In this document: piece by piece, positions 1 to 28,269 of the stretch
Position numbering within the stretch: position 1 is the first letter of the stretch
Layout: every line of letters starts with the position of its first letter
From: Bdellovibrionia bacterium
GTDB taxonomy: Bacteria; Bdellovibrionota; UBA1018
Assembly: GCA_045805065.1 (NCBI GenBank)
Contig: JBJMMA010000184.1
Location: forward strand, 1 to 28,269
DNA length: 28,269 nt
Direction of reading: 5' to 3'
Notes under the pieces: generated by a model
Seen by the model: the letters and a program-made list of their open reading frames with translations, nothing else
Database searches by the model: none
What the model was told of the DNA's origin: nothing
Program-made: the position numbers and the translations under genes

Positions 1-1
1 A

Positions 2-286
2 CTTTATGAGCCGCACTGGAAAAATCATCCGGAGTGGGTCATTCGACTGATTAAAGAGGGTAAGATGGATGGCTACCTTATGGGTGGGAAGTTTTCTCCT
101 CAAGATCCACCGCTCCTGACTTTACCCCATTGGAGAGACCATCCGGAGCTTCGGCGATTGGCCGGAGGAGCTGAGCCTTCAATTGAGAATCTTCGAGAAG
201 CTATCGCGAGAGCTGAATCGGCTCGCGTTTCTCATTCCGCTTCGGAAGCTTGTGTTTCCAGTCATTTGACTGAAGCACTGAAATAG
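2..286 (+). CDS. 3' end of a hypothetical repeat protein (5'-truncated by the window)
   Basis: The frame of track ORF 65..286 is open back to position 2 (LYEPHWKNHPEWVIRLIKEGKMDG...) and holds two copies of PHW[KR][ND]HPE; stop TAG at 284-286. Confidence 0.75.
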   Translation, partial: LYEPHWKNHPEWVIRLIKEGKMDGYLMGGKFSPQDPPLLTLPHWRDHPELRRLAGGAEPSIENLREAIARAESARVSHSASEACVSSHLTEALK

Positions 287-394
287 TCTGAAAACCGGAT
301 CTTTTGACCGAAGACTTTTTCTTCATCGCGTTTAAGCAAATAAAACAAGTATTGAGCGCGCGTCTCTTGTCACAAGACTTGCTCATGCCAGGGC

Positions 395-1426
395 ATGTCG
401 CTCCTTCAATACTTTCTAGCCATATCGTCATTTTTTCTAGGAGTCAGAATCCTTTATCGAGAATGCCTAAGAGATCTCAACTTCGGGTTTGGAATCCAAA
501 AACAAAGACTCGAGATGCAAAGAGTGCATCATCTCCTGCAAGAAATCGAAGAGCTTCTAGGAGCAGGAATGCTTCCTTCTAAAGAACATTGGGAACGGCT
601 CCAAAAACTTCCGCCGCCGTGGGGAACTCTTTCGCATGATAGTCTGCAGGAGCTCAGATCCAGTGGAAGCGCGATCCTTCCAACGTTGAGACGAATCAAA
701 GACCTCGCTACAGGACAAATCCGCGCCTTGGCGGATGCGCGAGCAAGATCTTCGCAAGCTTTTGCACAAGCCCTGGCTTGCACACTTCTGATCCCGGCTT
801 TTGGCGGAGTTTTATATTGGCTTTTGCCTGGCGTGAGTGATTCGCCCTGGGTTTGGATTTTACTCTGCGTCGTTTCGATTTTGATCGCAGGCGTGGGGGC
901 TCTCTGGCTTTTATCGATGGCACAAGAGGCGAGATGGGCTGGGCTTCCAAAAGCGTCGAGAACTTGGATATTAGCCTCTCAATGCGCGGGCGAAAGATTT
1001 CTTGCTCTTGTCCGTGCAGGAACTCCAGCAGATCTGGCGTGGGGGAGAGCCATTGAGCTTTTGTCGCGTGAGGCGCCATCACTTGCGCTTTTATGGGGAC
1101 ATTCCGTTTGGAAGTCCGCTCCTCTCGATCCAAGCAGCGTTTCAAATCCCGCATCGAGACTTTTCTTTGAAACAGGAGAATCCCTCAGACGTGCCGTTCA
1201 AGTGAGTCTGATGGAAGGTAGACCCTGTGCGGAGAGAGTTGAGGGAGCGCTCTCATCTCTTTCTCACGAGATCAAAGCGCGCATCGAAGCAGAGCTGACA
1301 CTCTTATCCACCCGCGCCCTGAAGCCACTTTTTCTGTGCGTGGCTCCCGGAATCTTTCTGCTTTTGGGCGCAGGCTTTCTGCTTTGCCTTCTGGCTTCAA
1401 GCCACGAGGCGCTCGGAGGTTTTTAA
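395..1426 (+). CDS. Tad pilus inner-membrane platform protein (T2SSF family), apparently with TadB-like and TadC-like halves
   Basis: 343 aa with several TM segments. TadB-like segment ...ARARSSQAFAQA + TM pair, then TadC-like end LSTRALKPLFLCVAPGIFLLL. Lies near cpaF and cpaC. Confidence 0.7.
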   Translation: MSLLQYFLAISSFFLGVRILYRECLRDLNFGFGIQKQRLEMQRVHHLLQEIEELLGAGMLPSKEHWERLQKLPPPWGTLSHDSLQELRSSGSAILPTLRRIKDLATGQIRALADARARSSQAFAQALACTLLIPAFGGVLYWLLPGVSDSPWVWILLCVVSILIAGVGALWLLSMAQEARWAGLPKASRTWILASQCAGERFLALVRAGTPADLAWGRAIELLSREAPSLALLWGHSVWKSAPLDPSSVSNPASRLFFETGESLRRAVQVSLMEGRPCAERVEGALSSLSHEIKARIEAELTLLSTRALKPLFLCVAPGIFLLLGAGFLLCLLASSHEALGGF

Positions 1427-1713
1427 TGATTGCTGCAAAGCTTTGCGAATGGGCACTTGTCAGCCTGATCTTTGCTTTGATTTTAGGCGGAAAACCCTGG
1501 GAATTTCCCGCTCACGGCAAATACTGGCTGGAAGAGCCGGTTATACCCCGGCTCGGAGAGCTGACTATACTAAGATCGGGACGTAAGGATTCTTCTTCCG
1601 CGAAGCGATTTCCATCGAAGCAGTCTGGTTCGCGCGAAGCGCAGACTCGAGCTTGCCGCGGTTGTAGACATGGATCTCAAGGTCGGAGAACTTCGAAGTC
1701 GCGCAATAAATGA
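1426..1713 (+). CDS. Possible small membrane / pilin-like protein
   Basis: ATG overlaps the upstream stop (TAATG, 1424-1428); N-terminus MIAAKLCEWALVSLIFALILGG is hydrophobic. However, the last 149 nt overlap the convergent gene. Confidence 0.35.
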   Translation: MIAAKLCEWALVSLIFALILGGKPWEFPAHGKYWLEEPVIPRLGELTILRSGRKDSSSAKRFPSKQSGSREAQTRACRGCRHGSQGRRTSKSRNK

Positions 1714-2668
1714 GCGAGCCGTTCGTGTCCTCCAGCGAGAGCCCTGCAAAATCCTTGTGCTCAACGGATGCGCGTCCGCGGAACAAAAGATCTCCGCGTT
1801 CGGCCTGGAAAGTCCAGTCATTCAAAGAGTGGCGGGACTGAAGACGGATCGCATCGCGAATATTGTTAAAGTGATGCTGCTGTCCCTGATAAAGGAAGTA
1901 GAGCGATGAGATCTTCGGGCTAGGGATTCCGCCCAGAAGATGGCTTCTCATGCTGAGACCTTCAAAAACAAACGGCACAGGAACGCCTTGCTCGTTTGTG
2001 AAGACGTTGCAGTGTCCATGGATCCAGGAGTGCGCGTTTCTCGGGCCGCTTTGATGACCTTGCATGCCAGGCGCGCGGTTGAACTGGTACTCTTCGCCGT
2101 TCACGCGAACAACGCCGGTGAAAGCAAGATCCGGCTGAGGCGTGACGATCATGTGGCGAACCAGACCCATTCGTTTCACGGCGCCTGGAACCAGATCGAA
2201 CTCGGTCGACTGGCGAGGCTCCATCGTGAGTTCCCATTCAATGCTTCGGCCTTTGGATTGAACTTTTCCGCGAGTGGTCGTGTCCGAGAACTCGCAATCG
2301 GCGATTTGAAAGCCTTCCTTGTTCATCACCGTGGAGAAAGTCTTGAGATCAAAACTTTCCTTGAGCGCGATCTTCTGGGCTTCGCTGCCAGGATTCTTCT
2401 GAAAGAAAACGCCCCAGGCTTCGGCTACGCGGCGAAAACCGTTGCTGCTGATGAGGATGGAAAATCTTAAGTCCAGCGCGCGAAGAGTCAATGGATCGCG
2501 AAGGCTCAAATACCAAGACTCCTGATAAGGGCCTTGTGGAAAAGTAGTGCCCGTCACAGGATCGGTATATCCGCGCGCAGGTGAGTCCGAACCCGGAATT
2601 CCGGACGTTTTCGAAGTCGAAGCAGATTGTGCGGGATTTTTTTGCCAAGCTGGAGAATTTAAATTCAT
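1565..2668 (-). CDS. Hypothetical protein, tocopherol cyclase / AttH-like beta-barrel family
   Basis: 367 aa, beta-rich; motifs YQESWYL, IEWELTME, FTGVVRVNGEEY and GMQGHQSG..AHSWIHGHCN resemble this family. Confidence 0.6.
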   Translation of the reverse strand: MNLNSPAWQKNPAQSASTSKTSGIPGSDSPARGYTDPVTGTTFPQGPYQESWYLSLRDPLTLRALDLRFSILISSNGFRRVAEAWGVFFQKNPGSEAQKIALKESFDLKTFSTVMNKEGFQIADCEFSDTTTRGKVQSKGRSIEWELTMEPRQSTEFDLVPGAVKRMGLVRHMIVTPQPDLAFTGVVRVNGEEYQFNRAPGMQGHQSGPRNAHSWIHGHCNVFTNEQGVPVPFVFEGLSMRSHLLGGIPSPKISSLYFLYQGQQHHFNNIRDAIRLQSRHSLNDWTFQAERGDLLFRGRASVEHKDFAGLSLEDTNGSLIYCATSKFSDLEIHVYNRGKLESALRANQTASMEIASRKKNPYVPILV

Positions 2669-2707
2669 ATTGCGTCACATAGTCTCCCATAAGGGGGGAG
2701 GAAGTGT

Positions 2708-3661
2708 CTAGACTGTTATAGGGCGTAAAAGAATCGTATCTCCTTCTCGTCCCTCTACCTTAGACAGCTCCACGATCTCGCGCCGAGATCCCACGCGAGA
2801 AACCTGAGCAATCCACTGCACCCCGACCGCCATGAGTTCCCGAATAGCAGTCAAGGGAAGGTTCGCCGCCCCCGACAAAAGGCAAAGAAGCTCGATGCGT
2901 CGAAGAGTGTCTCTCGGATGATGGGCGTGAAGCGTGGCAAGCAATCCGCGATGTCCGGTGTTCATGGCTTGAAGCAGATCGAGCACCTCGGGGCCGCGGC
3001 ACTCGCCGAGCACAATTCGATCAGGCCGCATGCGAAGCGCCTGCCTGAGAAGCGATCGGAGTGTGACCTCGCCGTAACCATCCGCATTAGGCGGGCGGCT
3101 GACCAGACTTAAAAAATGTGGGTGGAAGGGTGCAAGCTCCGGCGTATCCTCGAGCGCGATGATTCTTTCGTTCTCAGGGACAAACGATAAAAGATCGGTT
3201 GCAAGCGTTGTCTTTCCTGCGCCGGTTGAGCCCGCGATCAGAATGGATTCGCCCGCACGGCATGCGGTCTTGAGAACTTCGAAATAGTGCGCGCTTTTGG
3301 GAGTCGTCGACCAACGTTCGCCGCTTGCTTGTCGAGGATAGGGAAGGCGTCTCAACGAAACCAGGATGCCTTGGCGTGCCAGAGGAGGAAACGCGACATG
3401 CACACGATGCCCGCTCGGAAGAGTTGCATCAATGAAAGGATGGCGCGCATCCCAGGTTTTTCCCGCTGCAGTGATCTGCTCTAAAACCCACGTGCGCATA
3501 TCCTCTGCGCTCCAGGGCTCAAAAGCCTGCGCCGCAGATAACCGTTCAAGCCCCTGACCGCGGTCTATGAAAACATCGGCAGGGCCATTCAAAAGAAGAT
3601 CCGTGATCTCAGGCGAGTCCATCGCCTTTGAAAGCCAATCGGGAGTCCCAAGTGCACTCAT
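2708..3661 (-). CDS. cpaF: TadA/CpaF pilus assembly ATPase (short form)
   Basis: Walker A GSTGAGKTT, Asp box LEDTPEL, ALRMRPDRIVLGECRGPE, His box NTGH..TLHAH. Start placed at the ATG 3661, which overlaps the cpaC stop (ATGA); the track start is 3676. Confidence 0.9.
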   Translation of the reverse strand: MSALGTPDWLSKAMDSPEITDLLLNGPADVFIDRGQGLERLSAAQAFEPWSAEDMRTWVLEQITAAGKTWDARHPFIDATLPSGHRVHVAFPPLARQGILVSLRRLPYPRQASGERWSTTPKSAHYFEVLKTACRAGESILIAGSTGAGKTTLATDLLSFVPENERIIALEDTPELAPFHPHFLSLVSRPPNADGYGEVTLRSLLRQALRMRPDRIVLGECRGPEVLDLLQAMNTGHRGLLATLHAHHPRDTLRRIELLCLLSGAANLPLTAIRELMAVGVQWIAQVSRVGSRREIVELSKVEGREGDTILLRPITV

Positions 3662-5220
3662 TGAAGCACGTTCCACGGATAATCGTTCGATTGCTGAAGT
3701 GCTCGCTCCTGGTCAGGGTTTGCCGGAGCGCGAGGTGCGGGCATGGGGCCTTTCGGCAGAAGGCGCAGGATTCGCTCCATCGGATTTTTAGGAAGCTCTT
3801 TGGAAGGAACGAGGATGGCGACAAGCTCGGATTTTTCGTTCAGATAATCTTCCGAACCAAAAAGAACTCCCAGGATCGGGATCTCACGCAACATGGGAAG
3901 TCCGCGCGCCTCTTTTCTCATATTCTGTTGGAGCAGTCCGGATAAGAGGAGGGGGCGGCCATATTGGGCGTCGACTTGCGTTTTCATTCGATTGGCTTGG
4001 ATTCCAGGAATTTTTTGAATCGAGATCGTCGGATCCAGATGGCTGACCTCGGTTGCGATATCGAGTCTGACTCGATCGCCCGCGGAGTGCGTGACGTGAA
4101 GGTGCAGCAGGAGACCAAAGTTCTTCCAGGTGACGGACGAAAAGTAAGCCGACTTGCTTTCGATGGGAATTTCGCCACCCGAGAAAAGCTCCGCATCCCC
4201 GGGGGCCCGAACCACAAGTTCAGGATTGGAGAGAATTTTCACCGACCCATCGCCCTCCAGGGCTTGAAGGGTGAGGTCGAGTTGAAGCATGTCCTGGATT
4301 CCGGAAGTCGTGACTCGAAAAGCGGCTTCCTGGTACGGAGGCCATCCCAATCCTAGCGAGCGGAAGCGGGTCTTTTTGAGCTCCAGCAAAAAGACTTTAA
4401 AATGAACCGTCGGTGAAGCATCAGGCAGTGACTCGAGTCCAAACTGGGCGAGGGGGTAAATGGAGTGCACACGCTTTTCGATTTGGGCCCTTTCGCCCGG
4501 GCCATGGATGTCTCCTTGAATCAGCTGAATGCCCAGCTGTTTGTCCTCGCGCACGATCTGAAGTCGCTTGGAATAAGGCGACTTGGAAAGCCATGCCTCA
4601 AGCTGCCCCTGAGCCTGATCTAGGAGGGAATCTGTCGGCTCAGTTTCATCCCGGACTTCCTGAGGAAAGCCTTGGGTCGCTAAAGCCACGCGCTCAGCCT
4701 CCTTCAAGGACTGGATTTCGCCCCGAAGGATGACCCCGGCCGTTGAGTAGTGGATTTCGACCTCCGACAGGAAGCTCAAAGCCTGGGCAAGCTTCGGGGA
4801 GATGGGGTTAGCTGAGGTCTTATCCACACGGATGACTCGGTGTTCGGCTGATCCATCCGTTTTCCAGACCCAGAGATCCGAGGGGCCAGGCTGGACAGCT
4901 TTGATCAGGAGAAGATCATTCTCGGACGAATCTTTGGGGGCTTTTTTAGCCGGAGAGGGGTGGGGGAGGGCCTGCGCCCTCACGGCTGCGTCGCTTAGGG
5001 AAAAGCGGACAAGTCCTGGAATCCTGAGCAGGCGCTGCTCTCCTAATTGAAGATAAAGAGGAGGCTTTTCGGTCTCCGAGGGGGACGCAGAATACCCCGG
5101 AGATGGGCTCGAGAGGAGCCCCAAGGTAAGTAGTGAGCCTAGGGACCATAAGAGTGCGGGAAAGAGAAGCTGGGTTGGATTCATGGCCCGCCTGTAAGGC
5201 AAGGGTTGAGCCATTCGCAT
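3658..5220 (-). CDS. cpaC: RcpA/CpaC-type Tad secretin
   Basis: N-terminal hydrophobic signal; CpaC N-domain (LLLIKAVQPGPSDLWVW); secretin core (VKILSNPELV, FSGGEIPI, GLPMLREIPILGVLFGS, SELVAILVP). Start could be 5214 or 5184. Confidence 0.88.
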   Translation of the reverse strand: MRMAQPLPYRRAMNPTQLLFPALLWSLGSLLTLGLLSSPSPGYSASPSETEKPPLYLQLGEQRLLRIPGLVRFSLSDAAVRAQALPHPSPAKKAPKDSSENDLLLIKAVQPGPSDLWVWKTDGSAEHRVIRVDKTSANPISPKLAQALSFLSEVEIHYSTAGVILRGEIQSLKEAERVALATQGFPQEVRDETEPTDSLLDQAQGQLEAWLSKSPYSKRLQIVREDKQLGIQLIQGDIHGPGERAQIEKRVHSIYPLAQFGLESLPDASPTVHFKVFLLELKKTRFRSLGLGWPPYQEAAFRVTTSGIQDMLQLDLTLQALEGDGSVKILSNPELVVRAPGDAELFSGGEIPIESKSAYFSSVTWKNFGLLLHLHVTHSAGDRVRLDIATEVSHLDPTISIQKIPGIQANRMKTQVDAQYGRPLLLSGLLQQNMRKEARGLPMLREIPILGVLFGSEDYLNEKSELVAILVPSKELPKNPMERILRLLPKGPMPAPRAPANPDQERALQQSNDYPWNVLQ

Positions 5221-5259
5221 GCTGCTCAGTGAGTGAATCTGGGCGAACCTAAAGATGCG

Positions 5260-5288
5260 TTGACAAGCGCCTACCCCAAAGCTACAAG
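5260..5288 (+). promoter_or_regulatory. Putative sigma70 promoter for the small ORF-metK transcript
   Basis: Perfect TTGACA (5260-5265), 17-nt spacer, imperfect -10 TACAAG (5283-5288). Confidence 0.45.
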
Positions 5289-5465
5289 ATTGCTTTTAAT
5301 TCCAAGGCGAAACGTGCGTTTAGGGCAGCCTGCTCTGTGCATGGGTGTTGTTGAGGAGTTCAAAGCTGACAAGCGCTCCTGGCATGAGTTCGAGAGAATT
5401 CAAAAGGTTCAGAAATGAACCGAGCGGGAACGATTTTAGCCGGTTTTAGAGGCTTTTTAAGCCGA

Positions 5466-5480
5466 AATTTTAGTAAAATT
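5466..5480. promoter_or_regulatory. Perfect 7-1-7 palindrome, candidate operator
   Basis: AATTTTA-G-TAAAATT ends 24 nt before the small ORF start and contains a -10-like TAAAAT. Confidence 0.35.
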
Positions 5481-5504
5481 GAGTCATTTTATTAGGAGTA
5501 CTTT

Positions 5505-5630
5505 ATGCCATCTCGTATGATGAAGACCAAAACCGCACGTAAGGTCCGTCAAGCTCGCAAGGGCAAGACCCGCAAGCGTAAGGAACAGAACAAGGGCACC
5601 ACGCCTAAGTTCCCAATCCACATCGACTAA
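5505..5630 (+). CDS. 41-aa Lys/Arg-rich small protein (not in ORF track)
   Basis: AGGAG (5494-5498) 6 nt before [44 protein letters not shown]; codons resemble those of metK (CGT/CGC, AAG, ACC, ATC); ends 32 nt before metK. Confidence 0.85.
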
Positions 5631-5662
5631 GACGTCGTCCATTTTATAAGGAACCGATTCTC

Positions 5663-6829
5663 ATGGCCAATAACTACCTCTTCACTTCTGAGTCCGTTAC
5701 TGAAGGGCATCCAGATAAAATCGCAGACCAGATCTCTGATGCGGTTCTTGATGCTTTGTTGACTCAGGACCCACGTTCCCGCGTTGCATGCGAAACTCTT
5801 GTAACCACGGGCTTGATCGTTGTTGCTGGTGAAGTGACGACGAACGCTCGCGTGGATTACGCAGCGATTGCTCGCGAGACGGTGAAGAAAATTGGCTATG
5901 ACTCTTCTGAGAAGGGTTTTGACTACAAGACCTGCGGCGTGATGGTCACTCTGGATCGCCAGTCTCCAGATATTTCCCAAGGTGTGAGCGTCGGCGAAGG
6001 CCTTCACAACCAGAAGGAGCAGGGCGCAGGAGACCAAGGGATCATGTTCGGCTACGCCGTTCGTGAATCCGAAAACCTCATGCCGCTCACGATGGACCTT
6101 TCTCATAAGCTGTCCATGCGTCTCTCTCAAGTCCGCAAGGACGGAACGCTCCCTTGGTTGCGCCCAGACGGCAAGACCCAGGTGACCGTTGAGTATGAGA
6201 ACGGGATGCCTAAGCGCGTGGACGCAGTTGTCGTCAGCTCTCAGCACGATGAAGACGTCACGCACAAGCAGATCCAAGAAGCTCTGATTGAAGAAGTCGT
6301 GAAGAAGACGATTCCTGCTCAGTATCTCGACAGCAAGACCAAGTTCTACATCAACCCAACCGGCCGTTTCGTTATCGGTGGCCCAATGGGTGACTGTGGT
6401 CTGACCGGTCGTAAGATCATCGTCGACACCTACGGCGGACACGGCGCTCATGGCGGCGGTGCTTTCTCCGGTAAGGATCCATCGAAGGTTGACCGCTCCG
6501 CTTGCTACATGGGTCGCTATGTTGCGAAGAACCTCGTGGCAGCAGGACTTGTGGACAAGTGCTTGGTTCAGCTTGCTTACGCCATCGGCGTGGCTGAGCC
6601 AGTCAGCGTCATGGTCAATGGTTTCGGTACTGAAAAAGTGGATGCGAAGAAGCTTGAAGCTGCAGCTCGTGAAGTGTTCCATCTTCGTCCAGCCGGCATC
6701 ATCGAGTCGCTCAATTTGCTCCGTCCGATCTATTCGAAGACCGCTGCATACGGCCACTTCGGTCGCAACGATCCTGATTTCACTTGGGAACGTACCGATC
6801 AAGTATCTGCCTTGCGTGGCCTAAAATAA
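5663..6829 (+). CDS. metK: S-adenosylmethionine synthetase
   Basis: [55 protein letters not shown]. Confidence 0.99.
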
Positions 6830-6851
6830 GCCTAGCGGCTAAATTGAATTC

Positions 6852-6888
6852 AAAGGGCACCCTCTAAAAGGGGTGCCCTTTTTATTTT
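6852..6888 (+). terminator. Intrinsic terminator after metK
   Basis: AAAGGGCACCCT-ctaaaa-GGGGTGCCCTTT followed by a T-rich tract. Confidence 0.9.
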
Positions 6889-6932
6889 CGGACTTCGCAA
6901 ACCCCAAAGCTCCGGGCTAAACTAGCCAGAGC

Positions 6933-7154
6933 ATGCATCATATTTACTTCCTTGCGCGGCTCTATCCTTACTGGGCGCTCCCACTGGCTTTCGTGATGGG
7001 GCAGCTGGGCCTGCATTTTCGGCGCAGGAAATTCAAAATTCAGTACAGCTTTTGGGGGATGCTGGCCATCCTCATTCTGACTGCCATTGCCTGGGTTGTT
7101 TTTCGTGGCGACCTCAATGCGGAGCAATGGGTGCGCACGCTCGAGAAAGGCTGA
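6933..7154 (+). CDS. Small hypothetical membrane protein (2 TM)
   Basis: 73 aa; two hydrophobic segments separated by basic RRRKFK; fills the gap without overlap. Confidence 0.7.
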   Translation: MHHIYFLARLYPYWALPLAFVMGQLGLHFRRRKFKIQYSFWGMLAILILTAIAWVVFRGDLNAEQWVRTLEKG

Positions 7155-7162
7155 TGAGCGAG

Positions 7163-7969
7163 TCAGTTGCTCAGAGCTTTCAAATCCTTTTCACAGTCGT
7201 CATCGAGTGCTGGTACTTGCTCTGACGTGAAGGCTCCAATCTGTGCTCCGGACTCGGCAGCGTGGTTCATCAAACATTTTGGATTGCTGCAGGAGTGATG
7301 AACCAGATCTGCATGCGCTTTCGGATCGTCGTCCGCTGCAACAAGTCCCAGTAGATGTCCAAACTCATGAAGAAGCGTGGCTGTCTCAGCAAATGTTGGA
7401 TGTGCGGGCGCTGGAGAAATAGTTCGGAGCGAGTTCATGAAGATCGCAACCGATTGTGCGCCGTAAGCGCGTCCTAAGACTCGATCTGTTGCTACATCGC
7501 CTGCCAGGTTCTTGTCCAAGACGAGAGCGTAAAGTGCCAGCGTGCCTTTCGTCGTATAATGCCGACGATACCGGGCTTCAATCTGCTTCAAGTCGATGAT
7601 GCTGTAGCCGTCCACGCCTCGGATGTGGGTCGGGGGCGGGATCGGTGCATCGACCACGATCTGAACTCCCCGGGGCTTCTTTGCGTACTTCACAAGAAAT
7701 GCTCTCAGCTCATCCAAAGACTCGGGAGTGGGTGAGAGTCCTGCCACTGCTTGAATCTCAACCACGAGAGCAGGGAAGTGCTTTGCAGTCAGAATCTCGT
7801 CTGCGATCTTTCCTGCAGCAAGAGAAGTATCGTACGCGGGCTCAGTTCCGGGGTGGATGTCATTGCTTGCATCGTTCCCAAAAGGCGTGCACCCGTTCAG
7901 CCCTGCTGTAGCTGCAGAGATTAAGAAGATTGTTAAACAATTGAACAATAGTACGAACTTTGAGCGCAT
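7163..7969 (-). CDS. Zinc metalloprotease lipoprotein (metzincin/archaemetzincin-like)
   Basis: Lipobox-like LNG-C after a hydrophobic leader; HEFGHLLGL; downstream HSCSNPKCLM (Cys pair plus Met-turn). Confidence 0.8.
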   Translation of the reverse strand: MRSKFVLLFNCLTIFLISAATAGLNGCTPFGNDASNDIHPGTEPAYDTSLAAGKIADEILTAKHFPALVVEIQAVAGLSPTPESLDELRAFLVKYAKKPRGVQIVVDAPIPPPTHIRGVDGYSIIDLKQIEARYRRHYTTKGTLALYALVLDKNLAGDVATDRVLGRAYGAQSVAIFMNSLRTISPAPAHPTFAETATLLHEFGHLLGLVAADDDPKAHADLVHHSCSNPKCLMNHAAESGAQIGAFTSEQVPALDDDCEKDLKALSN

Positions 7970-8146
7970 TCTGCCAAATCCTCTAAGACGAGTTCTGCTT
8001 TATCACCTTGAAAACCCTGCGGTTTTTGATCTTTTGCGAAGGCGGTTTGTGCCGTCTTTTCAACTGCTACAGCAAGTTCCTGGCCATGCGGTTTGTGACG
8101 TTTTTATGGCATTTGCATTCAGATGAAGAAGTTTTCAGAAAATATT

Positions 8147-8175
8147 TTGACAGGTCGGCAAATCTTGCTTAGCCT
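8147..8175 (+). promoter_or_regulatory. Putative sigma70 promoter of the FleQ-like activator
   Basis: TTGACA (8147-8152), 17-nt spacer, TAGCCT (8170-8175). Confidence 0.6.
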
Positions 8176-8283
8176 TTTTTATGTGACCAGTGTGCAAGAA
8201 GAAGTTGTTCTTGGGCACGAAGGTCACCGCAAAAATATATTCATGACTAAATCCAAGAAGGATTTAAAGAAGGGGGAGCATTG

Positions 8284-9408
8284 ATGCTCGCATTTCGTTC
8301 ACCGTTGGTAGGCGAAAGTCTCGCGATTCAAAATATCTTCAAGACCATCGAGAAGGTCTCTCAGACGGATAGCACCGTTCTGATCACCGGCGAGAGCGGA
8401 ACCGGTAAAGAGCTCGTAGCGCGAGCCATCCATGAGAATTCGCCTCGGGCAACGCGTCCCCTGGTCATCGTCAACTGTGGAGCAATCCCAGCTGAGCTTC
8501 TCGAAGCAGAACTTTTCGGCCACGTGAAAGGTGCTTTCACGGGCGCAACCCAGAACCGCACGGGCCGTTTCGAAATGGCTCATGGCGGAACGATTTTCCT
8601 CGATGAAGTGGGCGAGCTTCCTCTTCATCTTCAAGTGAAGCTCCTTCGCGTTCTTCAGACCCGCCAGTTCGAAGCTGTCGGATCTTCCCGCACGATGGAA
8701 GTCGATGTCCGCATCATCGCTGCGACGAACCGCGATCTCGAAGAAGCTTCCCAAAAGAAGGAATTCCGCGAAGATCTCTACTATCGCTTGAACGTGATTC
8801 CGCTGCGGATTCCATCCTTGCGCGAGCGCAAGAGCGATATTCCACTGCTTGTGAACCACTTCGTGCAACAGTTCAACGAAGTGAGCGGTCACTCGGTTGA
8901 AGCACCAAGCGGCCAGATCATGGATGCTCTGATGTCCTACGATTGGCCAGGTAACGTCCGTGAGCTTGAAAACCTCATGGAGCGCCTGGTGATCCTCAAG
9001 GGCCAAGGCAGCGTGGACCTGGGCGATCTGCCTCACCGTATTTTCCAAAAGTTCGCAGAAACCAACAACGCTGCCGGCGCTGGCGCAATGTCGATGGACG
9101 AGTGGGAGTTCCCACGCATGGTTCTTCCTCAAACCGGCATCGATCTCAAGACGATCGTTGCGGCTTTCGAGAACCATCTCGTCGACCAGGCTCTGGCTCG
9201 CACCAACGGCAACAAGAACCGTGCATCTGAACTCTTGAAGATGAACCGCACGACTCTCGTTGAAAAGCTTCGCAAGCGCGGAATGATCATTCCAGCTGCG
9301 CAGAACGCCCGCGGCGCTGACGATATCGCATTGGACGCTGACATGCTCATGAACGGCAACGGCCGTGGCACTGGCATGGGCGGTCCTGGTCCTGAGCAAT
9401 CGATGTAA
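8284..9408 (+). CDS. Sigma54-dependent enhancer-binding protein lacking an N-terminal sensory domain (FleQ/FlrA-like)
   Basis: GESGTGKE, GAFTGA, FLDEVGE, WPGNVRELEN, Fis-type HTH NKNRASELLKMNRTTLVEKL; SD GGGGGAG upstream. ATG 8284 or TTG 8281. Confidence 0.9.
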   Translation: MLAFRSPLVGESLAIQNIFKTIEKVSQTDSTVLITGESGTGKELVARAIHENSPRATRPLVIVNCGAIPAELLEAELFGHVKGAFTGATQNRTGRFEMAHGGTIFLDEVGELPLHLQVKLLRVLQTRQFEAVGSSRTMEVDVRIIAATNRDLEEASQKKEFREDLYYRLNVIPLRIPSLRERKSDIPLLVNHFVQQFNEVSGHSVEAPSGQIMDALMSYDWPGNVRELENLMERLVILKGQGSVDLGDLPHRIFQKFAETNNAAGAGAMSMDEWEFPRMVLPQTGIDLKTIVAAFENHLVDQALARTNGNKNRASELLKMNRTTLVEKLRKRGMIIPAAQNARGADDIALDADMLMNGNGRGTGMGGPGPEQSM

Positions 9409-9431
9409 TCGTTTGCTTCAGTCATGAATAT

Positions 9432-9464
9432 AAGGGGAGGCCTGGTTTCAGGCCTCCCTTTTTT
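9432..9464 (+). terminator. Intrinsic terminator between convergent genes, possibly bidirectional
   Basis: AAGGGGAGGCCTG-gttt-CAGGCCTCCCTTT followed by further Ts. Confidence 0.9.
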
Positions 9465-9468
9465 GTTT

Positions 9469-10836
9469 TTAGAGTTCCTGAAGCTGTTTTGACCAATAGT
9501 AAGGCGCGATCATCCTTGTGAAGCGCTCATCTGGATTGAGGCCTGGAGCGAGCTCAGCGGGGTCACTGGAATTCGGGTCTCGCGGTACGAGCTGGACTTG
9601 TCCGTCATAGGTCAAGACAATGGCGCGACTGCTACTGTCCCATTTGCTCGCGCTTTGAGTGCCGGTAGGCAGGCTCCCAAAGTCTTTGGAGTATTCGTTC
9701 AGGGCATAAACGCGTTTTTCTTTCGAAGCGATATAAACGGTTGGATTGGATTGATTCACAGGATCGTAGGTCCAAAAACCGATGGGAGTGAAATCTTTGA
9801 TGGGTAGCGTGACTTCTTTGTTGGAGAAGTTGCAGGTCACTCGATTTGGGAAAAGGCTGCAATCGACCGGCTGGCTTTCGTAGAAATCGATAATATTCCT
9901 GATTTCGGTGACGGCCTTCTGTGGGGTTGAGTCCAGATTTACTCCATCGGAAAGCATCATCACGATTTCTTTTACTGGATCATAAATACTGAGAACGCCT
10001 TTTTCTTTGATGAGGCGGGATGTTGCCTGGAGCGAAGGATAGAGTGAAGTGGCGGTTTCTCCGTCGTAGAATAAGAGTTTTGACGTGTCCGTGACCAGCA
10101 CTGCTCCATTTTTAATTCCCATGGGTAAAGTATTGAAGCGTTCCACAAGAAGTTGAATGGCATTTGCTCGCGCTGATTGGCGAACGGATGGGGCGATCCG
10201 ATCTATTTTGGACATCTGGATGAAGTAATCGGTTTGAGTTCTATACGCTCCGCTGGATGTGTAGTCCGGGTCACAGGCCAGTAATTGGGAAAGGCCCGCG
10301 TAAGCACCATGAGTACAGGTGACGTGCGGATATCCGTCCTGGTGTCGTGCTTCATGAATCAAGGAGCTGGAAATCCAAGGTTCGTCTTCCTGCGATAGGA
10401 GTTGGCAAATGTGCATGATGCCGTCGTGGGCTCCGACATTTTTTACATAAGCGTCGACTAAATTCGCGCAATTGCCAGTGTTGGGCTCAAATACGAAGGA
10501 TCGAATTCGACTGGAAAAATATTGGAACGGGCCGGTAGAAAGTATTCCGTTGTCCCCTGGGTGAGCGCTCGCGGAGGAGAGTGTTTCGACGTAAGACAGA
10601 TTCAGGACAGCTTGCGCCACGCGATACCCTAAGTTCTTGGGGTCGCAAAAGTTCGGTCTGAATCTCCGGTCATTGCTCTGCCAGGAAAACCGATTCAGCA
10701 ATTTTTTTGCTTCGGGATTTGAATCAAGGCAGGCCTGCTTCGGGGCGGACTCAGCTGCCGATGCGGTCGAAGCATGGTTGATGCCGATCGCAGCGCAAAA
10801 AAGAGCACAAGTTAAGATCAAGTTGGATGCTCTCAT
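9469..10836 (-). CDS. Secreted Cys-rich putative zinc metalloprotease (paralogue 2)
   Basis: Sec signal ending ASA-A; HEARHQDGYPH fits HExxHxxGxxH; colinear similarity to 10846..12231. Confidence 0.75.
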   Translation of the reverse strand: MRASNLILTCALFCAAIGINHASTASAAESAPKQACLDSNPEAKKLLNRFSWQSNDRRFRPNFCDPKNLGYRVAQAVLNLSYVETLSSASAHPGDNGILSTGPFQYFSSRIRSFVFEPNTGNCANLVDAYVKNVGAHDGIMHICQLLSQEDEPWISSSLIHEARHQDGYPHVTCTHGAYAGLSQLLACDPDYTSSGAYRTQTDYFIQMSKIDRIAPSVRQSARANAIQLLVERFNTLPMGIKNGAVLVTDTSKLLFYDGETATSLYPSLQATSRLIKEKGVLSIYDPVKEIVMMLSDGVNLDSTPQKAVTEIRNIIDFYESQPVDCSLFPNRVTCNFSNKEVTLPIKDFTPIGFWTYDPVNQSNPTVYIASKEKRVYALNEYSKDFGSLPTGTQSASKWDSSSRAIVLTYDGQVQLVPRDPNSSDPAELAPGLNPDERFTRMIAPYYWSKQLQEL

Positions 10837-10845
10837 GTTGTGTCC

Positions 10846-12231
10846 TCACAGCGCCTGAAGTTCTTTGGACCAGTAGTAAGGCGTGATCATTTTTGTGAAG
10901 GTTAAGTTCAGATCGATTCCAGGAAGGTTTGAAGTAGTTTCTCTGTTCTTTTTATTGAAGAAAGAAAGCTTTCCGTTGGAGCCAAGAAGGATGAAGTAAT
11001 TCTCGTCCCAGTCGCCTGAGTTCAGGGTCGAAGCGGGTGCGCTCTGAAAGGTGTTGGAGCTTTCAGAAAAAATATAGACGCGTCCTTCTTTTGAGGCGAT
11101 GCGAACCGCCTTGTCGGATGAGTTCAAGGGGACATAGGACCAAAATCCGATGGGGGTAAAGTCTTTGATCGGCAAGATGACTCTCTTGCCTGAGAAGGAG
11201 CAATCCACCCCATGAGTAAAGAGGTTACAAGTAGTCATCGAACTTGCGTACGTATCGAGATACTCGCCCGCTTCACTGCCTCTGTAGTCGATGTTTTCTT
11301 TGATTGGCCCTGGGTGGATTCCGTCAGCATAGGTGACCTGAGTCTTGGTCGAGACATTGTAAACCTTCAGGTAGCCGTTCACTGCGTAGAGGCGATCCGT
11401 GCTCTCCAGCTGAGGACGGAGTGGCGTGGTGGTTTTGCCATCGTAAAAAAGAACGTCCCGGGAGGAATCCTCTGAACCCTGAGCAATAAGAACTGCGCCT
11501 TTTTGAAGGCCGAGTGGCAGTTGGTTAAACCTCTCCACCAGAAGCTCGATGGCATTGGCTCGGGCATTTTGTCGAATGGAGGAGGCGATGCGAGGAGCGC
11601 GAGACGTCTTGATCAGATATTCCGCTTGAATGGCGTAGGAGCCACCTGAGGAGTAGCTCTCATCACAGCTTTTTTGACCGGGGGCCATATAAAACCCGTG
11701 ATTACATGGCACGTGATGATAACCCTCTTCATGTCGTGCCTCGTGAATCAAAACGCTGGAAATGAAATAGTCGTCAAATTGCGCCAGACTTTGACAAACG
11801 TGCATGACCCCATCACTTTTTCCGATGTCATCGGCTGCATCAACATAAGCGTTCATGACGCCGGAACAATCTTCCCCGTCAGGCTCAAATTGAATTGAGC
11901 GAATCCGTCTTGAGAAAAACTGGTATGGATCATTGGAAAGAAATCCCTGGCCATTTTTGTCGAGGGCGGAGCCATTCAACTTGCCCAAGGATTTCGTGAA
12001 TAAAAGCGCCTTTGCCACGTGATACGCTAAATTGTCGGGATCGCAAAAGTCAGGCTTGAAAGTCGGGTCCTGGTTGTTCCAGTGAAAATCATTAAGAGCC
12101 TTTTGTTGCTCATTACTGAAGTCATTGCATGTGGGCGACAGATCCGACGGAGATGCCCAAGTGGATGTTACATGCCCAAGGCAGAAGAGAACGCCCGAGA
12201 TGCCCGAAAGGATGAATAGTGATCGTTTCAT
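10846..12231 (-). CDS. Secreted Cys-rich putative zinc metalloprotease (paralogue 1)
   Basis: Signal peptide ending TWA-S; HEARHEEGYHH; shares FCDP.NL, DG.MH.CQ, LPIKDFTPIGFW and PYYWSK.LQ.L with its neighbour. Confidence 0.75.
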   Translation of the reverse strand: MKRSLFILSGISGVLFCLGHVTSTWASPSDLSPTCNDFSNEQQKALNDFHWNNQDPTFKPDFCDPDNLAYHVAKALLFTKSLGKLNGSALDKNGQGFLSNDPYQFFSRRIRSIQFEPDGEDCSGVMNAYVDAADDIGKSDGVMHVCQSLAQFDDYFISSVLIHEARHEEGYHHVPCNHGFYMAPGQKSCDESYSSGGSYAIQAEYLIKTSRAPRIASSIRQNARANAIELLVERFNQLPLGLQKGAVLIAQGSEDSSRDVLFYDGKTTTPLRPQLESTDRLYAVNGYLKVYNVSTKTQVTYADGIHPGPIKENIDYRGSEAGEYLDTYASSMTTCNLFTHGVDCSFSGKRVILPIKDFTPIGFWSYVPLNSSDKAVRIASKEGRVYIFSESSNTFQSAPASTLNSGDWDENYFILLGSNGKLSFFNKKNRETTSNLPGIDLNLTFTKMITPYYWSKELQAL

Positions 12232-12232
12232 A

Positions 12233-12805
12233 TCAGCCTGCTCCTGCTTCAGAAAAAGCCTGATCGATAAATCGTGTGAGCTTTCCAGGACGTCCTGACG
12301 TCACGCCTTCCAGGCTGATTCGTGCAAAGAAGAGAAGGGTGGGATGAGTCTGCTTTTTGAGAACGGTGGTGATGGCTGAGGCACTGGCTTCGCCGCTGGC
12401 CATTCTTTGATCGAGAGCTTCAAGCGCGGTGATTCTCAGGGACACATCAAAGCGAGAGGATTCGTCTCTGGCGTCCACGTCACTCGCCGCAATTTTAATC
12501 AGAGAGCGAGTTGCCTCCTCGGAGTGCGTTTGGGTGAGCTGATAAAGTACCTCGCGGCGTTCTTGCGCTGGGATGTTTTTGGACAGGATTTTCGAGGCGA
12601 TGTCCGTTGGGGACGCAGGCGACTGTGGCTGGGGGGAGGCAGGGAGAAGTGCTTGAGGTTTTGCCGGCGCCTGCTGCTGAACTGAAGCAGTGAGGGAAGG
12701 TGAGTCTTTCGTTTCCGGAGTGGAAGGCGCAGACTTCAGTACGAAATCAGCGATCCCTGCGCTTAAAGCTACGAGTCCTAAGATTCCTAATATGTGCTTT
12801 CGCAT
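12233..12805 (-). CDS. Hypothetical membrane-anchored helical (HEAT-like) protein
   Basis: Likely start MRKHILGILGLVALSAG (12805; track start 12859), Pro/Ser/Gln-rich linker, helical segments such as LRITALEALD; 1-nt gap to the next gene. Confidence 0.7.
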   Translation of the reverse strand: MRKHILGILGLVALSAGIADFVLKSAPSTPETKDSPSLTASVQQQAPAKPQALLPASPQPQSPASPTDIASKILSKNIPAQERREVLYQLTQTHSEEATRSLIKIAASDVDARDESSRFDVSLRITALEALDQRMASGEASASAITTVLKKQTHPTLLFFARISLEGVTSGRPGKLTRFIDQAFSEAGAG

Positions 12806-12950
12806 ATTGAACGCAGATTCCTTCGTGCGCTTTTTATTATAGTTGAGTAAATAAGTCAACCAATGGAAAGCCAGGTAAGTGGCTGTTTAGATTTGAAATT
12901 ATTCTCATTGAATCGTTTAAAACCTGCGTGATCCGTGAAATAACTAAGCT

Positions 12951-13382
12951 ATGTCATTCGGAAACAGACCCTTCACCTTGGAACAAATCAATCAGATGAA
13001 CCGCGCAACGATGGGCGAGGCCCTCGGGCTTGAGTTCACGGCCTTTGGCGATGACTGGCTTGAGGCTACAATGCCCGTGGATCATCGAACGAAGCAGCCT
13101 GCGGGATTACTCCATGGCGGAGCCTCTGTCGCACTGGCGGAAACGCTAGGCAGCGTAGCGTCGGTTTTATACATCGACCCTAAAAAACAATCAGTCGTGG
13201 GTCTTGAAATCAACGCGAACCATATTCGCTCGGCACGTGACGGGAAGGTTACGGGCAGGGTGAAGGCGATTCATATCGGAAAGACGACGCATCTTTGGGA
13301 AATTCAGATTACCAACGCGGAAGGGAAGCTGGTTTGCATCAGCCGCTTGACCGTGATGGTCTTGGATCGACCAGCGCAGTAG
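12951..13382 (+). CDS. Hotdog-fold thioesterase (PaaI / MenI-YdiI family)
   Basis: KQPAGLLHGGASVALAETLGS, VGLEINANHIRS, HIGKTTHLWEI, SRLTVMV. Confidence 0.92.
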   Translation: MSFGNRPFTLEQINQMNRATMGEALGLEFTAFGDDWLEATMPVDHRTKQPAGLLHGGASVALAETLGSVASVLYIDPKKQSVVGLEINANHIRSARDGKVTGRVKAIHIGKTTHLWEIQITNAEGKLVCISRLTVMVLDRPAQ

Positions 13383-13384
13383 CT

Positions 13385-14209
13385 TTATTTTTTTTCTTCA
13401 GCGTCTTTTGCTTCTTTAGCGTCTGACTCGCGGATCGTCTGGCGAACCAAGTTACGCAGGATGCGGTTGCGATTGGCCTGGCCGACGAGGGACTTCACGT
13501 TGTCGTAAAGGCCTGGGTCATTGATGAGCGCGCCCATGGTTCCATTGCCGTTATTGATCTTGTCTGTGATGGATTCCAGGTTCTTCATGATCTTCTTCAG
13601 CTTGAGGTCATCCATCTGATGGTCGAGCTTTTCGGTGGCGCTCGCCAGATTCTTTGAAGTTTGGGCCATGCCGGCAAAGAACTTATCGCTTCGGCTTTGA
13701 TTATTGAAGTTCTTGAGAAGCACATCGAGCGAAGTAGCCACGCTGTTGAGGCGGGCGACCAGCTGATCGCTCTGGCTCAGGAACTGAGTAATTCCCTTGC
13801 TTGGAAGAACCGGGATGTCCGAGCCGGAAGGCATGGACTCGACTTCTGAACTGCCCGGGGTGACGGAGACAAAGCGATCGCCCAGCACGCCTTGGGTTGC
13901 GATCTCAGCTTCAGAATCTTTTTTGATGTGCTTGGCGTTCTCTGCTGTGACGTTCAAGGTGATCACGACATTGCCTTGCTGATTGTCGAAGGCGACTTTG
14001 TCTACCGTTCCGATTTGAATTCCGCCCAGCATGACCTTGGCGCCACCAATCAGACCCTCAGCGCTTGGAAGGTGAATCGTGTACCGGCTTTTGCGAGAGA
14101 GGAGATTCTCCGTGCTTCCCAAAAGCAGGATGGCAATCATGACGAGAACCATTCCGACTGAGACGAAAATCCCGACTTTCAGTTCTGTTTCCATTCGTTT
14201 CTGGCTCAT
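13385..14209 (-). CDS. mlaD: MlaD/MCE-family substrate-binding protein with helical extension
   Basis: ELKVGIFV TM anchor; GL..GAKV..GG..IG.V; IATQGVLGDRFVSVTPG; C-terminal GNGTMGALINDP.LY. Confidence 0.9.
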   Translation of the reverse strand: MSQKRMETELKVGIFVSVGMVLVMIAILLLGSTENLLSRKSRYTIHLPSAEGLIGGAKVMLGGIQIGTVDKVAFDNQQGNVVITLNVTAENAKHIKKDSEAEIATQGVLGDRFVSVTPGSSEVESMPSGSDIPVLPSKGITQFLSQSDQLVARLNSVATSLDVLLKNFNNQSRSDKFFAGMAQTSKNLASATEKLDHQMDDLKLKKIMKNLESITDKINNGNGTMGALINDPGLYDNVKSLVGQANRNRILRNLVRQTIRESDAKEAKDAEEKK

Positions 14210-15006
14210 GGGATGCGGTCCTCTTTTTTAGGCGCGGCCGGGACATTTAACGTCGCGTCGAGTTCGCCGGTAATGAACCGGCGGATCAATGGGTCTTTGG
14301 ATGCACGGATATTGGCAACCGTGTCGATGGCGTAGATCTTTCCTTGGTAAAGGATGGCAAGCCGGTCGCAGATCTCAAAAGCTGCGGGAAGGTCATGGGT
14401 CACGAAGATGCCTGTGATGCCCGTTTGCTTCAGCTTCTTGATGTTCTGGATCAACCGGTGAGTATTGACCGGGTCAAGGCCTGCGGTTGGCTCGTCAAAA
14501 AGAATGACGTGAGGATCGATGATCGTCGCGCGCGCAAGACCTGCGCGCTTTTGCATGCCGCCTGAGAGTTCGGCGGGATAAAGATCATTTGATCCATGCA
14601 TGTCAATCAGGTCGAGCATCTCGTTCACGCGGCGATGAATTTCGTCATCGCTGAGCTTTGTGTGCTCCTTGAGAGGGTAGGCGAGGTTCTCTTCAACCGT
14701 CAGCGAGTCAAAAAGAGCGCCGTTCTGGAAAACATACGCGATCTTGATTCGAACCGGGGTGAGCTGGTCTTCGTTCAATTGAACGATGTCTTTTCCACCA
14801 AAGAAGATGCTTCCCTGATCTGGCTTCTCCAGGCCAATGACCGAGCGAAGAATCACGCTCTTTCCGGTTCCGGATCCGCCCAGCAGACCGATGATCTCGC
14901 CCTGATGAAGCTGCATGCTCACGCCGCGATGAACGACCTTGGAACCAAAGCGCTTATGCAGGTCCTTGAGCTCTAAGATGACTGGGGCGTTGGGGGATAG
15001 GGTCAT
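14206..15006 (-). CDS. mlaF: MlaF-family ABC ATPase
   Basis: GGSGTGKS, FQNGALFDSLTVEEN, PAELSGGMQKRAGLARA, FDEPTAGLDP. Confidence 0.93.
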   Translation of the reverse strand: MTLSPNAPVILELKDLHKRFGSKVVHRGVSMQLHQGEIIGLLGGSGTGKSVILRSVIGLEKPDQGSIFFGGKDIVQLNEDQLTPVRIKIAYVFQNGALFDSLTVEENLAYPLKEHTKLSDDEIHRRVNEMLDLIDMHGSNDLYPAELSGGMQKRAGLARATIIDPHVILFDEPTAGLDPVNTHRLIQNIKKLKQTGITGIFVTHDLPAAFEICDRLAILYQGKIYAIDTVANIRASKDPLIRRFITGELDATLNVPAAPKKEDRIP

Positions 15007-15017
15007 GAAGAGGTCGC

Positions 15018-15857
15018 TTACCTTGGATAGAAGAATTGGATGAAGATTTTGGTCAGGAAGAAGTCACTGATCATGATGAAAATGCTCGAAGTGACCACAA
15101 CCCAGGTGGTGCTGTTTCCAACGCCTTGAGTTCCGCCCTCGGTATTCAGACCTTTCCAGCAGGCTGTGACACTGATGAAGAAAGCAAAAACGATCGTCTT
15201 GATCATGCCGGTGAACAAGTCGGCCAGACGAAGCGTTTCAATGATTTTGGCCATGAAGAACTCAGTATTGATGTTGAGTTCGTATTTCGAGACCATCATC
15301 GCGCCAAAAAGGCCGATGTAGTCCGCAAGAAGAGTGAGGAGCGGGAGCGCGATCATCGCCGCAACCACGCGCGGGATCACGATACGTTTGGTGGGGCTTG
15401 TGCCCAGTGCACGGATTGCATCAATCTGCTGAGTGACTTTCATCGAACCCACTTCGGCTGCGATGCCGGAACCGATTCTTCCTGCAACCAGAAGACTCGT
15501 AAAAACGGGTCCCATTTCACGTAAAATGGAGAGGGCAGCAAGCTTTGGAACATAAAGCGTTCCACCAAACTTCTGCAGGCCTGCGCCAAACTGAAGTGCC
15601 ATGACGGATCCCGTGGCGAGCGCCGTTACGCTGACCAGGACCAGGGACTGTACGCCGATAAAGAGGAGCTGATCGAGAATCAGTCCAAAGTAAAAGGGAC
15701 GACGGACGATCTCTCTCGCGATTTGAGAGCAGAGAAGAGCGTAACCTCCGGCAAAGCGAACCAATGCCATCGCGCTTTGGCCCACTCTCAAAACGAGCGT
15801 GCGCACGGGTGTCAGGTTCTCTAGAGGAGAGGAAGTATCCACGGCCGATGGAGGCAT
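15018..15857 (-). CDS. mlaE: MlaE-family ABC permease
   Basis: REMGPVFTSLLVAGRIGSGIAAEVGSMKVTQQIDAIRALG; GGTQGVGNSTT. Confidence 0.95.
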   Translation of the reverse strand: MPPSAVDTSSPLENLTPVRTLVLRVGQSAMALVRFAGGYALLCSQIAREIVRRPFYFGLILDQLLFIGVQSLVLVSVTALATGSVMALQFGAGLQKFGGTLYVPKLAALSILREMGPVFTSLLVAGRIGSGIAAEVGSMKVTQQIDAIRALGTSPTKRIVIPRVVAAMIALPLLTLLADYIGLFGAMMVSKYELNINTEFFMAKIIETLRLADLFTGMIKTIVFAFFISVTACWKGLNTEGGTQGVGNSTTWVVVTSSIFIMISDFFLTKIFIQFFYPR

Positions 15858-15867
15858 AAGCTCTAGG

Positions 15868-16509
15868 TTACTCCCTCAATTTGAGGGAAGCAACGAAATG
15901 GGAGAAGTCCGAGAGCTGTCTTTCAAAATACTGCGGGCGAGACATGTAGACCAGGTCGTAGACGCAGTTTTGACGCTTGAGAACCACGGTGCGGATCTGC
16001 ATCGCTTCGCCGTTGAGCTTGCCTATGATGGTGGTTTCAAGGGCAGGGGTCTTCTGGACTTCCATGCCGCGCTCTTCACGCAGAGTGACGTCCGTAATTC
16101 CAAGAAGAAGAAGGTCAGTCAGGGTTTTCAGGTCGCGTTCTGCGCCCGGACGCAAAGAGTCGGGGGCGAGTCGGCAAGCGGAGTCGAGGGAGATAATGGA
16201 TGCAGTCGATTTGGATTGGTAGGCAACGTCTGTGACCTCGGTTGGGCTCACGTCCTGTTCTTTGACTGACTCGCTCTGGGCTGCCGTTTTAGCCGGGTCA
16301 AGCTTCTGCCAGTCAGGATTGGTATGGCTCAAGTCCATCACGCCGTACTCGGTCGATTTTTCCTCAATCGGTTTGACGTTTCCCACGACCACGCTGCATC
16401 CCGAGAAGGATGCCCCCGACATAATGAGCATGACGAGGAAGGGAACTGGGGCGCTCTTGAGCGCATGAGGTAGGCACATAAGTCGATGCATGGACTTCAT
16501 TTCTCTCAC
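15868..16509 (-). CDS. Hypothetical lipoprotein heading the mlaEFD operon
   Basis: Hydrophobic stretch followed by FSG-C; 10-nt gap to mlaE; start uncertain (GTG 16509, ATG 16500/16491/16479). Confidence 0.7.
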   Translation of the reverse strand: MREMKSMHRLMCLPHALKSAPVPFLVMLIMSGASFSGCSVVVGNVKPIEEKSTEYGVMDLSHTNPDWQKLDPAKTAAQSESVKEQDVSPTEVTDVAYQSKSTASIISLDSACRLAPDSLRPGAERDLKTLTDLLLLGITDVTLREERGMEVQKTPALETTIIGKLNGEAMQIRTVVLKRQNCVYDLVYMSRPQYFERQLSDFSHFVASLKLRE

Positions 16510-16743
16510 AGTTCGTAGCTCACTCGCAAGCCAACTCGCCAGCCAAATCTCAAGAAGACAAAAGCGATAATTCTTTATCGGAGTTCGTCAAAGTCCCATC
16601 GCGAACTGTCGGGTTTCCTGACGCTGGGTCAAAAAGGGAGGATCAAATCTGCCGGAGGTATTTTCCTGCCCGGTCAGGAATTACCGAGTAGGTACACATG
16701 TTTCAGTGAGCTTTCAAAACAGACTGACGCGGGTGTGTCCGAA

Positions 16744-16759
16744 TGGCACTACCCTTGCT
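16744..16759 (+). promoter_or_regulatory. Sigma54 (-24/-12) promoter of the TPR-activator unit
   Basis: TGGCAC-TACCC-TTGCT, exact GG-N10-GC spacing. Confidence 0.85.
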
Positions 16760-16856
16760 TTAGATACACCTTGTCTAAAACCTGCGCCTTCTTAAGTAGT
16801 ACTCATGAAGGGTACCCAAAGTGCGCAGGCGGACTTGGGAAGAGAGTAAAAAGAGC

Positions 16857-19784
16857 ATGGATGCTCGGCTGACTCCAAAATCAATTCGCCAGCGACTTTG
16901 TGCCCTATTGGGTTCAGCGCTCCTTTTTTCTACGGGCGCTCTTGCAGAGCAACCTCTTTCCGAAACCCTCCAGATTCAAACCTTTCCAACTCATAGTCGC
17001 CTTGTCTTCCGGATCGATGATGGTGTTCCGGTCCAATGGAAAGAGACCAAGGATGGATTTGAGGCACTCTTTAAAGGCTTGGGTTTTACTGACCTCGGGG
17101 CTCCCCTGGGCGAGGAAGACGCCTGGGCGCAACAGTTCAAGAAGTCGCTCCGCGATCCGCGCCTGAAATCGATCGACCTCCGTGAAGTTCCGGGCGGTCT
17201 GGTGGTCATGGGCAAGTGGAAGTTCCCGGCTGGCCCCCAGGCACCTGCCGATCCCCGGATGGAGACGTTTGACTACCGCGAGCACGCTCGTAAGGATGGC
17301 GGAAGCGAGTTCATTGTCGACTTCTGGATCAAGAAGGGGATGAGCGTCGCGGAAGCGGGAGAGCTGAAAAAGAGAAAGGCTCACGAGGAGAAGCTTCGTC
17401 AGGCCCAGGCCGAGATCAAAAACCGGGTTTCCCGTCGCCTGGCATCGGAGCAGGCAAAATCCCAGGTCAACGACCTTGGACGTTTCTGCTCGGAGCCTTT
17501 GAATGAGCAAAAAGACATTTTCCTGTCGTTTTTGCCAGTAAGCGAAAAAATCGATTATCAGAAGGAGCTTCCGCACGGGGCTCCGGATGCAGAATTTCCT
17601 TATTATGAACCTAAGGGCGATGCGTCGGACGCTCAGTATGTCCGTCTGGCCCTGAAGCTTTACCGCGAAGAGAAATTTGGCCTGGTTGTCCGCACCTTGG
17701 ATTTCATGGATACGGAGCAGCCTTCTTCCTCTTATCGTCAGGAAATGCGCTTTCTTCGCGCTAATGCGTTCTTGAAACTGGGAATGCAGGCCGAGGCTGA
17801 GAGACTCCTGAACGAGATCAAGGTCGAAGCTAAAGGAAAACCTGTTGCCCTGTACTCGGCGCTTTACCTGGCCACTCAGCTTCTGGAGCCAGTCGAAGAA
17901 AAAGAGTTCCGTTTCAAGGATCCTCTGGCTGCCTATGAGACCTTTTCCTGGTTCTTCACTCATTATCCAGATCATCGTCTGACTTGGCTCTTTCATCTGG
18001 GCGCGGCTGAAGCACTTTCTGCCATCAAGCAGACTGAGCAGGCAGCCAAGGAATATCTCTGGGTTGCTGAGAACGCGAAAACTCCTGAGCAGCGCGCGCA
18101 AGGTGCCCTGCGCCTGGGGAATGTCTATCTCGAGCGCCGCCAACTGCCGCAAGCGCTTGAGGCTTACTCACGCGCGCTTCGGTACTTCAAGAAAGAGTCG
18201 GAAAGCTATCCAGCGATTCATCTCAATCGCGGTGAGGTTCTCTACGGTTTAGGGGAGTACCAGGAAGCACGTAAGGTCTTTGAGGACTTTGCCAAGAAGT
18301 ACTCGGGCTACCCTCATGGCTGGCGCGCAAGCTTTCGTCTGGGCGAGATTTATGGACGCCAGGCAGGGCCTGCCAACGAAGACTCTTCGCGCAAATGGTT
18401 CTACGATACCATCAATCACTATCCTCTGAGCTCAGGTGCAACGCTTGCGCGTTTGCGACTCCTTCCTTGCCTGGATCATGGTGGATTCAGTTTTGAGTCG
18501 GCTTCCCGTTTTTTTGAGGGCGAAGCCAAGAATTTTGACGCCTCAGGCGAAATGTCGATGGTTCGTTATCCTGATCTTCGCGCGTTGGCCCAGGTTCGCT
18601 CGTATATCACGCTGAAAAGAGAAGACGTCGCAATTGACGTGGCTCAGCGCGAGATGGGGCTGACGAAAGTCGCTACGATGAAGGCTGAGCTTGGCCGGAT
18701 GTATGAGGAACTTTTCAGAAAGAACATTCTTGCTCTTCTGGATCAGAACAAGCCTTACGAAGCGCTGAAGTATTTTGAGGATCGCTCCAGGTTCCGGGCG
18801 AAAGATGTTCCGGTTGCTGATCCGGACTATCTGTTGAGACTCTCACTGGCGGCTTCTCGTCTGGGATTGGGAAAGAAAGCCGAAGTGTTTGCTGAAGAAT
18901 ACAAAAAAGCCGGCACTCCGAACCGCGCGATCGCGCAGGCTTCACCCAAAGGCTCAGAAAAAAGCTTGGATTTGAGGCTTCAGGTCTCCGAGCAGCGCTT
19001 TGCCGAAGCCCGCGCACTCTGGATCTCGGGCGATACTTCGAAAGACAGCGAAGCAGGAGCAAAGAACGCGGACAAGATCCGCGGTCAGCTGGATCAAGTG
19101 GTAGCCGAGTCTCCTTACTCATTTGAGAAGGAAGTGATTCTGGGGCTTCTTGAGGAAAAACAGGGCAAGCTCAAGACGGCGCGAGGCCACATTCTGAAGG
19201 CACAAGTCCTGGCTCCTGCCGCCAAGAATCCTGAAAACGAAGAGACTTCTCTTCAGATTCTCGCCTGGCTCGCAGGCGTCGAATCCAAAGCAGGGGATGC
19301 CAAGACCGCTTTGGGAATGTATCGCGATCTTGAAAAGCGCCTGAGTGCTCGCCAAGAAGAGGCGCAAGAAGACGCAGAAGATTCTGACGAGTCAGAAGAA
19401 GCATCTAAAGAAGAAACAAAGTCGGAAACCCCGATCGCAAAAGTCGCGACAACTGCGGCCTTCCTGGGTGTTGCTCCGGTTCCAACGCTTGAGCAGGTCC
19501 TGCTCAGCCAGGGCGATCTCCTGGAGTCCATGAAGCGCTGGGGCGAGACCGCACTCGTTTACAACAAAGCCGTTGAGCAGGGGTTGGGCGGAAATCAGGC
19601 CCTGTACGGCTACGCAAGAGCACTTTTAAAAGCAGGCGATAAAGCCAGCCGCGAGAAAGCAAAAGCGGCACTGCAAAAACTGACCGAAAGCAAAACAGAA
19701 GATTTCTGGAAGAAGCTAGCACAGGAAACGCTGGCCAACCTCCAGTTACGTGACCAGGCCCGGCGGAGCCGGGCCGAGAAATGA
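16857..19784 (+). CDS. Large exported TPR-repeat protein preceding the flagellar basal-body operon
   Basis: Signal peptide ending ALA-E; N-terminal beta segment (QTFPTHSRLVF); many TPR-like helix pairs (ALRLGNVYLE, HLNRGEVLYGLGEYQEA, ASFRLGEIY). Start ATG 16857 or GTG 16821. Confidence 0.85.
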   Translation: MDARLTPKSIRQRLCALLGSALLFSTGALAEQPLSETLQIQTFPTHSRLVFRIDDGVPVQWKETKDGFEALFKGLGFTDLGAPLGEEDAWAQQFKKSLRDPRLKSIDLREVPGGLVVMGKWKFPAGPQAPADPRMETFDYREHARKDGGSEFIVDFWIKKGMSVAEAGELKKRKAHEEKLRQAQAEIKNRVSRRLASEQAKSQVNDLGRFCSEPLNEQKDIFLSFLPVSEKIDYQKELPHGAPDAEFPYYEPKGDASDAQYVRLALKLYREEKFGLVVRTLDFMDTEQPSSSYRQEMRFLRANAFLKLGMQAEAERLLNEIKVEAKGKPVALYSALYLATQLLEPVEEKEFRFKDPLAAYETFSWFFTHYPDHRLTWLFHLGAAEALSAIKQTEQAAKEYLWVAENAKTPEQRAQGALRLGNVYLERRQLPQALEAYSRALRYFKKESESYPAIHLNRGEVLYGLGEYQEARKVFEDFAKKYSGYPHGWRASFRLGEIYGRQAGPANEDSSRKWFYDTINHYPLSSGATLARLRLLPCLDHGGFSFESASRFFEGEAKNFDASGEMSMVRYPDLRALAQVRSYITLKREDVAIDVAQREMGLTKVATMKAELGRMYEELFRKNILALLDQNKPYEALKYFEDRSRFRAKDVPVADPDYLLRLSLAASRLGLGKKAEVFAEEYKKAGTPNRAIAQASPKGSEKSLDLRLQVSEQRFAEARALWISGDTSKDSEAGAKNADKIRGQLDQVVAESPYSFEKEVILGLLEEKQGKLKTARGHILKAQVLAPAAKNPENEETSLQILAWLAGVESKAGDAKTALGMYRDLEKRLSARQEEAQEDAEDSDESEEASKEETKSETPIAKVATTAAFLGVAPVPTLEQVLLSQGDLLESMKRWGETALVYNKAVEQGLGGNQALYGYARALLKAGDKASREKAKAALQKLTESKTEDFWKKLAQETLANLQLRDQARRSRAEK

Positions 19785-19830
19785 AAGAAACACTAACTTG
19801 ATCCGACTCGACGCCAAGGAGGGCGACATA

Positions 19831-20817
19831 ATGACGGAAATCATCACAGCGGACCGTAGGATGCGAGAGCTGATTCAACTGGCAAAGACCGTAGCGCAAA
19901 GCAAGGCAACGGTTCTGATCCAAGGTGAAAGCGGAACTGGAAAAGAACTCATGGCAAGCCTGGTCCATGACAACAGCACGCGCGCAGGCCGCCCATTTGT
20001 GGCGATCAATTGCGCTGCGATTCCTGAGAACCTCCTTGAGAGCGAGCTCTTTGGATATGAGCGCGGTGCCTTCACCGGCGCTGTGAGCTCCAAGGCAGGG
20101 AAGTTTGAGTTCGCGAACGGCGGCACGCTTCTCCTCGATGAAATTTCCGAGATGGACATTCGCCTGCAGGCCAAGCTCCTTCGCGTCCTTCAAGAGGGCG
20201 AAGTGGATCGCATCGGCGGCCGCAAGCCGATCCCTGTTGATGTTCGCATTATCGCGACCTGTAACAAGAACTTGGCTGACTGCGTCCGCGACGGGACGTT
20301 CCGCGAAGACCTGTTCTATCGCTTGAACGTTGTGAATCTCACGATTCCACCGCTTCGCGAGCGCATCGGCGATGTTCGCATCCTCTCTTCGCACTTCATG
20401 GCTCAGTACGCTGAGAAGAACGGAAAGAGCTTGGCATCTATTTCACCGGAGGCGTTGGGAATGCTTGAAGGACATGTCTGGCCTGGAAACGTACGTGAAC
20501 TTGAGAACGTGATTGAGCGCGCAGTGATCACGGCTTCGAATCAATCCATTGCCGCAAAGGACATCGCCGTTGAGCGCCGCTCGGTCTCCCTCGGAGACGC
20601 TCAGGCTCTGGTTGCGGAGCAAACCGCGAGCGCAGCAATGCCACAAGCGCCATGGACTCCCGGCCAAACCCTCAATGATATCGAGCGTACGGTCATTCTG
20701 GATGCGCTTGAGTATCATAAGGGCAATCGTACTCACACGGCACGCGCTCTTGGCATTTCGATTCGTACCCTGAGAAACAAGCTTTCGGAATACCGTCAGC
20801 TTGGAATCCAAGTCTAA
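19831..20817 (+). CDS. Sigma54-dependent flagellar activator (FlrC/FleR/FlbD-like) without a receiver domain
   Basis: AAGGAGG SD before ATG 19831; GESGTGKE, GAFTGA, LLLDEISEM, HTH GNRTHTARALGISIRTLRNKL; immediately upstream of flgB. Confidence 0.9.
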   Translation: MTEIITADRRMRELIQLAKTVAQSKATVLIQGESGTGKELMASLVHDNSTRAGRPFVAINCAAIPENLLESELFGYERGAFTGAVSSKAGKFEFANGGTLLLDEISEMDIRLQAKLLRVLQEGEVDRIGGRKPIPVDVRIIATCNKNLADCVRDGTFREDLFYRLNVVNLTIPPLRERIGDVRILSSHFMAQYAEKNGKSLASISPEALGMLEGHVWPGNVRELENVIERAVITASNQSIAAKDIAVERRSVSLGDAQALVAEQTASAAMPQAPWTPGQTLNDIERTVILDALEYHKGNRTHTARALGISIRTLRNKLSEYRQLGIQV

Positions 20818-20841
20818 TTGGCGGGTCTAATTTTCGGGTAA

Positions 20842-20887
20842 CCCTGGGCAGAAAGTTCCTTTCTTAAGAGGAGATTTCTGCCCGGGG
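20842..20887. repeat. Long inverted repeat upstream of the flgB promoter
   Basis: CCCTGGGCAGAAA...TTTCTGCCCGGGG with inner TTCCT/AGGAG; no U-tract follows. Confidence 0.6.
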
Positions 20888-20966
20888 AAGTCGGAAAGAT
20901 TTACCCGGCGGCGAGAAGTGACATGAGAAGGCGTTGGAATCACGGTAAATTTTTCTTCAGATGAAG

Positions 20967-20982
20967 CGGCACGCAACTTGTA
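20967..20982 (+). promoter_or_regulatory. Variant sigma54 promoter of the flgB operon
   Basis: CGGCAC-GCAAC-TTGTA: canonical -24 and spacing, with -12 GT instead of GC. Confidence 0.65.
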
Positions 20983-20994
20983 AACTATGCCCGC

Positions 20995-21024
20995 GGGGCA
21001 GGATGCCCCAACCAGCTAGGAGCT
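20995..21024 (+). promoter_or_regulatory. Two GGA-loop hairpins in the flgB leader (candidate CsrA/RsmA sites)
   Basis: GGGGCA-GGA-TGCCCC (20995-21009) and AGC-TAGGA-GCT (21014-21024) over the SD. Confidence 0.55.
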
Positions 21025-21028
21025 CAAG

Positions 21029-21442
21029 ATGAGCAACGGTTTTGATCCAACAATTGGCGCACTCAATACTTCGCTGAACCTTCGGCTCATGCAGCAGAAC
21101 GTGATCAGCTCGAATATCGCAAATGCGGATACGCCTGGCTACAAGTCCAAGGCCATGGAGTTTGAAGGTGCGCTTCGCGATGCCTTGAATGTCGGGAATA
21201 ATCTCCAGACGCAGACGAGCGATCCAAAACACATTTCCCATAAAACGACCGATCCGGTCGATCCTGAAGTTTACGACGATCCCAACGGAGTGGAGTCACT
21301 TGACGGCAACACCGTGGATCGCTCGGCAGAGATGGCCAAGCTCGCTGAGAACCAACTTTTGTATGACGCTTCTGCGGAAATGCTGAAGCGCAAACTGGGC
21401 ATGCTCAAATACGCAATCACGGAAGGCGGAGGTAATCGCTAA
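21029..21442 (+). CDS. flgB: Flagellar basal-body rod protein FlgB
   Basis: NIANADTPGYKSK, DGNTVD..EMAKLAENQLLY. Confidence 0.96.
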   Translation: MSNGFDPTIGALNTSLNLRLMQQNVISSNIANADTPGYKSKAMEFEGALRDALNVGNNLQTQTSDPKHISHKTTDPVDPEVYDDPNGVESLDGNTVDRSAEMAKLAENQLLYDASAEMLKRKLGMLKYAITEGGGNR

Positions 21443-21858
21443 TGGATCTTTTTTCTTCGATGCGGGTGAGTGCTACGGGACTTGATGCGCAAACCAAGCG
21501 CATGAACACGATTTCCAGTAACTTGGCGAACGCAGAAACCGTGGGCTATCACAAAAAAGAGCCCATGATGGCGGCCGAGACAGACCGTGAGAGCTTTGGC
21601 GAGATTCTTCAGAACGAGCTCGACGAGAATGTCCAGGGCGTTCGTGTCCAGGAGATCATCGAGGATCCAGGCGTTCGCATGGTCTACAACCCAAACCACC
21701 CACAAGCTAACGCTGAAGGCTACGTTGCGATGCCAAAGGTGAACACGGTTGAAGAGATGGCCAATATGATCAGTGCTCAACGTTCTTATGAAGCGAACGT
21801 CACGGCCATGAACGCGGCCAAGCAGATGGCGCAAAAAGCGCTCGAAATTGGCCGTTAA
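21442..21858 (+). CDS. flgC: Flagellar basal-body rod protein FlgC
   Basis: SATGLDAQ.KRMNTISSNLANAET, YNPNHPQANAEGYV.MP.VN.VEEM, AQRSYEANV. Confidence 0.96.
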   Translation: MDLFSSMRVSATGLDAQTKRMNTISSNLANAETVGYHKKEPMMAAETDRESFGEILQNELDENVQGVRVQEIIEDPGVRMVYNPNHPQANAEGYVAMPKVNTVEEMANMISAQRSYEANVTAMNAAKQMAQKALEIGR

Positions 21859-21873
21859 TAGGGAAGAGACTAA

Positions 21874-22251
21874 ATGGCAAATCTGAACGTCGAAAACCTG
21901 AATAGAATTGTCCAGACCGGAGACGTGGAAGCCCTCATGGGTGGAAACTCCATCGGCGCTCCATCCGAAGCTCGCGTCATGAAAGAGATGCAGGCTCAGG
22001 GGATGCAGGCTCCCAGCGCAGCGGGGAAGGGTGAGACGTTCTCAGACATGCTGAGACACTCGGTTGAGAATGTGAATCAAGACCAGGTGCAAGCCAACCA
22101 GGCCATCCATGAATTAGTGGCGGGCCGTAGCAAGAACATCCATGAGACCATGCTTGCCGTTGAGCGCGCTGATACCTCGCTCAAGTTGATGATGCAGGTT
22201 CGAAACAAGGTACTCGATGCGTACCGCGAAATCATGAAGATGCAGGTGTAG
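21874..22251 (+). CDS. fliE: Flagellar hook-basal body protein FliE
   Basis: IHETMLAVERA..SLKLMMQVRNKVLDAYREIMKMQV. Confidence 0.96.
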   Translation: MANLNVENLNRIVQTGDVEALMGGNSIGAPSEARVMKEMQAQGMQAPSAAGKGETFSDMLRHSVENVNQDQVQANQAIHELVAGRSKNIHETMLAVERADTSLKLMMQVRNKVLDAYREIMKMQV

Positions 22252-22319
22252 TAGCAGCTAAGTGAGAAATATGACCGGGTGAGGCGCTGGCCGCGCCGAG
22301 AGGTTTAAGGAGATTTCGA

Positions 22320-24005
22320 GTGTTTGAAACGCTAAAAAGAGTATTTAACGAGTCATCTCGATTCATCAAGGCACAGTCTCCTGGCCGTATTGCCGCTATG
22401 GCGATCACGGGGTTTGGAATCCTTGTCGCCATGGTGATGATGTTCATCTGGGCAGGCGAGAAGACCTACACACCGCTGATGACGAACCTCAACCCTGAGG
22501 ACGCTACAAACATTATCCGCATGCTTCGCGAAAAGAAGATCCCATTCAAAGTGGATCCAAGCGGACGCAATATCTCGGTTCCACCTGAAGGGCTTTATGA
22601 GTTCCGTCTGGAGCTGGCTTCCATGGGATTGCCTCAATCCAGCGTCGTTGGATATGAGCTTTTTGATAAGCAGTCCCTCGGAACTTCGACCTTTGTTCAG
22701 AAGATGAATCAAAAGCGCGCTCTGGAAGGCGAGCTCATGCGCACGATCAATACGATCCGTGGTGTGCGTCGCTCCCGCGTTCACTTGGTGACCCCTCAGA
22801 AAAGCACCTTTGTTGAAGATCAGAAGAAAGCAACGGCATCTGTCGTGGTCGACCTGGATCCGGGCGTGCAGCTTGCCGAAAAGCAGGTTTACGGGATTGG
22901 AAACCTGGTTGCCCGCGCGGTCGAAGGCATGGACGTTTCGGACGTCGTGATTGTTGATTCGAACGGCAAGACCCTTTCCAAGAACACAAGCGATCCATTG
23001 GCTGCAGCCACTGCAAACCAGATGGAGTACGGACAAAAGTTTGAGCATGAGATGGAAAAGCGCATCTCGGACATCCTGAGCCCGATGGTGGGTGAGGGTA
23101 AGGTCCAGGCCCGCGTGACGGCTGATCTTGATTTCTCGCAAGTCAGCGAGACTCAGACTCTTGTTGATCCGGATAACTCGGCAATCCTCTCGGTCGAGCG
23201 CCGCAATGATTCCATGAACATGCAGCGCCCTGGCCCGTATGGCGTATCGGGAGCTGCATCTAATCTTCCAGGTCAACCGCCTGCTGCGAACGGTGATGTG
23301 AAAAACGAAACCGTGAAGAGCAATGAGGTGATCAACTATAAGCCTCAGACCACGACTCGTCAGGTGGTCAAGCAGCTGGGAATGCCAAAACGTCTTTCCG
23401 TGGCCGTCGTCATTGATGGCAAGCCGGTTCACGTGACGGATAAAGACGGAAAAGTCACCAGCAAGGTCGAACCATGGTCTGCAGAGCAGATCCAGGGATT
23501 TGAGGCTCTCGTTGCAAGCGCTGTGGGAATCGACAAGAAGCGCGGCGACGTTCTTGAGATCAAGAACATGGAGTTCATCCATCCTGACTTCGATGAAGCC
23601 GAGCGCGTCGTCGCAGAGAAAGAACGCAAGAGCTACATTCAGAACATGGTGCTCTATGGCGTGATCGGTATTGCGATCATCCTGTTCTTCCTGGTGGTGG
23701 TCAGACCGTTCATCAAGTGGATTACGGAAAATACGATCGACAACGTCGACTCCTTCCTGCCTCAGACTCTTGAGGAGCTCGAGAAGCTCCAAAAGAGCGC
23801 GGTGCTTCCAGGAATGGAGGATGCGGTGCCGGTGGTTGCCGACAAGCTAGACCCGGAGAAGGTCGAAGGCGAGATGATCAAGGAAAAGGTCACTTCCATG
23901 ATCGAAGGCAATCCACAGAAGGCTGCTCTCATTATCCGCGATTGGTTGCATGAGCCCGCAGCCAAGAAGGACAGCGGTAAAGAAGGCGATACAGCTACAG
24001 CTTGA
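22320..24005 (+). CDS. fliF: Flagellar MS-ring protein FliF
   Basis: GYELFDKQSLGTSTF, RALEGELMRTI, RVHLV.P..STF, two TM segments; GTG start after AAGGAG. Confidence 0.97.
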   Translation: MFETLKRVFNESSRFIKAQSPGRIAAMAITGFGILVAMVMMFIWAGEKTYTPLMTNLNPEDATNIIRMLREKKIPFKVDPSGRNISVPPEGLYEFRLELASMGLPQSSVVGYELFDKQSLGTSTFVQKMNQKRALEGELMRTINTIRGVRRSRVHLVTPQKSTFVEDQKKATASVVVDLDPGVQLAEKQVYGIGNLVARAVEGMDVSDVVIVDSNGKTLSKNTSDPLAAATANQMEYGQKFEHEMEKRISDILSPMVGEGKVQARVTADLDFSQVSETQTLVDPDNSAILSVERRNDSMNMQRPGPYGVSGAASNLPGQPPAANGDVKNETVKSNEVINYKPQTTTRQVVKQLGMPKRLSVAVVIDGKPVHVTDKDGKVTSKVEPWSAEQIQGFEALVASAVGIDKKRGDVLEIKNMEFIHPDFDEAERVVAEKERKSYIQNMVLYGVIGIAIILFFLVVVRPFIKWITENTIDNVDSFLPQTLEELEKLQKSAVLPGMEDAVPVVADKLDPEKVEGEMIKEKVTSMIEGNPQKAALIIRDWLHEPAAKKDSGKEGDTATA

Positions 24006-24050
24006 ATTTAGATTGACCCACGGTTTTTGGCTAAACTTTTGGAGTGAGCG

Positions 24051-25064
24051 ATGGGATACGAAAACTTTGAAGAGATGTCTGGGATTGAAAAATCCGCTTT
24101 GCTTCTCAACTTGCTAGGAAATCAAGTCACGAGCCAGATCTTCAAAAAGATGCGCGATAACGACGTCAAGCGCCTGGTGAACGCCATGGGACAGATCAAT
24201 AAGGTCCCGATTCCTGTCTGTAAGCAGGTTCTGGAGGCGTTTTATACCGAAATCGCTGAAGAAGAGACCCTGATCTTCGGTCACGCGATGGGGAAGGACT
24301 TCGTCCTTGCTACCCTGGGCGAAGAGCGCGCGAAAACGGTTCTTGGCCAGCTCTCAGTCCTGGATGGAAGCCGTACGCTTGAAGCTCTTGAGCTTGTCGA
24401 CTCTCGTACTCTGGCCAACTTCCTGGTCAACGAACATCCTCAAACCGTTGCGCTCATCCTGGCTCATCTGGATTCGAACAAGAAGTGCGACGTCTTGCGA
24501 AGACTGCCTGAAGCAATTCAGACTGAAGTCGTTCTTCGTATCGCAAACCTCGACTTCATCTCTCCAAGCCTCATTGCCCAAGTGGACGAGGTCCTCAAGC
24601 AGGAACTTGCAACGCTGGGTTCGATCGATACGCAACAGCTCGGAGGCGTTCAACCGATCGCCGAAATGCTCAACGTCATGGACAAGACGAGCGAGCAGAA
24701 CATCATGGCACGTGTCGAAGAAAAAGATCCGCAACTTGCCGAAGAAATCCGCAAGCTCATGTTCGTCTTCGAAGACATCGTTTTCATCGACGACCGCGGC
24801 ATGCAGACCCTTCTCAAGGAAGTCGACAACGGCAAGCTCGTTGTGGCCCTCAAGACCGCGCCGGAGGAGATCAAGGAAAAGATCTTCCGCAACATCTCCA
24901 AGCGCGCGGCCGATCTCCTCAAGGAAGACCTCGAGTCCATGGGGCCGGTACGCCTCTCCGACGTCGAGACAGCGCAGCAGGAGATTGTCAACGTGGCAAA
25001 GCGTCTTGAGTCCGAAGGCAAGATCATCATCAGCCGCGGCGGCGATGGTGATGCGCTCGTATGA
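24051..25064 (+). CDS. fliG: Flagellar motor switch protein FliG
   Basis: EHPQTVALIL, GG linker, LMFVFEDI, MGPVRLSDVE.AQ. Confidence 0.97.
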   Translation: MGYENFEEMSGIEKSALLLNLLGNQVTSQIFKKMRDNDVKRLVNAMGQINKVPIPVCKQVLEAFYTEIAEEETLIFGHAMGKDFVLATLGEERAKTVLGQLSVLDGSRTLEALELVDSRTLANFLVNEHPQTVALILAHLDSNKKCDVLRRLPEAIQTEVVLRIANLDFISPSLIAQVDEVLKQELATLGSIDTQQLGGVQPIAEMLNVMDKTSEQNIMARVEEKDPQLAEEIRKLMFVFEDIVFIDDRGMQTLLKEVDNGKLVVALKTAPEEIKEKIFRNISKRAADLLKEDLESMGPVRLSDVETAQQEIVNVAKRLESEGKIIISRGGDGDALV

Positions 25065-25081
25065 TAAGAGGGAAGTCTTGA

Positions 25082-25927
25082 ATGTCCAAGTTTCACGGTA
25101 ACGACTTCAACATCAGCGAAGACGACGCACTCAATAATGCCCCTCGAGTCGTTAAGACGAGCCAACCGGTCGAACGTCACGTTCAAAGCTTTCAGATGAC
25201 GAACCTGAATCAACAGGGCAGCCCTAAGAGTGGTTTCACAGGTGCTGCTGCGGCATCTGGCCAATCTCCTCGGACTGCCTTGGGAAATAAGCAAGACCAG
25301 CGCTTCATGCTCAGTCAACTGGCTCGTGAAGCGCTCTCGATCGGCAAGGAAGAAGAAAAGATCATCGAAGACCGTGTCGCGGAAAGGCTCAATGAGCTTT
25401 CTGAGAAGACTCGCCAGGAAGCCTTTGCTCAGGGACACGCTGAAGGGGTGAAGATGGGGCAGGCGGAGGCTTTCCAGGAGTTTCAGGCTGAAAGCCAGAA
25501 GCAACTCGAGCAGCTGAATGCTTTGATTCAATCTATGGAAAGCGCGAAAGGCGAGCTCTTTGAGGCCAATCGCGAGTTCTTGATGAACGCAATCTATCGC
25601 GTGGCAAAAACTATTCTTCTCAAGGAAATCTCAGCGGATCGCGAGTACCTTCTGCGCTTGTCTCGCGAGTTGGTCGAGCGCTGCGGACTTCGCGATAACC
25701 TCACTCTGAAGCTTCATCCAAGCGATGCGGACTCCATAGAAATGCTCAGGCAGGGCTTGCTTCAAAGCTTTTCCAGTCTTCGCAATCTTTCGATTGAGCT
25801 TTCCGAACATGTGCAAGCCGGTGGCTGCATTCTTGAGACGGAGTGGGGTGCAATCGACGCAAGCCTTGAGACTCAGCTCTCTCAGGTTTTAAGCACTCTT
25901 GATGCAGCAAAAGGCACGGCTCCATGA
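25082..25927 (+). CDS. fliH: Flagellar export protein FliH
   Basis: AxxxGxxxGxxxG repeat (AFAQGHAEGVKMG), LHPSD, GGCILETEWGAIDASLETQL; between fliG and fliI. Confidence 0.92.
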   Translation: MSKFHGNDFNISEDDALNNAPRVVKTSQPVERHVQSFQMTNLNQQGSPKSGFTGAAAASGQSPRTALGNKQDQRFMLSQLAREALSIGKEEEKIIEDRVAERLNELSEKTRQEAFAQGHAEGVKMGQAEAFQEFQAESQKQLEQLNALIQSMESAKGELFEANREFLMNAIYRVAKTILLKEISADREYLLRLSRELVERCGLRDNLTLKLHPSDADSIEMLRQGLLQSFSSLRNLSIELSEHVQAGGCILETEWGAIDASLETQLSQVLSTLDAAKGTAP

Positions 25928-27315
25928 ACTTCACCTGGGATCAGGAAAAAGCGCTCAGAAAAATCTCCTCCTGCCAGCCTTATCTTGAGGCAGGCAAGAT
26001 CAAGAAGTCTCGCGGGCTTGTCTTTGAGGCTCATCTTCCAGGTGCAGCCGTGGGAAGTCTTTGTCGCATCTTGAACGGCAAGGATATTCGCTCAGGTGAG
26101 GGGATTGATGCCGAGGTCGTGGGCTTTAACGACAAGCGTGTTGTCCTGATGCCTTATGCTGACGCTGTGGGCGTCAGCAATGATAGTCTGGTCGTTCTTC
26201 GCCGCGCGAAATCCACCATTCCTGTCGCCAACTGTCTTCTCGGTCGCGTTCTTGACGGACTTGGAAATCCGATCGATGGCAAGGGTCCTTTGTTTCCTGA
26301 AGGAACTGTGACGGCTGAGCGCAATCTCTATGATCTTCCGACGCATCCGTTGGAGCGTGAGGTGATTCGCGAGCCTCTCGATCTGGGAGTGAGAGCGATT
26401 AACGGTCTTTTGACGACCGGCAAGGGCCAGCGCGTGGGGATTATGGCAGGCTCGGGCGTCGGTAAGTCAGTTCTTCTCGGGATGATGGCTCGTCACACGA
26501 GCGCCGACGTGAACGTCATCGCACTGATTGGCGAGCGTGGTCGAGAGGTCCGCGAATTCATTGAACGCGATTTGGGACCTGAAGGACTCAAGCGATCCGT
26601 CGTGATCGTCTCGACCTCCGATAAATCTCCGCTTCTTCGGATGCGGGGAGCTTTTCTGGGAACAACGATTGCTGAGTTTTTCCGCGATCAGGGAAAAGAC
26701 GTTTTGCTCCTCATGGATTCTGTCACGCGTTTTTGCATGGCTCAGCGTGAAATCGGTCTTTCGATGGGTGAGCCTCCTGCATCCAAGGGTTATACCCCGA
26801 GCGTGTTTGCGCTCTTGCCAAAACTTCTGGAGAGAGCCGGAATGGCTCCCTCGCAGGGAAGTATCACGGGTCTTTACACCGTGTTGGCTGATGGTGATGA
26901 CATGGATGATCCGGTCGTTGACTCGGCTCGTTCGATTCTCGATGGACATATCGTTTTGTCTCGAAAAATCGCGCAGAAAAACCATTTCCCGGCCATTGAT
27001 GTTCTCTCGAGCGCAAGCCGCGTGATGCGCTCTGTGATCACAAAGGATCACGTCGGCTGGGCCGGAAACATCCGGGAATGGATGGCGACCTATGCTCAGG
27101 CAGAAGACCTGATCAATATCGGCGCCTACGTCCGTGGAACCAATCCCAAGATTGACCAGGCTGTTGCAGTCATGGATCGCATCAATGCGTTTTTGCGCCA
27201 GGGCGTCGATGAGCATTCCAATTTCTCGGATGCTGTCGGTCAAATGCACGCGATTGTCCGCAGTGCGGAAGCGTTTCTGGCCTCTGCACAAGCCGGACAG
27301 CAGGGCAGGCGCTAG
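25924..27315 (+). CDS. fliI: Flagellar export ATPase FliI
   Basis: AGSGVGKS, LIGERGREV, MDSVTRF.MAQREIGL, DGHIVLSR, FPAIDVL.S.SRVM. Confidence 0.98.
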   Translation: MNFTWDQEKALRKISSCQPYLEAGKIKKSRGLVFEAHLPGAAVGSLCRILNGKDIRSGEGIDAEVVGFNDKRVVLMPYADAVGVSNDSLVVLRRAKSTIPVANCLLGRVLDGLGNPIDGKGPLFPEGTVTAERNLYDLPTHPLEREVIREPLDLGVRAINGLLTTGKGQRVGIMAGSGVGKSVLLGMMARHTSADVNVIALIGERGREVREFIERDLGPEGLKRSVVIVSTSDKSPLLRMRGAFLGTTIAEFFRDQGKDVLLLMDSVTRFCMAQREIGLSMGEPPASKGYTPSVFALLPKLLERAGMAPSQGSITGLYTVLADGDDMDDPVVDSARSILDGHIVLSRKIAQKNHFPAIDVLSSASRVMRSVITKDHVGWAGNIREWMATYAQAEDLINIGAYVRGTNPKIDQAVAVMDRINAFLRQGVDEHSNFSDAVGQMHAIVRSAEAFLASAQAGQQGRR

Positions 27316-27442
27316 TCCGAAGTTGCCTACCTTGGGCAGGAAATGCCCAAAAACGCGGCAAAACATTCAGTCTATTTTTTTAAAACGGAATGGTTGAAAA
27401 TTTTTATAGAAGGACGCCTCAAGTTTTAGAAGGCGATAACCG

Positions 27443-27934
27443 ATGCGCAAGTTTCGTTTCAAATTCGCAACTCTCCTGAAGCAGCGTAAGTCTCGCGAAG
27501 AGACCGCTATGCGCCAGCTTGCGGAAGCGCAACGTGTTTACCAGCTCGGACTCGCGACAAAAGCTGAACTTGAGAGGACGCTTGAAAAAGCGCTCGTTCG
27601 CCGCGAAATGCTCGGTCAGTCTCCAGTGACCATTACTGCATTTTTGATGGAGCAGGACTACATCATCGGAACGAAGCAAAGAATCGTTCAGGCTCAACAA
27701 GGAATTGTTCGCGCGACTCGCGGAGTAGAGAAGGCACTCCGCACTTACCTTGAGTGCCGTCGTCAGACCAAGATGATGGAAACTCTTTACGAGAAGCATT
27801 ACGAGGAATTCAAGCGCGAGAGATCGAAAAAAGAAGCAAAGGCGATGGAAGATTTCGCTGTCATGCGCTCACGCCTCAACGACGACAACTCTGAAGGCCA
27901 GGAAGGCGAGCCAGAAGGTGAGAAAATAGCATGA
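27443..27934 (+). CDS. fliJ: Flagellar export protein FliJ
   Basis: FRFKFATLLKQRKSREE N-terminus, coiled-coil character, follows fliI. Confidence 0.9.
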   Translation: MRKFRFKFATLLKQRKSREETAMRQLAEAQRVYQLGLATKAELERTLEKALVRREMLGQSPVTITAFLMEQDYIIGTKQRIVQAQQGIVRATRGVEKALRTYLECRRQTKMMETLYEKHYEEFKRERSKKEAKAMEDFAVMRSRLNDDNSEGQEGEPEGEKIA

Positions 27935-28269
27935 GCTCGAAGCTTCGCATTCTTACCGGCCTTGCCACCCTGATGTTTGTCGTTGGACTTGTTTACGGCG
28001 CCATGAGCGGAAGTTTCGCGCTCAACGCAACGGCTGACGAAACTTCCTCTTTTGGCAGCAGCGAAGCCTCGGATCAGGCGTCTTCCGGCTCACGTGAGAG
28101 TGGGGCATGCCTGAGCGATCCTTCGGTTCTCGATGAAATCCGCGCTCAACGCGAAAGCCTGGCCAAGGCTCAAAAAGAGCTTGCTGCCAAGGAGCAAGAG
28201 CTCAAGGATCGCGAGAAGGCGCTGGCCGAAGAGATCAAGAAGGTTCAAGCGATCCGCGATGACATCAAT
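27931..28269 (+). CDS. MotE/FlbB-like flagellar protein (3'-truncated by the window; not in ORF track)
   Basis: ATG overlaps the fliJ stop; MSSKLRILTGLATLMFVVGLVYG (TM), Ser-rich linker, coiled coil; open to the window end; position after fliJ is typical of this family. Confidence 0.65.
   Translation, partial: MSSKLRILTGLATLMFVVGLVYGAMSGSFALNATADETSSFGSSEASDQASSGSRESGACLSDPSVLDEIRAQRESLAKAQKELAAKEQELKDREKALAEEIKKVQAIRDDIN

Follow-up and report, generated by a model that had tools for sequence, protein, structure and literature searches.

A Small Basic Protein Family of Bdellovibrionota and Myxococcota and Its Possible Association with the Ribosome

Introduction

Directly upstream of metK, the gene of S-adenosylmethionine synthetase, a genome of the Bdellovibrionia contains a short open reading frame for a 41-residue protein that is very rich in lysine and arginine. 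The locus raises the question of whether this frame is a gene and, if so, what its product does. The first-pass annotation of this DNA had proposed an overlooked and undescribed protein that is a candidate for a lineage-specific ribosomal or nucleic acid–binding protein. Here we analyzed the frame in a stretch of 28,269 nucleotides (the window) together with its relatives in other genomes.

Small basic proteins of several kinds are known in bacteria. The mycobacterial ribosomal proteins bS22 and bL37 and bTHX of Thermus are lineage-restricted mini ribosomal proteins of 24–45 residues, more than a third of which are lysine or arginine. They have no hydrophobic core, occur in few phyla, and are readily overlooked or go without a name. 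RMF, Sra, and ArfA are small, basic, lineage-restricted factors that act on the ribosome. Hc1 of Chlamydia and the AKP-tailed HU of actinobacteria are histone H1–like or protamine-like DNA binders.

Results

The gene in the window

The 41-codon gene spans positions 5505 to 5630 of the forward strand (ATG to TAA, stop included). Reading the frame confirmed the composition given in the first-pass annotation: nine lysines and six arginines make 15 basic residues out of 41, against two acidic ones (E27 and D41). The strong Shine-Dalgarno sequence that it had noted is AGGAG at positions 5494 to 5498 on the same strand, 6 nt before the ATG. A promoter-like element, TTGACA-N15-GCTACAA, is at positions 5260 to 5287 (forward strand), 245 nt before the ATG, and its motif is conserved upstream of the orthologues.

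Downstream, a 32-nt spacer (positions 5631 to 5662, forward strand) carries the AAGGA ribosome-binding site of metK itself. metK follows at positions 5663 to 6829 on the forward strand (PF00438, PF02772, and PF02773 all match) and would be the second gene of a presumed bicistron. In a consensus scan, no terminator-like site was found between the two genes, while an intrinsic terminator–like hairpin with a 12-bp stem, seven GC pairs, and a following T run lies after metK (positions 6852 to 6881, forward strand). An Rfam scan of positions 5100 to 5800 found no SAM riboswitch; its only row was a chance snoRNA match (E 0.2). Rfam also gave nothing at the gathering threshold on five loci from other classes. 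On the other side, the reverse strand carries a divergent operon (positions 2708 to 5220), which is context and not part of the gene. It encodes a secretin (positions 3658 to 5220, PF00263) and a TadA/VirB11-type ATPase (positions 2708 to 3676, PF00437), and NCBIfam rows were obtained for it as well.

The reading frame is under strong purifying selection

Of 41 related genomes, 39 gave full-length matches free of stop codons. In all 20 orthologous loci that were read, the aligned first codon is ATG, and nearly all of them have a GGAG-like site just 5' of it. Twenty-four of the 41 positions are invariant in the alignment of these 20 orthologues. Among 39 distinct orthologous nucleotide sequences, pN is 0.107 and pS is 0.80 (synonymous sites are saturated), a ratio of 0.13 in frame, while the two shifted frames give 2.0 and 2.9. 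At the first, second, and third codon positions, 21, 10, and 38 of 39 sites are variable, respectively. Since matches are present in 39 of the 41 genomes, the ATG and Shine-Dalgarno sequence are kept in the orthologues, and pN/pS is 0.13, positions 5505 to 5630 are a genuine gene under strong purifying selection. Within the order, the small protein is about as conserved as MetK: over 38 loci, the median identity to the window is 84% for the small protein and 86% for MetK.

An undescribed family in two phyla

An alignment of 47 sequences (A2) gave the consensus M-[APSVG]-S-x-T-x-x-T-x-x-x-R...G-x-x-R-K...[KN]-G-T-T-P-x-F-x-[IV]-H. R12, G20, G31, T33, P34, and F36 are invariant in this alignment, and M1, S3, R23, K24, and H39 are nearly so. 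A search of 5.8 billion proteins returned 43 relatives, all of them unnamed or called "hypothetical protein" and one labelled Bdellovibrionota. A profile of 20 orthologues matched 59 representative clusters in a library of 1.84 billion proteins. The top representative, P0044 (6790 aa, matched in 17 stretches), is acidic, serine-rich, and repetitive and lacks the motif, and it was discarded as a low-complexity false positive. When ten distant representatives were traced to their clusters, no informative name came up, and P0055 alone carried organism labels ("[bacterium]" and "candidate division CSSED10-310 bacterium"). No real fused or longer form was found, the single candidate (P0106) being a read-through with the MetK N-domain that counts as weak evidence.

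In the phylum of the window, 251 of 301 sampled genomes carry the family (A2, E ≤ 0.01), nearly always with one match each. Four large families of this phylum have a match in every genome (67/67, 35/35, 18/18, and 14/14), while three others have none with the same profile (0/34, 0/3, and 0/4). The small gene is retained in a reduced genome of 0.9 Mb that is 96% complete (G272). In a second phylum, centred on a Myxococcales-labelled genome, 88 of 201 genomes match at E ≤ 0.001 and the other 113 do not at this threshold; 75 of the 88 match at E of about 1e-9 or below, and genomes of 8–9 Mb are among them. Thus, the homologue search in Bdellovibrionota and Myxococcota that the first-pass annotation had suggested found the family in both. 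A degenerate DNA pattern for KGTTPxFxIH matched at least 120 loci, with one genome taken per species, and 117 of the 120 listed hold a family member; L079, L155, and L168 match the pattern without a true member. The titles of the listed loci include Bacteriovoracaceae, Halobacteriovorax marinus, Peredibacter, Bacteriovorax stolpii, Oligoflexia, and several "Myxococcales", "Sandaracinaceae", or "Deltaproteobacteria" metagenome-assembled genomes.

The C terminus is more variable than the window suggests. GTTPKFPIH, pointed out from the window alone, is indeed the end of that protein, but in several families the profile match stops at position 33 and the tail reads GTTKSxKxLF instead of GTTPxFxIH (L176–L180). 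Exact-sequence look-up placed these orthologues in Bdellovibrio bacteriovorus, further strains of Bdellovibrio, and Pseudobdellovibrio exovorus, where each is called a "hypothetical protein"; that of B. bacteriovorus is CAE81131.1 (Q6MGZ6, WP_011166074.1). Some other members have C-terminal tails of 20–60 residues rich in alanine, lysine, and proline (Peredibacter L082, Bacteriovorax stolpii L099, L077, L145, and L171).

Because members are already called in public records as hypothetical proteins, the protein is uncharacterized rather than overlooked, and that word of the first-pass annotation holds only in part. No paper on the protein was found among literature listings and abstracts, which suggests that the family is undescribed. 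What is new is therefore the conserved family itself, in two phyla, while its kind, a small basic lineage-restricted ribosomal or nucleoid protein, is known.

The protein does not belong to a known family

The window protein matched no Pfam and no NCBIfam model at E ≤ 10, and eight diverse members gave no NCBIfam match at this threshold either. The 47 members of A2 gave only chance rows against Pfam at E ≤ 1, with no bL32, bL33, bL34, bL35, bL36, or bS21. Against the PDB sequence set at E ≤ 10, the family profile made only weak matches to basic stretches, of archaeal uS19 (best E 0.77) and of uS12. These results, together with the literature search, bear out the earlier description of the protein as undescribed.

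Five genomes, the window's own among them (G000, G032, G159, G157, and G272), each encode bL32, bL33, bL34, bL35, bL36, bS21, and bS20 elsewhere above the curated cut-offs. Since bL32–bL36 and bS21 are encoded elsewhere, the small protein is none of these six in diverged form. The lack of resemblance to bL34, bL35, bL36, and bS21, which had been judged by eye, is thus upheld. The protein does share with bL32, bS20, and the other small ones (bL33–bL36 and bS21) a basic N terminus of the MA-x-x-K-x-T/S-x-x-R-R type. In the protein Atlas, which compares language-model features, the only clusters at 0.93–0.96 are unnamed; the nearest named ones, at 0.76–0.81, are Ribosomal_L32p and DUF2986, with DUF6800 at 0.80 for the window query only. 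Ribosomal_L32p is the nearest or second-nearest cluster having a Pfam family, and we treat its proximity and that of DUF2986 as a lead only. Profile-profile comparison (hhalign) spoke against identity with bL32 (A2 against A5, probability 0.3%, E 0.23) and with bS20 (A2 against A4, probability 0.5%, E 0.12). bTHX, bS22, bL37, Sra, RMF, and ArfA were likewise rejected as identities: there was no Pfam or NCBIfam match at E ≤ 10, where a model for each family is assumed to be present, and no solved chain matched in the PDB sequence set, which we take to include the Thermus and mycobacterial ribosomes.

AlphaFold2 on A2 gave a model with a mean pLDDT of 88, in which helices at residues 4–17 and 21–30 are followed by an extended tail (31–41). 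The helices break at K19-G20-K21 with a turn at the invariant G20. The predicted fold is thus a basic hairpin of the helix-Gly-helix type, followed by a conserved tail in extended form. As the helices are almost without hydrophobic residues, the hairpin is likely to form only on a partner, and the protein is probably disordered when alone. Structure comparisons were uninformative: Foldseek against the PDB returned one row (E 9), and a wide VIA-align search gave a best Z of 3.0, to generic helical hairpins.

Signals of high expression and co-transcription with metK

We scored codon preference as the mean log2 ratio of usage in a ribosomal protein cluster to that in a background of long open reading frames. 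The small gene scores 0.37 per codon, above all 19 open reading frames of the S10-spc-alpha cluster (C261; maximum 0.30), which were chosen by position and by eye with only bL36 confirmed by family search. The score also exceeds those of all 1820 open reading frames of at least 300 aa and of 5000 random 40-codon windows. By this measure, metK ranks at the 99th percentile and the secretin gene on the other side at the 6.5th. The codon usage is like that of the neighbouring housekeeping gene, as had been claimed, and the small gene is apparently very highly expressed, to judge from these signals.

Of 39 distinct regions 5' of the orthologues, 24 contain the motif TTGAC[AT]-N15-17-[GC]TA, compared with 0.9% of shuffled sequences. 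It is 50–120 nt before the ATG in most relatives and 245 nt before it in the window, where a simple sigma-70 scan did not report the element at 5260 to 5287. Across the genome of the window (G000), the motif has five matches, against 7–10 in shuffles. This pattern points to conservation of the gene's own promoter and not to the signature of a regulon.

RNA-library contigs from a relative that is about 92–94% identical cross the spacer, one covering positions 5405 to 6360 (X2, record 9) and another 5475 to 6090 (X4, record 25). They begin about 100 nt (X2) or 30 nt (X4) 5' of the frame and run into metK, which fits a bicistronic transcript. Shares were small in all 12 RNA runs (at most 0.14), and the four that were analyzed consist of contigs from one root-metagenome study; a contig is not a single molecule, carried-over DNA may contribute, and gaps and depth figures in them carry no meaning. 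With no terminator between the genes and RNA contigs that span them, the small gene and metK are probably co-transcribed in the window, as the first-pass annotation had supposed. Their linkage is confined to the class of the window. The two genes would be transcribed together from the 5260 to 5287 element, and the transcript would end at the terminator-like hairpin at 6852 to 6881.

Gene neighbourhoods differ between lineages

In the order of the window, 42 of 43 loci have metK directly 3' and co-oriented, and the 43rd is cut by a contig end. metK follows in all three loci of the same class but in none of nine loci of other classes. Among the pattern matches listed, metK follows in 24 of 79 loci and is absent in 55, and all Myxococcota-labelled loci that were read have the family gene without it. 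A T2SSE ATPase gene is on the same (upstream) side in five loci of other classes (L047, L059, L076, L082, and L093); outside the window, a secretin was identified by Pfam only in L076.

Among the Bdellovibrio-named and related genomes, L177 has a PorV-like gene before the small gene, and L177, L178, and L180 have TonB-like genes nearby. In G046, the small gene follows the end of the genome's only uL3 gene (TIGR03625, 263 bits) by 11 nt in the same orientation and is convergent with efp. The Myxococcota-labelled loci are more varied. A co-oriented holB follows the small gene immediately in L181, L182, L225, L228, and L232, while holB is convergent in L187, L130, L235, and L260. Other convergent neighbours are tatD (L073, L250, L252, L254, and L255) and metG (L244 and L263). 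In L192, the small gene ends 8–9 nt before rpsT (bS20) on the same strand. It is between sua5 and pheS in L185, adjoins truA in L184 (more distantly in L119), follows lplA with sua5 convergent in L072, and follows a PP-loop ATPase gene (PF01171) in L087. In ten loci of an "MSDTSKT" subgroup, it follows an aminotransferase-IV gene and an MA-peptidase gene is convergent, and in four loci it follows a CN-hydrolase gene. A Dam-type methyltransferase gene is nearby in L181, L182, and L188.

Neighbours that recur in different lineages include metG, pheS, truA, sua5, the PP-loop ATPase gene, efp, and metK. We grouped the loci by eye into about 23 contexts. Translation-related genes are present in about eight of them and replication genes in one block, and ribosomal protein genes form tight operon-like pairs with the small gene in two, rplC in G046 and rpsT in L192, which are unrelated genomes. 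holB, tatD, and metG are probably one conserved block. With contexts grouped in this way, the neighbourhoods are soft evidence on function.

Discussion

What does the small protein do? From its composition, expression signals, conservation, and mixed gene neighbourhoods, we infer that it binds a nucleic acid. The explanation that we favor, and to which we give slightly less than an even chance, is that it is ribosome-associated, either as a lineage-restricted ribosomal protein or as a near-stoichiometric factor on rRNA, in Bdellovibrionota and Myxococcota. The hairpin would fold on nucleic acid, with ribosomal RNA as the most likely target. The arginine- and lysine-rich helices 4–17 and 21–30, hinged at the invariant G20, may lie along the rRNA backbone, and the tail G31-T-T33-P34-x-F36-x-x-H39 might reach into a specific pocket and be held there through stacking or hydrogen bonds.

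We rank the ribosome first because the codon usage exceeds that of the ribosomal protein cluster, because the gene behaves as a core gene and is retained in a reduced genome, because its conservation within the order is close to that of MetK, because it is tightly paired with rplC and rpsT in two unrelated genomes, and because translation-related neighbours recur. Very strong expression signals are a feature that it shares with ribosomal protein genes, and the promoter-like element conserved in 24 of 39 upstream regions and the strong Shine-Dalgarno sequence count in the same direction. Moreover, the protein resembles bTHX, bS22, and bL37 in size, in its share of lysine and arginine, in the absence of a hydrophobic core, and in its restricted range. 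It is unrelated to them in sequence, and it has its own invariant GTTPxFxIH tail and a predicted Gly-hinged pair of helices. The likeness to bL32 and bS20 is limited in a similar way by the profile-profile comparisons and by the presence of both proteins elsewhere in the five genomes. Several observations count against a ribosomal role. No solved ribosome chain matches at E ≤ 10 beyond the basic stretch of archaeal uS19, the family was not found in some lineages of the window's phylum or, at E ≤ 0.001, in 113 of the 201 genomes of the second, and the supposedly specific tail is swapped for GTTKSxKxLF in the Bdellovibrio- and Pseudobdellovibrio-named genomes. Furthermore, the Ala/Lys/Pro tails of L082, L099, and L077 are typical of histone H1–like DNA binders, the small gene directly precedes a co-oriented holB, a replication gene, in one block of genomes labelled Myxococcota, and high expression with strong conservation would fit an abundant nucleoid protein equally.

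The protein might therefore be an abundant nucleoid-associated or replisome-linked DNA binder, a protamine- or H1-like mini-protein, which we regard as a possible though rather doubtful alternative. Its basic hairpin would coat or bend DNA, and the short C-terminal hydrophobic motif would dock on a partner, possibly the beta sliding clamp. The extreme positive charge fits, the Ala/Lys/Pro repeat tails of some members are like those of H1-like proteins, and strong expression with retention in a reduced genome would also suit a core nucleoid protein like HU. The holB neighbours and the nearby Dam-type methyltransferase genes point the same way, but holB, tatD, and metG form one neighbourhood in related genomes and so were counted as a single observation. 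The tail variants xxKFPI and Q/A-K-x-L-F bear a loose resemblance to the hexa- and pentapeptide motifs that bind the clamp, but the invariant G31, T33, P34, and H39 are not those of the clamp-binding consensus and its usual glutamine is mostly missing. A complex prediction with the genome's own DnaN, run without controls, scored 0.22, below the mark of 0.32, and tells nothing either way. Unlike H1- and protamine-like binders, the 40-residue core is not of low complexity, and its residue order and spacing are fixed across two phyla; constraint as tight as that on MetK is unusual for DNA coaters that depend on composition. The window's own protein, unlike the AKP-tailed binders, has no AKP tail. 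A nucleoid-proteomics study (PMC10627809) includes a 2,719-row table of nucleoid and whole-cell proteins (file 4), and Q6MGZ6 does not occur in the ten of its supplementary files that were searched. Since a protein so rich in lysine and arginine yields very short tryptic peptides, a tryptic digest would probably miss it, and its absence is expected and says little.

Three further explanations were weighed. It is unlikely that the protein serves another intracellular partner, as an RNA chaperone, an RNA polymerase accessory peptide, or a conditional ribosome hibernation or rescue factor with a role, not an ancestry, like that of RMF, Sra, or ArfA. Small basic lineage-restricted factors of such kinds exist, the protein resembles RMF, Sra, and ArfA in these three respects and may act on the ribosome as they do, and the patchy phyletic pattern and exchangeable tail would be more in keeping with an accessory factor than with a structural component. 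Nevertheless, codon usage and a conserved consensus −35 box suggest constitutive high expression, unlike stress-induced or back-up factors. No family model matches, and the gene has a normal stop codon with metK after it, whereas arfA is of non-stop design. The closeness to metK (32 nt, same strand, no terminator between), conserved in position through the window's class and found without a SAM riboswitch nearby, might suggest a leader peptide or regulatory upstream frame that senses methionine supply at codons 1, 5, and 6. This reading is close to refuted: the amino acid sequence is constrained along its whole length, M5 and M6 vary (relatives read R, K, T, G, or S), and the family occurs without metK in the other classes, in most pattern loci listed, and in the Myxococcota-labelled loci read. 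Export of a cationic peptide for use against prey, through the divergent secretin and TadA-type ATPase machinery, is very improbable as well. A T2SSE ATPase gene is upstream in two Bdellovibrionota classes, a secretin was identified in the window and in L076, and both carrier phyla contain predators. On the other hand, the protein has no signal peptide and no hydrophobic segment, it is far more conserved than an antimicrobial peptide would be, the gene order does not persist outside Bdellovibrionota, and the family is kept in a 0.9-Mb genome.

Returning to the ribosome, we propose more tentatively a narrower form of the explanation: the family may be an unrecognized ribosomal protein of both phyla, a Gly-hinged basic hairpin whose GTTPxFxIH tail sits in an rRNA pocket, at about one copy per ribosome. 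It could have been missed because neither phylum is known to have a solved ribosome and because tryptic proteomics is blind to it; the family profile made no match in the PDB sequence set beyond basic stretches, and literature listings and abstracts showed no such ribosome structure.

If the protein is ribosomal, it would be a new entry on the short list of lineage-specific bacterial ribosomal proteins, from two phyla of predators and of bacteria with complex development, whose ribosomes are not known to have been solved. The unusual chromatin of Bdellovibrio-like bacteria already includes bacterial histones, as reported in the nucleoid-proteomics study (PMC10627809), and if the protein belongs to the nucleoid, a very abundant mini-protein would be added to it. 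Carriers that can be cultured (Bdellovibrio bacteriovorus, Halobacteriovorax marinus, Peredibacter, and Bacteriovorax stolpii) make the question of function directly testable. Either way, the label "hypothetical protein" covers a gene with top expression signals that is present in hundreds of genomes and kept even in one of 0.9 Mb.

Gene neighborhood of the small gene

Upstream of the small gene (5505..5630, +), which encodes the 41-residue basic protein, lies a divergent operon (2708-5220, -) with a secretin (PF00263) and a TadA/VirB11-type secretion ATPase (PF00437). The ATPase gene is found on the same side of the small gene in five loci from other classes (L047, L059, L076, L082, and L093), and in one of them, L076, Pfam also recognized a secretin. 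The arrangement on the ATPase side is preserved across classes, whereas linkage to metK is confined to the class of the window. One of the five loci, L047, is from G272, which belongs to the window's phylum and has a strongly reduced genome (0.9 Mb in 4 contigs, 96% complete). This genome has retained the small gene, which adjoins a T2SSE ATPase gene, together with each of the six genes for small ribosomal proteins that were looked for (bL32, bL33, bL34, bL35, bL36, and bS21). In another genome (L048, G046:C69), the small gene begins 11 nt after the uL3 gene, the only one in that genome and located outside any S10-type operon, and efp is convergent.

Two other ORFs were noted in the window. 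The 268-aa ORF at 7163-7969 (-) has a lipoprotein-like N-terminus and a metalloprotease-like HEFGHxxG motif, and it had no match in Pfam or NCBIfam. The ORF at 8281-9408 (+) looks like a sigma-54-dependent transcriptional activator, judging by eye from its GESGTGKE and GAFTGA motifs.

Leader of the small gene

In most relatives, the conserved promoter-like element is 50-120 nt 5' of the ATG. The distance is 187-195 nt in L015 and L034, and 245 nt in the genus of the window (269 nt in L002). Compared with most relatives, the spacing in this genus implies an additional leader of ~190 nt; in the window, the leader between the element and the ATG is at 5288-5504.

C-terminal variants of the small protein

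In the orthologues of L176-L180, L049, L055, and L194, the GTTPxFxIH tail is exchanged for GTT-K-S-x-K-x-L-F-x-D/E or a similar x-E-L-F end, while the N-terminal 33 residues are retained. L176-L180 are from Bdellovibrio- and Pseudobdellovibrio-named genomes and relatives. The proteins of L082, L099, L077, L145, L148, L171, L060, and L078 (Peredibacter, Bacteriovorax stolpii, and related MAGs) carry histone-H1-like C-terminal extensions of 20-60 residues that are rich in Ala/Lys/Pro.
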